Below are positions 1-64,000 of a stretch of 64,000 nt of DNA, one piece after another. Position 1 is the first letter of the stretch, and each line of letters opens with the position of its first letter. The position numbers were made by a program, and so were the translations under genes. This stretch comes from Poseidonia sp. (GTDB taxonomy: Archaea; Thermoplasmatota; Poseidoniia; Poseidoniales; Poseidoniaceae). The stretch lies in the NCBI GenBank assembly GCA_022426155.1, contig JAKMEE010000032.1, positions 9,800 through 73,799 on the forward strand, written 5' to 3'. The notes under the pieces are model-generated. The model had not been told where the DNA came from. It saw only the letters and a program-made list of their open reading frames with translations, and did not search any database.

Positions 1-629
1 ACGGTATAGGTTGAATTTGGAATCATGCCAAATTTCCACATCAATCGTCCGTATAAGCGAACGAATGCATACGCTTGTAAGGTAATCCAAGTTCTCTCAA
101 TCCAAAGAAGACTTTCTGGTTCAAATGCTAAATGAATTGCGCAGTAAATATGAAGTGACGAGATTCCAATATATGCTGGAACCATGATTCCTTTCGCTCC
201 AAATACACCCGGAGTCTGAAACAATGCTGAAGGTGCGTGCGCAGTAAATACACAGACAAGTGTGATCATTGACCATGTATATCCTGAAAACACGATGACA
301 TCACCGGTGTAAATACAAAACCAAGCCATGGCTCCAGCAATGACTTCAGCAGAGCCTGCAATTATGTGACTCATCATAGTGAACTTTCGTTTCGGCAACA
401 TGATGTATTTTGGATGTGGTGGGTTGGTAGCATGAAAGTAAATGATATACATATTCAGAAGTATAGAAAAAGCGGCGAAAGCTATGAATTGAGATTTGTA
501 TTGCATTGAAGAATATATCCAAGAAGTGCCCTCTCCGTTTCCAAAATAGTCCAAAAAGAGCCAATAAATTCCAAAATAAGCACCCATTGTAAGGAAAAAG
601 ACCAAACCCCTCAGTTTCCGATTTGACAT
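1..629 (-). CDS. Multi-pass membrane protein with several His-containing motifs, running off the left edge of the window
   Basis: Not in the ORF track. Manual translation from ATG 629 is open to position 1: MSNRKLRGLVFFLTMGAYFGIYW...YFHATNPPHPKYIMLPKRKFTMMSHIIAGSAEV...TAHAPSALFQTPGVFGAKG...LHIYCAIHLAFEP; several hydrophobic helices. Confidence 0.8.
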   Translation of the reverse strand, partial: MSNRKLRGLVFFLTMGAYFGIYWLFLDYFGNGEGTSWIYSSMQYKSQFIAFAAFSILLNMYIIYFHATNPPHPKYIMLPKRKFTMMSHIIAGSAEVIAGAMAWFCIYTGDVIVFSGYTWSMITLVCVFTAHAPSALFQTPGVFGAKGIMVPAYIGISSLHIYCAIHLAFEPESLLWIERTWITLQAYAFVRLYGRLMWKFGMIPNSTYT

Positions 630-715
630 AGCAAGTGTTTATCGGGCTTGTTTATAATTTCATTCATTATGAAGCCAGGGGTTATCTTGATGAATAAAAG
701 AGATGTCGTTTAGCC

Positions 716-2329
716 ATGGCTCCGAGAAGGATAGTGATTCTCGGAGGTGGCTACGGAGCACTGTACTCATGCCCAAGATTGAAGCGAGCGGCTCGTCAAG
801 GAAAGGTAGAAGTCACCTTGATTAATAAAGAAAATTTTCACATTTGGCATGGTTTCATTGGTGAAATGCTTGTTGGAAAGATTTCTCCTCGCAGCATCTT
901 AACGCCTGCTCGGCGTGTCTTCCAGCCAGCAAAAATCATACTGGCGATTGTCAATCAAATCGATCGGGAAAAGAAGTTAGTAAGCTTCATTCGGGAACAC
1001 GATGGCCTGCCGGGGACAATTCCCTATGATGATTTAATCATCAATGTGGGAACGCGACAAAGTTCTGAATCATTTCCGGGATTGGATGAACATGGATTTA
1101 AATTAAAAAAATGGGATCACTGTTTCCAACTTCGTAATCACATACCACGAATGTTTGAACTGGCAAGTTCGACTGATGATGAAGATGAACGACGTGCCAT
1201 GCTCACATTTTTTGTTGCAGGGGGCGGATTTTCTGGTACAGAAGTTGCAGGCTCCCTGGCTTCCCTTGCTAAAAAAGTCATAAAAAAGGATTACAAAGAG
1301 TTGGATATGTCTGAGGTAAGAATTGTTTTGGTTCATCCTGGAAAGACGATCTTGCCTGAATTTTATGGCCCGAGAGTCAATACAAACCAAGTTAAACAAT
1401 ATCCGTCATTGGTAAAGTATGCTGAGAAACAACTCAAAAAATCCGGCGTAGAATTGAAGACCGAGACAAGAATTTTAGCGGTTTCTCCGAAGTCGGTCAC
1501 CTTGGATGATGGGATTGTTATTCCAACTCGAACCGTAATTAGTGCAATTGGAACTAGCCCACAAGCCCTCGTTTTTGGAAGTGACCTACCACTGACAGAA
1601 TCTCAACGTTTGGATTGTGAACCCTCTGGTTTGGTCAAAGGTTGCACGGATATTTATGCTGCCGGCGATTGTGCAGCAATTCCACATCCGAAAGGGGGGG
1701 AAATTCCACCCACTGCTTGGTGGGCAATGAAAGCAGGTGACCATGTTGCAAAAAATATTCTAAGGGCAATGAAAGGCAAGAAGCCCAAGCCATTCAAATT
1801 AACAGGGCTTGGTCAGGCGGTATCGATTGGTAATAATCGGGCTTGTGCGGAGTTGAAAGGAATTCCGATAAAAGGCTTCACTGCATGGGTGACCTGGCGA
1901 ATATTTTTGCTTTACTATTTCCCTTCAGTCGATGGAAAAGTCCGCCTTCTCTCTGATTGGATGATTTCCCCATTATTGGGTAGAGATATCATTGATATGA
2001 GTGTTGACGATTTTGACGATTTCGAAATTAAAAGAATGCGGTATCAGCCAGGTGAATTGATTGTTGAGCAAGGTCGGGTCGGAAACACATATCAATTGAT
2101 TCTTTCAGGTCAAGCGATTGTATCCCAAGATGTGGATGGCGATGGTGTTGACGACTTCGTCAAAACTCTTGGTGTTGGAGATCTGATTGGGCACGATTCA
2201 TCCGATGGAATTGCAAAATATTCAGTCAAAAGTGATGATGTCCTAGAAACGGTTGCTTTACGACACGATGAAGCAGAAGACTTGGCACGTACATTCTCTA
2301 TTTTGTTGAAGAGCGAGCATTCCTCTTGA
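716..2329 (+). CDS. Type II NADH dehydrogenase-like FAD oxidoreductase with C-terminal cNMP-binding-like domain
   Basis: IVILGGGYGA, VAGGGFSGTEVAG, IYAAGDCA, amphipathic GFTAWVTWR region; C-terminal YQPGELIVEQGRVGNTYQLILSG...LGVGDLIG is cNMP-fold-like. Confidence 0.85.
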   Translation: MAPRRIVILGGGYGALYSCPRLKRAARQGKVEVTLINKENFHIWHGFIGEMLVGKISPRSILTPARRVFQPAKIILAIVNQIDREKKLVSFIREHDGLPGTIPYDDLIINVGTRQSSESFPGLDEHGFKLKKWDHCFQLRNHIPRMFELASSTDDEDERRAMLTFFVAGGGFSGTEVAGSLASLAKKVIKKDYKELDMSEVRIVLVHPGKTILPEFYGPRVNTNQVKQYPSLVKYAEKQLKKSGVELKTETRILAVSPKSVTLDDGIVIPTRTVISAIGTSPQALVFGSDLPLTESQRLDCEPSGLVKGCTDIYAAGDCAAIPHPKGGEIPPTAWWAMKAGDHVAKNILRAMKGKKPKPFKLTGLGQAVSIGNNRACAELKGIPIKGFTAWVTWRIFLLYYFPSVDGKVRLLSDWMISPLLGRDIIDMSVDDFDDFEIKRMRYQPGELIVEQGRVGNTYQLILSGQAIVSQDVDGDGVDDFVKTLGVGDLIGHDSSDGIAKYSVKSDDVLETVALRHDEAEDLARTFSILLKSEHSS

Positions 2330-3359
2330 TGCTAAGTTCAAACAATTCCATCAATGCCTGCTCGATTATTTCAACATCATTGAGCAAATTCCCGTGGCTT
2401 TGAGATGTCTCATATTCGATATCAATCGGATAGAATGGCTTTGCTGAATCAAACAATATTCTTCCGTCACCCGGTTCTAAACTCGGTTGGTCGATGTCCC
2501 ATTTGTTGGATGTGGTTCGTTTGTATGAACATGGAGTTTGATGTTTCAAACTACGTACTATTCCGGTAGGGGGTATTTCTTTGGAAATTGGCCACTCCGA
2601 CTCAATTGTTGTTCGAATCCTTTGTGCGGTAAGAAGTGCTTGGTCCAAGTGTTTCATGTCTTTCTTGGAGAGTGTGGATTTAGATGAAAACAAACCCAAG
2701 CCATTCGCCCTCCATGAGTTTGAATCGTACCAATTATGGTCAACTTCATTTCCATCTTGGTCAAAAAGTCTAGAATGACCTGCGAGTGGAAAGTATGTCC
2801 ACGGAGCAGTCCACGTGAAGTGAACGCTTTGATCGATGATTGTTCTGTTTCTCAGAATACGCTCTCCCCTGGTCATGTCTGGGAGAAAACTTACCCCATC
2901 CCCAAAAGGTACGCCACAATGGAGTACGCCGTGGACCTTCGGACACGATTCCATTCGCAGTGCTAATTCTGTAACGATTCCACCGTTGCTGTGAGTTATC
3001 AGCAAAGGGATGTCTTGTTCATTGGTTATTCTTTCGATGAAGGCGACCAGGAGATCCGCAGCTTCTTCTTGCGATCTACGCCAGTCGTATGTAAATGAAT
3101 GAACTCTCCACAATTTTTTCCCTAGGCCATTGAGGAATTTACCGTAAATTGACTTTCCAGCGAGTGAAGATATCGGTTTTCCGCTCCGATCACTCGTTTT
3201 GGATTGAATTCCATCGTCCCAAGAGATAGGTAGTGCCATGCTTGTGTCTTTGTTATACAGTATGTCTCGGATTCGCAGCCACTTTTTGTTACCCTTGGCT
3301 CCAATCAATTCGCACCCTTTGATTCCATGGATAAAAATCAGTGGTGGATTGGATGCCAT
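2298..3359 (-). CDS. Alpha/beta hydrolase, LCAT/PGAP1-like lipase or acyltransferase
   Basis: LIFIHGIKG, FTYDWRRS, nucleophile elbow ITHSNGG, GVPFG, C-terminal GDGRI...HGNLL. Confidence 0.8.
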   Translation of the reverse strand: MASNPPLIFIHGIKGCELIGAKGNKKWLRIRDILYNKDTSMALPISWDDGIQSKTSDRSGKPISSLAGKSIYGKFLNGLGKKLWRVHSFTYDWRRSQEEAADLLVAFIERITNEQDIPLLITHSNGGIVTELALRMESCPKVHGVLHCGVPFGDGVSFLPDMTRGERILRNRTIIDQSVHFTWTAPWTYFPLAGHSRLFDQDGNEVDHNWYDSNSWRANGLGLFSSKSTLSKKDMKHLDQALLTAQRIRTTIESEWPISKEIPPTGIVRSLKHQTPCSYKRTTSNKWDIDQPSLEPGDGRILFDSAKPFYPIDIEYETSQSHGNLLNDVEIIEQALMELFELSIKRNARSSTK

Positions 3360-3500
3360 GAAGTCACCTAACTACGCCATTGAACATGGGGTAATAACTT
3401 AATCTCACCATTCCAAAGTTAGGTAAACCCGTTCAACATCAATGTAAGCTACACTCACCTTAACCACGGTCAAACACTCGTTCTGGTAGGTTTGGTTTCA

Positions 3501-3782
3501 CTATTTTTTTCTCGATACTTCACAATACACGGTTTTTCCACTTCGGAGTAAATTTACTATGTTCGTGTGAACATCGTGTTTTCCAGAAATCAACCTCCAC
3601 AAATAATTCTCGGGGTGTTCTGATCCATGGGTTGATGCCCAGTTAGAATTTGGCGAGCGGAAAATAATGCTCACGTCCACTCCCTCCCAGCGAAGTCGAA
3701 AATCATCCAGTTCCCCTCCGCGGTTTTCAATGAGATTTGTTGTGATTTCAATTCGTTCTTTGTCCATTATTGGCTCCTCCAA
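3501..3782 (-). CDS. Hypothetical protein
   Basis: 93-aa ORF filling the gap, co-oriented with both neighbours; ATG at 3767 is an alternative start. Confidence 0.55.
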   Translation of the reverse strand: MEEPIMDKERIEITTNLIENRGGELDDFRLRWEGVDVSIIFRSPNSNWASTHGSEHPENYLWRLISGKHDVHTNIVNLLRSGKTVYCEVSRKK

Positions 3783-3818
3783 GAATCAGTATTAGATCGG
3801 ACTCAGAAGCCTTGGGTT

Positions 3819-4898
3819 TCAAGGCCAAGAACCAGGATGATTTGTTCTCATCCATTCATATCGATTATCCATCACATCAAAGTCATGGAAGTTCTCAACG
3901 GTGGAAACTCTTCCTGTCCGAGAATTAGGAGGCGAAGGCATCGCTTGTTTGGGTGGTAAATTTGGGTCAAGAATGCACTCAATTGCTAAATCAATTGTGG
4001 GTTCAACCCAGCTCCAATCCAGTGGAGTTTCTGTATGAGCACTTTCTAACTGCAAATCCAAACTAGTGGTGAAATCTACTTGACTGCCATGGCCAGCGTT
4101 GAAGATGATGTGATGGCCGATGGGGTGAACACGATGAGGAAGCCCCTCGCGTGCCACAATCCTCTCCATCATCCATGCATAGAACTCGAGTTGTCGGATA
4201 TACGCTCGATGAAATTTTCCAGATGAGTGTCTTGGATTCCACCATTCGGTTACTTTCTCTTGCCATTTGGATGGTTTACTGCTTGTTGATTTATAATCGA
4301 TGATAACCAACCAAGGTTGACCATCTTCATCAGTGTATTCAAGGATGTCATCCGGCATACCGTACACATTAAATCGAGCATAGGGGTCTGTTGGACGTTG
4401 GTACAAGATGCCACGGGTACGGGCCCACCTCCACTGCGCATATGGACGTCGGCCACATAAATCCACGAAGAAATCAGGGTCAGTCGGATGTATCCACGGG
4501 ACCATGTCGGCAAGAGGGGTCCCTGAAAAATGTGGAATAGCCCCCACTCGTGAAAGAGTTCCTGACGCACGAATGACATCGGTTGAAGCCTCTGCCAATG
4601 TGCCGATGCGCTCGTTGATTGTGAAACTCGCCCCAGATAACCTCGCAGCAAATGCTCCGTTAAATCTCAACCAAAATTGACGTGGGCTCTCGAGGAAAAT
4701 GCCCAATGTACCTTGGCTGAGGTCTTTTGTGAAATCACTGCCTCTCTGGCCGACTCCATAGAATATTTGAGTTGCGGCCGTCGATGGGTCATACGCCGTG
4801 CGATCGTACCCTCCAACTTTCTTATCCAAGAGAATTCGATTCGCAGGAAATCCTGGAAGGAATTGGTATGATTCATTGCCTGGGTCTCCGACTGTCAT
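3819..4898 (-). CDS. PD-(D/E)XK nuclease family protein (AddB/Cas4-like fold)
   Basis: GMPDDIL...IIDYKSTS...YIRQLEFYAWM motifs. Confidence 0.8.
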   Translation of the reverse strand: MTVGDPGNESYQFLPGFPANRILLDKKVGGYDRTAYDPSTAATQIFYGVGQRGSDFTKDLSQGTLGIFLESPRQFWLRFNGAFAARLSGASFTINERIGTLAEASTDVIRASGTLSRVGAIPHFSGTPLADMVPWIHPTDPDFFVDLCGRRPYAQWRWARTRGILYQRPTDPYARFNVYGMPDDILEYTDEDGQPWLVIIDYKSTSSKPSKWQEKVTEWWNPRHSSGKFHRAYIRQLEFYAWMMERIVAREGLPHRVHPIGHHIIFNAGHGSQVDFTTSLDLQLESAHTETPLDWSWVEPTIDLAIECILDPNLPPKQAMPSPPNSRTGRVSTVENFHDFDVMDNRYEWMRTNHPGSWP

Positions 4899-4992
4899 GG
4901 GTTCAAACTCTCGCTGATGCTTTTCAAATTTACCCTACTACATGGTGTCCAGAAAAACACCCACTTATATGCTGGAAGATGAATGTAACCAC

Positions 4993-5784
4993 ATGCGAAA
5001 AGGTATTCTCGGCGTTCTCGTCCTTGTCATTGGCTTATCCATGCTTTCAGTAACAGCCATGCTCGGTTTAGGCATGAATCCTTTTTCGTCAACGGAACGG
5101 CCGTTTGAAATTTCGGTGAATGATGAGGTTGGGACCAATCGCTACGTTATGATTGAGGTTGACGAAGGAGATAACGATGAAGAAGAAATGATCACTGAAA
5201 TTTTTCATGAATTTCAATTCACTTCAAATTCCGATGAGGGCATGGTAACTTGGGACTTCGGCGACGGTGAAGTTCAAACAGGCCAGGCCGTCACCCATCA
5301 ATTTACAAACCCAGGTGTTCATACTGTGAAAGCAACCTTGGTGACCGGAGAGATGGTTACAATGCGTAGTCTTACCGTCACAGTTCACCTCGATTCAGAG
5401 GTGGAAGCCGATAACATGGAGTGCGCCTGTGCGCCAACTGGGAAGGACACGATCATCGTCTTATCATCAAACGTCGGTCAATCCACTTTGGAAGGCTTTG
5501 TACAGGTTCAGCACGATGGTAGCAGCGAATCCTGCAGTCTTCGCAACCCTCTGCAGGAATGCCACGTCCGTGTGATGGTTCAAACATTGCAAGAAGGCTC
5601 CGTGATTCAACAGGATATTCTTTTCGATGATACTTTCCGCAGTAACGAATACGTGGTGGATTTCATGTTTGAGGATCTTACACTCGAGGAAGGACAAACG
5701 CTTCAGTTACGTCTCGAAACCGATCAAGTACGTGATTGGCATAAACCGACAGCAGCATGGATGACGAGCGCACCATTGATTTGA
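4993..5784 (+). CDS. Membrane-anchored or secreted PKD-domain protein
   Basis: N-terminal hydrophobic helix after MRK; VTWDFGDG...VTHQFTNPGVHTVKATL PKD signature; Cys-containing C-terminal domain. Start trimmed from 4942. Confidence 0.75.
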   Translation: MRKGILGVLVLVIGLSMLSVTAMLGLGMNPFSSTERPFEISVNDEVGTNRYVMIEVDEGDNDEEEMITEIFHEFQFTSNSDEGMVTWDFGDGEVQTGQAVTHQFTNPGVHTVKATLVTGEMVTMRSLTVTVHLDSEVEADNMECACAPTGKDTIIVLSSNVGQSTLEGFVQVQHDGSSESCSLRNPLQECHVRVMVQTLQEGSVIQQDILFDDTFRSNEYVVDFMFEDLTLEEGQTLQLRLETDQVRDWHKPTAAWMTSAPLI

Positions 5785-5797
5785 CCTGTTGATTGGA

Positions 5798-6181
5798 TCA
5801 GTCCCAACCCATCACCTTGCGAAGGGTCGCTGAGGTGACGAGTGCCTCAATGGTTTCACTGCCCATGTCCTTCAAATAACTCTCACCTATTTTTCCCCGA
5901 AATTCCGCTTCACTCAGGCCTGATGCATCCAGCCGATGGATGATGCTATTGTAAGCCGACATTCGACTTGCTGAAACAGGTCGAGGTGTGAAATTAATGG
6001 CGTGAAAGCACGTTTTACACATCGAATGGCCTGACCATTGCGTCATGCGGCCGCAACCAGATTCGCAAGGATTTGGCGCCTGTGAATGTGAAGGTTGAGA
6101 AGATTGCGAAGATTGCGAAGACTCATTGCCATCATTAATGCCTCCATTGAGGAGGTTGAATATAAACTGTAGAAATCCCAT
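5798..6181 (-). CDS. Hypothetical protein with possible C4 zinc finger
   Basis: CESGCGR...CKTCF; Ser/Gln linker; probable start MGFLQFIFNLL (ORF extends to 6235). Confidence 0.55.
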   Translation of the reverse strand: MGFLQFIFNLLNGGINDGNESSQSSQSSQPSHSQAPNPCESGCGRMTQWSGHSMCKTCFHAINFTPRPVSASRMSAYNSIIHRLDASGLSEAEFRGKIGESYLKDMGSETIEALVTSATLRKVMGWD

Positions 6182-6310
6182 GTGGCTCAACTCGTGACTG
6201 CGGGGCTGCCCGACCCCGCAGTCGATTGGATTCATGAAAAATTTTCATAAGGTCATTACCCGAAGGTTCTCTTGGACAGTGGGCCATTTGTTCATTCGGC
6301 CTATAATAAT

Positions 6311-7618
6311 TCAGTTTTTGACAACCATTCGGACAGCTGGCTCTCTGCGACCCGCAACTTCCTCATCCCCAGTTTCAATCTCAATGTCCAATCGCTTCAG
6401 AATTTCGAGGTGTGTCGCAGACCAGGGTACGTTGGATTGTTCTTTGCGAACCTCTCTCCAAATTCCCAGGGGTACCAACTCTCCTTCCATCGCTCCATCG
6501 CCCGGCTTGACAGGGGAAATATCCACCCAATAATGCCCTAGCCGTTGAATCTCTCCAGACAGTTGTGGGAAACCGAGCGATGGAAAGGTCTTGCGAAGTT
6601 GCTGCATTGGAATGGCTCGAGGGACGATGACCAATTCCCGCTGGTCCATGGAAAAAGCGAAGGCTGGCGTCCATTTCTTTTCTCTGAGTCGTTGCGCCGT
6701 ACGTTCGAGTTGTTGTTCCCCCCAACGTCGTGGAATCCATAGCAGAACTGCACTTCGTTCCTTAGTGCCAATGACTTGGCTGCTCAATTGAAGCCCTGTT
6801 CTCGTTGCTTGCTCTGTCCCTGTTGAAGGTGTTGATTTCTTTTTCAAGGTCAAACGTTTCTTCAATCCAAGTAACATTTGTGGTAATGAAGACGGCCAGT
6901 AAGGCATGCGTTTGGCAGAGGGGTGGCGCGGAAGTTCCTTCTTCCATTGTTTCAGGGGTTGCCTGAGTTTTTCTCGAGTGATTCGAAAACAGCACCAGCC
7001 CGTAGTGCCATGAAGACTTCCAGGGAGTCGAATAATCCGACGAGTATCAGCGGTGACGCTCGGGTCAACGGGGAAACCTGCATCAAGCACACGTTTCAGG
7101 AGTGCTTTGCGCACCCTCCGAACTTCTTCCTCTCGTGTTTTGGGGTCCGGTATGGCAAACATTTCTCGGTTAGGGTCTGAAAAAATGAGATGAAATCCCT
7201 TTCCACCACTGAAACTAATGCTACGAAGTGTGAGATCTTCATGTTCATCCAACCATTCAAGCAGTGCCGATGCTGCGAGGCGTGCTCGTTCGAGTCGCCG
7301 ATGACAGAAGGGACGGAAATCAATATCGAACACCACCAAATGGTCGAGGAGGATTGGAGGTGCTCGTTCATCGTCGGTTAATTTTGGGAGATCGATAGGA
7401 TTGAGCCAAGATGACGTGCCAATGTACACATCACGTGGCCCTTGCTTTGAGAGAATCTTCCGAAGCATCTTGTCGTTGGAAATCTGCTTTGATGCTGTCA
7501 CCCACCGATTGTTTGGCATTCTCCATCGGAATTGATGCCAGGATGGTTTGTCAAGCCATTCCATGTCGGTTGGATTGGAGGCATACCATGCCTTCAATGT
7601 CTTTCGCTCGAACATCAA
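6311..7618 (-). CDS. Archaeo-eukaryotic primase (PriS-like) catalytic domain with C-terminal extension
   Basis: VVFDIDF (motif I), FSGGKGFHL (motif II), DPSVTADTRRIIRLPGSLHGTTG (motif III). Confidence 0.8.
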   Translation of the reverse strand: MMFERKTLKAWYASNPTDMEWLDKPSWHQFRWRMPNNRWVTASKQISNDKMLRKILSKQGPRDVYIGTSSWLNPIDLPKLTDDERAPPILLDHLVVFDIDFRPFCHRRLERARLAASALLEWLDEHEDLTLRSISFSGGKGFHLIFSDPNREMFAIPDPKTREEEVRRVRKALLKRVLDAGFPVDPSVTADTRRIIRLPGSLHGTTGWCCFRITREKLRQPLKQWKKELPRHPSAKRMPYWPSSLPQMLLGLKKRLTLKKKSTPSTGTEQATRTGLQLSSQVIGTKERSAVLLWIPRRWGEQQLERTAQRLREKKWTPAFAFSMDQRELVIVPRAIPMQQLRKTFPSLGFPQLSGEIQRLGHYWVDISPVKPGDGAMEGELVPLGIWREVRKEQSNVPWSATHLEILKRLDIEIETGDEEVAGRREPAVRMVVKN

Positions 7619-7713
7619 AATGAAGGGTATTTGGCATAGCCCTCAAAGTTTCCCTTTCGCCCCTTTCTCCGGTTTGGTGCTCTAATATAACGGGGAGTGG
7701 GCCATTGCGCCGA

Positions 7714-9114
7714 TCAACGGCGGTTATTTCGTCGACCCTGAGAGGAGCCGCCTTGTTGGCCACCAGAACGCTGGCCTGATGACCCACGTCCTCCCTGACC
7801 GCCAGAGGCTCGACCTCTGTTGCGTCCATTGCTTTGGCGTCGTTGTGAAGACTGTCCACCTCCGCCTTGTCCACGTCCACCCTGGCGGCCGTTGTTCGAA
7901 CGACGGCGAGAATTCGAAGATTTCTTTGCGTTCGGGTCCTTGATTTTTCCAGGTTTTTGACCCGGTTTTGGTCGTGCATTTTCAAAATGATATTGGTGGT
8001 CTTCAATGACTGGAATTTCATTTCCAATCAATTGCTGAATCCCAACAAGATAACCAGATTCGGAATCGTCACAAAAGCCGTAGGCCACTCCTGAACGACC
8101 AGCTCGTGCCGTCCGCCCAATTCGGTGGACATAGCTCTCTGGTTCATTAGGCAAATCATAATTGAACACGTGGGTAATACCTTCTACGTCAATACCTCTG
8201 CTGGCAATGTCGGTGGCGACCAAAATAGGAATATTCCCTTGCTTGAAACCCGCCAATGCTTTTGTTCTCGCACCTTGTGATTTGTTTCCGTGTATGGCTG
8301 CAGATTCAATACCGGCTTGGAGTAATTGCTTGACCAAACGGTTTGCACCGTGTTTGGTTCGAGTGAATACGATGCCACAAGCCACTGATTCATTTTCAAT
8401 GATGTTTACCAAGATTCGGCGCTTATCGGCCTTTCGTGTGAACATAATATGCTGTTCAATACGGTCGACTGTGATCTCTTTTGGACTGATGTCAACCGTG
8501 ACGGCATTACGAAGAAAGGAACTGGCTAGGCTGGCAATCGTTGTCGGCATGGTTGCGCTGAACAACAAGTTTTGGCGTTTATTCGGCAAAAGTTTGAGCA
8601 CCTTCTCAATGTCTCGAATGAATCCCATGTCAAGCATTCGATCTGCTTCATCGAGAACAAAAAATTCAACATGGGAGATGTCGATGTAGCCCTGCCCAAT
8701 CAAATCCAACAATCTTCCAGGTGTGGCGATGAGGACATCAAGTCCTTTTTGCAAGGCTCGTACTTGTGGACCTTGTTTGACACCACCGAATATGACGCGA
8801 TGGCGCACATCAAGATGGGTGCTATAGGCTCCAAAGCGCTCATCGATTTGAGCCGCGAGTTCACGGGTGGGAGAGAGGACAAGGGCCCGAATACGACGCT
8901 TGTGTTGAGGTCGTTCTTTGGTCATGGCTTGGAGGACGGGCAGAGCAAAGGCAGCTGTTTTTCCAGTTCCCGTTTGTGCAATGCCCAACACATCCTTTCC
9001 AGCAAGAAGGGGTGGGATGGATTGCAGTTGAACCGGAGTTGGGGTCTCATAGCCTTCGCTTTCGACCGCCCTAAGGAGAGGTTCAGAAAGGCCGAGATCT
9101 GAAAACCGTGTCAT
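7714..9114 (-). CDS. DEAD-box RNA helicase (RhlE-like)
   Basis: Q motif, AQTGTGKT, PTRELA, DEAD, SAT, HRIGRTAR; Gly/Arg/Gln-rich tail. Confidence 0.95.
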   Translation of the reverse strand: MTRFSDLGLSEPLLRAVESEGYETPTPVQLQSIPPLLAGKDVLGIAQTGTGKTAAFALPVLQAMTKERPQHKRRIRALVLSPTRELAAQIDERFGAYSTHLDVRHRVIFGGVKQGPQVRALQKGLDVLIATPGRLLDLIGQGYIDISHVEFFVLDEADRMLDMGFIRDIEKVLKLLPNKRQNLLFSATMPTTIASLASSFLRNAVTVDISPKEITVDRIEQHIMFTRKADKRRILVNIIENESVACGIVFTRTKHGANRLVKQLLQAGIESAAIHGNKSQGARTKALAGFKQGNIPILVATDIASRGIDVEGITHVFNYDLPNEPESYVHRIGRTARAGRSGVAYGFCDDSESGYLVGIQQLIGNEIPVIEDHQYHFENARPKPGQKPGKIKDPNAKKSSNSRRRSNNGRQGGRGQGGGGQSSQRRQSNGRNRGRASGGQGGRGSSGQRSGGQQGGSSQGRRNNRR

Positions 9115-9309
9115 ACAACCCACTCCGGTGCGGTCAATGGTATGCCTGAAAACTGTTGGCAGAGTGAGTGCATACCCCGCGGTCAGCCATCTCCCCTAAA
9201 ACCGAAGGGGTCCATTGAAGCAAAAAAGGGGGCCTTTGGATGGTGGGAGGCTGTTACGGGGCGAAAGGCTAAGCCGCATCGCTGGGACATTGGGTTGGAG
9301 GCCAAGGGT

Positions 9310-10074
9310 GTGAAGGTTCGCTTGCATCAGTTTTTATCGAGAACAGGGCACTTTTCTTCAAAGCGTGATGTCAAGAATGCCATTTGGAACGGAGACATTA
9401 CCGTCAATGGGTCCATCGTCAAAGACATCGCCTATCAGTTCAATTCCCGAACCAAGCCAGTGGAGTATCAGGGAAAACGTTTGCATTTACCTGATGCAGA
9501 TTTGATCTATGTCTTTCACAAACCTCCAGGTTATCTCTGCGCGAGGCTCAACGCAAAAGAACGCGCTATTGGAAAACGCTCTGTCTTTGATCTCTTTGAA
9601 GGTCGCGTAGACTCAACCGTATTTGCCCGGCTGTTAACAGTTGGACGATTGGACGAGGCCACCACAGGTCTTCTGTTTATCACCACCAGTGGAGATGTGG
9701 TTCACCGGATTACAGCCCCAGAACATCATGTGGCCAAGCGTTATTGGGTCTCAGCAAAGCGTCCGTTAACCGAAGAAGCAGAATTGCATTTGACAGGGGG
9801 CGTTACCATTGAGTTAGAGGTTGATGGCCACACTTCAGATTATACCACTCAGCCCGCGTCCATTGAACGAGTTGGCGACCGCGATTTCATTTTGGAAGTC
9901 CAGGAAGGAAAAAAGCGACAGGTTCGACGCATGGTCTCCGCAGTTGGGAATGCAGTTGAACATCTTCACAGGCTGTCAATTGCAGGAGCGACCCTTGACC
10001 AATTCGATCTCAATGAAGGGGCGTTTGTTGAGGTGACCTCCACGCAACTTGAGGCATGGTTAACTGAGGATTGA
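9310..10074 (+). CDS. rRNA pseudouridine synthase, RsuA/RluB/E/F family
   Basis: S4 domain RLHQFLSR, HKPPG, VGRLDEATTGLL, EGKKRQVRRM; GTG start after GGAGG (ORF extends to 9142). Confidence 0.9.
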   Translation: MKVRLHQFLSRTGHFSSKRDVKNAIWNGDITVNGSIVKDIAYQFNSRTKPVEYQGKRLHLPDADLIYVFHKPPGYLCARLNAKERAIGKRSVFDLFEGRVDSTVFARLLTVGRLDEATTGLLFITTSGDVVHRITAPEHHVAKRYWVSAKRPLTEEAELHLTGGVTIELEVDGHTSDYTTQPASIERVGDRDFILEVQEGKKRQVRRMVSAVGNAVEHLHRLSIAGATLDQFDLNEGAFVEVTSTQLEAWLTED

Positions 10075-10137
10075 CCAGACAAAAGACCTTGAACAGGAAG
10101 GCTCTGTCATGGTTGAGGATTGACCGTGCCCGGTGAT

Positions 10138-11307
10138 ATGTCTTGGATGAAAGCCCGTTTTGAAGAGTTGCAAGAGAAATCACTCTTGTGGGAGCCTCCA
10201 ACTCTCGAGGGGCCAAATCAACCCCGATGCCAAATGGATGGAAAACCGACCATTATGCTCTCAGCTAATAATTACCTCAACCTTACTACGCATCCAAAAG
10301 TGATGGAGGCCATGCAGGCGGCCACCACAAAATATGGTGCAGGGAGCGGTTCTGTTCGTGCCATCGCGGGAACCATGGACATCCATCTTGAAGCGGAAAA
10401 GAAGGTCGCGGAATTCAAGGGTGTTGAGGCCTCACTGATTTATTCAGCAGGTTATACCGTCAATGTTGGCTTGATTCCAACCCTCGTGACGGGTCCCAAA
10501 GATGTCATCATTTCCGACGAACTCAACCACGGTTCTATCATTGACGGTGTTCGTTTAACAAAGGCCTCTCGGGCTGTTTATGGTCATAACGACATGGGTG
10601 AATTGGAAGCAGTTCTCAAAGCGCACGAATCATCTGAAAGGAAATTGATTATCACCGATGGAGTGTTCTCAATGGACGGCGATATTGCTCCACTGGATGA
10701 AGTAACAGCCCTTGCAGAAGAATACGGTGCTATGGTTTACGTCGACGATTGTCACGGAGAAGGCGTGTTGGGCGATGGCGGTGCTGGAATTGTGGATCAC
10801 TTCAAACTTCAAGGAAAGGTTGATTTCGAGACGGGTTCGTTTTCTAAGGCCCTCGGGGTGCAGGGTGGTATTCTCGCAGGAACTGAAATGACTCGGACCC
10901 ATGCCCTCAATCATTCACGGTCGTGGTTACTTTCAGGTTCCCAGCCACCGGGTGTTGCTGCGGCGCAAAAAGCTGCGATTGAAGTGCTCATGAGTGAACC
11001 AGAACACCATGCAAAATTATGGGAGAATACAAATTATTTCCGGAAAGAATTGCAATCTATGGGCTTTGATACTGGCGACTCGATGACGCCGATTATTCCT
11101 GTCATGTGCGGTGAGTCAAGCGTTGCCAAAGCCATGACACAGGCCCTTGGAAGAGAAGGCGTGATGGCGGGGGCCATCGTCTTCCCAATGGTGGCACGAG
11201 ATAAGGCCCGAATACGCACGCAAATGTCTGCAGGCCTCTCTCGCCAAGATCTTGACGATGTCCTTGCGTGTTTTGAAAAAGTGGGCCCAGGGCTCGGTTT
11301 GATTTGA
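10138..11307 (+). CDS. kbl: Glycine C-acetyltransferase / alpha-oxoamine synthase family PLP enzyme
   Basis: SANNYLNL, GSGSVRAIAGT, SDELNHGSIIDG, DGVFSMDG, DDCHG, SFSKALG, ARIRTQMSA. Confidence 0.85.
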   Translation: MSWMKARFEELQEKSLLWEPPTLEGPNQPRCQMDGKPTIMLSANNYLNLTTHPKVMEAMQAATTKYGAGSGSVRAIAGTMDIHLEAEKKVAEFKGVEASLIYSAGYTVNVGLIPTLVTGPKDVIISDELNHGSIIDGVRLTKASRAVYGHNDMGELEAVLKAHESSERKLIITDGVFSMDGDIAPLDEVTALAEEYGAMVYVDDCHGEGVLGDGGAGIVDHFKLQGKVDFETGSFSKALGVQGGILAGTEMTRTHALNHSRSWLLSGSQPPGVAAAQKAAIEVLMSEPEHHAKLWENTNYFRKELQSMGFDTGDSMTPIIPVMCGESSVAKAMTQALGREGVMAGAIVFPMVARDKARIRTQMSAGLSRQDLDDVLACFEKVGPGLGLI

Positions 11308-11309
11308 GT

Positions 11310-11918
11310 TCACTCGGACTCAAAAGCATCAATGACTTCAAGCAACTCAGTGTCTTCTCCGACCATTTCTTCGGCCTCACTCTTCTCTTCTTGCTCAACT
11401 ACTCCACCGAATGGATCCTTGCCATCCTCAACCATGCACAATAAGCGCCAGCGTGGTGCCCATGATAAATGGACATAGACTGGGCCAGGTAGTAAAAGAA
11501 GCATCCAAATCAGGACAGCAGGCAGGCCGATCAATTCTGTGCGGTCAATCGTCAACATTGCCAAACCAATGAATGGCATGGGATAGAGGATGTATCGAGG
11601 AGGCGCTATTGGGTGGCGTTTTGAGAAGGCGATGAGCATCACCGAGAGAAAACCCGTGAATGCGCACGCAACGATGAGCAAGGAAGCATGGAAGACCCAT
11701 TCGACACCCCACACTTCGTTATTTGTGGCGCCAAATGCATAGGGGAGGAGTAATGCAAGTGAAACAAGAAGTGCGTAAAATGCTCCAATGTTCGCTGGGT
11801 GACTCAGCCACAAAGGTAGTTTTGAAAATCGGCGTGACAGCGAGGTCCCCAGAAGCGTATCACGCTCGTGTGGGGCTAAATGCTCCACCCGTTGCATCCA
11901 ATTCTCAACGGTTGTCAC
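11310..11918 (-). CDS. Hypothetical four-TM membrane protein
   Basis: 202-aa ORF with four hydrophobic segments and acidic tail. Confidence 0.7.
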   Translation of the reverse strand: MTTVENWMQRVEHLAPHERDTLLGTSLSRRFSKLPLWLSHPANIGAFYALLVSLALLLPYAFGATNNEVWGVEWVFHASLLIVACAFTGFLSVMLIAFSKRHPIAPPRYILYPMPFIGLAMLTIDRTELIGLPAVLIWMLLLLPGPVYVHLSWAPRWRLLCMVEDGKDPFGGVVEQEEKSEAEEMVGEDTELLEVIDAFESE

Positions 11919-11975
11919 GCCCCTCGGTCGCTTGAATGGGTTTTGAACTTAGGGGGTCAAATCTCCCCTCAGACC

Positions 11976-12653
11976 TCATTCTTCCTTGCGGAAGAACGAT
12001 ACCAATGGGCTCTCAACTTCGATTTCCCCTTCATCTTCCAACCAAGAGCGCTCAAGTAATCCAGAATCAAGCCCTTCCCGATCACGTGCTTCATCGATTG
12101 GATCAGGCACCGAATTCACGGCATTTCGCAAAGCGATGGCCTGGTTGATGAGGGCGAGGTGCCTCACAATCGTGGGGGTTCGTTCCTTTTGGGATGTGAA
12201 GTGACCTAGGACAGGATAGTCCAACGTGTCATGAACCAAATTATACCCTCCGAGTAATTCATCAGGAGCGAGACGGACTCGATGTTCACCGGTGTCAACC
12301 CAGCGCCCATCTGTTAGTTGAACTCGAACTTCTGCATCACTCAATGGGTTTTCATCCAGAAATGGATGGTTCATGTTGACTGCTAGGGGCGTGGTTGCGT
12401 GGCTGCGATATCGTGCCATGACAACCATGGCATTGAGTGCCATCAGGGATGCCCCAATGGTCAAGGAAACGGTACGGTCGGCGCTGAGCATAAGCAAGAT
12501 CACCCACACGATGATACCGGTTGCTAGACTTGCAAGAAGGCCCACATTTCGAGCTTGAACAAAGCCTTGAGCCACTGGAGTCTCAATGAACCGCAACATG
12601 CCAGCGGGTGGGTTGGATTGTGGACCCATGTCAAAGGTAATGTGTGGATTCAC
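11976..12653 (-). CDS. Hypothetical membrane protein (two TM plus soluble domain)
   Basis: Two hydrophobic helices; probable GTG start at 12653 after GAGGT, just past the DUF309 stop (ORF extends to 12740). Confidence 0.7.
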   Translation of the reverse strand: MNPHITFDMGPQSNPPAGMLRFIETPVAQGFVQARNVGLLASLATGIIVWVILLMLSADRTVSLTIGASLMALNAMVVMARYRSHATTPLAVNMNHPFLDENPLSDAEVRVQLTDGRWVDTGEHRVRLAPDELLGGYNLVHDTLDYPVLGHFTSQKERTPTIVRHLALINQAIALRNAVNSVPDPIDEARDREGLDSGLLERSWLEDEGEIEVESPLVSFFRKEE

Positions 12654-12660
12654 TTGAACC

Positions 12661-13047
12661 TCACGCCCGAGGTATTTGGTGGTCAGTGGCCTTGAGCTCC
12701 CAGGTTCCCACGTCCTTGGCATAATGGGATATGACTTCAAGATGCAGAGATATATTGAGGCCCCAGGCCACAGTCCAGCCTTTGAGTTTGGGCTCTAATT
12801 TAGCCCACTGGTTGGACACGCCACGTACTTTTTGTTGTTCGTGATGAAGCAATAGTGCAGCGGTTTGAATCAATCCCTGAATGAGCAGAACTTCACGTTG
12901 GGGTGCCATTCGGGCTTTGAGTTCGTTCCACAAATCTTCCCAGGATTCGTGTGCATGCCAAAATCTTCCAGCATCAAACCGTTCAAGTCCCTCTTGGAGC
13001 AAGATATCTTCGGAAGTCGACAACGGACCCGCTTGCTCCACCGCCAT
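12661..13047 (-). CDS. DUF309 domain protein
   Basis: FWHAHESWEDLW...LIQGLIQTAALLLH signature. Confidence 0.85.
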   Translation of the reverse strand: MAVEQAGPLSTSEDILLQEGLERFDAGRFWHAHESWEDLWNELKARMAPQREVLLIQGLIQTAALLLHHEQQKVRGVSNQWAKLEPKLKGWTVAWGLNISLHLEVISHYAKDVGTWELKATDHQIPRA

Positions 13048-13151
13048 GACGGCCCGTTGCCTTCTCGCTTGAAACACTTGGTGTTTCGTTCGTTTTCTCC
13101 GCACCTTTCAAGAGGGGGCTCGGAGGTTGTCAACTTCAACGGTGAGTTCGC

Positions 13152-15104
13152 ATGATTGAAATCCCGCACGGTGACCTCATCGAACAACGGCGCGGAGGCG
13201 TCGATGTTCTCCGTGTCATTGCCAAGGATTTGGAGCGTCACGAGCAATCTGGTGCGGTCAAGATATCCGCCCCAGACGGGACTCGTGTGGGGTGGTTGTT
13301 ATTTCGTATCGGGCTACCTGTGATGGCCTTTCACCACGGTGTAAAAGCAACACAAGGGCTTGAAGCACTTCTCGAAATTGAACAAGATGGTTTGAACATC
13401 GAGAACGAAGTGATGCTCTACGAAATGGGGGTGTCAGGTCTGCGTCAAACGATGAATGGCCACTCACACAGTATCCTTCACCTCGAGCGTGAAACTGAGG
13501 CATCGAGTGAAGGCCATTGGTGGTCTTCCGTCCGCCTTCCTTCGATCTCTTGGAATCGTGAAGCAAGGCCAGAAGATTACCAAACCTATGTCTTCGAACC
13601 CGAATCACTTCGACGAGGGCCCTCTAGGAGCAGTGCATCAGGTGATCAGGTCCTGATGCAGCCAGGGGATGTGTTGTTCATCGATTCTCCAGATCCACAC
13701 CCAATGATGCATCTTGGTATTGAGTTGGCAGAACGTGGATTGCCTTTCTTGGGATTGTTTGGGGCTCCTTTTGGTTCAACCGATGTGACACGTCGTTTGC
13801 CCATTCCCTCCTGCCATTCATTGATGGGCTCTCATGACCAACTTCATTCTCTTGAATCAGCGGATGACGTTCTGAAATGTCTTGAGACCTTCATGTGGGG
13901 TAATGAGCGTTCTGTTGTCGTCATCAACGGATTGGACCGATTGGGCAACGCTTTGGGAGATGATGCCATGCTCGATGTGTTTCGGGCACTCGTTGACGGT
14001 GTTCGTTTCAACGACCATCTCTTGCTATGCAGTACAGACCTTGAGGTCTTTTCGTTACCAGTGAGGCACGGCCTCTTGAGCGAGGCTCAAGAACTACAGG
14101 CAGCAACACTCAACAACTGGTTAAATGACACCGATGGCTTATTTGATCACCCGATTCTCACAGTCCAAGATGAAGATGAAGCCCGTTGGATTGAGGCTCA
14201 ATTGGTTCACCAACTTGGAGCTACCCCAAATGAAGAGGTCGCTGTTGCAAGTTTTTCGATGGAGGGGGGAGGGCTCCCCCCCGATGAAACAGAGCGGCAG
14301 GCAGCGGTAGAGGCACTTGCTGAACTCGTTGAAGACTGGCCAGCAGTGGAATCAGTGGAACCGGTCCCTTCGCATGTTAAAGTCCCACACAATTCCGAAC
14401 CAAGCGCATGGAAACCTTCCATTGAATCACCCGTTCGTTCTGGAAGATTTGTGAGCGAATCAACGCCGATTGAACCCGTAGTTGAACATGCAGTTCCTGT
14501 TGCGCTTCCTGAACCCAAATCAATCGCATCAACCACTTCGGATGTCAAGCCTGCATTACGACAACCGCAGAAGATGGTTCGTAGAAAGCCAAAGCCACAA
14601 TTCCCAGAGATCACCAACGGTTTGACCGTTGGCCGAAGTCACGCTCTGTCAGGTAATCCTCAATCATTGCCGGACTGGCCCGAACGAAACTCTTCTCCAA
14701 CTCGGTTCCTCAATGAGCAACTTGACCCTTACCAATCGCGACTTGAACAAGCCGAGAAACGACAAGCAATTCGACGTCCGATGCGAGAACAGACGGCTCT
14801 CAAGGACAATGTATCCGCAAGCGCTTCGTTCTCAGAACCTTCGTTGCCAGGAACTGTATCGGTCCCCACGCTGCCAAAAACACCGAGCGGAGAACAGATT
14901 CCCCTTGAAGGCGGAGTGCGACCGGAAGACGACCTCTCTACTAAACCTGCGAGGGAAGTGGCCTCCAGTGAACAACATACACCTACGATTGAGGAAGTTT
15001 ACGACCGATGGAACCAATGGGAAGATGAACAAATTGGCTCAACTACGGCTCTTTACAGCGAGCGTGGTGAAAAACTCAAAAAATTCGGGGAGGGTGAACA
15101 ATGA
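13152..15104 (+). CDS. DUF2226/PATAN-like N-terminal domain + DUF835 (inactive KaiC/RecA-like) domain + long Pro/Ser/Glu-rich tail
   Basis: MIEIPHGDL...SGAVKIS...GWLLFRIGLPVMAF...GLEALLEI...VMLYEM; SVVVINGLDRLGNALG...FRALVDGVRFNDHLLLCSTD; GGTGAG before start. Confidence 0.65.
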   Translation: MIEIPHGDLIEQRRGGVDVLRVIAKDLERHEQSGAVKISAPDGTRVGWLLFRIGLPVMAFHHGVKATQGLEALLEIEQDGLNIENEVMLYEMGVSGLRQTMNGHSHSILHLERETEASSEGHWWSSVRLPSISWNREARPEDYQTYVFEPESLRRGPSRSSASGDQVLMQPGDVLFIDSPDPHPMMHLGIELAERGLPFLGLFGAPFGSTDVTRRLPIPSCHSLMGSHDQLHSLESADDVLKCLETFMWGNERSVVVINGLDRLGNALGDDAMLDVFRALVDGVRFNDHLLLCSTDLEVFSLPVRHGLLSEAQELQAATLNNWLNDTDGLFDHPILTVQDEDEARWIEAQLVHQLGATPNEEVAVASFSMEGGGLPPDETERQAAVEALAELVEDWPAVESVEPVPSHVKVPHNSEPSAWKPSIESPVRSGRFVSESTPIEPVVEHAVPVALPEPKSIASTTSDVKPALRQPQKMVRRKPKPQFPEITNGLTVGRSHALSGNPQSLPDWPERNSSPTRFLNEQLDPYQSRLEQAEKRQAIRRPMREQTALKDNVSASASFSEPSLPGTVSVPTLPKTPSGEQIPLEGGVRPEDDLSTKPAREVASSEQHTPTIEEVYDRWNQWEDEQIGSTTALYSERGEKLKKFGEGEQ

Positions 15105-17104
15105 GTTCTACTCCTACCAAATTGGCTTTGGCTTTGGAAGATGCCAAGGAGAAAATCAAGGATACCATCTTGGCTCAAGCCTCTTCACCGGGTCCTGTGC
15201 CAATACCCCAGGAAAAACACATCCGTCCTGCATCATCAAAACTGAATACACTTTTGGGAACCAAGCATGTGAAGGACGAGCGTCCTTCTCTCTTCAAGAG
15301 GATTGGTGTGCCTCAACGACCAACCTACGATCTTGTTTCCGACCATGTCTTGGGCAAAGATGTCGAGGAGCATCGCACATTTTTAGAAAATTCGTCCACC
15401 TATGCGACGCATGTAGCCCAACGATTGAATCATTTACGAATGCAGCGCCAAAGTGATTTAGAGACCGACCAAACCGCTGATGATTCTGATGTATTCGTAG
15501 GAGTCGAGGGAGATGGGCGTCCAGTTTGGAATCATATTCTAGATGAGCAAAGGGGCTGGCATTCTACGCTCCCAGAGATTGATCTCCAGCCACCGAGCAT
15601 CGAAGATCCATTTCATGCGCGTCAGGTGTTGGATATCAAAGGAGATTGGCCTAAACGTTTGGCCTGGTCTGACCGTTTGACTTTCCGGCAGTGGTTTGTT
15701 TGCGATGAGAACATTCGAGCAACACAAGCATGTGAAGCCATCATTGATGCTCCATCTTCATCGTTGAATCCTTACGTCATTGTCGGCCAACCACATGCGG
15801 GTTGCTCTCACCTTCTGCATGCCACGGGGCAAGCTCTGTTGCGACGTCAAGAAGGACATGTATTGATGGTCGGTGCGGCTGATGTTGCGAACCTCGACGC
15901 CCTCACTTCGCAGTGGCAAGATGCCTTGGCCGCAGCCAGTGCAATCTTGGTTGATGACGTGCATGAATTTGCTGCACATCAAGATTGGTCTCATCAACTT
16001 GGGATTCTTCTAGACCACGCACTCAATCTTGGTTTGCAAGTTATTGTTGCTGGCCGTTCGAAGCCGGATAGATTGCCTCCCTCTCGCCTCAAAGAAGTAT
16101 TACGTCATTCAGCAAGTTCCACAGTTCAAATTCCTTCAAGAGCCACTTTGATGGCCTACGGGACGTGGCGCTCTTCGCAACTGAACCTGCTGGTAAACGA
16201 CGTTCATCTCGCCGCTATGGTTTCCATGGAACCAACCGGTTGGCGAGCGATGGAAGGACGATTGCAACAACTGGTCGTAGCCTTTGACTCGGGGGCAGTT
16301 CTTCTTGAACATGACAGTGTTGTGGATTTACTCAATGGTGATGTTCCGGGCCGCACTGCAAAGCATCAGGCCCTTGAACAACAACGAGTTGATGATACAG
16401 CTTCTCAATTGATCGGCCAAGCCATTGACAGTGTCTATTCATCTGTCGATACAGGTGGCGTTGAACTTCACTCCCCACTGGCCTCAATGGATGATGATGA
16501 TTATGAACCGCCCGAATGGGATGCAAGTGAATTCATGGAACGCGATGATTCCAACGTGAACCAGCGTGTTGCACAAACCATCGCCAAGATTACTCCTGCT
16601 GCTCCTTCTGTCCTTGATGTCAATGAGCGTGAACGCCATCTCATCGATCGTTCACGAACCCTTGAGGTGGATGATGCGTGGCGGGCAGCGGATGTTCTCG
16701 CTGCTTTGGATGAAGAAATTGATGCCCGTATCGATCACCGTCAGAGTTTCATGAAACAGGATTCAGAAGAACTCAATCGCCTTGAGGAGCGCATGGTTTT
16801 CTTGGCCCAAGAAGCCACAGAGGCAGATATTGAGCGATTGATATCCATCGCAGATGAACTTCGAGAACTCGAAGAACGACTGGCCGTATTGGACCCTGTC
16901 CAACAACCACTTCCTCACCTTGAACATACTCGCTCCCCTTCAACCCAACAGGGCATGGATGAGTATGAACCAGAAGGAGATTGGGACATTGATGAGGCGG
17001 AGGTTGAAGCCAACGATTTATTGATGAATGAACCGCCTCAAAAAACTCTGATTCGCCTGGGTCGAATTCGGCCAAAGACGGTGTTGATGGGTGAAGAAGA
17101 ATGA
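15101..17104 (+). CDS. DnaA/Hda-type AAA+ domain protein with degenerate Walker A and C-terminal coiled coil
   Basis: LTFRQWFVCDENIRA...LNPYVIVGQPHAGCSHLLHATG...ILVDDVHEFA...QVIVAGRSKP...RLKEVL...WRAMEGRL follows bacterial DnaA domain III; ATGA overlap with upstream gene. Confidence 0.8.
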   Translation: MSSTPTKLALALEDAKEKIKDTILAQASSPGPVPIPQEKHIRPASSKLNTLLGTKHVKDERPSLFKRIGVPQRPTYDLVSDHVLGKDVEEHRTFLENSSTYATHVAQRLNHLRMQRQSDLETDQTADDSDVFVGVEGDGRPVWNHILDEQRGWHSTLPEIDLQPPSIEDPFHARQVLDIKGDWPKRLAWSDRLTFRQWFVCDENIRATQACEAIIDAPSSSLNPYVIVGQPHAGCSHLLHATGQALLRRQEGHVLMVGAADVANLDALTSQWQDALAAASAILVDDVHEFAAHQDWSHQLGILLDHALNLGLQVIVAGRSKPDRLPPSRLKEVLRHSASSTVQIPSRATLMAYGTWRSSQLNLLVNDVHLAAMVSMEPTGWRAMEGRLQQLVVAFDSGAVLLEHDSVVDLLNGDVPGRTAKHQALEQQRVDDTASQLIGQAIDSVYSSVDTGGVELHSPLASMDDDDYEPPEWDASEFMERDDSNVNQRVAQTIAKITPAAPSVLDVNERERHLIDRSRTLEVDDAWRAADVLAALDEEIDARIDHRQSFMKQDSEELNRLEERMVFLAQEATEADIERLISIADELRELEERLAVLDPVQQPLPHLEHTRSPSTQQGMDEYEPEGDWDIDEAEVEANDLLMNEPPQKTLIRLGRIRPKTVLMGEEE

Positions 17105-17577
17105 GAGCACCCTGGTGGATGAAGGGCGTTCATTTTTCATGTCAATCGGGATGCGGTCGTTGTTGTGATCAACCCGGAGGGATCGTCTATCTCTCGTCTG
17201 ATGATGCAAAGCGGCTCGCTGAGCACGCACAATTGTCGGTGATTGATTGGTTGGAACGCGATGCTCGACAAACGCATGATGGGCGTTATGTGCTCAAAAG
17301 CCGGGAAGAAGATGGGATTTGCATTCACCTGAATGAACAGAAACAGTGTGGAGTTTACCAAGTACGTCCGCAGCAGTGTCGAGCCTTTCCATGGTGGGGT
17401 GAAAATTTAGCCTCTGACAGAGCTTGGAAGAAGGTCAAAGAGAATTGTCCAGGGATTGATGCTGAGGATGCAATCATTGTTGACGGACATACCATTCGAT
17501 TGCACGTCTTTGCAGACCGAGAGTCGAGCAAAGGATTCAGAACATGGCCTCCAGAACCGCGTCGGCGTAAATGGTAG
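17101..17577 (+). CDS. YkgJ-family (CxxCxxCC) cysteine-cluster protein
   Basis: FSCQSGCGRCC...CIHL...CGVYQVRPQQCRAFPWW...CPGI; ATGA overlap. Confidence 0.9.
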   Translation: MRAPWWMKGVHFSCQSGCGRCCDQPGGIVYLSSDDAKRLAEHAQLSVIDWLERDARQTHDGRYVLKSREEDGICIHLNEQKQCGVYQVRPQQCRAFPWWGENLASDRAWKKVKENCPGIDAEDAIIVDGHTIRLHVFADRESSKGFRTWPPEPRRRKW

Positions 17578-17676
17578 GCTGCGGCGGTGTTGCTGGCAAC
17601 ACCGAAGAAAACACCTCGATATTAGAGGAGCCGCATTTATACCAAACCCATCACTCGGCTTCTTCGGGGGAACACA

Positions 17677-18843
17677 ATGTCAGATGACCAAGGCATGTTC
17701 AACGTCACTGAAGCCCACCTCAATACCGGTCTTCGCGGAATCCCAGTAGGCACCTGCAGAACTTCCTTCGTAACACCAGGTGAAGGAGTTCACTACTGCG
17801 GTTATCCAATCAGTGAATTAGCCCACTTTCCTCCTGAAGATATTGTGTATTTATTGTTCAACAAAGAATTACCAACGTCCGAACAATCCGAAACATTCCG
17901 AGCAGATATTTCCAAACGTGGAGCAGTTCCCGAATCCGTCGCTGCGGTCTTTCACACATTGCCACGTGATGGCCATCCAATGGATTGGTTGAGCGTCGGA
18001 ATTCACACCCTTGGCATGCTCGATACTACAGGTGATTGGAAGGAAGATGCTCTCAATCTTATCGCCCGGATGCCTCGATTGATGGGCTTGCTCTTCCGAA
18101 TCCGTGAAGGCCGAACTGAGAATATTCCCGAAGATGATTTGTCGCAGACGATGGTACAACGTTTCGTCAACACCCTTGACATTGATGGTATCGATAAAGC
18201 CCAAATGGAACGCATTTTGGCAACCTACCTCGTGCTTCACATGGACCATGGTGGAGGAAACCTGTCAACATTTGTTGGAAAAGCTGTGGCCTCAGGTCAT
18301 GCAACGGTTTACGCTTCTATCGCAGGTGCTATGAACGCCCTTTCCGGTCCACTGCATGGGAGAGCCAACCAATCCTGTCTTGAATTCGTACTGCGTATCG
18401 GCACCAGCGACCCGACCGAAGTGGAAGCCTTCGTGCGAGGTGAATTGGAAGCTAAGCGACCCGTCTTTGGATTCGGTCACGCCGTTCTTCGTTCAGAAGA
18501 TCCACGTGCAACCGTTCAATTTGCTCTAGGTGAAACCATGTGCCCAAATGATGAAAATTTCAAAATCATCCGCACCCTTCGTGAAGTTGCTCCTCGCGTT
18601 CTCTCAGAAAACCCAAAAATCTCCAACCCCAACGCCAACGTTGACATCGCAAGCGGCGCCCTTCTCCACTATGTTGGATTCAAAGATCCAACCTACTACA
18701 CGACCTTCTTCGGTTGGGCTCGTGTTGCAGGTATTGGTGCACAAATCATCGATGAACGCGCAGTGATGCGAGGCGGAAGGGGTACCCCAATTTACCGCCC
18801 GAAATACATCGCTGAACAACAATCTTTGCGTCACATTGAGTGA
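17677..18843 (+). CDS. gltA: Citrate synthase
   Basis: GLRG, HPM, HMDHGGGNLST, GPLHGRAN, FGFGHAVLRSEDPR, NVD, IYRP. Confidence 0.92.
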   Translation: MSDDQGMFNVTEAHLNTGLRGIPVGTCRTSFVTPGEGVHYCGYPISELAHFPPEDIVYLLFNKELPTSEQSETFRADISKRGAVPESVAAVFHTLPRDGHPMDWLSVGIHTLGMLDTTGDWKEDALNLIARMPRLMGLLFRIREGRTENIPEDDLSQTMVQRFVNTLDIDGIDKAQMERILATYLVLHMDHGGGNLSTFVGKAVASGHATVYASIAGAMNALSGPLHGRANQSCLEFVLRIGTSDPTEVEAFVRGELEAKRPVFGFGHAVLRSEDPRATVQFALGETMCPNDENFKIIRTLREVAPRVLSENPKISNPNANVDIASGALLHYVGFKDPTYYTTFFGWARVAGIGAQIIDERAVMRGGRGTPIYRPKYIAEQQSLRHIE

Positions 18844-20009
18844 ACATCGGTCAAGACTGGCCGGGATGTCTTTCCAGAACCGCGATGACCAATCAGTCGT
18901 GGTGTTGACCACGGAGGTGATGCTGCATGATGTTCCTGAAGGATTGCATCGATTTCACCTTGCCAATTCCACTGTGACTTCCATTGTTTGACAAGGATTT
19001 GGCGTCGATGTGCATCACACTCTTCCCATGTGGGGGTGTTGTCCATGAGTTCGGTCAGAATGGATTGGTGGTTTTCTTGTGTTGCCTGCTTGAGTTGAAT
19101 CTTCTGCGATTCATCTAGGGGCCTTGTTGCGGGATGGCGCCATCTTGCATGGCCCGATGGGAGCCATGACAGCGCTGGGTCGGCCGAATCTGTAAGCGCA
19201 GTCATGCCAGCCTCCAACACTGCATGTTCGTTACGAGCTTTTGTTGGCCACACATAGGTTGGCATACCTTCTCGTTTTGCTGTTAAGCGTTTGAGACCGT
19301 TGCCACTCAGGCCAACATGGCGGCCGAGGGGCAAGTATTTCGTCGGCGTCTCAAAGTATTCCATGGCACAGGGCAACATAGAACTCCCTTGTTGTCGATG
19401 ATGTCGGATCAACCGTCCAAAGGGTGTGGTCAAATATTGTCGAAAAGCTTTGATTCGTTGGAAATTTCTTGAACCATACGGGGCGATGTATGGAATCAAG
19501 GCGGCCCAAGGGCGATTGGTTTGCGCCATTTTAGCAGATTGAGGCATGTGTTTGTGAAACGCATAAAACACGGTGTTTTCCCTAGGGATTTCGTAGGCAT
19601 CAAGATGTGCTTCTGCCAACTTCATGGTTTCACTTACCTGGCGAATGTGATGTTGTTTTCCGAGAAATCCACCACCACTCGCTGCTTTTGGATGAGGTCG
19701 TTTAATCTCGACACACCCCATTTTCCCTTTTGAAGTCCAATGTTCTCGAACTGTTGAATCTTTCAAGAGGTCCTCAAAACTCAGGAATCCAACTTCCTCT
19801 AATTCATCCAGAGTCCATTCTTCTGTCCAAGGTGAACGGCCTTGGAGAGCAGATTTTGGTATTGAGACGGTTCGGTCATGATGAATGACGAGTTCTTGAT
19901 CAGACGTGATACGGATATCAAATTCAATTCCATCAAACATGGTGATGCCATGTCGCAGACTTGGTAGGGTGTTTTCTGGAGCAGCAGACCAACCCACTTC
20001 ATCTCCCAT
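18831..20009 (-). CDS. Glycerophosphodiester phosphodiesterase family protein, apparently circularly permuted
   Basis: APENTL, GIEFDIRITSD...VIHHD, CVEIK near N-terminus; PRLIGHRGSG at C-terminus. Confidence 0.8.
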   Translation of the reverse strand: MGDEVGWSAAPENTLPSLRHGITMFDGIEFDIRITSDQELVIHHDRTVSIPKSALQGRSPWTEEWTLDELEEVGFLSFEDLLKDSTVREHWTSKGKMGCVEIKRPHPKAASGGGFLGKQHHIRQVSETMKLAEAHLDAYEIPRENTVFYAFHKHMPQSAKMAQTNRPWAALIPYIAPYGSRNFQRIKAFRQYLTTPFGRLIRHHRQQGSSMLPCAMEYFETPTKYLPLGRHVGLSGNGLKRLTAKREGMPTYVWPTKARNEHAVLEAGMTALTDSADPALSWLPSGHARWRHPATRPLDESQKIQLKQATQENHQSILTELMDNTPTWEECDAHRRQILVKQWKSQWNWQGEIDAILQEHHAASPPWSTPRLIGHRGSGKTSRPVLTDVHSM

Positions 20010-20118
20010 GTGCATCCCAATGAGAGCCAAGCCTCAATCTTTGCCATTATGCCGTAAAGCCATCGCTTGACGTGCACAGCATAAGCCAACTCTAAAACGA
20101 ATACGGATTGGGAGAGGT

Positions 20119-21573
20119 ATGGACCTTTACATAATCATGGGGGGGATGATTTTAGTTTTGACTCCAGTCATTTGTTGGCTATTCACTCGCCAACAATCGG
20201 AACATCGTGTTCCATTCAAATCATGGTTCAGTGAATTTAAGCAAAAGAGGTATTATCTCCACGCCCTTGGTTATGTGGTAATCATTGGTTGGAAGGCCAT
20301 GACGGACAAATTGAATGAACCCATGAAACACCGCACTGGGCATTGGACCGAATGGGTTTATGGGCTTGAAGGCGAATTGACAAAATGGATTCAAGATGCA
20401 TTTCGCAACGATTGGTTGACCGATTTTTTGAATTTCCATTACCTGTTCATTTACCTCTTCTTGATTTATGTAACTACTGTCTATTATGCCTTTTCTGGTG
20501 ACCGAGATATGACTGACAAAGTGACGATGAACTATCTTTTGATCTATGCGATCGCCATCCCCTATTACCTCTTCTTCAACGTTGAAGTGACATCTTCGTG
20601 GATTCCTGGGATGGAGGCATTGCTCTATCACGATGGTTCCTACACTGGGTTTTATGCTTCTCACGACCCCCTTGATAACGCAGTCCCGAGTCTCCATATT
20701 GCAATTCCATTTGGAATTCTTATGCTGAATTATCTTCATGTGAAGGAACAGGGAGGGACACTTCGAGAGTGGCGTCATTGGCGATATCATGTCTTTGTTC
20801 TGGTGAATACTGTACTGTTCATGTTCTCCGTCCTCTATCTGGGCATTCACTGGTTCATTGACATTCCACTGGGACTGATTGTAGGTGCTATTGGTGCCTT
20901 GTTCATACATTACCTCCAGCCACGAATCCGGAACGACTACGGCCCTATGTTCAAAGGTGTCTCCCAAGAAAAAGTCCGACGACATTTCTTGGTCGAGGGT
21001 GTCGTAGTTCTTCTTCTTCTCACCTCGGTCTTGATGGCTGTGAATTATCAAGAAGAACACGCCGACGAGCGAATCTCATTTCAATTGGGACAAGGAGATA
21101 CAACCCTCGAAATATTACAGCCCATCGATGCTGGTTCCCATGTGACGAGCAACATCACAAACCTCAACGAAATTGGTACGATGGGCGTCGTTGTCATCGT
21201 GGTTGAAGCGAGTGTACCTGCAATGGATCTCGGGTTCATTGATTGGGAGCATTTGGTTGAGTTGGGTGAGCATCATACGGTCGCACCCCAAACAACCTTG
21301 AGTTTGAACATCACAACTCCAAATGTGTATCATTACATCGCCATGAATTATGATTTGAACGAATCCTACGAGTCAGAATTACATGTTCGAGTCTTGAGTG
21401 ATTATGGCGACGATAAGATGCTGCAGGCCGTTGCGTTGAGTCTGCCATCGATGTGGATCACAGGCTTTGTCCTCTTCCGGTTATATCGATTGAAGAAAGA
21501 AGGTCGGAGTTGGATTGATTCAACGCCTTCTTATGTGTGGGCGGAGTCTTCAGGCTTAGACGAAGAGGCATGA
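20119..21573 (+). CDS. PAP2 / inositol-phosphorylceramide-synthase-like (PAP2_3) membrane protein with C-terminal extension
   Basis: NAVPSLHIA and YLGIHWFIDIPLG motifs; multiple TM helices. Confidence 0.8.
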   Translation: MDLYIIMGGMILVLTPVICWLFTRQQSEHRVPFKSWFSEFKQKRYYLHALGYVVIIGWKAMTDKLNEPMKHRTGHWTEWVYGLEGELTKWIQDAFRNDWLTDFLNFHYLFIYLFLIYVTTVYYAFSGDRDMTDKVTMNYLLIYAIAIPYYLFFNVEVTSSWIPGMEALLYHDGSYTGFYASHDPLDNAVPSLHIAIPFGILMLNYLHVKEQGGTLREWRHWRYHVFVLVNTVLFMFSVLYLGIHWFIDIPLGLIVGAIGALFIHYLQPRIRNDYGPMFKGVSQEKVRRHFLVEGVVVLLLLTSVLMAVNYQEEHADERISFQLGQGDTTLEILQPIDAGSHVTSNITNLNEIGTMGVVVIVVEASVPAMDLGFIDWEHLVELGEHHTVAPQTTLSLNITTPNVYHYIAMNYDLNESYESELHVRVLSDYGDDKMLQAVALSLPSMWITGFVLFRLYRLKKEGRSWIDSTPSYVWAESSGLDEEA

Positions 21574-22367
21574 GTGGCATGACGGATGATTCCATTTCAG
21601 CAAGCGTTGAACGCCTGATGCAATCTCCAGGCGGTCAAATCATCGAAGACTTGCGTGAATACATTCAACGCACTTTCAAAGGCTATCTCATTCTTTTTCT
21701 CCTTGCTTTTTCTCTCAGTTTCCCTTTCACTCGTTCGTTGGTTGCATGGCTGATTGAACCTGGGCGTTTACCCGAAGATGTCTCGATTATCGTCGTCACT
21801 CCTGTTGAATTTCTGTTGCTCCAATTGCGTATTGCAGGAGGTGTTGGATTATGTCTTGTCGTCTTAGTGGCCCTTTGCCATGGTGCTTGGAAGGGGAGCA
21901 AGCATCAGGCCGTCAAGGAGCGGTTGGCGGAGATTGAATTTCAAATCCCAAAACCAGCTCCTGCCCTTTTGTGGACTCTTTTGAGTTCGACCCTCCTCTT
22001 TGGGTTAGGTCTGTATTACGCTTGGGAATGGCTCATCCCACTTCTCTTGGAATACCTAACCACCGATGCCCAACAAGTGGGCCTCTCCACCGAATGGCGG
22101 CTTGCGGGCTATGTTGGCTTCATCATTAATCTCGCTCTCGCTTCAGCCATTGGATTCCAATCTCCTGTTCTAACCACATTGGCACTACGTACAGGATTGG
22201 CTGAACGACAAACCCTCACCACATACCGCAGACATATTTGGTTCAGTGCCTTTGTGATGGGGGCAATGCTTTCCCCTCCAGATCCTCTCTCCCTCTTCCT
22301 TGTGGCGATGCCAGTGATCGTTCTGTTTGAACTAGCGGTTGGCGTGGACCGTATCATTCGTTCATGA
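21570..22367 (+). CDS. tatC: Twin-arginine translocase subunit TatC
   Basis: TPVEFLLLQLR, IGFQSPV, YRRH, LSPPDPLSLFLVAMPVIVLFE; ATGA overlap. Confidence 0.88.
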   Translation: MSGMTDDSISASVERLMQSPGGQIIEDLREYIQRTFKGYLILFLLAFSLSFPFTRSLVAWLIEPGRLPEDVSIIVVTPVEFLLLQLRIAGGVGLCLVVLVALCHGAWKGSKHQAVKERLAEIEFQIPKPAPALLWTLLSSTLLFGLGLYYAWEWLIPLLLEYLTTDAQQVGLSTEWRLAGYVGFIINLALASAIGFQSPVLTTLALRTGLAERQTLTTYRRHIWFSAFVMGAMLSPPDPLSLFLVAMPVIVLFELAVGVDRIIRS

Positions 22368-23244
22368 TGGATTCATGAAGGGCCAGTTTCATCACTGGCA
22401 TGTGTCCTGGACGCTGAGAGGATGACAATCCATGAAAATCTGAGCCAACGGTGACCTTGAGACCATGTTCTTCTGCTGCGATTTGTAAAGCATGTCTGTA
22501 TTGATCTGGATGACTTCGATGAACGGCTTCCACAGCATCGACTCCATGTTCCGCTAAACAGTTCAGTAGAGTATCTGGCGAGATGCCATAATACAAGGGG
22601 TGGGCAAGAGATGTGAACCCTCCAGCCGCTTTCACGGCAGAAATTGCTTCGTTGAGAGTTGGTTTTGAATGAGGGATGAAGGCAGGTTTTCCGTCCCCAA
22701 TCCATTCCTCAAAAGCCTCGTTCTTGTTTTGAACATAACCGGCTTCAATCATGGCTTGTGCTAGATGAGGTCGTCCAACAGAACCTTCTGCTTTGGCAAG
22801 AACAGAGTCGACGTCAACAGGCATACCCAATTGTTCCAAGGCTTTGCACATTTGACGCATTCGCGGTTCACGACCTCCTTGAAGTGGTTCCAACCATGTT
22901 CTGAGTGCAGCGACATCGTCTTTGGAATCCAACGGATCGTGAGACGGGAAGTAGGCGAGGAGGTGCCAAGATGCAGAGGCTCGGTCTCTGCCCTGTCGTT
23001 CTAATTCAAGTGCATCACCCGGCAATGCTGGTTGACAGGTGATTTCAATTCCTGGAATGAAGCGAATGCTCTGCAGTCGTGCAGCCTCTGCTCCTTCTCG
23101 CCAACCAGACATTGTGTCGTGATCGGTTAATGACCAAACTTTGACACCGTTGTCGCCCATCAATTGGGCCACAAGTTCAACAGCGTGCTCACCGTCACTG
23201 TGCGTGGAGTGCGAGTGGAGGTCAACTTGCTCAGTCCACATCAA
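22354..23244 (-). CDS. PHP-domain phosphoesterase (TrpH/YciV-like)
   Basis: DLHSHSTHSDG, TDHDT, GIEIT, GRPHLA, LAHP, GSDFHG. Confidence 0.9.
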   Translation of the reverse strand: MMWTEQVDLHSHSTHSDGEHAVELVAQLMGDNGVKVWSLTDHDTMSGWREGAEAARLQSIRFIPGIEITCQPALPGDALELERQGRDRASASWHLLAYFPSHDPLDSKDDVAALRTWLEPLQGGREPRMRQMCKALEQLGMPVDVDSVLAKAEGSVGRPHLAQAMIEAGYVQNKNEAFEEWIGDGKPAFIPHSKPTLNEAISAVKAAGGFTSLAHPLYYGISPDTLLNCLAEHGVDAVEAVHRSHPDQYRHALQIAAEEHGLKVTVGSDFHGLSSSQRPGHMPVMKLALHESIMNE

Positions 23245-23280
23245 GCAGGAGGTCGCGGGGAACCTCTTTGAATGATTCGT

Positions 23281-24123
23281 TCAGAATAAATCATCCAAAT
23301 CTGGTAAATCAGGAAGGTCAACCGGAGCGCTAACTATTGGGGGTGCCTCATCCATAAACAAGTCACCAAGGTCAGGTAAATCAAGCGAAGGGAGGATGTC
23401 TGTTATCTCTTCACTCGTGGATTGAATGGCGGAGGTTTCCACAGTTTCATCAAGGATTGGTAGGCCTGGTAAAGGTATGTGCTCGAGGCCATCTGAGACG
23501 AACTCTCGGTCGGCTTGGAGGCCAGGGATGGTACGTGGATCAACTGTTGGTTCCTCTTCCTTACCTGGTAATGGGACTGGTTCGATATAATTACGGGACA
23601 ATGTGGTCCCTGTATCACTGTCAACTGGGAGTGCCTCTCGCTGAGAATTTGCTCGGATGTCCATTGGCTCCCTCCCGACCATTTCTTCAGCCGCCATGGC
23701 TCCATACTGACCGGTTGATAGTGTGTGGATGGCTGAAGATACCTCGGCAGCGTTGGCTTGTGTATTGGTGCCCAATATCGAGTGGAGAATGGACTTCGTT
23801 GCTTCACTTGGAGTGTTGGTGCTTTCGTAGCCCTGTTGTTCTGTAGGTACATGGTTGGAAAATGCTGTTCGTTCAATGTCAAACCCTTCAATATTCGAAC
23901 GCGCAGGTGTTGCCATGAGGTCTGGAATTTCATGTTCCTGATTGGCCCAGCGCCCCACTCCCATCAATCCGAAAGCGGCCAAAACCATGGCAACTTCTTC
24001 AAGAGAAAGGCCAGGGGTGCCCACCATGTTAAGATTCCAATTCAAAGATGCAAGAAGAAGGGATGCACCTGCAAGGAGCATTGACGCTGCGGAAAGCCGC
24101 GGTGCTCGTGGATCATGGGACAC
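23281..24123 (-). CDS. Hypothetical membrane-anchored protein with acidic Pro-rich tail
   Basis: Two N-terminal hydrophobic helices; LPDL repeats at C-terminus. Confidence 0.7.
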   Translation of the reverse strand: MSHDPRAPRLSAASMLLAGASLLLASLNWNLNMVGTPGLSLEEVAMVLAAFGLMGVGRWANQEHEIPDLMATPARSNIEGFDIERTAFSNHVPTEQQGYESTNTPSEATKSILHSILGTNTQANAAEVSSAIHTLSTGQYGAMAAEEMVGREPMDIRANSQREALPVDSDTGTTLSRNYIEPVPLPGKEEEPTVDPRTIPGLQADREFVSDGLEHIPLPGLPILDETVETSAIQSTSEEITDILPSLDLPDLGDLFMDEAPPIVSAPVDLPDLPDLDDLF

Positions 24124-24162
24124 AATTCAAGGGAATGAGGCCATTCTATTTGGCTTCTCACA

Positions 24163-25038
24163 TCACTCAGAAAGCATTTCTGCCGCTCGAACGGTGTTTT
24201 CCATAAGCATGGCAATGGTCATTGGCCCCACTCCACCGGGCACGGGGGAGAGCCATGAAGCGACGTTTTCAACTTCAGGGGAAACATCTCCAGCAAGCCT
24301 CCATCCTCGCTCACGAGACGAATCCTCAACTCGATTAATCCCGACATCAACCACGACTGCTCCCGGTTTCACCCATTCAGGTTGAACCATCTCCGGGCGG
24401 CCAACAGCTGCAACGAGAATATCCGCCTCTTGGCAATGTTTTGCAATATCTTCTGTGCGTGAATGAACTACTGTGACGGTCGCGTCAGCACCTTTGGCAC
24501 CGAGCAATAATGCCGCGGGCATTCCTACGATTCTTGAACGGCCTAAGACGACAGCCCGTTTCCCTTCAAGTTCAATTCCAGCCCATCGTAGCATGCGCAT
24601 AACACCACTTGGTGTACAAGGTAGCATTCCGTCCAATCGGCCCTGGACGAGGCGACCTAGGTTTTGCGGATGGAAGCCGTCAACATCCTTACGGGGGTTG
24701 ATCAAGTCCGTCAGTTCTTCTTCATTCATGTGGCTAGGTAGTGGAGACTGAACTAAGATGCCATGCAAATCTTCTTGCTCGTTCATGGTAAGGATGTGGT
24801 CTCGAAGCACTGCCTCGGCAGTATCTGATGGGAGTTCAAGATGTGTTGAACGGATTCCCAATCTCTCGCAGGTACGCACCTTGGATTTGACATAGACATG
24901 TGAGGCAGGGTCGTCACCCACGATAATAACTGCCAAATGGGGTTGGATGCCTTTGGCCTTGAGCGTCTCAACACGTCCTATCAATTCGGCTTCAACATCT
25001 GCAGCACAAGCTTTTCCGTCCAATCGTTGCGCTGCCAT
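24163..25038 (-). CDS. folD: Methylenetetrahydrofolate dehydrogenase/cyclohydrolase
   Basis: YVKSK, GILVQSPLP, KDVDGFHP, PCTP, GRSRIVG, PVPGGVGPMTIAML. Confidence 0.97.
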   Translation of the reverse strand: MAAQRLDGKACAADVEAELIGRVETLKAKGIQPHLAVIIVGDDPASHVYVKSKVRTCERLGIRSTHLELPSDTAEAVLRDHILTMNEQEDLHGILVQSPLPSHMNEEELTDLINPRKDVDGFHPQNLGRLVQGRLDGMLPCTPSGVMRMLRWAGIELEGKRAVVLGRSRIVGMPAALLLGAKGADATVTVVHSRTEDIAKHCQEADILVAAVGRPEMVQPEWVKPGAVVVDVGINRVEDSSRERGWRLAGDVSPEVENVASWLSPVPGGVGPMTIAMLMENTVRAAEMLSE

Positions 25039-25131
25039 GTTAGGTGCACGCGCACAGTCGTTTTGAGACTTACTTATCGCTCAAGGAGAGTCTTTGACCG
25101 GTGATGAAGACCATGCAGGGTTGTTGGAGAA

Positions 25132-25365
25132 TTACAAGGGGGTCCTGATTCCCATGGCGCGAACAATGCACCAGCCTGCTCGGGCTTCGTAAATTGCGAA
25201 TGCTCCACCTGCATACATTCCCGCGATGGCAAACCACGTCACAGGTTCCTGAATCATGCCAAATAGCATGCCCGCTGCCAAGATACTTCCAGCGAGAACG
25301 GAAATCATACCTGCGGTGAATCGTGCTACTTTCCCTCTTGCGTCAATGTTGCATTGTCGTGCCAT
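25132..25365 (-). CDS. Small two-TM membrane protein, DUF2892/YgaP-like
   Basis: CNIDARGKVARF...TM...TM...AGWCIVRAMGIRTPL. Confidence 0.65.
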   Translation of the reverse strand: MARQCNIDARGKVARFTAGMISVLAGSILAAGMLFGMIQEPVTWFAIAGMYAGGAFAIYEARAGWCIVRAMGIRTPL

Positions 25366-25420
25366 ATCATACGAACCACCCTTTGAGTATTTGAATGACT
25401 GTTTCAAACAGTGGAAAAAG

Positions 25421-25494
25421 AGCCAACGGAGGGACTCGAACCCCCGACCGTCTGATTACAAATCAGACGCACTACCAGACTGTGCTACGTTGGC
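25421..25494 (-). tRNA. tRNA-Thr(TGT), no intron, CCA not encoded
   Basis: Reverse complement GCCAACG...CGTTGGC acceptor stem, TCTGA-TT-TGT-AA-TCAGA anticodon arm, GGTTCGAGTCC T-arm. Confidence 0.97.
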
Positions 25495-25594
25495 TTCGTC
25501 CTGTGCGTGGACCCTCCCCTTGATGAATGAAGCGGCTTCAAATCCAAGGAAAGGCCATAGTCAAGTCAAAGAATGAGGGTCCGTTGCATTGTCC

Positions 25595-26884
25595 ATGGAC
25601 GTTGAGAACGGAATGCAATTTCTTTCTCATGACGCTATGGGGAAAACTGGTAATGACGTCATTTTCAGTTGGTTTGCCCGATATCAGAATGCCGCGGCCG
25701 CCGGTGCTGATGCCGTGAATGGGACGGTCGGTGCCTTGTTGGAAGATGAGGGGACTCTCGCCATTAACACCGTGGTCGATGCGGCACTTCGGGAAGCACC
25801 ACCCGTCGAATTCGCCGCCTATGCTCCGTTACGAGGTCTCCCATCATTTCTCGATCTCGCTCAAACCCTCGCATTGGGTGAAACTCGCTCTCCCCTGCTT
25901 GAATTGGGTGTGTGTGCCACAGCCACGGCAACTCCAGGTGGTTCAGGTGCACTGTATTTGGCAGCGAAGAATTTTGTAAATGAAGGTGAGTCTGTCCTCC
26001 TGAGGGACCGACATTGGGGCCCTTACGCTGGTTTTCTTGCTGGTTGCGGCCTTGAAACATCGACCTACCCATTACTGCCGGAGACAGAAGACGAGGCTCA
26101 TCCGCATTTTGATGCGAAGGCGTTTAGTGTGGCTCTGGAAAAACTCGCAAGCCAGCAGAAGAACGTGATGACATGGCTCAACGATCCCGCTCACAACCCA
26201 ACGGGTCTTTCCCTTCCTGCCGAAAGTCGTTATGAACTTCTCAATTTGTTCATGGAAAGTGCTGCGAAAAACGAACATGTTGGTCACACCTTGTTGCTTG
26301 ATGCTGCCTACCACCTCTATGCCGATGAACCGCATGGGTGGGCAGAAACAATTCATGAGGCGCTTGAACGGGGACTCCCATGGCCAGAGAATTTGCTGAT
26401 CACCTTTGCAGTTTCATTATCTAAATCTCACACCATCTATGGATTGAGAACAGGAGCACTTGTGTCACTCCATCCTGATGAAGCTGTGCTTGAGCGATTG
26501 GATGATGTGATGGGAGTCACAGGGCGTCAAACATGGTCGGCAGCTCCTCGAATTGCCCAATTCGTACTCAGCGGCCTTCATTCAACGGCAGAGGGCGGCC
26601 AAGCATGGTCTCATGAATGTGAGCGCTTGACCCATTTGTTGACCGAACGCCGAGAGGCATTTATCTCAGCATGTCAACGACTGGATGTTCCGGTCAATCC
26701 GAGTCACGACGGATTCTTTGCTTGGTATGAATGCGACAATCCCACGGAAGTGGCGGAAGCCTGTGCAGACCAGCATGTCTACTTGGTGCCTCTCAAAGGA
26801 GGCATTCGTATCGGACTGTGCGCAATTCCTCTAGCCAAGATCGAACAAGTGGCTCAGGCTCTTTCAAGGGTCTCTCAGGAGTGA
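25595..26884 (+). CDS. Class I/II PLP aminotransferase (aspartate/aromatic type)
   Basis: NGTVG, TPGGSGAL, NDPAHNPTG, DAAY, SLSKSHTIYGLRTG, IRIGLC. Confidence 0.9.
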   Translation: MDVENGMQFLSHDAMGKTGNDVIFSWFARYQNAAAAGADAVNGTVGALLEDEGTLAINTVVDAALREAPPVEFAAYAPLRGLPSFLDLAQTLALGETRSPLLELGVCATATATPGGSGALYLAAKNFVNEGESVLLRDRHWGPYAGFLAGCGLETSTYPLLPETEDEAHPHFDAKAFSVALEKLASQQKNVMTWLNDPAHNPTGLSLPAESRYELLNLFMESAAKNEHVGHTLLLDAAYHLYADEPHGWAETIHEALERGLPWPENLLITFAVSLSKSHTIYGLRTGALVSLHPDEAVLERLDDVMGVTGRQTWSAAPRIAQFVLSGLHSTAEGGQAWSHECERLTHLLTERREAFISACQRLDVPVNPSHDGFFAWYECDNPTEVAEACADQHVYLVPLKGGIRIGLCAIPLAKIEQVAQALSRVSQE

Positions 26885-26888
26885 TTGA

Positions 26889-27266
26889 ATGTCACGTCTG
26901 TCCCGTGAAAATTTTGTCCTTTCAGGATTTATTTGTATTGTTGCAGGGGCATTCTTGTCGGTTGGCGGGTTAGGTGCGATGGCATTAACCATCGGTTTGT
27001 CAGGCGTTGTTTTGTATCTCATGGGGATGTTCATGAGCCGTCAAACAGGTTTGTCACCACAAGCAGTTGCTGAGTGGGCTCCTGAAGCGGAAGCCCTCCC
27101 TGATGCAGGACGATTTATGTTCCGGGTTGATGTTACACTCGATGAGCCAATTCGTACTTCAGTTCTGTGCGGGCCTTGCAGCCACGTTGAAGTTCGTGAT
27201 GGCCCCAAACCATCCGCCTTCACCTGCCCGAATTGTGAACGTCTGCTTTGGGACGAAGAGGAGTGA
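26889..27266 (+). CDS. Membrane protein with C-terminal zinc ribbon
   Basis: Two TM helices; CGPC...CPNC. Confidence 0.7.
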   Translation: MSRLSRENFVLSGFICIVAGAFLSVGGLGAMALTIGLSGVVLYLMGMFMSRQTGLSPQAVAEWAPEAEALPDAGRFMFRVDVTLDEPIRTSVLCGPCSHVEVRDGPKPSAFTCPNCERLLWDEEE

Positions 27267-27329
27267 GTTTACTCACTTTTGACTTGTTTCTAACGGTGAT
27301 TTCAAAGCAAGGCGACGGCTCGACGAATC

Positions 27330-28814
27330 ATGGAAGCACCAGACTTGCTCAACCCCGAGCGTAGAATGTTGCTTCAAATGCAAGGTGCTGAAGTTCGTTC
27401 CTGGTCGCTAGATGAGATCTTGAACTCATGCAATTGGTCCGACCAAGCGATCGCAGTTGGGGCAGGGCATGGTTTGGAAAATCATGGCTTTGTAAGTGTT
27501 GAAGAACATCTCAGCACGCTCGTTGATTTGGATGATGAAGGACAACGTGCACTCAATAATGGTTTGTTGGAACAGAGAATTTGGGATTGGGTCAAGGCCA
27601 GAGACCAAGCTACAATGAAAGACTTGCAAGGCGACTTTGAACGACATGAGGCGGGTCCTGGAATTGGATTACTCAAGCAACTTGGTGTCAACCTTGAGCA
27701 TGGTGTTTTGCAAGCAACCGATGTCGCCCATCTCGAAAAAGTGCTTAGCCAGCGTCGCTCATTCCTCGAACAATTACCAGCGCAACTCGAATCTCTCGAT
27801 GATGCTATGCTTGACCATTTCCGACAACGTCGAGGTCTCATTCACCAGGTGGACCGGACTCAACGAACTTGGACGATGACAGAGCAAGGTCAATCAGTCC
27901 CAAAAGAATCCCTTATTGAGCAACTCGTTGTCTCTGAAATTACACCTGAACTGCTTCAATCGGATGCTTGGAAAGAAGCTGTCTACAGGTCCTTTGACGT
28001 CACCTTGGAATCTGCCACTCCTCGCACGGGACGAAGCCACCCCATGCAATCTTTAATCGAACGAATCCGTTCGGTATTTCTTGAAATGGGATTCTCGGAA
28101 CTCGTGGATGATTACGTCCAGACTGCAGGTTGGAACATGGATGCCTTGTTCATTCCACAAGACCACCCTGCAAGAGAAATGCAGGACACCTTCTACCTCA
28201 CCCAACCTTCTCAGATCGAGTTGCCGACAGACTTGATGAACACCTGGAAATCAATTCATGAAACCGGAGGTGAAACTGGTTCAACTGGCTGGGGTGGTTC
28301 GTTTTCAAATGAAACTTCCCAGCGAGCCTTGCTTCGGACTCACACGACGGTCAATACAATTCAATATCTGGCAAAACATCCAACAGAGTCCTGTAGAGTC
28401 TTCTCCGTCGACCGCGTGTTCCGTAAAGAAGCCATAGACCGCACTCATCTCCCTGAATTTCATCAAATAGAAGGCATCATCATGGAAGAAGGTGCTAATT
28501 TGCAGATGCTGGTCGCCACGCTCAAAACCTTCTATGAGAAGATGGGCTATCCGGAGGTCCGAGTTCGTCCAGCATATTTCCCATACACAGAGCCAAGCCT
28601 TGAAATTGAAGTGAAATGGAGAGGAAAATGGTTGGAATTGGGTGGTGCTGGAATTTTCCGACCAGAGGTAACTGAACCCCTTGGCATCACGTCTCCTGTA
28701 TTGGCATGGGGCATGGGGTTGGAACGCTTGGCTATGCTCGTTCTTGGGTTGGATGATATCCGACAACTCTACATTTCCGATATCGAATGGCTTCGTCAAC
28801 AACCGATTCTCTGA
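27330..28814 (+). CDS. pheS: Phenylalanine-tRNA ligase alpha subunit (archaeal type)
   Basis: WNMDALFIPQDHPAREMQDTF, LLRTHTT, HLPEFHQIEG, YFPYTEPS, ELGGAGIFRPE, WGMGLER. Confidence 0.97.
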   Translation: MEAPDLLNPERRMLLQMQGAEVRSWSLDEILNSCNWSDQAIAVGAGHGLENHGFVSVEEHLSTLVDLDDEGQRALNNGLLEQRIWDWVKARDQATMKDLQGDFERHEAGPGIGLLKQLGVNLEHGVLQATDVAHLEKVLSQRRSFLEQLPAQLESLDDAMLDHFRQRRGLIHQVDRTQRTWTMTEQGQSVPKESLIEQLVVSEITPELLQSDAWKEAVYRSFDVTLESATPRTGRSHPMQSLIERIRSVFLEMGFSELVDDYVQTAGWNMDALFIPQDHPAREMQDTFYLTQPSQIELPTDLMNTWKSIHETGGETGSTGWGGSFSNETSQRALLRTHTTVNTIQYLAKHPTESCRVFSVDRVFRKEAIDRTHLPEFHQIEGIIMEEGANLQMLVATLKTFYEKMGYPEVRVRPAYFPYTEPSLEIEVKWRGKWLELGGAGIFRPEVTEPLGITSPVLAWGMGLERLAMLVLGLDDIRQLYISDIEWLRQQPIL

Positions 28815-28860
28815 AAGGCTAGGGGAACATTTGATAAGACGCCTCATCTGACAAACTACC

Positions 28861-29196
28861 ATGGAACCTGTCACAGTGTCATTGCTTCTTTCAAATGTTG
28901 AAACGATACCTGGAAAATCAATCACCTCTACCTTAGGTCTAGTAACGGGGTCAACCGTCCGTGCAAAACACATCGGTAAGGACATCTTCGCATCCTTCAA
29001 GAACCTCGTTGGTGGAGAACTTCGAGCCTATACAGAACTTCTCAATGAATCTCGAAATGAAGCCCTTCAGCGAATGATGGTGGAGGCAAATCAACGAGGT
29101 GCCAATGGCATTGTTAACATTCGTTTCGCTACCTCCAGTGTTGCATCGGGTGCATCGGAATTGTTCGTCTATGGTACAGCTGTCGTTGTCGAGTGA
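28861..29196 (+). CDS. YbjQ/UPF0145 family protein
   Basis: LGLVTGSTVRAKHIGKDI...GGELRAYTELL...GANGIVNIRF...YGTAV. Confidence 0.92.
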   Translation: MEPVTVSLLLSNVETIPGKSITSTLGLVTGSTVRAKHIGKDIFASFKNLVGGELRAYTELLNESRNEALQRMMVEANQRGANGIVNIRFATSSVASGASELFVYGTAVVVE

Positions 29197-29205
29197 GGGA
29201 TTTTT

Positions 29206-29694
29206 TTGAATGAGGTTTTCGTCTGGGGCATCCTTACGATCATCGGTGTGCTTTTCATCCCAACAACCTCTTATCTCTTGGGACGATGGTATCAATCCTC
29301 TGTGATGGAGAAACTCATGGTTCGTGAGAAAACTATCAATGATCGTTACTCGCGAGACCTTTTGGTCACAACATCACGCAAAATCACAACCTTGGACGCC
29401 TCCCAAACAACCCTCTTGCATACATCAGTCGTATTCGGGCCTTCTTGGGGGCAAATGTTCCTCATGGCATGGAAATCAATTTTTGGAGGTTCATTGGCTT
29501 CCTACCAACACATTTTGGAAATGGGGCGAAGAGAAGCCATTCTGCGTCTCATGGAACAAGCCGGTCATCGAGGTTGTACTTCCATTGTCAACCTACGCAT
29601 TGAGACCAGCGTGGTTATTTTGAGTAAAAATTCAACCAAATCTAAATCCGCATCCGTTGAATTCTTAGCTTATGCCACTGGAATTACTGCTTGA
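29206..29694 (+). CDS. Membrane-anchored YbjQ-like protein
   Basis: N-terminal TM; IFGGSLASY...GRREAILRL...IVNLRIET...EFLAYATGI. Confidence 0.8.
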   Translation: MNEVFVWGILTIIGVLFIPTTSYLLGRWYQSSVMEKLMVREKTINDRYSRDLLVTTSRKITTLDASQTTLLHTSVVFGPSWGQMFLMAWKSIFGGSLASYQHILEMGRREAILRLMEQAGHRGCTSIVNLRIETSVVILSKNSTKSKSASVEFLAYATGITA

Positions 29695-29696
29695 AC

Positions 29697-30152
29697 TCAT
29701 TCCCAATCGTTTTTGAAACGGTCAGTGCGTTCTTTCGCTTCTTCACTAGCAGGGTCCTCGTCGGGTTGGTGCTCACCCGGATCGATAAATATGTCCTCTA
29801 ATTCATCCTCAGGATCTAAGGAATGTTGAAAATTTGAACGAATGAATTTGTGAAAATTCTCTTTTTGGTCCGATGACATTTGGAAGTGGTACTGTTTGCC
29901 TCCATGTTCACGTTCCAAATGCCTTCTTTGGCGTCTTCTCTGACTCCAAAAATGCTTGAACAGCATGCGAACATCTTGTTGATTTTCGGGATAAGGTGAT
30001 CCTTCTGGCCAATCATAGTTTTCTAAGGCCTTGACAAAGTTGTGAAATGCATCTGTGTATTCTTTGACGTCCTCCGGGATATCATCGTCGTTTTGGGTGC
30101 CCTCAGGGTTCTGATGTTCTTTGGATGAATCTTCTTCGTTTGTCATGGTCAA
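29697..30152 (-). CDS. Hypothetical acidic protein
   Basis: 151-aa ORF filling the gap between convergent and divergent neighbours. Confidence 0.6.
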   Translation of the reverse strand: MTMTNEEDSSKEHQNPEGTQNDDDIPEDVKEYTDAFHNFVKALENYDWPEGSPYPENQQDVRMLFKHFWSQRRRQRRHLEREHGGKQYHFQMSSDQKENFHKFIRSNFQHSLDPEDELEDIFIDPGEHQPDEDPASEEAKERTDRFKNDWE

Positions 30153-30238
30153 TCGGAAATCAAAACACGATGAGAGTATATCAAAGATTGACGAGGACAG
30201 GAACGCACACTCAAAAGGGAGTGGTTGTTGGACGACAC

Positions 30239-30703
30239 ATGGAACTCAACGGTGTGGTGAGTAGTGGGCTTGGCCGAGCTCATGTTTTCATGGCTCAGCC
30301 ACACTATCAAGACCAATTCAGAGAGTTACTTGGACAGACGGCCTGGCCGGGTACACTGAATGTCAAAGTGGATGAGGCGATGTTATCTCATTACATTGCT
30401 CTGCGACAGAGAGCCGGAATTGATACACTTGATGCTCCCGATAGAGCCAGAGAGGCTGCACAAAATCATGATGTTGAGGCCTACAATTTGGTTCGTATTC
30501 GTGGGTTCTTGCGTGATGGCGTCTCTTTTGGGGGTGCAACTGCTTTCAAGGCCACCATTCACCGTGAAGGCAATACCGTCCCTTGTGCAGTCCTCATACC
30601 TGATTTGACTCGTCACGTGGATGTTATCGAAATCATTTCAACAGCCTTTTTGCGTGAAGTTTTACACCTCCATGATGGAGATACCGTCGCTCTTTCACTG
30701 TGA
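30239..30703 (+). CDS. ribK: CTP-dependent riboflavin kinase (archaeal)
   Basis: GVVSSGLGRA...F...Y...F...WPGTLNV...IPDLTRH...IEIIS...LR...L.DGD; start trimmed from 30125. Confidence 0.88.
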   Translation: MELNGVVSSGLGRAHVFMAQPHYQDQFRELLGQTAWPGTLNVKVDEAMLSHYIALRQRAGIDTLDAPDRAREAAQNHDVEAYNLVRIRGFLRDGVSFGGATAFKATIHREGNTVPCAVLIPDLTRHVDVIEIISTAFLREVLHLHDGDTVALSL

Positions 30704-31612
30704 ATCGGAATGAAAACTCAGTGGCAATGTCCCAATGGATGCCCACTCATTGTAGAGCATGGTTTTGAGCTCATGTTGAGCGGCTCGCTGCCACCTTGAA
30801 CGCTGTGTGCGCTCTGCTTCACGACCAGTTGGTGGGGCGGAAAGGGATGTTGCATGCGTTGCTGGTGGCAAGGGGAAATCTTCCCATGAAACCCCCCAAA
30901 GAATGAGCCATTGTGCCGGGGCTACGCCGAAATCCACTGAAACCAACGGCTCGTCAATGGCGGATTGAATCTCATTCAATGTCAATTCACCCACCGAGAG
31001 GCGAAATAATGCATTGGCTGTTCTTCGTACTTGATTCCAAAGAAAGGCATTGCCAACGATCTCAAATCCAACAATACGGTCTCCATCCATCCAAGGTGAT
31101 AGAGACCTTATGGTTCTCATGGGGTTTTTCCCCTCTTCCAAGCGAGCAAAATTCCTTGCATCGTATGTTCCGACGAACACCTCTAACCAAGTCTTGAATT
31201 GTTCGAAAGAGGGGGCGGTCCAAAATTCCATGGCCTCCAATCGGTATCGATAGACTCTGAAATCTGCCAACCTTGGGTTCCATTGTTCTTCAACAGCTTC
31301 GACAGTGAGGAAAGAGATGTGATCGTCCAACCGGTCATCAACTGCTCGAATGAATTTTTTGGGAGTGAGAGATTCCCAAAGTGCAGCATCAAGGTCAACG
31401 ATTCCGCCGTTGATTCGGACATGAACGCCAGCATCGGTTCGGCTTGAGAGCACCAAATGGTGGTCGGGATTGCTTTTATCAAGCCATTTCAATGCATGAA
31501 AAACTCGAACCAACTCACCTTGTACGGTTCGGACATCGGGTTGAATCTGGCTACCATGAAAGGCATCTCCAAGATACCCAACACGAAAGAAGAGGCGTAC
31601 CGTTGCGGTCAC
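30695..31612 (-). CDS. truA: tRNA pseudouridine(38-40) synthase
   Basis: GYLGDAFHGSQIQPDVRTVQG, SSRTDAGVH, RVYRY, GNAFLWNQVRR. Confidence 0.93.
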   Translation of the reverse strand: MTATVRLFFRVGYLGDAFHGSQIQPDVRTVQGELVRVFHALKWLDKSNPDHHLVLSSRTDAGVHVRINGGIVDLDAALWESLTPKKFIRAVDDRLDDHISFLTVEAVEEQWNPRLADFRVYRYRLEAMEFWTAPSFEQFKTWLEVFVGTYDARNFARLEEGKNPMRTIRSLSPWMDGDRIVGFEIVGNAFLWNQVRRTANALFRLSVGELTLNEIQSAIDEPLVSVDFGVAPAQWLILWGVSWEDFPLPPATHATSLSAPPTGREAERTQRSRWQRAAQHELKTMLYNEWASIGTLPLSFHSDSQ

Positions 31613-31623
31613 CCCACTTCACC

Positions 31624-32151
31624 TCAATCTTCTGAACTGAGCGTGGTGATGGCATCTTCGGTGGTATAGCCGAGGGCACCAACAGCCCATTCCAAGGCTT
31701 GCTTCAACCACGGCTGAATCATTGGAGATTCTCGACTTGGGTCCATGACTTCAATGGCATCAACCAGATTGCGGCTTGCAGTGAAGAGAACTTCATCCAC
31801 TGGAATGTCTTCAAGCGCCAAACGGCGCGCATAGCGTTGGAATTCCTTCACTGCCAACGGGATGCGGCGGCATTCAAGAGCAAAGCCTGCAAAGTCTGCG
31901 ATGTATTCCATGTTTTCTTCATCGAGTTCCATTGCAGTTTTGTAGGCGGTCATGATTTTACGACCAGAGATGACATCGTCTTGCTCTTGGGCGTTTTTCA
32001 TGTTTGCAAATTCAGCCCACATGTGGTGCAATTCCGGGATTCCTTTGTTTCCAGCAATCGTTTCTTCGAGGTTAGCAAGTGCGCCGTCCAAGTCTCCGCT
32101 ACTGAACAATTCAATTGGGGTTTGAAGTAATTCTTCGACCATCTCAATCAT
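31624..32151 (-). CDS. Hypothetical alpha-helical (TPR-like) protein
   Basis: Helical repeat-like AYKTAMELDEENMEY pattern. Confidence 0.6.
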   Translation of the reverse strand: MIEMVEELLQTPIELFSSGDLDGALANLEETIAGNKGIPELHHMWAEFANMKNAQEQDDVISGRKIMTAYKTAMELDEENMEYIADFAGFALECRRIPLAVKEFQRYARRLALEDIPVDEVLFTASRNLVDAIEVMDPSRESPMIQPWLKQALEWAVGALGYTTEDAITTLSSED

Positions 32152-32208
32152 CTCTTGTATTGCCGTAGGGCATTTGGCTTTTCAAGCCTCCCTCGTGTCA
32201 TTAGGCTT

Positions 32209-33243
32209 TCAAGATTCGTTCTCGCCCTGAATCGCCTCTTTGAGGTCTTCAAGGAGATTGGATGAGGAATGCTTTCTGTGCATTTCATTCAGCAAGAGTT
32301 TGATCCCTTCCCACTTTCGAATTTTGTAGAAACAATGCTTTGGGTCAGGGTCGACACGGCGTGTTGTGCGTTGGTAACTCAACATAGCAATGAATGAACG
32401 AAAAACACCCTTTCGAACCTTGGCACCAGTTGAATCATCACTCTTGTCTTTTGTTCCTGGTACTCCCATTGCACCACCGGCATTGATTCCTGAAGATTCT
32501 TCAACGAGTCCAACACCCGAATCAGTCATGATGGTCACGGTTGCATAACCGAGCATGGTTCCCATGGGGGTTCGCTCGACCATCACTTCTGAGATACGGT
32601 CAAACAAGATTCGGCGATGCGAACGTGAAAGCAAGAACGAGTGCTGGAAAATCACGGCATGGCTGGTGATGGCATAGGAAAAACTTCGTTGATATTTCAA
32701 AGTGGTCCCCCAAAACACAACCAGGAAGATGGCACCCGCTATCAAGTAATCATAGCCGAATGGAATGAAATCTCCAAATTCCTTGCCGAAAATTCCAGCA
32801 AACCATGCGATCACGTTGTCCAATTGGATGACTACAGGTACTGCCATTGAGAGTAAAATCGCCGTTGTTACCCAGCGGCCAGAGGTTGACACATTGAGCA
32901 TACGATTGATCCATGCAATGGTCCCCATGAGGAGTACAAAGGCAATGGGTACTTCCTCACTTCCAGTGAGTTGTATCAAACCATCAATCATTTTGAGCAG
33001 GATGTGAGTGTCATCTGAGGTGCTGACTCCAAATTCAAAGAGCCAATGAACCCCAAACACAATCAAACCAACAAAGTACATTCCAATGAATGCCAGCGTA
33101 CTTGGGCGGGCTTCTCCATCAGCAAGCACCTCCTCTCCACTGATGAGGCGATATTTTTCCACCAAATTTTCCTTGGATGCTTCTTCAACAGCCTCTGTAG
33201 TTGTCACTTCTTTTGCCTCTGCCTCGGGCGTTTCTTCTGACAT
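32209..33243 (-). CDS. Membrane protein with bacterial PH (bPH_2) domain
   Basis: YAITSHAVIFQHSFLLSRSHRRILFDRISEVMVERTPMGTMLGYATVTI after several TM helices. Confidence 0.75.
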   Translation of the reverse strand: MSEETPEAEAKEVTTTEAVEEASKENLVEKYRLISGEEVLADGEARPSTLAFIGMYFVGLIVFGVHWLFEFGVSTSDDTHILLKMIDGLIQLTGSEEVPIAFVLLMGTIAWINRMLNVSTSGRWVTTAILLSMAVPVVIQLDNVIAWFAGIFGKEFGDFIPFGYDYLIAGAIFLVVFWGTTLKYQRSFSYAITSHAVIFQHSFLLSRSHRRILFDRISEVMVERTPMGTMLGYATVTIMTDSGVGLVEESSGINAGGAMGVPGTKDKSDDSTGAKVRKGVFRSFIAMLSYQRTTRRVDPDPKHCFYKIRKWEGIKLLLNEMHRKHSSSNLLEDLKEAIQGENES

Positions 33244-33312
33244 ACTGATGTCCTCAATTGCAAGTTAGCCGCCCGTACGACAAATAACTTCCCCCTAAAA
33301 ATGGACGAAATA

Positions 33313-34533
33313 TCAATGTAACATGCCCCAAGCGTGTTCGGCATTACCTCGGACCCAACCATAATCTTCCCGTCGACGAACTCCGAATTCATCAGTGATT
33401 TTGAGTGATTTTAATTCCAACGGATATTCATTGTAGGTGAGGTGTGACCAAAGTCCACCTCGCGTCGGTTGATCGAAATGCCAATGTGCACGTTCAACGG
33501 CCTGTACGACAAGTTCGATTTGCGTTCTACCGTTCCACATTTTGACGGAAAATACAGGCAATGGTGCTCCAGGGCTTTGCCCGGATGGCCCTTCCAGCAT
33601 GGCAGAAGGTTGTTTGCTCACCTCAACTCTTGCAAAGCGTTCGCTTCGGTGGTTTTTGGCATCATGGAATAATCCACCTTGAGATAAGGCGATGTGCTGG
33701 ATATCACGTTTTTTCCAAGGGCGGGGGTTTCGAGAAGTCATCGTTGGTGAAAGGTGAGGGAGGAACCAATCCATGTACGAGCCATCTTCAAAATGCAGGA
33801 CGCCCCAATACCATGGAGGAGATGGAGCTTGGACACAGACCTTCTGAAAATATCCTGTGCCTTTGATGGATTCACCATCCATAGTTCCGGTTACTTGAGT
33901 TCCGTGGACTCGAAGAATATCATACCCCATATTGGCAGCATAGGTTGCTGTCGAGGGCCTGGCTACTGACATTGGAGGGTTCCAAGGCGTTATTGTCAAA
34001 TCCATCTCCGAAGGAGCCCCACCTTGAACGGCAGCGTCGTCGCCTTTGAGGCGAAGCCAAAATTTCGAGAGATCGCTGGCCAATCCCATGGAAAGATCCT
34101 CGTCCAGTAACGGGACAACTGCCCCTCCACCTTTCCCAATTTCTTTAGCCTCGGGCCAAGATGGATGAGTATCGTCCATTGCAATCATTTTACAAATTTG
34201 CTTGACGTATGGCTCGTGCATGTGCTTGCCATCGAACCACCAAGCACATACCATTCCATCAAGTGCTAAAGCACCGTGCTCGTCCTTCCCAGGGCGCCCT
34301 TGTGGTTCCCATTGGGTGCCATTGACGTCGACCATGTCGTTATCCTTGGTTGACCACAGAACCATCAATTGTCGTCCACTTGGTGCCCCATTGGGGTCCT
34401 CAAGCATCACGAGCCACCACCACCAATCCCAAGTCAAGTGCCATATTGGTGGCCTTTGGGCAAGGGACCACATGGTGGAAAAATCCCCATCAAAAACTGG
34501 TGGGGATTCATCGTTTGGGAGCATAACTAACAC
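33313..34533 (-). CDS. Trp-rich protein, possible tocopherol cyclase/CrtC/AttH lipocalin-like fold
   Basis: TWDWWWWLVML, GTGYFQKV...PPWYWGVLHF, C-terminal GNAEHAWG; fold assignment tentative. Confidence 0.55.
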   Translation of the reverse strand: MLVMLPNDESPPVFDGDFSTMWSLAQRPPIWHLTWDWWWWLVMLEDPNGAPSGRQLMVLWSTKDNDMVDVNGTQWEPQGRPGKDEHGALALDGMVCAWWFDGKHMHEPYVKQICKMIAMDDTHPSWPEAKEIGKGGGAVVPLLDEDLSMGLASDLSKFWLRLKGDDAAVQGGAPSEMDLTITPWNPPMSVARPSTATYAANMGYDILRVHGTQVTGTMDGESIKGTGYFQKVCVQAPSPPWYWGVLHFEDGSYMDWFLPHLSPTMTSRNPRPWKKRDIQHIALSQGGLFHDAKNHRSERFARVEVSKQPSAMLEGPSGQSPGAPLPVFSVKMWNGRTQIELVVQAVERAHWHFDQPTRGGLWSHLTYNEYPLELKSLKITDEFGVRRREDYGWVRGNAEHAWGMLH

Positions 34534-34534
34534 C

Positions 34535-35836
34535 TCAATCTATTTCTTTAGATTTGAAAATCGCTCCACCGATGAGCCAACAAATACTGGCTTGGAACAG
34601 GAGGACAAGGGTGGATACAATGATGGTTGCAAGCGGAGAGATTCCAAGGCCTGGTTGGGATGAGAAGAACATCAATCCTCCTGTGCCCTGGAGAGATTCT
34701 CCTGAACCTCCCCCCCATTCTCCGACCAACATCAAGTAGCCGTTGTCGAGCCAAACGAGGGTGGCTGCAGCGTCGACAATGTTCATCGCCCAACCGATGA
34801 TTGAAAATCGCAGAATGGAAGCATCTGGGGCTCCCAACGTGGTCAGCATCATGCCTAATTCCCACGCTGCGAAGGGTATGGCGAGCAAAATCCCATGTTT
34901 CCAAAGAACACCTAGCATGCAAAACAGCATCCCATAAACCAGTGTACAGAGCATGGAAGCGAGCAGGACAGCAGCCCACACGCCAAGGTCAGAAAATCGG
35001 AAGAATCCATCCGATGGACCAAAGATACCGGTGATGATGGCAACTAAGGCAATCAAAGCCCCCATATAGGGCCAAACAAGACCAAGATAGCCAAGAATGC
35101 GATAGAGAAATACTTCGGAACGAGCGATTGGTTTGGCGAGCATAAAATGCATCGTTCCAGATGTCATTTCGTCGCGAATGAGTCCAGTCGCCATGAAGAG
35201 GGGGATGAAAATACCGAGGAGAAAGGCAAAGCCAAATTTGCCCATGGCAAGAACGAAGGCTCGATGAGTTGCCTCTTTGGCGAAAGCATTGTCATCTGGA
35301 TCCTCATCCACGCCTCGGTCTGCTGAGAGATCAATTCCGTCTCCATAGCGTTGTTCTACGAATTCGATGTCACAAGCAATGCCGTTGTTATTGCTATCTT
35401 TTTGTGAGTTTGTCCTCGTCTCTGTTCTGCAATCTCCATCATCATCATAGCCGCTCCAGTCATCCGATAAGGAATCCCAGTCTATGTCATCTTCATTGAT
35501 CCATTTCGAGGGGTCATCTGGTTGGATGGTGGGGTCAAGAATTCCAGGATGGGAGTCAGGATTGAGTATGTCAGTCCCGTACAGATTTTCTTGACCGTTT
35601 GGGTAACCGTCGCCATCAAAATCCCGTGAATCTCCATCGTTATCAATGGCTTCAACCTCCCGAATCATTGAGTCAAGATAGAACATGGTGAGAATTGCCA
35701 TGGCTGTGAGACCAACTCCAAAAATGACCCAAGTTGAAAGGCGCTTTCGTTGCTGACGCATGGTGAATTCAGCCACGGCCATGGCTTTACGATCCAAGCC
35801 TCGCCAAATCGTGTTTTTTCTTTCTTCATCCATCAC
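34535..35836 (-). CDS. ABC-2 type permease with Asp-rich Ca-binding-like loop
   Basis: LIRDEMTSGTMHFMLAKPIARSEVFLYR; loop DNDGDSRDFDGDGYPNGQE...DDDGDC...DSNNNGIAC. Confidence 0.85.
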   Translation of the reverse strand: MMDEERKNTIWRGLDRKAMAVAEFTMRQQRKRLSTWVIFGVGLTAMAILTMFYLDSMIREVEAIDNDGDSRDFDGDGYPNGQENLYGTDILNPDSHPGILDPTIQPDDPSKWINEDDIDWDSLSDDWSGYDDDGDCRTETRTNSQKDSNNNGIACDIEFVEQRYGDGIDLSADRGVDEDPDDNAFAKEATHRAFVLAMGKFGFAFLLGIFIPLFMATGLIRDEMTSGTMHFMLAKPIARSEVFLYRILGYLGLVWPYMGALIALVAIITGIFGPSDGFFRFSDLGVWAAVLLASMLCTLVYGMLFCMLGVLWKHGILLAIPFAAWELGMMLTTLGAPDASILRFSIIGWAMNIVDAAATLVWLDNGYLMLVGEWGGGSGESLQGTGGLMFFSSQPGLGISPLATIIVSTLVLLFQASICWLIGGAIFKSKEID

Positions 35837-36822
35837 ACAGTACCTCCTGCGAGGTGGGACAGCAAGGATTCAAGATCATCATCTGGGTTATCAATGACCT
35901 TGATTTTGTGCCCATTGTTGACAATAATGCCTGGGAGTTCAGCGTGGAGGGTTCCAAAATGATATGTTTGAATCAACAATTCTTCTGAACTCGGGAAACT
36001 CAATCCGTAAACGGCTTCATGATCCATAATATCCTTGGCTAAGGCCTTGGCATCTTCACCTACAATACGGATGGTGTGAGGGATTTGGTCCAATCGCTCA
36101 CGGATGGCGTGGAGATTTCCTAATGCGACTAATTTGCCTTGATGAAGAATCACAATTTGTTCAGTAATGCGCTCAATTTCATTGAGAATATGACTGCTGA
36201 CGAGAACGGTTCGACCCATTTTCCCAAGTTCTCGTATCACATTCATGATGGTTGTTCTCGCCAGAGGATCACATCCTTGGAGTGGTTCATCAAGGATGAT
36301 GAGGTCAGGATTATTCACCAAAGCATGAGCAATTTTGGTACGTTGCCTCATCCCCTTGGAATAGCGACCTATCTCTTTGTTGGCGACATCTGACAAGCCT
36401 ACGAAATCCAGAACACGCCTCGCTTCTTGCTCGGCTTCTTTTCTGCTCATTCCATATAGCCTGGCGAATGTGCTAATGAATTCGAGAGCAGTCATCCAAT
36501 CATGCATTTTTTCATGTTCGGGAACAAACCCAACTCGTGCATAGGGGGCTGGATTTTTCCATGGGTCAGTGCCGAATAAACGGACCTGGCCAGAACTAGG
36601 GCGCAATTTCCCCATGAGCAATTTGAACAGCGTAGATTTCCCAGCACCGTTCATTCCAAGAATACCTGTAACACCGCCGCTGAGTCCGAGTGTGATGTTA
36701 CTAAGTGCATGGATCCGCCCATAATTCTTAGTGATTCCTTCCATGTAAATTACCGGAAACGAAGCATTTGGTTGCCATTCCTTATTTGGAGTGCCTCCAG
36801 TTTGAGTTGGGTCTGGAATCAC
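35833..36822 (-). CDS. ABC transporter ATP-binding protein
   Basis: GMNGAGKST, YSKGMRQR, ILDEP, SSH; GTG start overlapping the upstream stop. Confidence 0.93.
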   Translation of the reverse strand: MIPDPTQTGGTPNKEWQPNASFPVIYMEGITKNYGRIHALSNITLGLSGGVTGILGMNGAGKSTLFKLLMGKLRPSSGQVRLFGTDPWKNPAPYARVGFVPEHEKMHDWMTALEFISTFARLYGMSRKEAEQEARRVLDFVGLSDVANKEIGRYSKGMRQRTKIAHALVNNPDLIILDEPLQGCDPLARTTIMNVIRELGKMGRTVLVSSHILNEIERITEQIVILHQGKLVALGNLHAIRERLDQIPHTIRIVGEDAKALAKDIMDHEAVYGLSFPSSEELLIQTYHFGTLHAELPGIIVNNGHKIKVIDNPDDDLESLLSHLAGGTV

Positions 36823-37832
36823 TCTCGGGTCACCTCCATTGAGGAAACACGACTGCTCAATACGTAGAGGGCAAGTGCATTGATGGCGATTAAAGAGACA
36901 AGAGAGAAGGTCCATGGATATTGTGTGTAGGTCGGTTCAGTTCCAATGAGGATCTGGCCAACATGGGCGACGCAGTCATAAGGTGAAATGAGGTAAAGTA
37001 ATTCTCGGTCGAAGAGATTGCGAACGATTATGGCCATTGTTTTGGTTCCAAACAGGATGGCCAACAAACCAATTCCAGGGAAAAACCGACCCTTTGAAAC
37101 ACTTGAGAGTGATAATCCTATACTGGTATATGTCACGATGAGTAACACGCCGCACAATCCACCAGCGAGGAACATCGGGAATACATCAAGCATCCATGCC
37201 CATCCTCTGCCATGGGCCGCAATTTCTGCGAAGAAGTAGAGCATGTAGCTTCCAATTATGATGATGGCTTGAATGATGGCGACAGAGATGTATTTCATTC
37301 CGACGTAATCCACTCTTGAAATAGGTCGTGAAAAATACAATGCTGAAGTTCCATGATTCCGATCTTCAGATATAACTCCTCCAACAAGAAGGGCGGCAAC
37401 AACGGGGAAGATTAGAGTGTTGCGTGGGAAATATCCCAGGATGTGCCCGTAAAGATTGTCACGACTCACGCCCCAAATGGCATGAATTTCAGGGCTGCCG
37501 ATGAGGCTAGAAACCAACACAAGCGCAGCATCACTGAGTGCTATAATGAAAGCAATGAGCAAAAAAATACGAGTCGGCATACCCCAAGGTCGGTTTCCCT
37601 TTTTGAAAATACCCAGTAAGTGATGGCGTAATATGGCCCAATTCCTCATCCATCTCCCGTTGAGTGTGCCGTTCCATGAGGTGTATTGCTGTTCAAAGAT
37701 TTCACCGGATTTCTTGGCGAGAGACGCTGTAGCCTCCGCTTCGGTTTCATCCCCTGTGCTGGAACCCCAGGCGACCTCCATCCGTGCTTGGCCGGTAACG
37801 GGTGCATCGGGGCGATGTTCCTCGTCGGTCAT
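36819..37832 (-). CDS. ABC-2 type permease
   Basis: ISEDRNHGTSALYFSRPISRVDYVGMK; six TM helices. Confidence 0.88.
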   Translation of the reverse strand: MTDEEHRPDAPVTGQARMEVAWGSSTGDETEAEATASLAKKSGEIFEQQYTSWNGTLNGRWMRNWAILRHHLLGIFKKGNRPWGMPTRIFLLIAFIIALSDAALVLVSSLIGSPEIHAIWGVSRDNLYGHILGYFPRNTLIFPVVAALLVGGVISEDRNHGTSALYFSRPISRVDYVGMKYISVAIIQAIIIIGSYMLYFFAEIAAHGRGWAWMLDVFPMFLAGGLCGVLLIVTYTSIGLSLSSVSKGRFFPGIGLLAILFGTKTMAIIVRNLFDRELLYLISPYDCVAHVGQILIGTEPTYTQYPWTFSLVSLIAINALALYVLSSRVSSMEVTRE

Positions 37833-38839
37833 GAGGCTCCACCGCCCATGGATTGAGGCGCATCGACTCTTCGAGCTTGAACGGGGCTGGCCAGTAAATC
37901 TTCACTCGATTTGACTTCATATCCGAGGTTTTCCATAATGGCGAGAAATAAATCCTCAAGTGAGGCTTCGTATTCATGCATCCTACGGATTTGAGCACCG
38001 ACTTCATGGGCTGCCTGAAGAATAGCAGATGTTGTGTCCTGTTCACTTTGAGCAATACGCATAACACGTCCTTCGCGACGGACTTTCATGCCTCGGTCTT
38101 TGAGCAATGTTTCGAGGGGTGTGGCTTTCCCCCAAACATGAATCTCAATTTCCCGCTCAATGGCTTTCAAATCTTCAATCCTTCCTTGTGCAGCAAGTTT
38201 CCCTTTATGCAATAGGACGATATTATCACAGACGCGCTCAACATCTTCCATCAAATGGCTCGCCATCAAGACCGAACGCTTTCCTTCATTGACCATGGTG
38301 TTCAACGTGCTGATCATGAATTCACGAGTTTTGATATCAAGGCCGTTGGATGGTTCATCTGCGATAATGAGTTCTGGGTCATGGATGATGGCACATGCCA
38401 GTTTTGTAGCCTGTCTCATGCCAGTTGAAAAACTACTAATTTCTCTGTAGCGCTGGTCTCCAATGCCAACGAATTGAAGCGCTTCATGCGCTCGATTCAT
38501 TGCAACGACAGGATTCATGCCCAATAATTCACCAGAGTATCGCACTTGATGGATGGCATCCATATCGGGGTTCAATGCCTCGTATTCGGGCATGTATCCG
38601 ATGCGTGAACGGATCTCCACCCCTTGGGTTTTGATGTCACACCCCAAGACTGTTCCTTCGCCTGAAGTGGTCTGAATCAGTCCGAGAATTGTTTTGAGGA
38701 AAGTGGATTTTCCAGCCCCATTTGAACCTAATAGGGCTGTGGCTCCATGAGGTATGGAGAGGTTCAAATCTTCAAGAGCAAGGTGCGGGCCGTAATATTT
38801 CGTGAGCCCCTTGGTCTCAATGACAAGGTTTCGCTCCAT
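37829..38839 (-). CDS. ABC transporter ATP-binding protein
   Basis: GSNGAGKST, FSTGMRQ, IADEP, ASH; start trimmed from 39049. Confidence 0.93.
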   Translation of the reverse strand: MERNLVIETKGLTKYYGPHLALEDLNLSIPHGATALLGSNGAGKSTFLKTILGLIQTTSGEGTVLGCDIKTQGVEIRSRIGYMPEYEALNPDMDAIHQVRYSGELLGMNPVVAMNRAHEALQFVGIGDQRYREISSFSTGMRQATKLACAIIHDPELIIADEPSNGLDIKTREFMISTLNTMVNEGKRSVLMASHLMEDVERVCDNIVLLHKGKLAAQGRIEDLKAIEREIEIHVWGKATPLETLLKDRGMKVRREGRVMRIAQSEQDTTSAILQAAHEVGAQIRRMHEYEASLEDLFLAIMENLGYEVKSSEDLLASPVQARRVDAPQSMGGGAS

Positions 38840-38906
38840 GTCGGCCACAATAAAAGGACAACCGAGGCACTCCTTGAAGGCTTTTGTTAAGACCAATGGT
38901 AGAGTA

Positions 38907-41153
38907 TCAAACTTCTTCCTCTGATGGGAAGCCGCCTCGTGTTTTGACAGCGACACCTTTCTGGAATCCAGCCATCTCATCAGAGGTGCACTGGGATATA
39001 CCATGGCCGAGCAATTCACCTGCTTGATTGTAGATGAGACATGCTTCACCTGGTGCTAACCACCCATCGCATGCAGAGATGAATCCGTGAAACACATTTC
39101 GTCCTTTGCGAACGAAAGGTTCTGCATCACCCTCGACGATTACTGCAGCTGGACCAAATCCTGCAGTACCACGCCACTCACATCCTTCCATCCTGGTGGG
39201 AAGTGGGCTGCTTCTGGCCTTGGCTATCAGGCTTGCACCTGCATTAGTGAGTGATATTCCTCCGTCGTAAAGGCGTGGACTCAAGATGTGATCTCCTTGG
39301 GCATCCATGACATTTCTGACTCTCCCTTGTCGATTGATGAGGAAACTCATGCCATGTGTGCTTGAGGCAGCAACCGTGGCATCGACGTTGAGCATCACGA
39401 TCATTTTGTCTTGTGCCTGACGCATGTTGAGTTCATTATCGGCCTTTGAGGCCATGTCCTTCTCGAGGTCATTCATCACTTCAGATTCACCTTTGTGTTT
39501 CAAACTTGCAAGAGCGGTTTCCATGCGTAGCCTTACTCCATCTCCTTGGGCATTTACTGTTGCATAGGGGAGATCTCCTAATCCCAGACGCGCAAGTTCA
39601 CGCTCAAACCAAGGTCCTTCAGGACGATGATTGAGCACCCAAGAAGGGGCATCGAGGTGAGCGAAGGGATTGCTATCTTCAAGAGAGATGGGGACGAGCC
39701 CTATGGGCGTCAACATCAGTACTTGAACATCAGGGCAGTGGTGCTGAAGCCAGATAAATCGGTCGTTGAGGCGGCTCCGAAATGGTCCTTTGATCCCATG
39801 GAAGACCAACACACTTCTGGTTTGAGGCGGTGCCACCCACCGAGTATGAAGCAATCGCCTTGCTTGTTGGATGTGGGGGCGGACAAAGGTGTCATCTCCA
39901 CCCCACATGACGCCACCAGTGCGCGGCGTGTGTTGGCTCCATACCAACCAGTCCCAAGCATCCTCCCACATACCTCGGTCCTTGTCAGTGTCCATGGCTG
40001 CCTCTCGTTCGGTGAATAGTAGTTCATTGGAAATATCTGGGCCGAGTTTCGGAGGGGTGGAAAGCCACAGGAAGGCTTCTCGCAGGGCCGGGTGAAGATG
40101 GCTTCGTTGTTCCGCGAGTTGCCAAATTTTTCCTTCTCGGACGGCTTGCTTGCACCGAGCCAATTCGGATAATGTCACTTCGAGATTAAATTTAGCTAGG
40201 AGTTGTTCGCGAGCCAAGGTCTCCATTTTCCGAACATCTTCAGGGGAGACTGTTGCAACACAAGGCATCAGCATTGGCCAATCGACCAATTCATCGATGC
40301 GTTCTGTTCCCCAAGGAGTGAGCAATCGCCCGTCACGCGCAAAAATAGCATAGGCCGCAGAATCAAACAAGTCTGCACCCAATGCAATCGACATGGGAAA
40401 TAGCATGGGGTGGCCGCAACCAAACATGTGGACTGGGCGTTCAGGTGGAAGGTAAGGAATCGTGCTCAACATGATTTTTGCATATTCTTTGTAGCGCTGT
40501 TGTTCCATCACAGGGACAATGCCCCCGATTGGATGAACTGAAAATCCATGTGGACCCATCAATTGCGCTGATAGGGTTCTCAATTCTCGAAACACGCCTC
40601 CCTGTATTGGTCCATTGAGCATCGTATCAGCGGTTGCAACAACACTCTGAGCAGCTCGCTTCTCAGTTTCCCGTACCGCATGTTCAACTTCATCCATGGT
40701 CATATCAGGGCGCGAAAATACGTCCAGCATCGTTGCGATATCAACGCCAATTGAGCGTTGGAAGGAAACGATCTCATCTATTCCAACTTCAACATCGCCG
40801 TAAATGTAGGATTGGAATGTACCAGAATCCGTCATGATAACGCCCGGGAAATTCAGCAATTCATGGACGCCATTTGCTTGTGCCTGCTCTTTCAAATCCT
40901 CGTGTTTCCAAATGATATACGAGTTTGTGATCAAGGCCCCAATGCCATATCTATCCCACATTTCTCTGGGTTCGATGGTGCGAATATTAGGATTGACAAC
41001 AGGGAGGAGTGCAGGCGTTTCAAGAACACCATGGTCGGTGTGAAGTCGACCAAGGCGAGCACGCCCATCACGCTGAGTGATTTCAAATCGGGATCGGTCT
41101 TGTGGCCGACACGGCTTGGGGTCAGGTCTCGCCCCCTCCTTCCATGCGACCAT
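38907..41153 (-). CDS. tgtA: tRNA-guanine(15) transglycosylase (archaeosine)
   Basis: ETPALLPVVNP, ITNSYII, MTDSGTFQ, GPIQGG, HMFGCGHP, GADLFDSAAY, C-terminal PUA domain. Confidence 0.93.
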   Translation of the reverse strand: MVAWKEGARPDPKPCRPQDRSRFEITQRDGRARLGRLHTDHGVLETPALLPVVNPNIRTIEPREMWDRYGIGALITNSYIIWKHEDLKEQAQANGVHELLNFPGVIMTDSGTFQSYIYGDVEVGIDEIVSFQRSIGVDIATMLDVFSRPDMTMDEVEHAVRETEKRAAQSVVATADTMLNGPIQGGVFRELRTLSAQLMGPHGFSVHPIGGIVPVMEQQRYKEYAKIMLSTIPYLPPERPVHMFGCGHPMLFPMSIALGADLFDSAAYAIFARDGRLLTPWGTERIDELVDWPMLMPCVATVSPEDVRKMETLAREQLLAKFNLEVTLSELARCKQAVREGKIWQLAEQRSHLHPALREAFLWLSTPPKLGPDISNELLFTEREAAMDTDKDRGMWEDAWDWLVWSQHTPRTGGVMWGGDDTFVRPHIQQARRLLHTRWVAPPQTRSVLVFHGIKGPFRSRLNDRFIWLQHHCPDVQVLMLTPIGLVPISLEDSNPFAHLDAPSWVLNHRPEGPWFERELARLGLGDLPYATVNAQGDGVRLRMETALASLKHKGESEVMNDLEKDMASKADNELNMRQAQDKMIVMLNVDATVAASSTHGMSFLINRQGRVRNVMDAQGDHILSPRLYDGGISLTNAGASLIAKARSSPLPTRMEGCEWRGTAGFGPAAVIVEGDAEPFVRKGRNVFHGFISACDGWLAPGEACLIYNQAGELLGHGISQCTSDEMAGFQKGVAVKTRGGFPSEEEV

Positions 41154-41211
41154 GATTCACCCCCCTCAATCTGTGTTATCAAATTCTCGCCGTAGTACAG
41201 AGCGAAGAGAC

Positions 41212-41667
41212 TCATTGTGTGTCAACAAACTCAACTTGGCCATGAGCCAAAATAAATTCGCGTCCCAACTCGTCAAATGTGTCAAGCAAGGCACTCGAAA
41301 ACCGGATGCGGAATATTTCATCATCGTTTTCCAAATCCGATTTGACCCCGTCCAATGTCCCTGGTGCGGCGCCGCATGACAAACATGCACCTGTGAGGTC
41401 AAGAACCAAGTCCAGTCCCTCTTCAGTCCCTTCACAGGAACTCACTGCAATTCCCCCTCCGTGGCCATCAAGTGCCGCACGCACACTTCCAAGACGTGCG
41501 AGGAGTGCGGGCACGAAAAAGGTCGAATCCGTCCATTCCACCAACGAGAGGTTTCTCAACCGTTCTTCTTCTTGGGGGTCGGTTGCCTCAGCAATTCGCC
41601 GATTGGCTTCTGCGTTCATAGCAGCCTTTGCTTCGGCAGCGTAGCGGGCGACCAAATCGTCATCCAT
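41212..41667 (-). CDS. NifU/NfuA-like Fe-S carrier
   Basis: VRAALDGHGGGI...LTGACLSCGAAPGTL; divergent from suf operon. Confidence 0.85.
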   Translation of the reverse strand: MDDDLVARYAAEAKAAMNAEANRRIAEATDPQEEERLRNLSLVEWTDSTFFVPALLARLGSVRAALDGHGGGIAVSSCEGTEEGLDLVLDLTGACLSCGAAPGTLDGVKSDLENDDEIFRIRFSSALLDTFDELGREFILAHGQVEFVDTQ

Positions 41668-41833
41668 GTCTTGAGGTCAAGCCTCCAACCTATCAATCTT
41701 CGTTCATTCAAATACATTCAATCCGATGAGTATTTTGAATTTCATCACTCACCGATAGAGAAACCGCCTCGATTTTCACTTCACAAGGCGACTACATCAC
41801 TTCATAAAGGAGTGGCGTGAGGGAGAATTGAGG

Positions 41834-42595
41834 ATGGTCATGGCCCGCGAAATATTGCGTATTGAAAACCTCCACGTCAGTGTTGAGGGTACTCCGATCA
41901 TTCGAGGCCTATCCATGACCATCAATCAGGGTGAGATTCATGTCATCATGGGTCGAAATGGTGCAGGAAAGTCGACTCTGGCCAACGTCGTCATGGGCCA
42001 TCCTGCTTACGAAATCACAGAGGGTTCAATTCATTATTGCTCAGAACCATTAGAGGAACTGAGTGTCTTCGAGAGGGCTCGAGCAGGAATGTTCCTGTCG
42101 TTCCAATACCCCGCAGTGATTCCAGGTGTTCAAGTTGGTACATTCCTCAAGAAATCGGTGCAGTCTGTGAGTGACGAACCACTCAAAGGTCGAGCCTTCC
42201 GAAAGCAACTCAACGAAGCTATGGCCTCCTTAGAGATGGAAAAATCAGTCCTTTCTCGCTATGTCAATGACGGATTTAGTGGAGGAGAGAAAAAGCGTTT
42301 GGAAATGCTACAGATGCTCTTGCTCAAACCCACACTCGCCCTTCTTGACGAAACAGATTCGGGCCTAGATATTGATGCTCTGCGCATCGTTGCAAAGGGC
42401 ATTAACCAAGTGGCTCCCGATGCGGGGTGCCTGATAATCACGCATTATCAACGTCTTCTTGACCATGTCAAACCGCACTTCGTTCATGTTATGATCGATG
42501 GCAAAATAATCAAGACAGGGGGCGCTGATCTTGCGCTCGAACTGGAGGCCAAGGGCTATGATTGGCTCGAACCAACGGCGGGGGCTGAAGCATGA
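41834..42595 (+). CDS. sufC: Fe-S assembly ATPase SufC
   Basis: [47 protein letters not shown]. Confidence 0.96.
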
Positions 42596-43998
42596 GTGAC
42601 GAAGCTCGCGATGTAATCGGTGATTACCGGTTTGGATTCCATGACCCTGAAAATTCCACCATCCGGTTTGACAAAGGCCTCTCAGAGCAAGTGGTCCGCG
42701 ACATTTCAGAACTCAAAAACGAGCCAGAATGGATGACGGACATTCGAGTGAAAGCTTACCGTCACTTCGTGGAGCGTAAAATGCCTGATTGGGGCAACTG
42801 TCACGCCTTGAATGAAATCAATTTTGAAAACGTCACTTACTTCTTGCGTTCATCAGATGCAACCGAAAAAGATTGGGACGATGTGCCAGAAGATATCAAG
42901 AACACGTTTGACAGATTGGGTATTCCCGATGCCGAACAGAAATGGCTCGGTGGCGTCACCGCTCAATATGAATCGGAAGCCGTCTACCATTCCATTCGAG
43001 AAGACTTGGAAGCCCAAGGTGTATTGTTCTTCGACATGGACAGCGGCTTGCGTGAACATCCAGAGATTGTGAAGAAATATTTTGGAACGGTTGTTCCACA
43101 TTCCGACAATAAATTCTCTGCCCTCAACACCGCCGTTTGGTCGGGCGGTTCATTCATTTATGTCCCAAAGAATGTCCATGTTGAAATGCCTGTCCAGGCT
43201 TACTTCCGAATTAATGCTAAGAATATGGGTCAATTTGAACGCACTTTGATCATCGCCGACGAAGGTAGCAGCATCCATTACGTCGAAGGGTGCACAGCGC
43301 CCACATATTCCACAGATTCCCTTCATTCTGCTGTGGTTGAATTAATCGCTATGAAGGGGGCAAAAATCCGATACTCCACCATTCAAAATTGGTCTGCTAA
43401 CGTCTTCAACCTCGTGACAAAGCGTGGTGTTGCACACGAACGGGCCACCATTGAATGGGTCGACGGAAACATCGGTTCAAAATTGACGATGAAATACCCA
43501 GCCGTTCTGCTCAAGGGAGAGGGCGCTCACGCCGAAGTCATCTCAGTGGCATACGCTGGCGCAGGACAACATCAAGACGCTGGAGCGAAGGTTCACCACC
43601 TCGCACCGAATACGACATCGAACATCCTCTCAAAATCCATCTCAAAGAACGGTGGACGTTCTTCATACAGAGGCATGCTTCAGGTCACGCCAAAAGCCGA
43701 CGGATGCCGCTCTAAGATTGTCTGTGATGCGTTGATGCTTGACAGCGATTCTCGTTCGGACACCTACCCTACCATGGAAGTTGGAAATTCCTCGGCTGAC
43801 CTTGAACACGAAGCCAGTGTTTCGAAGGTTTCGGGTGACCAATTGTTCTACCTGATGAGTCGCGGCTTCACAGAAGAGCAAGCCATGGGCTTGATTGTCA
43901 ATGGATTCTTTGAACCGTTTACACGTGAGCTCCCGATGGAATACGCCGTTGAACTCAACAAACTACTCGAGCTGGAGATGGAGGGTTCGATTGGATGA
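42592..43998 (+). CDS. sufB: Fe-S assembly protein SufB
   Basis: [44 protein letters not shown]. Confidence 0.97.
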
Positions 43999-45035
43999 AG
44001 TATGCCAAGATGGCCGTTCCTTCCCGTGCAGACCATTTGTGGCGATACACTCCATGGCCTCGTATTCACCCATCCAGTGTTGAACTGGTCCCCGAAGCAA
44101 CACCCACTCGCTGGTCCGTTTCAGAAGGTGGTTCACTCGAAGACGGTGCACCTCGGTTAATTTCAGAAGAAGAAATCGCTCGAATCTTTCTGAGTGAACT
44201 TGGTCGGGATGCGGTTACATTGACCGTTGATGGGACCCAGCCAGTCGTCCACATTCAAGCAGTAGCCTCAGGGCATGTTTCTGTTGGTCACCTCCATATC
44301 GAGGCCCAACACGATGTTACCGTTTTGATTCATCTTTCAGGTGAAGCAGACTGGTGCGGGCTCCACATGACAGGAGCCATTCGATCTAACACCCGTGTCT
44401 CCGTTGGTTTCGTCAATGAATTATCGAAAAATGGAAAATTATTGCGTTGCGATGATTGGACGGTTGAACGAGATGCCACCTTTGAGCATGCTTCTCTAAG
44501 TGTGGGTGGCTTCCGTTGTAAGAACGATTTACGTACTCGCTTCAATGGGCCTGGGGCGACCTTCAAACAAGCGATTTCAGTGCATGGGAAAGAGCAACGT
44601 CATATCGATCATCATGTGGAAATACACCACGATGTTGGTCATACAAACTCTTCACTCACTATCCATGCAGCGTGCGATGATGCCAGTCACTCGGTCTCCA
44701 CAGGTTTGTTGACCATCGCACAAACATCCAATCATTGCGATGCAGGTCAAGTATTCAAGAATCTCCTCCTTTCCGAAAAAGCTCGGGCTGAAGCCATACC
44801 TGAACTGGAAGTCCTCGCTGATGAAGTCGCTGCTGCCCATGGCGCAGCAAGTTCGCCTGTTGACCTTGATCAGTTACACTATCTGATGAGCCGTGGACTT
44901 GCTCCCGATGAAGCCACTTCATTGATCGTTGAAGGATTCATGCACGATGGGTTCTCTTCACTTTCTTCTCCTGCTCTCATTCACGAGATGCGAACACGAC
45001 TGACCGTCCATTTGGAGTGCGAGCTCAAGAGGTGA
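43995..45035 (+). CDS. sufD: Fe-S assembly protein SufD
   Basis: [44 protein letters not shown]. Confidence 0.92.
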
Positions 45036-45039
45036 ATCC

Positions 45040-46233
45040 ATGTCCTTAAGAGATGAATTCCCCATCTTGCAACGTCAGGTCAATGGCCACCCGTTGGTCT
45101 ATCTTGACAACGCTGCTACAACCCAGAAACCACAAATCGTCATTGATGCGATGAACGATTACTATTCCCAGTCCAACGCCAATGTTCACCGTGCTGTCCA
45201 CACCCTTGCAGGTGAAGCAACCGAGGGTTACGAATCATGCCGAATAAAGCTGAAGCAACGGTTCAATGCCCAGCGAGCAATCATCACCAGCGGTACGACC
45301 GAAGCCATCAATCTCGTTGCCCATGCATGGGGCCGAGCCAACTTGTCAAAGGGCGATTCCATTGTTCTGACCGAGATGGAACATCACTCTGATATCGTTC
45401 CTTGGCAGATGCTTGCAGAGGAGCGAGGTGTCGAAATTCGCTATGTGCCAGTGACACAACATTTCACCCTCGACATGGAAGCATTCACCCACGCTCTTGA
45501 CGGTGCCGCCCTCGTATGCGTGGTTCACACGTCCAACGTTTTGGGTGTTCGTAATCCTCTCGAATCCATTATTGAACAGTCGCATGCCGCTGGCGCCAAG
45601 GTTCTCATTGATGCAGCTCAAGGTGTGCCCCACGCACAGATTGACTTCACCGCATTTGGCGCTGATTTCATGGCCTTCTCCGCCCACAAAATGTGCGGTC
45701 CAACGGGCATTGGTGCCTTGTTGGTCCAACCAGATGTTTTCGAGCAAATGGAACCCTTCATGGGCGGCGGGGACATGATTGAAACCGTCACGATTGAAGG
45801 CTCAACCTACCAGACCAACGAACACAAATTTGAGGCAGGTACGCCAAGGATTGCCGAGGCTATCGGTTGGACGGCTGCCTTAGATTGGATGGAAACCTTC
45901 GATATATCTGCAGAACATGATCGTCTGATTAAAATTGCATCATGGGTGGCAAAGTCGTTGCGTGATCTCGGCATGAACGTCTACGGTCGTCATGAAGATG
46001 GGGACGCTGCCGTAGTTTCATTCCTTCACCCAACCATCAACAGCGAGGACATGGCGCATCTTCTCGACGCCCGTGGTTTTGCGGTCCGAACTGGCCACCA
46101 CTGCGCTCAACCCCTCTTGCACCGCTTGGGAATTTCAGGAACGGTGCGAGCCTCGTTTTACATTTACAACACCCGTGAAGAAGCGGAAGCCTTTGTTTCA
46201 GAAATCAAAGAAATAGTGGAGAGGTTTGCATGA
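45040..46233 (+). CDS. sufS: Cysteine desulfurase SufS
   Basis: YLDNAATTQKP, ANVHRA, SAHKMCGPTG, VRTGHHCAQP. Confidence 0.96.
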   Translation: MSLRDEFPILQRQVNGHPLVYLDNAATTQKPQIVIDAMNDYYSQSNANVHRAVHTLAGEATEGYESCRIKLKQRFNAQRAIITSGTTEAINLVAHAWGRANLSKGDSIVLTEMEHHSDIVPWQMLAEERGVEIRYVPVTQHFTLDMEAFTHALDGAALVCVVHTSNVLGVRNPLESIIEQSHAAGAKVLIDAAQGVPHAQIDFTAFGADFMAFSAHKMCGPTGIGALLVQPDVFEQMEPFMGGGDMIETVTIEGSTYQTNEHKFEAGTPRIAEAIGWTAALDWMETFDISAEHDRLIKIASWVAKSLRDLGMNVYGRHEDGDAAVVSFLHPTINSEDMAHLLDARGFAVRTGHHCAQPLLHRLGISGTVRASFYIYNTREEAEAFVSEIKEIVERFA

Positions 46234-46646
46234 CCTATCCTGTGGCTTTGGCAGAACTCATCGAAGAATTTCAAGCCGTTGACGATAAGCGTGAACGCCT
46301 GGAAATGCTCTTTGAACTCGCAGATGAGGTGGTGGAATTGCCCAGCGAAGAATGGAACGATGACACCCGTGTGCGGGGGTGTCAATCAGAGGCGCATGTT
46401 CGTATTCAGGTGGCTGAAGGACGCATAGAATTCCTGTCTGCTGCCGATGCTCGACTGGTTCAAGGTTTGATGGGGATCTTGACGCTGGCCATCGATGGTA
46501 TGGCTCCTGCCCAAGCCTTGCTCATTCCACCACAATTCGCCGAAGAAATGGGCTTGTTGAACACACTCACGCCAAGCCGCTCAAACGGCTTTCGTAACAT
46601 GTTTGACAAAGTGATGAACGAAATACGTCAAAGTACAGAGGGATGA
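46230..46646 (+). CDS. sufE: Sulfur acceptor SufE
   Basis: RVRGCQS, DARLVQGL, LTPSRSNG. Confidence 0.92.
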   Translation: MTYPVALAELIEEFQAVDDKRERLEMLFELADEVVELPSEEWNDDTRVRGCQSEAHVRIQVAEGRIEFLSAADARLVQGLMGILTLAIDGMAPAQALLIPPQFAEEMGLLNTLTPSRSNGFRNMFDKVMNEIRQSTEG

Positions 46647-46966
46647 TTATGCCAACAAAAGAAGCAGTAATGGAACAATTGGATGAAGTTGAAGACCCAG
46701 AATTGGAACTTTCCATTGTTGAATTGGGCTTGGTCTATGATGTTCGTTTCGAAGAGAAGGATGAGGGCGTTCATGCAGAAGTGGACCTCACTCTCACCTC
46801 ACCTGGTTGTCCGGCTGCTCCAGAAATTATGGCAGCAGCTCATCGAGCAGCGCTTTCCACAGACGGTCTTGCTTCGGTGCACATCAACTTGGTTTGGACG
46901 CCTCGATGGGATCCCAAAATCCACGCGAGTGAAGACGCTCGGATGGACATGGGTATTTGGGATTGA
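46643..46966 (+). CDS. sufT: SufT/DUF59 Fe-S maturation factor
   Basis: VEDPELELSIVELGLVY...TLTSPGCP...VWTPRW. Confidence 0.88.
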   Translation: MIMPTKEAVMEQLDEVEDPELELSIVELGLVYDVRFEEKDEGVHAEVDLTLTSPGCPAAPEIMAAAHRAALSTDGLASVHINLVWTPRWDPKIHASEDARMDMGIWD

Positions 46967-47016
46967 AGTGCTCGCACAAATCGTGATGCGTGAAGTCGGA
47001 CTGACTGGCAGATGTC

Positions 47017-48132
47017 TTACCGTTTCACCACGATGGTCAGTATATCGCCGTCCTTGAGTTGATGGTCAAGACCGACGCGCTGATCGTTGAATTTTGCACT
47101 TGGGCCTCGGATTCGAGCAAAGCGGAATTTCCTGACGAAATCTCTGTGCAATTTGATACAGATGTTCTGAACCGTTGAATCATCCTTGACAATGAGAGGC
47201 TCTTCCATATCCGCATCTTGCCCCTGTGGCTTGAGATAGACTCGCATGAACCCAAGATTGTCGTAAATGAAATCTTTCAATTCTTCAAGGCCGATGTCCT
47301 TGAACGCAGAGATGTTCATGATGGGCCAAGTCTGAGGTAAAGCGGACCTCGATCGTTCAATGTCTTGTGGTGTTGCAATGTCAATTTTGTTGATGGCAAT
47401 TACCGCCTTTTCGTAAACACGGTTTCCAGCCAAACAGTCGACAATTTGTTCTGCAGTAGAATTTTCACGCAATGTCACCAGGGCAGAAGTGTATCCAAAG
47501 GAACGAATGATTTCACTCATTTCTTCCGCAGTAAGGTGCGTTTGTTCAACCGTGGTTCGAACTTCAATACCACCCCGATCGGTCCGCTTGATGAAGACGG
47601 GGGGTTTTTGTTCATTCAAACGAAGTCCAGCATTGTGCAATTCACGGTGGAGAACGTCAAAGTGACCGTCTTGGAAAGGGTCAACGATGTAGAGCACCAT
47701 GTCGGCGCTGCGTATCACATTGAGAATTTCCTTTCCTCGTCCCTTCCCTTCGGCTGCACCCTTGATAAGACCCGGTAAATCCAGAATCTGAATCCTCGCT
47801 CCACGATGTTCCATCACGCCAGGAATGCAGGTAAGTGTTGTGAAGGCATAGCCTCCGGTTTCGGAATGAGCGTCTGTCACTTTGGAAATAAGGGTTGATT
47901 TTCCAACAGAGGGAAATCCGACCAGAGCCACGGTGGCATCTCCTGTTTTTCGAACTTCAAACCCTTTGCCACCGCCGCTGGCACTTGCGTGTTGTGCGGT
48001 TTTCTCTTCCTTGAGTTTGAGTTGGGCAATCTTGGCTTTTAACTTCCCAATGTGGGCGTTTGTAGCCTTGTTTTTCTGGGTCTTGTCGATCTCAGCGCGA
48101 ATCAATTCGATTTGCTCTTTGATTGTAGCCAA
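47017..48132 (-). CDS. DRG-family (OBG) GTPase with TGS domain
   Basis: TQKNKATNAHIGKLKAK, GFPSVGKST, FTTL, DLPG, NKID, QRVGLDH; probable TTG start at 48132 after GGAGG. Confidence 0.93.
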   Translation of the reverse strand: MATIKEQIELIRAEIDKTQKNKATNAHIGKLKAKIAQLKLKEEKTAQHASASGGGKGFEVRKTGDATVALVGFPSVGKSTLISKVTDAHSETGGYAFTTLTCIPGVMEHRGARIQILDLPGLIKGAAEGKGRGKEILNVIRSADMVLYIVDPFQDGHFDVLHRELHNAGLRLNEQKPPVFIKRTDRGGIEVRTTVEQTHLTAEEMSEIIRSFGYTSALVTLRENSTAEQIVDCLAGNRVYEKAVIAINKIDIATPQDIERSRSALPQTWPIMNISAFKDIGLEELKDFIYDNLGFMRVYLKPQGQDADMEEPLIVKDDSTVQNICIKLHRDFVRKFRFARIRGPSAKFNDQRVGLDHQLKDGDILTIVVKR

Positions 48133-48252
48133 GACGATGCCTCCTGTATCGGGGTTTGGTGTGTCGTTCTTGAAGGCTCTTACGGTGAAAGAAGAATTTC
48201 CCCCATCCATTTGGTAAAGCCGCCTTAACGAGTATCCGAATCCCTCAAGCAC

Positions 48253-48957
48253 ATGGGCGGTTTGGAGTGCGACATGGGCTTGGAGATGGTGGCGCTCTTG
48301 CTCGACACGAATGTCTTCTCTCATATCATCAAGACTCCATGGGACGAACTGAAATCTTCAATGGAATCTGGGGTCCTTCGTGAGATTCGACCCGAGCAAG
48401 ATTCTCAGTTGAAGACCTCATTTGCCATTGATGCAGAAGCGGAATTACTCGATTGGATGGACACTCATGGTTCTCTAGGGGGAACGCCCATGTCCGAAGC
48501 TCTTACTACGGTGTCCGATGGAGAAGAGGGGTTGCTTCTGATGATGAAGTGGGCCAGTCCAGGTGCATGGGAAGTCTGGGAAGGTCGTGCTTTCCTCTAT
48601 CTTGAGGTGGCGATGCGAACGGCGGTCGACAGCATTCACGACCTCTATACGGCCCCGACGTGGGTGGCTGTGAGCCAAGCATTGACCGGAATTGCCGCAA
48701 ATGAATTTTCTGAACGGGTCGTTCTTGATTGGATGGAGCGACGCAAAGCATTAGGTGAGACGCTTGATGAATTGGAAGATCCTAAAATCGTTCCAACCTT
48801 TGAGGCTCATGACCGTGCGAGTAAGACCTTGGTTCATGCAGTGAACCGGGTTGCATTAGATGATTCGTTGGTATTCATCATTGGCCGAGAACATCTTGAA
48901 GCAACAAAATGGGGTCACGGGGACTGGAATCTTTCCAACTATCTTCAGTCATCTTGA
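48253..48957 (+). CDS. Hypothetical protein
   Basis: 234-aa ORF upstream of grpE; true start may be 48274 or 48286. Confidence 0.65.
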   Translation: MGGLECDMGLEMVALLLDTNVFSHIIKTPWDELKSSMESGVLREIRPEQDSQLKTSFAIDAEAELLDWMDTHGSLGGTPMSEALTTVSDGEEGLLLMMKWASPGAWEVWEGRAFLYLEVAMRTAVDSIHDLYTAPTWVAVSQALTGIAANEFSERVVLDWMERRKALGETLDELEDPKIVPTFEAHDRASKTLVHAVNRVALDDSLVFIIGREHLEATKWGHGDWNLSNYLQSS

Positions 48958-48995
48958 GCGTTGGGTTCAAAATCAGCGGGCGGAACCCACCGTTC

Positions 48996-49574
48996 ATGTC
49001 GGAAGATGAACACGAGCAACCTCCCGTGGATGAAGCCGAACTTATTGCTGATGAAGCGGTGCCTGAGGATGAACCCTCAACCATGACGGCAGAGGATACT
49101 TCAGAACCTGTTGAAGAGGAACGAGATCCACTTGAGGTGGCACTCGAACGAGCTGAAGTAGCCGAGAAAGAAATTGCCTACAAGGATGCTGAAATTCAAA
49201 ATGTTCGCAAACGCATGATGGCCGAAAAATCTGAACTGATTCAGTACGGTGGCATGGGTCTTGCACGGAGAATGATCACCATTCTTGGTGATGTGGACCG
49301 TGCCCTCCAATCCATCGAAGAAGGTGATGAAAGCCCCGTAGCCCAAGGTCTTCGTTTGTTGAGAAACAAATTGTGGCATGAATTATCGGCAGACGGTGTT
49401 GTTGCAATCGAGACCAAGGGGCAACGTTTTGATCCACAAAAAATGGACGCTGTAACCACGATCCCTCCATCTGATACATACTCAGCAGGTCATGTTGTTG
49501 ACGTACTTGAAGAAGGCTACATGTACAAGACAAAGGTGCTGATGGTGGCCCGAGTTGTTGTGGCCTCTGAATGA
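48996..49574 (+). CDS. grpE: Nucleotide exchange factor GrpE
   Basis: AEIQNVRKR, DVDRAL, GQRFDP...AV, VLEEGY...ARVVV. Confidence 0.92.
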   Translation: MSEDEHEQPPVDEAELIADEAVPEDEPSTMTAEDTSEPVEEERDPLEVALERAEVAEKEIAYKDAEIQNVRKRMMAEKSELIQYGGMGLARRMITILGDVDRALQSIEEGDESPVAQGLRLLRNKLWHELSADGVVAIETKGQRFDPQKMDAVTTIPPSDTYSAGHVVDVLEEGYMYKTKVLMVARVVVASE

Positions 49575-49576
49575 AC

Positions 49577-50128
49577 TTAGCCTGCATGAACGCCAGTCTC
49601 AAACGTAGAACATCGAAACATGGCATCGTTGGTGATGAGCCACTCAATCACTGCCTTTGGGACCGTTTCCTTGAGCACTTCACGGGTTGCGTCATCGTCC
49701 ATGACCGTTGATAGCATTCGAATGGTTTGACGCACCCGCCATCCTTCGAGTTGGTCGCGATTATCCAATTGAACTCGATGCACAGTCCAGTTCGCTGCTT
49801 CGTAGAGTTCTGCAGTAGGGTCGTCAGAGGTGACCAATTCACCTTCGCCGTGGTGTTGTTGAGCATGCTCAACCCAGCGCGGTGGGTCGTTGATATCTTC
49901 AACACCAGCAATTGTCGCCTCAACATTATTTGCTTTACACCAATCGCCGATCATTTCGGTTCGTTCCGCAACGTCCCAGGGATTACGTGCCTCCCATCCC
50001 GCTTGGGATGAGCCAATGGCAATCACCAACTCATCTTCTGAAGAGCAACGTTTTGCAGCAGCATGGACCAGAGCGGCATGGCCGAAATGAAACGGTTGGA
50101 ACCGCCCCAAAACGATGTATCGAACCAT
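49577..50128 (-). CDS. nadM: Nicotinamide-nucleotide adenylyltransferase (archaeal NadM type)
   Basis: GRFQPFHFGH, IAIGSSQ, NPW...ER, WVEH, VPKAV. Confidence 0.85.
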   Translation of the reverse strand: MVRYIVLGRFQPFHFGHAALVHAAAKRCSSEDELVIAIGSSQAGWEARNPWDVAERTEMIGDWCKANNVEATIAGVEDINDPPRWVEHAQQHHGEGELVTSDDPTAELYEAANWTVHRVQLDNRDQLEGWRVRQTIRMLSTVMDDDATREVLKETVPKAVIEWLITNDAMFRCSTFETGVHAG

Positions 50129-50137
50129 GATTTTTCC

Positions 50138-51322
50138 TCACGCAAAATAAGACGCTACGTCGACTTCGGGCAGGTCATGGCCCAACTCTCGGAAGCAGGC
50201 CAGCATGCGGTTGCAGCCCTCGACCATTTCAGATACTGGAGTTTCACCCATTGATCCCACCCGGAACATTTTGCCCTTGAGATGGTCTTGAGCACCTATC
50301 ACTTGAGTGTTATAGGTTGATTTGAGTGTGGAACGCCACGAATCATCAATTCCATCGGGGTACATAATAGCGGTGACGGTATTGCTGCGTTGCCCGTGGT
50401 CTGCCAGCAGTGTGAAGCCGAGGTCCGTGAATAATTTGCGAACTCCTGAAGCAAGTTTTTGGCAACGGTTCCACCTCCCCTCATTGGTTTCATGCTTGAG
50501 ATTCTCGAGAGCCGCAGACCAACCCATGGCCAGATTGATCGCTGGAGTCCAAGGGGTTTGATCATCATCGCCTTTTTTCAGTGCAGCGATGAGGTCGAGG
50601 TAATATCGCGGATTTCCATCACCTTGCTTGGCGATGGTTTGTACGCGATCAATGAAGTGTGAATTGACTGCGATGGCGGCGATACCTGATGGACCTGCCG
50701 TGCACTTTTGGGCACCCACCACTACGGCTTCTGCGTTCCATTCAGCAGGATGAACTGGAATTCCTCCCACCGAAGTGATGCCATCGAGGATGAACCCTGT
50801 CTCGTTTCGCTTGCACATTTCAGCGATGGCTTCGGCGTCTTGGGTGATGCCAGTACTTGTTTCATTATGGCAGATGAGGACCGCTTCATAGCATCGTCGT
50901 TCAAGCAATAATTCCATTTCTCCAAGGTCAAATTCCCGACCCCATTCGTATTTGAGATGCTTGACATTGCAGTATTGCTCACAGATCGCAGCAACACGTT
51001 CTCCGAATTTTCCATTGGTCGCAACCAAAACTAAATCATTGTTTCGAAAACGATTGGCAATGACCATTTCCATAGCCGCTGTGCCGCTTCCACTGACAAC
51101 TACAACCTTGTAACCATCTTCACCAGACCATGATTCTGATTTCATGGAAGGCGAGGACGGTGAGAGATTGAATGCATGGCGGAGGCCTGAATTGAGGCCT
51201 GCCATCACTTCTCGAAATTCTGGCCCTCTTGCTGTCATCACGGGGGTTGCCATGGCTTGGAGGCAATTCTCACTCATACGGACTGGTCCGGGTACCAGAA
51301 AGCAGTCACCTTCGTGGGTCAT
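50138..51322 (-). CDS. Class V aminotransferase (alanine-glyoxylate/serine-pyruvate family)
   Basis: VPGPV, SGSGTAAME, GKFGER, HNETSTG, DGITSVGG, GAQKC, TPWTP, FRVGSMG. Confidence 0.9.
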   Translation of the reverse strand: MTHEGDCFLVPGPVRMSENCLQAMATPVMTARGPEFREVMAGLNSGLRHAFNLSPSSPSMKSESWSGEDGYKVVVVSGSGTAAMEMVIANRFRNNDLVLVATNGKFGERVAAICEQYCNVKHLKYEWGREFDLGEMELLLERRCYEAVLICHNETSTGITQDAEAIAEMCKRNETGFILDGITSVGGIPVHPAEWNAEAVVVGAQKCTAGPSGIAAIAVNSHFIDRVQTIAKQGDGNPRYYLDLIAALKKGDDDQTPWTPAINLAMGWSAALENLKHETNEGRWNRCQKLASGVRKLFTDLGFTLLADHGQRSNTVTAIMYPDGIDDSWRSTLKSTYNTQVIGAQDHLKGKMFRVGSMGETPVSEMVEGCNRMLACFRELGHDLPEVDVASYFA

Positions 51323-51434
51323 GATTGGGGGGTATGCACGGCGGTTCTTGAAGTGCATCCTTGAGCGTATTGCGGGGAACTTTGTTTCATGATTGAGCCG
51401 TTGGGATGATAGGGAAGTGGCGACAGGGCGTGAC

Positions 51435-52124
51435 ATGCTCAGTATCGGGTTGGCCATGCTTCAAGGTGCTCGTCACGAGCACGCAGAAGCCTTACGTGGC
51501 GCTGCTCGTGAATTGGGAATTGATCTTGAGATCGTCCCTTGCCGAACTGCATCAGATGTGGTTGATGATTTGGATGGCTTGGTTTTACCAGGTGGTGAGT
51601 CAACGACCATGAGAATCGCAAGTCGCTATGAATCACTGCTCAATGCCCTCTTTGATTGGATGGAACGCCACCCCCAACGTCCTGTTCTAGGCACCTGTGC
51701 AGGTGCTATTTTGATGGCGAATCCCGAAGATGGTCGTACACGATTTCTGAACGTGAGCATTGACCGAAATGCATGGGGTCGGCAACGTCAATCGTTTGAG
51801 GCAGAAGTGACGGTCATGCTTGAGACACCAATTTCTTCCAAGATACCCGTTGCAGTTGCTTCAAGGGGGGCATCAACACATCATCCACTTGAGGTGCATT
51901 CACAAGCTGCACCTCTGTTGGATACAGGGTATCCTGGTGTGTTCATTCGTGCACCTCGCTTTGATGCATCAGACCTCCAATGCACTCCAATCGCCATGCT
52001 CGGTGAAGAGGTCGTCGGTGTCTTGGATGGTTCACGCCTTGGATTGACTTTTCATCCCGAACTCACATTGGACCGAAGATTCCATCGGTGGCTCTTGAGC
52101 GAGGCAACATTAAGAGGCGAATGA
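51435..52124 (+). CDS. pdxT: Pyridoxal 5'-phosphate synthase glutaminase subunit
   Basis: LQGA, LPGGESTT, GTCAG, RNAWGRQ, VFIRAP, FHPEL. Confidence 0.94.
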   Translation: MLSIGLAMLQGARHEHAEALRGAARELGIDLEIVPCRTASDVVDDLDGLVLPGGESTTMRIASRYESLLNALFDWMERHPQRPVLGTCAGAILMANPEDGRTRFLNVSIDRNAWGRQRQSFEAEVTVMLETPISSKIPVAVASRGASTHHPLEVHSQAAPLLDTGYPGVFIRAPRFDASDLQCTPIAMLGEEVVGVLDGSRLGLTFHPELTLDRRFHRWLLSEATLRGE

Positions 52125-52125
52125 T

Positions 52126-53211
52126 ATGGCAAAAAGTTTGGTGATGGCAACAGAAATCCTCCCCGCAGAAGTCGGTGAAGCAGAAGGCTGCATTCAATGC
52201 CAACAAGGCAGCAAATTGGTGTTATTTGTGACAGGTAAATGTCATTGGGGTTGTGATTATTGCCCTCTCTCAGATAACCGTCGAGAAACACCCGATATGT
52301 TTGCCAACGAACGCCGTTGCACCACTTGGAATGAAGTGATTGAAGAAGGCCATGCTATGAACGCTACAGGTACAGGAATCACGGGTGGTGATCCGATGCT
52401 TGATTTGGAGAAAACGCTTGAAGCAGTAAGACAATTGAAAGCTGCTTTTGGTCCAAAGCACCACATTCATGCTTACACCTCAATCCCCTTTCCACCTGAA
52501 CGAGCGATTGATTTTGCACAGGCAGGTTTGGATGAACTTCGATTCCATCTTCTCGATGGGACGACATCAAAATATCGGGCAACAATGGAAGCTTGTGCAA
52601 AGCATGGAATCACTGTTGGAGTGGAACTACCATGTGAACCTGACAAGGAATCCCAACTCTTCGCCCTCCTGGATGAATTAGAGACCGTACCCGTTGATTT
52701 TCTCAATTTGAATGAATTAGAAATCACGGTGGGGAATCAAGAGAACATGGATGTTCGCGGTTTCAATCTTAGTGGTGGTATAACGGCTGCTGCAGAAGGT
52801 TCCGCAGAACTCGCAATTCGATTGAAGGAAGCAGCGAGAAAAAAATCATACCATCTGAAATTCTGCACGGCCAAGTACAAAGATGCTGGTCAATTGCGGA
52901 ATCGTTTCAAGAGACGAGGGCAGGCCACATTACGCCCTTATGAGGTGCTGAGTGACGACGACACGCTTCTGTTTGGAGCCATCCCAACCGATCTGCAGGA
53001 TGCTCAAGATGACATGAATGAACTCAACGAAGTATTGGGAATGGCTGAAGGTTGGCTCCGCTATGATGGCGTGAATCAACGAATTGAGTTACCTCTCTCC
53101 GTTGCCGAATCCTTGGCTGATATCCTTGATGTCCCTGTCTTGCTCGTCGAAGTTCATCCGACCCACGAGCGGCTCGAGGTTGGCGTAGTACACCTTAATG
53201 AGCACCGTTGA
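52126..53211 (+). CDS. Radical SAM protein (archaeal conserved family)
   Basis: GCIQC...KLVLFVTGKCHWGCDYCPLS, GITGGDP, GLDELRFH, NLNELE. Confidence 0.9.
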   Translation: MAKSLVMATEILPAEVGEAEGCIQCQQGSKLVLFVTGKCHWGCDYCPLSDNRRETPDMFANERRCTTWNEVIEEGHAMNATGTGITGGDPMLDLEKTLEAVRQLKAAFGPKHHIHAYTSIPFPPERAIDFAQAGLDELRFHLLDGTTSKYRATMEACAKHGITVGVELPCEPDKESQLFALLDELETVPVDFLNLNELEITVGNQENMDVRGFNLSGGITAAAEGSAELAIRLKEAARKKSYHLKFCTAKYKDAGQLRNRFKRRGQATLRPYEVLSDDDTLLFGAIPTDLQDAQDDMNELNEVLGMAEGWLRYDGVNQRIELPLSVAESLADILDVPVLLVEVHPTHERLEVGVVHLNEHR

Positions 53212-53256
53212 GCATCGTATGGCTTAAACCCGAAAGGCGAGTCGCAGGTTTACCTA

Positions 53257-53332
53257 GGGCTCGTGGTCTAGGGGTTATGACGTCGCCTTCACATGGCGAA
53301 GATCGCCGGTTCAATTCCGGCCGAGCCCACCA
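53257..53332 (+). tRNA. tRNA-Val(CAC), CCA encoded
   Basis: GGGCTCG...CGAGCCC-A-CCA, TCGCC-TT-CAC-AT-GGCGA anticodon arm, GGTTCAATTCC T-arm; TTAAA at 53224 upstream. Confidence 0.97.
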
Positions 53333-53361
53333 ATACCAGATCAAAGATGCACTGCGATTGA

Positions 53362-53398
53362 TTTTAATTGTTTTTTAGGCGTTTTTTGAGGTTTTTTT
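53362..53398 (+). terminator. Oligo-T tracts downstream of tRNA-Val (probable archaeal terminator)
   Basis: T4, T6, T6 and T7 runs starting at 53362, 53371, 53382 and 53392. Confidence 0.5.
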
Positions 53399-53449
53399 GT
53401 AAAATCACTCGATACAAGGTGTTAAGAGTAGTCAGTACGATTTCCTGTT

Positions 53450-53665
53450 ATGAACATGAATGGAAAAGAGCGAATCGTACGTGCACTGTTGGGATCAATG
53501 GTTGTTGTTGCAGATTTTTTGGCAACGATACACATCGAAGTAGTTTTCCTGATCGTTGGTCTCTGGGGTGTCATCACCTCCACCTTCGGCTATTGTCCGT
53601 TTAACACGCTCTTCAATCGAAATAGTTGTGAACTTCCTCAAACTTCCTCGGCCCTTGGGTCATGA
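53450..53665 (+). CDS. DUF2892/YgaP-like small membrane protein
   Basis: NMNGKERIVRALLG...TSTFGYCPFNTLFNRNSC. Confidence 0.8.
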   Translation: MNMNGKERIVRALLGSMVVVADFLATIHIEVVFLIVGLWGVITSTFGYCPFNTLFNRNSCELPQTSSALGS

Positions 53666-53723
53666 CCTGCGAGGAGGGCCTCTGAGGGCTACATTCTTGA
53701 ACGACCCGCATGCTGTGTGAAGC

Positions 53724-55190
53724 ATGGGACTCCTTGAGCAAGCCGATTTCGGTGTATTCAAAGAGAAATCCACTTGGCAAGCATTTGGTATCGCTCTGTT
53801 AATGTTCGTTACCATTTCATTTGCAGCTCTTTCCATGTTCGATAGCATGGATGAATTATTTCAATCAGATGCAGAACCTGCACCCATCCCAAACCTTGTC
53901 TATGAATCTCTCAATCGCACAGGCATCGAATCCAATGTGACCAATGAAACTGGATGGTTCAATCTTGATGACCGCCGAGGGAGTATTATCATACTTGACT
54001 TGATGGCACATGATTGTAGTAACTGTCACTATGTCCAAGATCATCTTGAGGAAAATATGGATGAGTGGCAAGCCATCGCTGAAGAAAATAACACGAATTT
54101 AGAAATTTATGGCTACGGGGGATGGTACAGTGAATCCCTTGATTATCTCAACGAGACCAGTGGTAAATATACAGTCCCGCTTTATCCAACAGGATTTGGC
54201 TCCAGTCAAGCAGCCATCCTCGAAGATGGAACTACCACTGACCCTGTTCGTTTATTCACCACGGGAGGGACTGGCCAAATCCCAGTGGTCATGATCATTG
54301 ACGAAGAGGGTTACATCATTGAACAACAGCCAACAGGGACCCCGGTCGATGAATGGGAATCCTTCGAAACAACATTGATGACGGCTCTTTCACAAGATGT
54401 GAGTGAGACTTTTGATTCAAGGATTGGATGGGAGGAGCCTGAAACATCCTTCACAGCCATCTTCGTTCTCGGCCTCATCCTCTCAATTCTGGTGTATTTC
54501 TCACCATGTGCATTCCCCGTCTTGCCAGGTTTCATTTCGTATTATCTCTCCCTAGGCGCTCGGGAAGACGAACTCATTGCAGAGGGTAAACTCAAGACAG
54601 GTATGCCCAGTTCATTCAACATTGGTTTGCTCTCTGGGTTTGGAATGTGGACCTTTTTCGGAATCATCGGAATTGTCGCCCTCATTATGGGAGAGGCTTT
54701 CGCTAAATCAGGTATGATACATTACATCGCTATTGGAATTGCGATCCTTCTAATCATTCTCGGTTCGATGATGTTGATTGGTGTCACTTCCCACATCATG
54801 GGATTTGTTCAAGGATGGGTGGACAAATACAGCACAACGGAAGCAGATGAAACATTCACGCCTCGTCGGAACATGTACCTTTACGGAATCGGCTATGCAG
54901 CTGCATCCATTGATTGTACAGCCGCTGCCGTCCTGCCGTTTGTTGTATTTTTGAGCACACTTGGAACGTCCGCCATTGGATTTGGAATCGCTGGACTAAT
55001 GGTTGGATTATTGATCTTGATGATTGTTGTTACCATGCTTGTCGGCATGGGGAGGCAAGTCATGATCAACTTCCTGCGTAAAGCAACAGGGATGATCAAG
55101 ATGGTGGGTTCATGGATGATGATTATGGCGGGTGTTGGATTAACCCTGTACCTCAACAATCCAAGTATCATGAATTCAATCATGGGTTAA
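53724..55190 (+). CDS. Thioredoxin-like (TlpA/redoxin) domain fused to CcdA/DsbD membrane domain
   Basis: IILDLMAHDCSNC...IPVVMIIDEEGYI; FSPCAFPVLPGFISY...SIDCTAA; six C-terminal TM helices. Confidence 0.85.
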   Translation: MGLLEQADFGVFKEKSTWQAFGIALLMFVTISFAALSMFDSMDELFQSDAEPAPIPNLVYESLNRTGIESNVTNETGWFNLDDRRGSIIILDLMAHDCSNCHYVQDHLEENMDEWQAIAEENNTNLEIYGYGGWYSESLDYLNETSGKYTVPLYPTGFGSSQAAILEDGTTTDPVRLFTTGGTGQIPVVMIIDEEGYIIEQQPTGTPVDEWESFETTLMTALSQDVSETFDSRIGWEEPETSFTAIFVLGLILSILVYFSPCAFPVLPGFISYYLSLGAREDELIAEGKLKTGMPSSFNIGLLSGFGMWTFFGIIGIVALIMGEAFAKSGMIHYIAIGIAILLIILGSMMLIGVTSHIMGFVQGWVDKYSTTEADETFTPRRNMYLYGIGYAAASIDCTAAAVLPFVVFLSTLGTSAIGFGIAGLMVGLLILMIVVTMLVGMGRQVMINFLRKATGMIKMVGSWMMIMAGVGLTLYLNNPSIMNSIMG

Positions 55191-55921
55191 GGGACTTCTT
55201 TGAGTTCTGCTAACCGTGGAACAACCCAAACATACCATGGGACGATTGAGAAAAATAGACCAGTCACGATGTCAAATAAGTAATGCTGTTTGATGGTGAC
55301 AGTAGAGATGACCAGTAGAGCCCAACAAACGACGATAGTCAAGGAAAACAACCCTTTCCATGTTTGGGATTCCTTCATCCAATATCGGACCATGAGAACA
55401 ATGAGTGTGCTGTAAAGTACATGGACAGATGGCCAAGCATTGTACGGTGCATCAACAGTATGGAGCAACCCCATCACTGTATCATACAGGGGCCCTACGT
55501 CTGAAATTTGATGACGCAGATCAATTCGAACTGGGAATACCATCCAGAATACCATGGTTGAAAGTGAGATCATTGTCATGCATTGTAACAGAACCCAGCC
55601 CTCTTTACGGCGTTGTGGATTCAACGATGCCATCCAAGCGATGATGATGAAATAAAGATAGAATGAGACGTAGAAAACTAGAGTCCAAGCGATGAAAGGG
55701 ACTGTTTCTTCAAACGGTGTTTGGACATTGAAAGTGGTTGTATCACGCCAACGTGATACAAGATTTGCAGCGTAATATGGGCCTCCAATCAGCACCAATT
55801 GCAAGAGAGATAAAAAAGCGACTTGCTGTAAACGGGACCAAGCTTCTATCTTGTTGGCAATGCGTTGAAAGAATGGCCAGGTTGGGGACTTCAAAGCGGC
55901 TTGTTTTGTCTCTGTTTCCAT
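55187..55921 (-). CDS. PAP2-family membrane phosphoesterase/phosphotransferase
   Basis: FPVRIDLR, DAPYNAWPSVHV, STVTIKQHYLFDIVTG; start trimmed from 56155. Confidence 0.82.
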   Translation of the reverse strand: METETKQAALKSPTWPFFQRIANKIEAWSRLQQVAFLSLLQLVLIGGPYYAANLVSRWRDTTTFNVQTPFEETVPFIAWTLVFYVSFYLYFIIIAWMASLNPQRRKEGWVLLQCMTMISLSTMVFWMVFPVRIDLRHQISDVGPLYDTVMGLLHTVDAPYNAWPSVHVLYSTLIVLMVRYWMKESQTWKGLFSLTIVVCWALLVISTVTIKQHYLFDIVTGLFFSIVPWYVWVVPRLAELKEVP

Positions 55922-56051
55922 ACAGCAGCCCTCCAAAGTTGAATACACCCAAGAGGGTGTTTTGTACGTCGACGGCGATGTAGGTCTTTGTGCTTTGGAT
56001 TGATTTGTTTGACTATCGAATGGTGCATTTCTCGGTGCTTCTTCCCGGGAT

Positions 56052-57029
56052 TCAGGCTTCTTTCTCTTCCATTTTCCGCAGAACTTTTCGTTTTTGAACC
56101 GCGTCAAACATCGACATAGCGAGTTCCATTCGGCGTTCATAACGCTGATCTTCAAACGATGCGAGTTGTTGTTGTCGTCGATGCCGAGAATCCCATAACA
56201 TCTCTGCTCGTCGTAATTCTTTCAATTCAATTTCCAAAGCAACCATCATGTTTCTTCTTGCTTGTTGTTGTTCAATCTTCATCTTGGCCTCAATTATCCG
56301 AATTGCTTGGTGTTCTTGTTGCTCAATTTTCCTGAGATTTCGGGTTGCAATGGCTTCATCTTTTTCTAGGGCCAATTTGTTGGTCAACTCAGTGATGCGT
56401 TGCAGTTCAAGAACACTTGGTTTTGTCATCAGCACTGCGCTGTGGAATGTTATTCCGAGCGACCTCAGAAGTTGACGCAGATTGATTTCACAATGTCCTT
56501 CAAAATGTTCTTGAGTGGTTCTACTTCTGACCTCTCCGTCATGTTCCAATGAAGCGATGATAGGATGTAATACTCGATGAATCACGTTTGTCATCAGCAA
56601 CTTAGCAAGCCCTTCAGTGTCCAAGACATTTGGATGATTGACAAATACATTCAGTAATTGGGCCAAATCATCTTGCTGAATTTGCAAGCGTAGTTGTACT
56701 TCGCCCTGGAGGGCTGAACCGCTGGGCCCTGGCATGACAAATGGAATTTCAACGTCAAAGGGAGCTGTAGTGACGAAGAGCATTCGGTGATCGGTTGCAG
56801 TAATTCCCACTAGGTCGCCAAGATATCGGGGGAATCCTCCACCAATATTCCGCAGCACCTCTTGTGTCGCTACCCTTCCAATCTTCCCATCAATAATGGA
56901 CACACACGCTTCATTGGGTTTGAGTACAATTGATTGAGCAGTCCAAGTTTTGATTGAATCGATTCGAATCAAACGGGCGAGTATTTCAGGCTGATTTCTC
57001 CATTGATATTTTTTTGTCATGATGTTCAC
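56052..57029 (-). CDS. SPFH/band-7-like protein with C-terminal coiled coil
   Basis: IVLKPNEACVSIIDGK, beta-rich core, LRSLGITFHSAVL, then Glu/Gln/Arg heptads. Confidence 0.65.
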   Translation of the reverse strand: MNIMTKKYQWRNQPEILARLIRIDSIKTWTAQSIVLKPNEACVSIIDGKIGRVATQEVLRNIGGGFPRYLGDLVGITATDHRMLFVTTAPFDVEIPFVMPGPSGSALQGEVQLRLQIQQDDLAQLLNVFVNHPNVLDTEGLAKLLMTNVIHRVLHPIIASLEHDGEVRSRTTQEHFEGHCEINLRQLLRSLGITFHSAVLMTKPSVLELQRITELTNKLALEKDEAIATRNLRKIEQQEHQAIRIIEAKMKIEQQQARRNMMVALEIELKELRRAEMLWDSRHRRQQQLASFEDQRYERRMELAMSMFDAVQKRKVLRKMEEKEA

Positions 57030-57032
57030 TTC

Positions 57033-57539
57033 TCATTGATTTTCGGCACCCCGCAAAACATACTGGCGCAGACGTAATTTGGTTTGGCAAATCATGATAT
57101 TTTTGTGGCATTCATCGAGTTGCTCTTCCACAGAATCATACCTTGTTTGGGTGAAGGCTTCAATGGTTACACGAATCTGTTTAAGCAGAATACGATCATG
57201 TTCAAGTAATTGCAAGAGTGATTGATTTTTTGCTACCTGCTGTCCACTGAGGTAGGTGACGTGAAAGGGAGAAATCGCTTTGTCTAACTCACGAAGAAAA
57301 GCGTCAACCTCTCCCATTGTAGACTTGATTCTTCGTACGGACATCATCTTTTCTTGTTTCCATGAATCGTCATGGAGTTGCTCGAGAAAGCGACGAAGCA
57401 GACTCATTTGATGATGCATGACTTGACGGAACTCTCGGTCAGCTTCAAGTCGCTTTTCTTTGGTGAGTCCAGTGTATCCAGTCAAGACCCATTGGACGCC
57501 CCTTGCATAACGTACCAGGTCCATAGGCGTGACAGTCAT
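57033..57539 (-). CDS. Hypothetical helical protein
   Basis: LTGYTGLTKEKRLEADREFR...LLEHD; 3-bp gap to the SPFH-like gene. Confidence 0.65.
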   Translation of the reverse strand: MTVTPMDLVRYARGVQWVLTGYTGLTKEKRLEADREFRQVMHHQMSLLRRFLEQLHDDSWKQEKMMSVRRIKSTMGEVDAFLRELDKAISPFHVTYLSGQQVAKNQSLLQLLEHDRILLKQIRVTIEAFTQTRYDSVEEQLDECHKNIMICQTKLRLRQYVLRGAENQ

Positions 57540-57591
57540 TGTGTTTACCTGGTATGTATTTGGTCCTGCTCCTTCTTAGGAGTGTTGATGC

Positions 57592-58224
57592 TTAATGGCT
57601 CACTAAGTCCGACCATCGAATGATTCTGTCAGCCATCCGATTTGCTTCTTCCTCATCATGTGTGACATGAATGGCACTGATGGAACGTTCCTTCAACCAG
57701 GTTCGCGTTTGAGACGCTAGGGCCAAACGCTGCTCCGTGTCCACAGAAGCAAATGGTTCGTCGAGTAACATGACATTTGGAGATTGAAGCAACGCTCGTG
57801 CAAATGCAACTCGTTGTGCTTCTCCTCCAGAAAGTTGACCAATATTTCGTCCCTGAAACCCTCCAAGGTTGACGAATGTGAGTACTTCTTCCACGGCTTC
57901 TGATTTCTTTTCGTTGGGAGCGCCATGGGGGTATCCAAGGCCAACGTTAGCTCCGACATCTAGATGGGGATAGAGTACCGGGCGTTGGAATAACATACCA
58001 ATTTCTGGATTGATTATTCGTCGTGCCAACAACGATTCACGCAATAAAATTTCACCCTCATCGGCCTCGTCTAATCCACAACAGATTCGTAACAGGGTTG
58101 TCTTTCCGCAACCGCTTGGTCCTAAGATGGATACAATCTCATGTTCCCCAATTTCAAGCATGAGTTTCTCGAACAGGACACGTTCACCAAATGATTTTCT
58201 AAGGTTCTTTAATTCAAACATCAT
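57592..58224 (-). CDS. thiQ: Thiamine ABC transporter ATP-binding subunit
   Basis: GPSGCGKTT, LSGGEAQR, LLDEP, VTHD; operon context. Confidence 0.8.
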   Translation of the reverse strand: MMFELKNLRKSFGERVLFEKLMLEIGEHEIVSILGPSGCGKTTLLRICCGLDEADEGEILLRESLLARRIINPEIGMLFQRPVLYPHLDVGANVGLGYPHGAPNEKKSEAVEEVLTFVNLGGFQGRNIGQLSGGEAQRVAFARALLQSPNVMLLDEPFASVDTEQRLALASQTRTWLKERSISAIHVTHDEEEANRMADRIIRWSDLVSH

Positions 58225-59986
58225 CTGTTCCTCCAGTTGATTTTCTCACAAATTCACACACCAACAGGGCTGTGAATGTTACCACCATCAATGTCGTTGC
58301 CGCCGCCATGGCAGTTGGCATGACGAGTGGATCGAATTTTGGTCGACTCAGCAATTGGTCCACCATGATGGAAAGAGAATCCCAAGACCCGACTCGCACC
58401 ATCAAGTAAGTCGCTCCAAATTCCCCCAATGAGAAAGCCAAACACAAGGATGTGGCAATAGCGAACGGCCCTACAAGGAAGGCTCCCTTTCCATGCCACC
58501 AAGCGCGAAATAGCGGTAAATTCAGTAATTCAATTTGCTCCTCATACATGGGGTCCAAACGAGTGAAGGCCGGCCGGAATATGCGCACAGTGAAGGGGAG
58601 GATGAGCATCACATGTGGTAAAACTGGAAGGTATTGAAATTGAAACATGGAGGGAAACCATTGCAACAATCCAACGACAATTCCAAGCCCGATCATGACG
58701 GCTGATGCCGAAAGTGGAACCATGCACATAATGTCGAGTGAATTAGCTAATTTTCTTTTTCCTTGCCGTTCCAGCCTATGGAATGCTGAGGCTAAAGCGT
58801 ATCCGGTTGGGAGGGCGATCAGCAAAGTGAGAAGCGCAAATGTCAAGGAATTTCCTAAGGCCTCCAAGAGGGTAATGGTCGATGCATCTCCTTGGTACAC
58901 CTGACGCCAACCATCCAGTGTCCATGTCCAGCCTTGAGTTCCATCTTCAAGCATCGCTCGTTTGCGAAATGAAGCAATGAGTACGGAAAGAAAAGGCAAA
59001 GATGTGATGGTGATAATGGCAAAAACATACCAGCGTTGGATTCTTGGTGCGTTTCCACGAAGTTTACGGTTTGCTTGCTCATCGTGTAAAGCGAGCATCT
59101 TGGTGTGTTGATTCTCAAATTTACTCGCCCCTGTTAGAATGATGAGCATGAATGCTCCTTGAATGAGGGCTAATCCTAGAACCAACAGACTTGCTTCGGT
59201 TCTGTAAAAGGCAATTCCTGCTGAACCACCCAATTCGCCGAGCAAGGATTCAACAGTATTGGCTCCAGGAACAAGCCATTTGACCAATGCAAAGGATGTG
59301 AATGAGAAGAAAAACGTGTATGTGGCTGCTACTAAGAGACTTGGTCCCAAGACTGGCCACCAAAGGTGACGAACTCTCAACCACCAACTTTGGCCGCCGG
59401 GGAGGAGAAGCAGTTGTTCTTCCCAGTGAGGATTCATTTGGGCAAGGGTGGGCTCCAAGAACCGAACAACAAGTGAGAGATTGAACCATGCATGTGCGAG
59501 CACAAGTGCCAACATGTGGCCTGGGTGCGCCCATCCGCTTAATTCAGAAAACCATTGGATTACACCTGTTTCTGTTCGTAAATCCAAGCCCATGAACGGT
59601 AGTAAACCACCAGAGGAATACAGTGCCAAAAAGCCAGCAGCTGCGACGATTGGGGGTGTGACAAATGGGACGAAGAGGAAGGCTCTCATGCCCCGAATCC
59701 CTCTCCATTCGTAGCGACCCAGAGACCAAGCCAATGGTATACCTATCAGAAGGGTGAGCAAAGTTGAGAGAGCCGCTTCAAGAAGGGTGAATTGCAATGC
59801 TTCTGTGGCAAGTGGTGTATCAAACGCATGGAGGATTGCGTCGATGGGTGAGGCTTGAGTGACCTGCATTAAACGAAGGACTCCGAGGAGAAGTGGGATG
59901 ATTCCAGCGGACACGACGACAACGATCACACCCCATTGGATGGGGTGCACGTTCACTTGGCTTGACGATGACGCCATACCAATCAT
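58214..59986 (-). CDS. thiP: Thiamine ABC transporter permease (two-domain)
   Basis: FTLLEAALST, PFVTPPIV, LAHAWFN, SLGEFGAT. Confidence 0.85.
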   Translation of the reverse strand: MIGMASSSSQVNVHPIQWGVIVVVVSAGIIPLLLGVLRLMQVTQASPIDAILHAFDTPLATEALQFTLLEAALSTLLTLLIGIPLAWSLGRYEWRGIRGMRAFLFVPFVTPPIVAAAGFLALYSSGGLLPFMGLDLRTETGVIQWFSELSGWAHPGHMLALVLAHAWFNLSLVVRFLEPTLAQMNPHWEEQLLLLPGGQSWWLRVRHLWWPVLGPSLLVAATYTFFFSFTSFALVKWLVPGANTVESLLGELGGSAGIAFYRTEASLLVLGLALIQGAFMLIILTGASKFENQHTKMLALHDEQANRKLRGNAPRIQRWYVFAIITITSLPFLSVLIASFRKRAMLEDGTQGWTWTLDGWRQVYQGDASTITLLEALGNSLTFALLTLLIALPTGYALASAFHRLERQGKRKLANSLDIMCMVPLSASAVMIGLGIVVGLLQWFPSMFQFQYLPVLPHVMLILPFTVRIFRPAFTRLDPMYEEQIELLNLPLFRAWWHGKGAFLVGPFAIATSLCLAFSLGEFGATYLMVRVGSWDSLSIMVDQLLSRPKFDPLVMPTAMAAATTLMVVTFTALLVCEFVRKSTGGTDDV

Positions 59987-59987
59987 C

Positions 59988-61106
59988 TCATTGGGTTGCG
60001 GTTTGCCATTGGTTCAACCAATCTTCCATTTCATTCGCAATTCGTTCCATTGAAATCTCGGCATTTTTGAGAGGAGTATCTGTGTGCCACTCATAACCCT
60101 CTTGGGCGGGGAAGGTCGCATTGTTCAACACTGAATTCATCAGATTATTTACTGGCATATTTCGATTGACTTCATCCGATAGAAGGTATTCGATGAATGC
60201 AGTTGCGCCCTCTATTTGTGTGGCGCCATTGATGAGGCCTGCGTATTCGATTTGATGAAAGCTCGACCTCTCGAGCACGATGGAGGTCGAATGGGTCCAA
60301 TTTCCGCTATAATACGCTTCAACTCCAGGGGAGTGGCAATAAGATACGGTGAGCAATGCGTCTCCAAGATGCCCCTCTGTCCATTCTCCATACCCTCCGC
60401 TATAATGCATTTCATAGGCTTCAGTCCAGCCTGAGGTGAATTGCGCACCATTGGCTGCCATGGCCTTCCACCAATCAAAAGCTGAGCTTGTCTCATCATC
60501 GTCATGCTCAAAATAATCAACAGTAGCTACCATGAAGGCACGTCCTGGAGAGGATGTCAAAGGAGATGGGAACACGGTTTTCCCATTCCACTGTGGTTCA
60601 GTTAATTCCCACAAACTCTCTGGCATGGTTCGGTTTTCTCCATCAAGGCCGTTTTCATCGACATTCAAGCAGATGTCTCCTTGGTCAAAGGGAGTTGCAT
60701 AGGTTCCTTGGTACACATCAAGGACCGTTTCATCAATCTCATTTATTGATACATCGTTGGGTTGAAGGAGGCAAAATTGCAAAGCAGTTTGCAGGTATGT
60801 GTTGTCAAGTCCTATCGCAAGGTCTGCCTGAGGGGCTTGTTTGGTTTGCATCAGTAATTCGAGAATACCCCCAGCATCATCTGAGCGAATTAACTCAACT
60901 TCATAGCCGGTTTGTGTGGTGAATTCATCCAACATTTCTTGTGAAAATGCAGCGATATCGTAGGTCAATATCCGAACGGTGTTGTCCATGGTCCGAGATG
61001 GGGCCAAAATTGTACATGTCTCAGATTCTTCTTGCAGTGGCTCAAGACAACCAGCGAGGGGAGTCACAAGCATGAGCGCCACGATTGCAAGGCTTGGTAT
61101 GTTCAT
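59988..61106 (-). CDS. thiB: Thiamine ABC transporter substrate-binding lipoprotein
   Basis: LAGC lipobox, ILTYD, ADLAIGLDN, PLTSSPGRAF, GWTEAY, VSYCHSP, QIEYAG. Confidence 0.87.
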   Translation of the reverse strand: MNIPSLAIVALMLVTPLAGCLEPLQEESETCTILAPSRTMDNTVRILTYDIAAFSQEMLDEFTTQTGYEVELIRSDDAGGILELLMQTKQAPQADLAIGLDNTYLQTALQFCLLQPNDVSINEIDETVLDVYQGTYATPFDQGDICLNVDENGLDGENRTMPESLWELTEPQWNGKTVFPSPLTSSPGRAFMVATVDYFEHDDDETSSAFDWWKAMAANGAQFTSGWTEAYEMHYSGGYGEWTEGHLGDALLTVSYCHSPGVEAYYSGNWTHSTSIVLERSSFHQIEYAGLINGATQIEGATAFIEYLLSDEVNRNMPVNNLMNSVLNNATFPAQEGYEWHTDTPLKNAEISMERIANEMEDWLNQWQTATQ

Positions 61107-61111
61107 GAGCC

Positions 61112-61972
61112 TCACTCCATGTTCATCGCATCGATCACAGTATGGGTGCGATCGACCAATTCCATGGCATTGTGCCCGAGGATGTAAAGCGAAGGTTCCC
61201 AACCAAAGGCTCCTTCATCGAGGATGGCATCAATGCGTCCATCGTCATGAGAAAGGACACCCTTCGGAGCAAGAGCAAGTTTGAACCCGAGCTCATCGGA
61301 GATGAAATTAATGTCTCCCATGTCAACCATCCCATCCAAAATTGGAGGGCGCAGGTTGAGGATTGCGGTCTTACTCGGGTCAATTTCCCGTGCTTGGAGC
61401 AGGACAGAAGCCATGTGGCTTGAAGCGCCAAAGACAGGTGTTTCATGGCGACGCAATTGTTCATCCACGACAGTCATGCGCCCCGGATACGCCGCTACTT
61501 CTTCTTCTGTGGTTGCGCTTTCACTGCACGCTGCAATGTTCATTCCCACGGCCGGCATGTAATTATTGACCCTTGCAACATCCAGCCTTCCAGTGGCCCA
61601 TTCCAGTCTTCGGAGGATTGCCCGAGCGGTTTGGTCCGAATCGAGGTTCATGCCTGTAAGCGTTTTATCATAGCGTAATGTTTGGTTTCCAGCAAATTGT
61701 AATTCTAAGATGAGTCGCTGGCGAATAACTTCAGTTCCTTTCCCCAATTGAGTGAGTGATTGAGATAATTCCTGTGCCCACCCATCAATCATCATGTCAT
61801 CGGCTGATGCTCCAAGATCGATGGCTTGTTTCATGATTTGACGCGAAACAGTGCTCTGTGTCGAGCCTGTCACGGCTGCAATGTCCATTTGAGACCATCC
61901 ATTTGACCGCAATTCCTTCGCGAGTTGTTGATGCAATCGGTCAAGCCACTTACCGCCAATATCACCTAGCAT
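61112..61972 (-). CDS. thiR: HTH + thiamine-phosphate synthase (ThiN) domain regulator, ThiR-like
   Basis: GWSQMDIAAVTGSTQSTVSR HTH; MPAVGMNIA...VAAYPGR...FGASSHMA...DEGAFGWEP ThiN domain; first gene of the thiBPQ operon. Confidence 0.8.
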   Translation of the reverse strand: MLGDIGGKWLDRLHQQLAKELRSNGWSQMDIAAVTGSTQSTVSRQIMKQAIDLGASADDMMIDGWAQELSQSLTQLGKGTEVIRQRLILELQFAGNQTLRYDKTLTGMNLDSDQTARAILRRLEWATGRLDVARVNNYMPAVGMNIAACSESATTEEEVAAYPGRMTVVDEQLRRHETPVFGASSHMASVLLQAREIDPSKTAILNLRPPILDGMVDMGDINFISDELGFKLALAPKGVLSHDDGRIDAILDEGAFGWEPSLYILGHNAMELVDRTHTVIDAMNME

Positions 61973-61994
61973 GAGTGTTCCTTGTGGCGGATAG

Positions 61995-62030
61995 TATTCA
62001 ATGTTACTGGGGGATTATGCATCTTGAATA
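61995..62030. promoter_or_regulatory. thiR promoter box plus candidate operator TATGCA-N3-TGAATA
   Basis: Minus-strand TTGAATA begins 29 nt upstream of the thiR ATG; imperfect palindrome at 62016-62030. Confidence 0.45.
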
Positions 62031-62220
62031 GAAAATCCTCTCCTATTTTGGGCGGGCCAAGGATTTTCTCACCCCATTCTACCGTGAAGATCATCTCATG
62101 AGAATCTCAAATCCCCATGATGAAATATTTTAATGGAAATATAAACTCTTTTTAAAATAACGTAAATTCTGAATGTTTTCACATGGGTGTTCAAATATTT
62201 TCAGTCCTATGCGGTCTTTT

Positions 62221-62256
62221 TATGCATATTAAATGGACTGTTATTCAGATTGAATT
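62221..62256. promoter_or_regulatory. Second candidate operator pair
   Basis: TATGCA-TAT-TAAATG at 62221 and TATTCA-GAT-TGAATT at 62242, 21 bp apart like the first pair. Confidence 0.35.
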
Positions 62257-62403
62257 TTATGTATGTAAATCCTGAGTTTGCTTGAATTTCAGGAGGATTC
62301 TCAAGAACACGACTATGATTCAATGGTAATCTCAACCATTGACTCCATGGCCCCAGCACATTAGAGTCTTAAGGGGCCTCTCCGAGGAAGGAATGTGAAG
62401 GGC

Positions 62404-63822
62404 ATGGATACGGGGACCTTTATTGATGAAATTGCCCGTCGTCTGACGGATTACATTCATTCAAAGGATGAACCGGGGCAAGTCAATCCAGGCCAACCAA
62501 TGAATTCTCTCAGACGTGTGTTGGATGTTCAAGTACCGGTTGAAGGTCATGGTATCAACGGAGCACTTGACGATTTGGATGCATTCATTAGCAACAGTGT
62601 GAAGACCCATCGTCCAGAATTTATGAATCCACTTTGGGGGGGGTTATCATTACCCGCTCTAGCTGGAGAAATTATTGCCACAGCAACGAACAATTCAATG
62701 TACACATACGAATTGTCTCCCATGGGGACACTGATCGAACAAACCATCTTGAATCGCATGTGCGAATTGGTGGGGTTCCCTGATGGATTCGGTACGCTGA
62801 CCACCGGAGGGTCCAATGGAAACATGCTTGGGATGCTCTGTGCCCGAGAAAACGCTCTTCCCGGTTCGACAAAGCAGGGATTTGATGGTCGTAACATGGC
62901 AATATTTGTCTCAAAAGAGGCCCATTATTCTGTACTCATGGCCGCCAACGTGATTGGGGTTGGGCACCAAAATGTCGTCAAGGTCCAATGCGATGAAGAT
63001 GGCCGTATGCGACCTGATAGTTTGCGCGAAGAGGTAGCATTTGCCCGCCAAGAAGGATTCACTCCTCTGTGTGTGGTTGCCACATCTGGAACCACTGTCC
63101 GTGGAGCATTTGATCCGCTCTCCGAACTTGCGGATATCTGTCATGAGGAACACATGTGGTTCCACGTTGATGCCGCATGGGGAGGTGCATGTCTTTTCTC
63201 AAACCAGCATCGTTCTCTCATGGATGGAATTGAAAAAGCCGACAGCGTTTGTTGGGATGCTCACAAAATGATGGGTGTTCCATTGGTCTGCAGTGCGTTT
63301 CTCATCAAACGCCCATCCATCTTGCGAACGCTTTGTGGCCATGTAACAACCGCCCATTATCTCTTCCATGATGCTGCAGAAAACGAAGACCTTGGACGAT
63401 ATTCTCTTCAATGCGGCCGACGAAATGACGCTTTGAAATTATGGCTCGAATGGAGGGTTCGCGGTGATGCTGGATGGGCTAAACTGGTCGATGGATACAT
63501 GGATCGTGCAAATTACCTCCAAAAAAGCATTGAAGATCACCCTTCTCTTGAAATGATGTCCAGCCGAATGTGGACCAATGTATGCTTCCGATACGATAAC
63601 GGTTCCACGGAAATACCTCTTAATGACCTCAACGCAACCCTTCGTCATCGACTCATTCAAGAAGGTCAATACATGGTCAGCCGTAGCAATGTGGGTGAAG
63701 ATGTTGTTCTGCGTTCTGTGATATCTAATCAGGGCGTTGATCATGATATTCTTGACGGTTTTCTCGAAGCAGTTGTCCGTATTGGCGATGAAGTTGTGGC
63801 CGGTATGCCTCCTCGTGCCTGA
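62404..63822 (+). CDS. Group II PLP decarboxylase, GAD/CSAD/ADC-like
   Basis: FMNPLWGG...NNSMYTYELSP, GGSNGN, AHYS, GTTVRGAFDP, HVDAAWGG, WDAHKMMG, QCGRRNDALKLW (ORF track start 62395). Confidence 0.9.
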   Translation: MDTGTFIDEIARRLTDYIHSKDEPGQVNPGQPMNSLRRVLDVQVPVEGHGINGALDDLDAFISNSVKTHRPEFMNPLWGGLSLPALAGEIIATATNNSMYTYELSPMGTLIEQTILNRMCELVGFPDGFGTLTTGGSNGNMLGMLCARENALPGSTKQGFDGRNMAIFVSKEAHYSVLMAANVIGVGHQNVVKVQCDEDGRMRPDSLREEVAFARQEGFTPLCVVATSGTTVRGAFDPLSELADICHEEHMWFHVDAAWGGACLFSNQHRSLMDGIEKADSVCWDAHKMMGVPLVCSAFLIKRPSILRTLCGHVTTAHYLFHDAAENEDLGRYSLQCGRRNDALKLWLEWRVRGDAGWAKLVDGYMDRANYLQKSIEDHPSLEMMSSRMWTNVCFRYDNGSTEIPLNDLNATLRHRLIQEGQYMVSRSNVGEDVVLRSVISNQGVDHDILDGFLEAVVRIGDEVVAGMPPRA

Positions 63823-63867
63823 CCTTCGAGCACGGATGTTTATGAGACGCCCCGCATTCGCCAAGGC

Positions 63868-64000
63868 ATGAGCGACCAAGCCCCCGTTCGGACAGCCTTG
63901 TATGAGGAACATCTCGCCCTCGAGGCTAACATGGTCGATTTTCATGGATTTGAATTACCAATCTGGTACTCCAATATCAAAGAAGAGCACCTTGCAACCC
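63868..64000 (+). CDS. gcvT: Glycine cleavage system aminomethyltransferase T, running off the right edge
   Basis: Manual translation MSDQAPVRTALYEEHLALEANMVDFHGFELPIWYSNIKEEHLAT matches the GcvT N-terminus. Confidence 0.85.
   Translation, partial: MSDQAPVRTALYEEHLALEANMVDFHGFELPIWYSNIKEEHLAT

Follow-up and report, generated by a model that had tools for sequence, protein, structure and literature searches.

In Marine Group II archaea two tightly coupled genes combine a dead KaiC-like protein, putatively an adaptor, with a bacterial DnaA-type ATPase module devoid of its DNA-binding part. The pair was analyzed in a stretch of 64,000 nucleotides from Poseidonia sp., which as a whole is termed the window here. 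Our reading, to which we give about an even chance, is that genes 1 and 2 are the split halves of a three-module unit and in Poseidoniales would now form a hydrolysis-independent adaptor or scaffold pair.

Gene layout, conservation and loss

Three open reading frames follow one another on the + strand: gene 1 (13152..15104, 650 aa), a candidate adaptor whose PATAN/DUF2226-like N-domain and inactivated KaiC-like DUF835 domain are followed by a disordered tail; gene 2 (15101..17104, 667 aa), a DnaA/Hda-type AAA+ protein without DNA-binding domain IV; and gene 3 (17101..17577, 158 aa), a YkgJ-type CxxCxxCC protein with eight cysteines. As the original prediction stated, they are joined by ATGA overlaps, at 15101-15104 between genes 1 and 2 and at 17101-17104 between genes 2 and 3. 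In related loci a script assigned gene starts by similarity to the window, taking whichever start codon lay closest to where one was expected; on this basis genes 1 and 2 share 4 nt in 65 of 77 loci, and genes 2 and 3 likewise in 62 of 64 loci that carry both on the same strand. Because the 4-nt overlap recurs across related loci, the start-stop overlaps are not due to chance. Gene order inside Poseidoniales is weak evidence by itself, since the whole neighbourhood, a block of eleven genes stretching from an aminotransferase to a PAP2 gene, keeps the same arrangement throughout Poseidoniales. The locus occupies a fixed position in the core genome with housekeeping genes on either side (80/80 loci). 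The expected conservation of gene order in relatives was found for the block; gene 3 lies on the opposite strand in five of six MGIIb loci.

Gene 2 is present in 42/42 Poseidoniaceae and 8/21 Thalassarchaeaceae genomes sampled, and gene 1 in 41/42 Poseidoniaceae and the same 8/21 Thalassarchaeaceae genomes. All five streamlined MGIIb loci examined (5/5) have kept the aminotransferase and citrate synthase flanks, with genes 1-3 gone. A divergently oriented gene (11976..12740, - strand) for a protein of 254 aa that has a long hydrophobic stretch but no Pfam match is absent along with them in 5/5 of these loci, which makes it a lead only as a possible associate of genes 1-3. The joint loss may represent one or few events among related, streamlined genomes.

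Gene 3 matched CxxCxxCC (PF03692) with 43.5 bits (cut-off 23), as had been predicted, and its CxxxCxxCC motif and four further cysteines can be read directly in the sequence. Its identity amounts to 61-83% in all but one of 63 MGIIa loci and to 51% in that one, compared with 25-49% for gene 1 and 28-56% for gene 2; conservation this much better is what a protein with a task of its own would show. In MGIIa gene 3 belongs to the operon, its functional tie to the pair is less firm, and although co-transcribed there it may be only a neighbour of genes 1 and 2.

Domains of the two coupled proteins

The predicted build of gene 1, for which 87 homologues were retrieved (organism names, where given, being Poseidoniales or a broader archaeal label), was borne out by the AF2 model: a compact N-domain (aa 1-110, pLDDT ~80-89), a RecA-like middle (~164-340, pLDDT ~80-90) and a long tail (~aa 345-650; 14184..15101, + strand). 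The tail is mostly of low confidence (pLDDT mostly <50) and holds conserved short motifs, among them a basic patch and a conserved C-terminus, with conserved columns at R470, Q473, L506, P507, R601, E602 and Q608. In an Atlas structure search the N-domain (13152..13481, + strand) matched DUF2226/PatA_N clusters with TM 0.73-0.87; predicted models stand on both sides, and the matches count as a single line of evidence. DUF2226 was matched by one of 16 gene 1 N-domain sequences (E 0.0098); the window's own N-domain gave no match to PF09987 or PF14332 in a Pfam search, and PF09987 was absent from 151 Thermoplasmatota genomes in a six-frame search. By hhalign, the N-domain profile reached the N-termini of two fused proteins of other Thermoplasmatota, L120 and L121 (see below), with 94.6% and 91.2%, respectively, and the N-domain of L120 passes the DUF2226 cut-off (22.7 vs 22 bits). 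Given the predicted-structure matches and this transitive sequence link via L120, the proposed PATAN/DUF2226-like nature of the N-domain is likely.

The middle domain (~aa 164-340; 13641..14171, + strand) has a RecA/KaiC fold of DUF835 type without Walker A: VIA-align gave PH0250 (Z 11.5), FlaH (Z 11.3) and KaiC (Z 11.2), and Foldseek found RecA and PH0284. The window's copy stays below threshold against DUF835 (PF05763; 13 bits, E 0.09, cut-off 33.1) and had no DUF835 match in hmmscan. Nevertheless the original DUF835 call is probably right, as DUF835 is recognised in 15 of the 20 family members aligned (best E 3.4e-17), the family profile aligns with the DUF835 part of L121 at 96% in hhalign, and the fold is KaiC/FlaH-like. 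At the place of the P-loop, GK[ST] occurs in 0/20 aligned sequences.

Gene 2 (112 homologues) exceeds the cut-off of Bac_DnaA PF00308 (38.8 bits, cut-off 23), in agreement with the predicted DnaA-like core. Its best NCBIfam matches are the DnaA and Hda equivalogs, both far below cut-off (TIGR00362, 53.5 bits vs 343.9; TIGR03420, 44.3 bits vs 194.8). VIA-align of the AAA+ module with lid (~aa 185-413; 15653..16339, + strand) identified the DnaA domain III type, with T. maritima DnaA III 2z4r (Z 23.6, rmsd 2.3, 225 aligned), B. subtilis 8bv3 (Z 23.6), 1l8q (Z 21.9) and Hda 3bos (Z 19.6), whereas AAA+ proteins outside DnaA/Hda reached Z 15.9 at best and Cdc6/Orc1 Z 15.2. The family profile finds true bacterial DnaA at 102-113 bits per domain and the fused archaeal modules at 65-93, thus below bacterial DnaA. 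Extensions of ~180 N-terminal and ~250 C-terminal residues lie beyond the AAA+ module, and the conserved acidic C-terminal region contains long helices (~aa 523-597; 16667..16891, + strand), modelled by AF2 at 523-574 and 577-597 (pLDDT ~80-86) and falling on conserved columns of the family alignment. Pfam detected neither domain IV (PF08299) nor domain I (PF11638) in gene 2. In the gene 2 tree MGIIa and MGIIb separate, a split which vertical descent predicts.

Alignment to DnaA places a degenerate Walker A at aa 229-236 (15785..15808, + strand), with Cys235 replacing the P-loop lysine. Among 78 family sequences this position holds C in 35, R in 20, K in 20, and G, V and T in one each, and the lysine is retained in 5/6 MGIIb sequences and in basal MGIIa; it was replaced stepwise within MGIIa, K to R to C, with the window at Cys. 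The position of the box VII arginine finger, mapped through the alignments to DnaA and L121, is Arg in 0/78 sequences, the aligned residue being V, L or A in 78/78, and Walker B DD (285-286) and W-R (381-382, with the sensor-2 arginine) are retained in nearly all. The notion of two pseudo-ATPases holds for this genome only, because gene 2 relatives keep the P-loop lysine. A basic residue two to three places past the finger position could stand in for the arginine, and relatives with K-to-R P-loops may still bind nucleotide.

A role of gene 2 as replication initiator was considered and rejected: the genome has two Orc1/Cdc6 genes above cut-off, on contigs C19 and C31, neither of which adjoins the locus, and no genome-wide match to Bac_DnaA_C (PF08299) at E up to 1, in line with the original statement that archaea initiate with Orc1/Cdc6 and not with DnaA.

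Fused relatives and competing explanations

Fused versions, which the original prediction had proposed to look for, were found and support the view that genes 1 and 2 function together. The scan covered 17 large DnaA-like ORFs in 14 Thermoplasmatota genomes of other families; six of the 17, from five genomes and five families, have Bac_DnaA followed by DUF835 in one polypeptide, DUF835 being above cut-off in five and at 32.8 vs 33.1 bits in one. These fused proteins (L120, L121, L134, L103, L124) score 182-234 bits for Bac_DnaA and 33-99 bits for DUF835. With the gene 1 N-domain profile, 11 of the DnaA-like ORFs gave N-terminal matches (15-52 bits). All three domains occur in one protein in L120 and L121, and weakly in L134. 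The order is N-domain, DnaA, DUF835 in the fusions, as against N-domain plus DUF835, then DnaA in Poseidoniales. Some fused proteins possess added HEAT, UQ_con-like or zinc-ribbon parts; their gene contexts are varied and not related to replication, and at locus L137 a RadA/KaiC-like gene overlaps the fused gene. No paper on fused N-domain/DnaA/DUF835 proteins was found in the literature. A quick tree puts the gene 2 clan on a long stem whose attachment it does not resolve, and so does not establish descent from fused forms.

Since the same domains are fused in one protein elsewhere in Thermoplasmatota, genes 1 and 2 would be the split form of one unit, its two halves jointly providing a PATAN/DUF2226-like interaction domain, a DnaA-type AAA+ module and an inactivated KaiC-like DUF835 domain. 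The ancestral unit probably worked as a switch or oligomer of AAA+ type driven by ATP, because L121, the sole module checked residue by residue, retains GKT with the P-loop lysine, SRF with the box VII arginine, and sensor 2. In Poseidoniales the modules are divided between two translationally coupled genes, each with long disordered extensions carrying conserved short motifs, and with such coupling both proteins would be expected in matched amounts, as a complex. The window's pair most likely serves as an adaptor, scaffold or switch complex that works without nucleotide hydrolysis, its two proteins being predicted to bind each other and ATPase activity to have been lost.

A different role would follow if gene 2 were an Hda-like replication regulator that docks on Orc1/Cdc6 or the replisome and tunes initiation or the cell cycle, gene 1 then serving it as adaptor. 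Orc1/Cdc6 and DnaA belong to a common initiator clade, the gene 2 module falls within the DnaA/Hda clade, lacks domain IV as Hda does and retains the sensor-2 arginine. However, Hda works through its arginine finger, precisely the position at which gene 2 has Arg in 0/78; moreover, the Hda NCBIfam model gave only 44 bits against 194.8, the locus adjoins neither Orc1/Cdc6 gene, 13 of 21 sampled MGIIb genomes dispense with gene 2, and the surroundings of the fused relatives are varied and non-replicative. We therefore consider this regulator unlikely; for cell-cycle control, as originally suggested, no result of the analysis points to such a role. Similarly improbable is a three-part system in which YkgJ senses metal or redox state and signals to two pseudo-ATPases controlling polarity or motility, even though gene 3 keeps its 4-nt overlap with gene 2 in nearly all same-strand loci and is absent in 5/5 tested genomes without genes 1 and 2, and PATAN domains of cyanobacteria bind PilB1 and PilC of the pilus motor (PMC11181946). 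The case for a metal or redox input is weak: gene 3 has the reverse orientation in 5/6 MGIIb loci and has no homologue in 19 loci around DnaA-like genes of other Thermoplasmatota, and its conservation far exceeds that of genes 1 and 2. A motility role finds no support either, as archaellin (PF01917) does not co-vary with the pair, occurring in only 3/8 MGIIb genomes with it and 3/13 without.

The eleven-gene block kept across the order would also fit genes 1-3 being neighbours merely through shared descent in a collinear core region, with unrelated functions. The conserved start-stop overlaps, the clean joint excision of genes 1-3 with flanks kept and, chiefly, the fusion of gene 1 and 2 domains in five other families speak against it; we regard it as very unlikely overall, disfavoured for genes 1 and 2 and possible for gene 3. 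Least credible, and to be given hardly any weight, is a module of NTPase folds that serves in defence against viruses or belongs to a mobile element: two NTPase-fold proteins stand together and the distribution is patchy in MGIIb, but PADLOC returned no match for any of five proteins, the core-genome position between housekeeping genes is fixed in all 80 loci, and the gene 2 tree follows vertical descent.

Comparison with known systems

With bacterial DnaA domain III and Hda, gene 2 shares the AAA+ core and lid (2z4r, 8bv3, 1l8q, 3bos), the N-P-L-x-I-x-G lead-in, Walker B DD and the sensor-2 arginine. It differs from DnaA in the absence of domains I and IV, the latter also missing in Hda, and from both in lacking the finger arginine (0/78), in the Cys at the P-loop lysine in the window, in its new terminal extensions and in its host, an archaeon with Orc1/Cdc6.

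An archaeal KaiC-based signalling hub is said to consist of an active KaiC-like ATPase beside an inactivated one. Among the eight flanking proteins examined in the window, by contrast, there is no KaiC-like protein and hence no active KaiC-like ATPase beside the pair. The middle of gene 1 resembles DUF835 or inactivated KaiC (iKaiC) domains, which serve as output domains of archaeal signalling proteins (Galperin et al. 2018; PMC5847659), in being a RecA/KaiC fold without P-loop that is joined to other signalling-type domains. In place of REC or PAS it has a PATAN-like domain and a DnaA-type AAA+ module as partners, and the window's copy stays below the Pfam cut-off of the family. The adaptor or scaffold role suggested for the pair would resemble the one that has been proposed for KaiC-like signalling proteins in archaea.

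The gene 1 N-domain resembles PatA_N/DUF2226 models and thereby cyanobacterial PatA-type PATAN regulators (PixG, PixE), whose PATAN domain is a protein-binding output contacting an ATPase (PMC11181946). Gene 1 differs from PixG and PixE in having neither a REC domain nor a match to the family Pfam model, and no link of the pair to pili or archaella emerged when archaellin presence was compared across MGIIb genomes. The fused proteins of other Thermoplasmatota hold the same three domain types as genes 1 and 2 together; unlike the arrangement in Poseidoniales, they do so in one polypeptide, with no long disordered tails and no YkgJ gene alongside.

Architecture and distribution of the gene block

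Genes 1 (13152-15104, 650 aa), 2 (15101-17104, 667 aa) and 3 (17101-17577, 158 aa) are open reading frames arranged head to tail on the + strand and joined by ATGA start-stop overlaps at 15101-15104 (genes 1/2) and 17101-17104 (genes 2/3), with GGTGA placed 7 nt upstream of the ATG of gene 1. A TTTATA box at 17636-17641, 36 nt before the start of citrate synthase, is in keeping with a separate promoter of archaeal type behind gene 3, and its position suggests that the transcription unit would stop there. The stretch was found whole or partly in 20 of the 24 sequencing runs listed (11 studies); the sole run recorded as RNA, X20, yielded a single contig of 362 nt (17325-17686), and two runs with a metatranscriptomic label are probably DNA. 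Such thin RNA evidence carries no information on an operon transcript.

Relatives of gene 1 were recovered on 105 genome-contig stretches, from which 80 loci were retained. The titles of 77 are archaeal (Poseidoniales or wider), and three (L022, L071, L081), filed as Verrucomicrobiales, Rhodobiaceae and Yoonia, carry the full Poseidoniales gene block under bacterial MAG names and are probably binning errors. In 74 of the 80 loci gene 1 is followed by gene 2, the remaining six ending too early to show gene 2. Gene 1 overlaps gene 2 by 4 nt in 65 of 77 loci, and an overlap of the same length joins genes 2 and 3 in 62 of the 64 loci with both on the same strand. Collinearity extends over the entire region bounded by the aminotransferase and PAP2 genes, which makes gene order alone weak evidence.

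Within a 301-genome sample of the phylum, gene 2 is present in all 42 Poseidoniaceae (f1, MGIIa), in eight of 21 Thalassarchaeaceae (f2, MGIIb) and in none of eight f3 genomes, while gene 1 occurs in 41 of the 42 MGIIa genomes and in the identical eight MGIIb genomes. Where the pair of genes 1 and 2 is missing in MGIIb, the flanks are retained and abut, and genes 1-3 are gone together with an upstream gene for a 254-aa protein (11976-12740, - strand; 5/5 examined); gene 3 was found nowhere in the genome in 5/5 MGIIb genomes without the pair. The 254-aa protein and the product of the gene at 11310-11918 (- strand), which is kept in three of the five streamlined MGIIb loci, both have a long hydrophobic stretch and no Pfam family, and both genes are transcribed divergently from genes 1-3. 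Gene 3 itself, which matches CxxCxxCC with 43.5 bits, encodes eight Cys and has no match in NCBIfam, is inverted in five of six MGIIb loci, where genes 1 and 2 remain adjacent on the same strand.

Folds and motifs of the gene 1 and gene 2 proteins

The gene 2 protein matches Bac_DnaA with 38.8 bits (cut-off 23), and the DnaA and Hda models are its best matches in NCBIfam, both far below their equivalog cut-offs. Its modelled AAA+ core with lid (187-413) resembles DnaA domain III (2z4r) with Z 23.6 and rmsd 2.3 over 225 residues, followed by other DnaA structures (8bv3, Z 23.6; 1l8q, Z 21.9) and Hda (Z 19.6), with the next AAA+ protein at Z 15.9 and Cdc6/Orc1 at Z 15.2. The family profile detected 13807 proteins at E <=0.001, and the best per-domain scores outside the gene 2 family (102-113 bits) belong to true bacterial DnaA; a search of the Atlas with the C-terminal part gave no usable match and no model. 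In a quick tree all Poseidoniales gene 2 modules form one clan (SH-aLRT 99), which splits into MGIIa and MGIIb and sits on a long stem, its attachment point not being fixed by the tree. A role of gene 2 as replication initiator was ruled out, as neither DnaA domain I nor domain IV was found in the protein, PF08299 was not found anywhere in the window's genome (89% complete), and the same genome holds two Orc1/Cdc6 genes over cut-off.

Motifs were tabulated for 78 family sequences, the window included. The place of the P-loop lysine is taken by Cys in 35 sequences, among them the window, by Arg in 20, by Lys in 20 and by other residues in three. Five of six MGIIb sequences, and likewise those MGIIa genera that are remotest from the window, have the lysine within a canonical GxxGxGK[ST]; an intermediate group is characterized by Arg, the window's own group by Cys. 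Both the acidic pair of Walker B (DD) and the W-R of sensor 2 persist, and the box VII arginine finger position, as located by alignment, holds Arg in 0/78. The label 'pseudo-ATPase', which had been given to gene 2, therefore fits the window's genome with its Cys and cannot be extended to the whole family, in which 20 of 78 sequences keep the lysine.

The window's gene 1 protein has no match in Pfam or NCBIfam, reaches only 13 bits with the DUF835 model and finds no meaningful match in a PDB sequence search, and a word-based search with its alignment returned no relatives beyond the first set. Its 87 homologues are either without an organism name or labelled as Poseidoniales or more widely as archaeal, the remoter ones bearing PF05763, and DUF835 was matched in 15 of 20 aligned members (best E 3.4e-17). 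The AF2 model displays confident domains at 1-110 and ~164-340 and a mostly low-confidence tail. For the middle domain RecA/KaiC-type proteins are closest, with Foldseek pointing to RecA and PH0284 and VIA-align to PH0250 (Z 11.5), FlaH (11.3) and KaiC (11.2), and a P-loop is missing where it would be expected in every aligned member. Galperin et al. (2018; PMC5847659) list DUF835 among output domains, as an inactivated KaiC. A second, ordinary DUF835 protein is encoded in the window's genome (G000:C42:20748-21119, open frame 279 aa, 53 bits), and DUF835 is matched twice in the majority of MGIIa genomes.

The N-domain resembles predicted models of DUF2226/PatA_N clusters (TM 0.73-0.87), with a DUF2226 sequence match in only one of 16 N-domains (E 0.0098). 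A DUF2226-type domain is backed transitively, since the N-domain profile (A3) matches the N-terminus of the fused protein of locus L120 at 94.6% (hhalign), which in turn matches DUF2226 with 22.7 bits (cut-off 22). Against the PDB the profile gave weak matches only (E >=0.05); recurrent among the non-significant ones (E ~0.3-0.5) was the GSPII/MshEN-type domain of Thermus PilF, which binds c-di-GMP. PF09987 was found neither in the window's genome nor in 151 genomes of the phylum.

Fused relatives in other Thermoplasmatota

A search for fused versions, as the original prediction had proposed, was successful. Of the 17 large DnaA-like ORFs scanned in 14 genomes of the phylum outside Poseidoniales, six, from five genomes and five families, have DUF835 (33-99 bits, with one at 32.8 just below the cut-off of 33.1) on the C-terminal side of Bac_DnaA (182-234 bits), and among the rest are ORFs with zinc ribbons, TPR repeats or a T2SSE ATPase. 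Matches to the N-domain profile of gene 1 (15-52 bits) were obtained at the N-terminus in 11 DnaA-like ORFs and one neighbouring ORF, with E-values computed on a small ORF set from 19 loci. All three domains are combined in one protein in L120 (743 aa) and L121 (611 aa), and weakly in L134; the L121 protein retains GKT and the box VII arginine. No other finding argues as strongly as these fusions that genes 1 and 2 work as one unit. Five large DUF835 proteins suspected as further fusions were rejected, PF00308 being located elsewhere in those genomes or absent.

The neighbours of the fused genes differ and include zinc-ribbon proteins, GNAT acetyltransferases, Ras-like GTPases and a RadA/KaiC-like ATPase. 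The last is a 230-aa RadA/Rad51/KaiC-like protein (L137:3575-4267, G003), the gene of which overlaps the end of a DnaA-DUF835 fusion by 4 nt, and a GNAT gene adjoins the fused gene in two families (L103:11539-12288, G166; L136:7841-8500, G096). Immediately 3' of the N-domain-DnaA-DUF835 gene L136:3232-5853 (G096) come two genes for small GTPases of the Ras family, separated by a 148-aa no-family gene, a layout which we take to be reminiscent of MglA/MglB-type polarity modules.

At L132:3832-6294 (G021) Bac_DnaA (234 bits) and a T2SSE secretion/pilus ATPase domain (124 bits) share one protein. Metagenomic proteins named 'DnaA' by their sources comprise a large set of ~550-700 aa (P0243-P0299 and others) with two tandem Bac_DnaA AAA+ modules and without domain IV, and giants of 1248-1990 aa with an MshEN domain and two DnaA modules. 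Taken together with the cyanobacterial PATAN domain, which is linked to PilB (PMC11181946), the T2SSE and MshEN fusions give hints of a connection of DnaA-like modules with the ATPases of type IV filaments.

Function and comparison with known systems

Prediction of a complex between gene 2 (1-420) and gene 1 (1-345), each with an alignment, scored 0.00 (mark 0.32) and speaks neither for nor against binding. A defence role is unsupported, PADLOC giving no match for five proteins, and control of motility, one of the functions originally suggested, gained no support either, archaellin being encoded in three of eight MGIIb genomes with the pair and in three of 13 without it. Considering the fusions, the decay of motifs and the missing support for defence or motility, our preferred reading, at about even odds, is that genes 1 and 2 form an adaptor or switch complex, which would be non-catalytic in the window's lineage. 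That both proteins act in one complex is predicted by the fused forms in sister lineages and can be tested.

The literature covered, with Makarova et al. (2017) outside it, yielded no description of the arrangement, whether under DnaA in Poseidoniales/Marine Group II, DUF835 or archaeal PATAN domains, the sole match on 'DnaA' being the software name Dnaapler. A far-reaching and rather improbable extension would be that in Thermoplasmatota a bacterial initiator ATPase module became a phylum-wide non-replicative switch of PATAN, DnaA-type AAA+ and inactivated KaiC domains, of which the Poseidoniales possess a split, nucleotide-independent version that may act as a scaffold between some signal and a core process, for instance division or the maintenance of the genome. 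The P-loop series from K over R to C offers a natural experiment on an ATPase becoming a pseudoenzyme, and the function, if found, would extend both archaeal signalling and the DnaA family by a new branch. DnaA-type ATPases are the textbook initiators of bacterial replication, and Poseidoniales belong to the most abundant archaea in surface waters of the ocean; here, a DnaA-type module is a conserved core gene in an abundant uncultured archaeal order that uses Orc1/Cdc6 for initiation, and it is tied to inactivated KaiC and PATAN-like domains, not to DNA.
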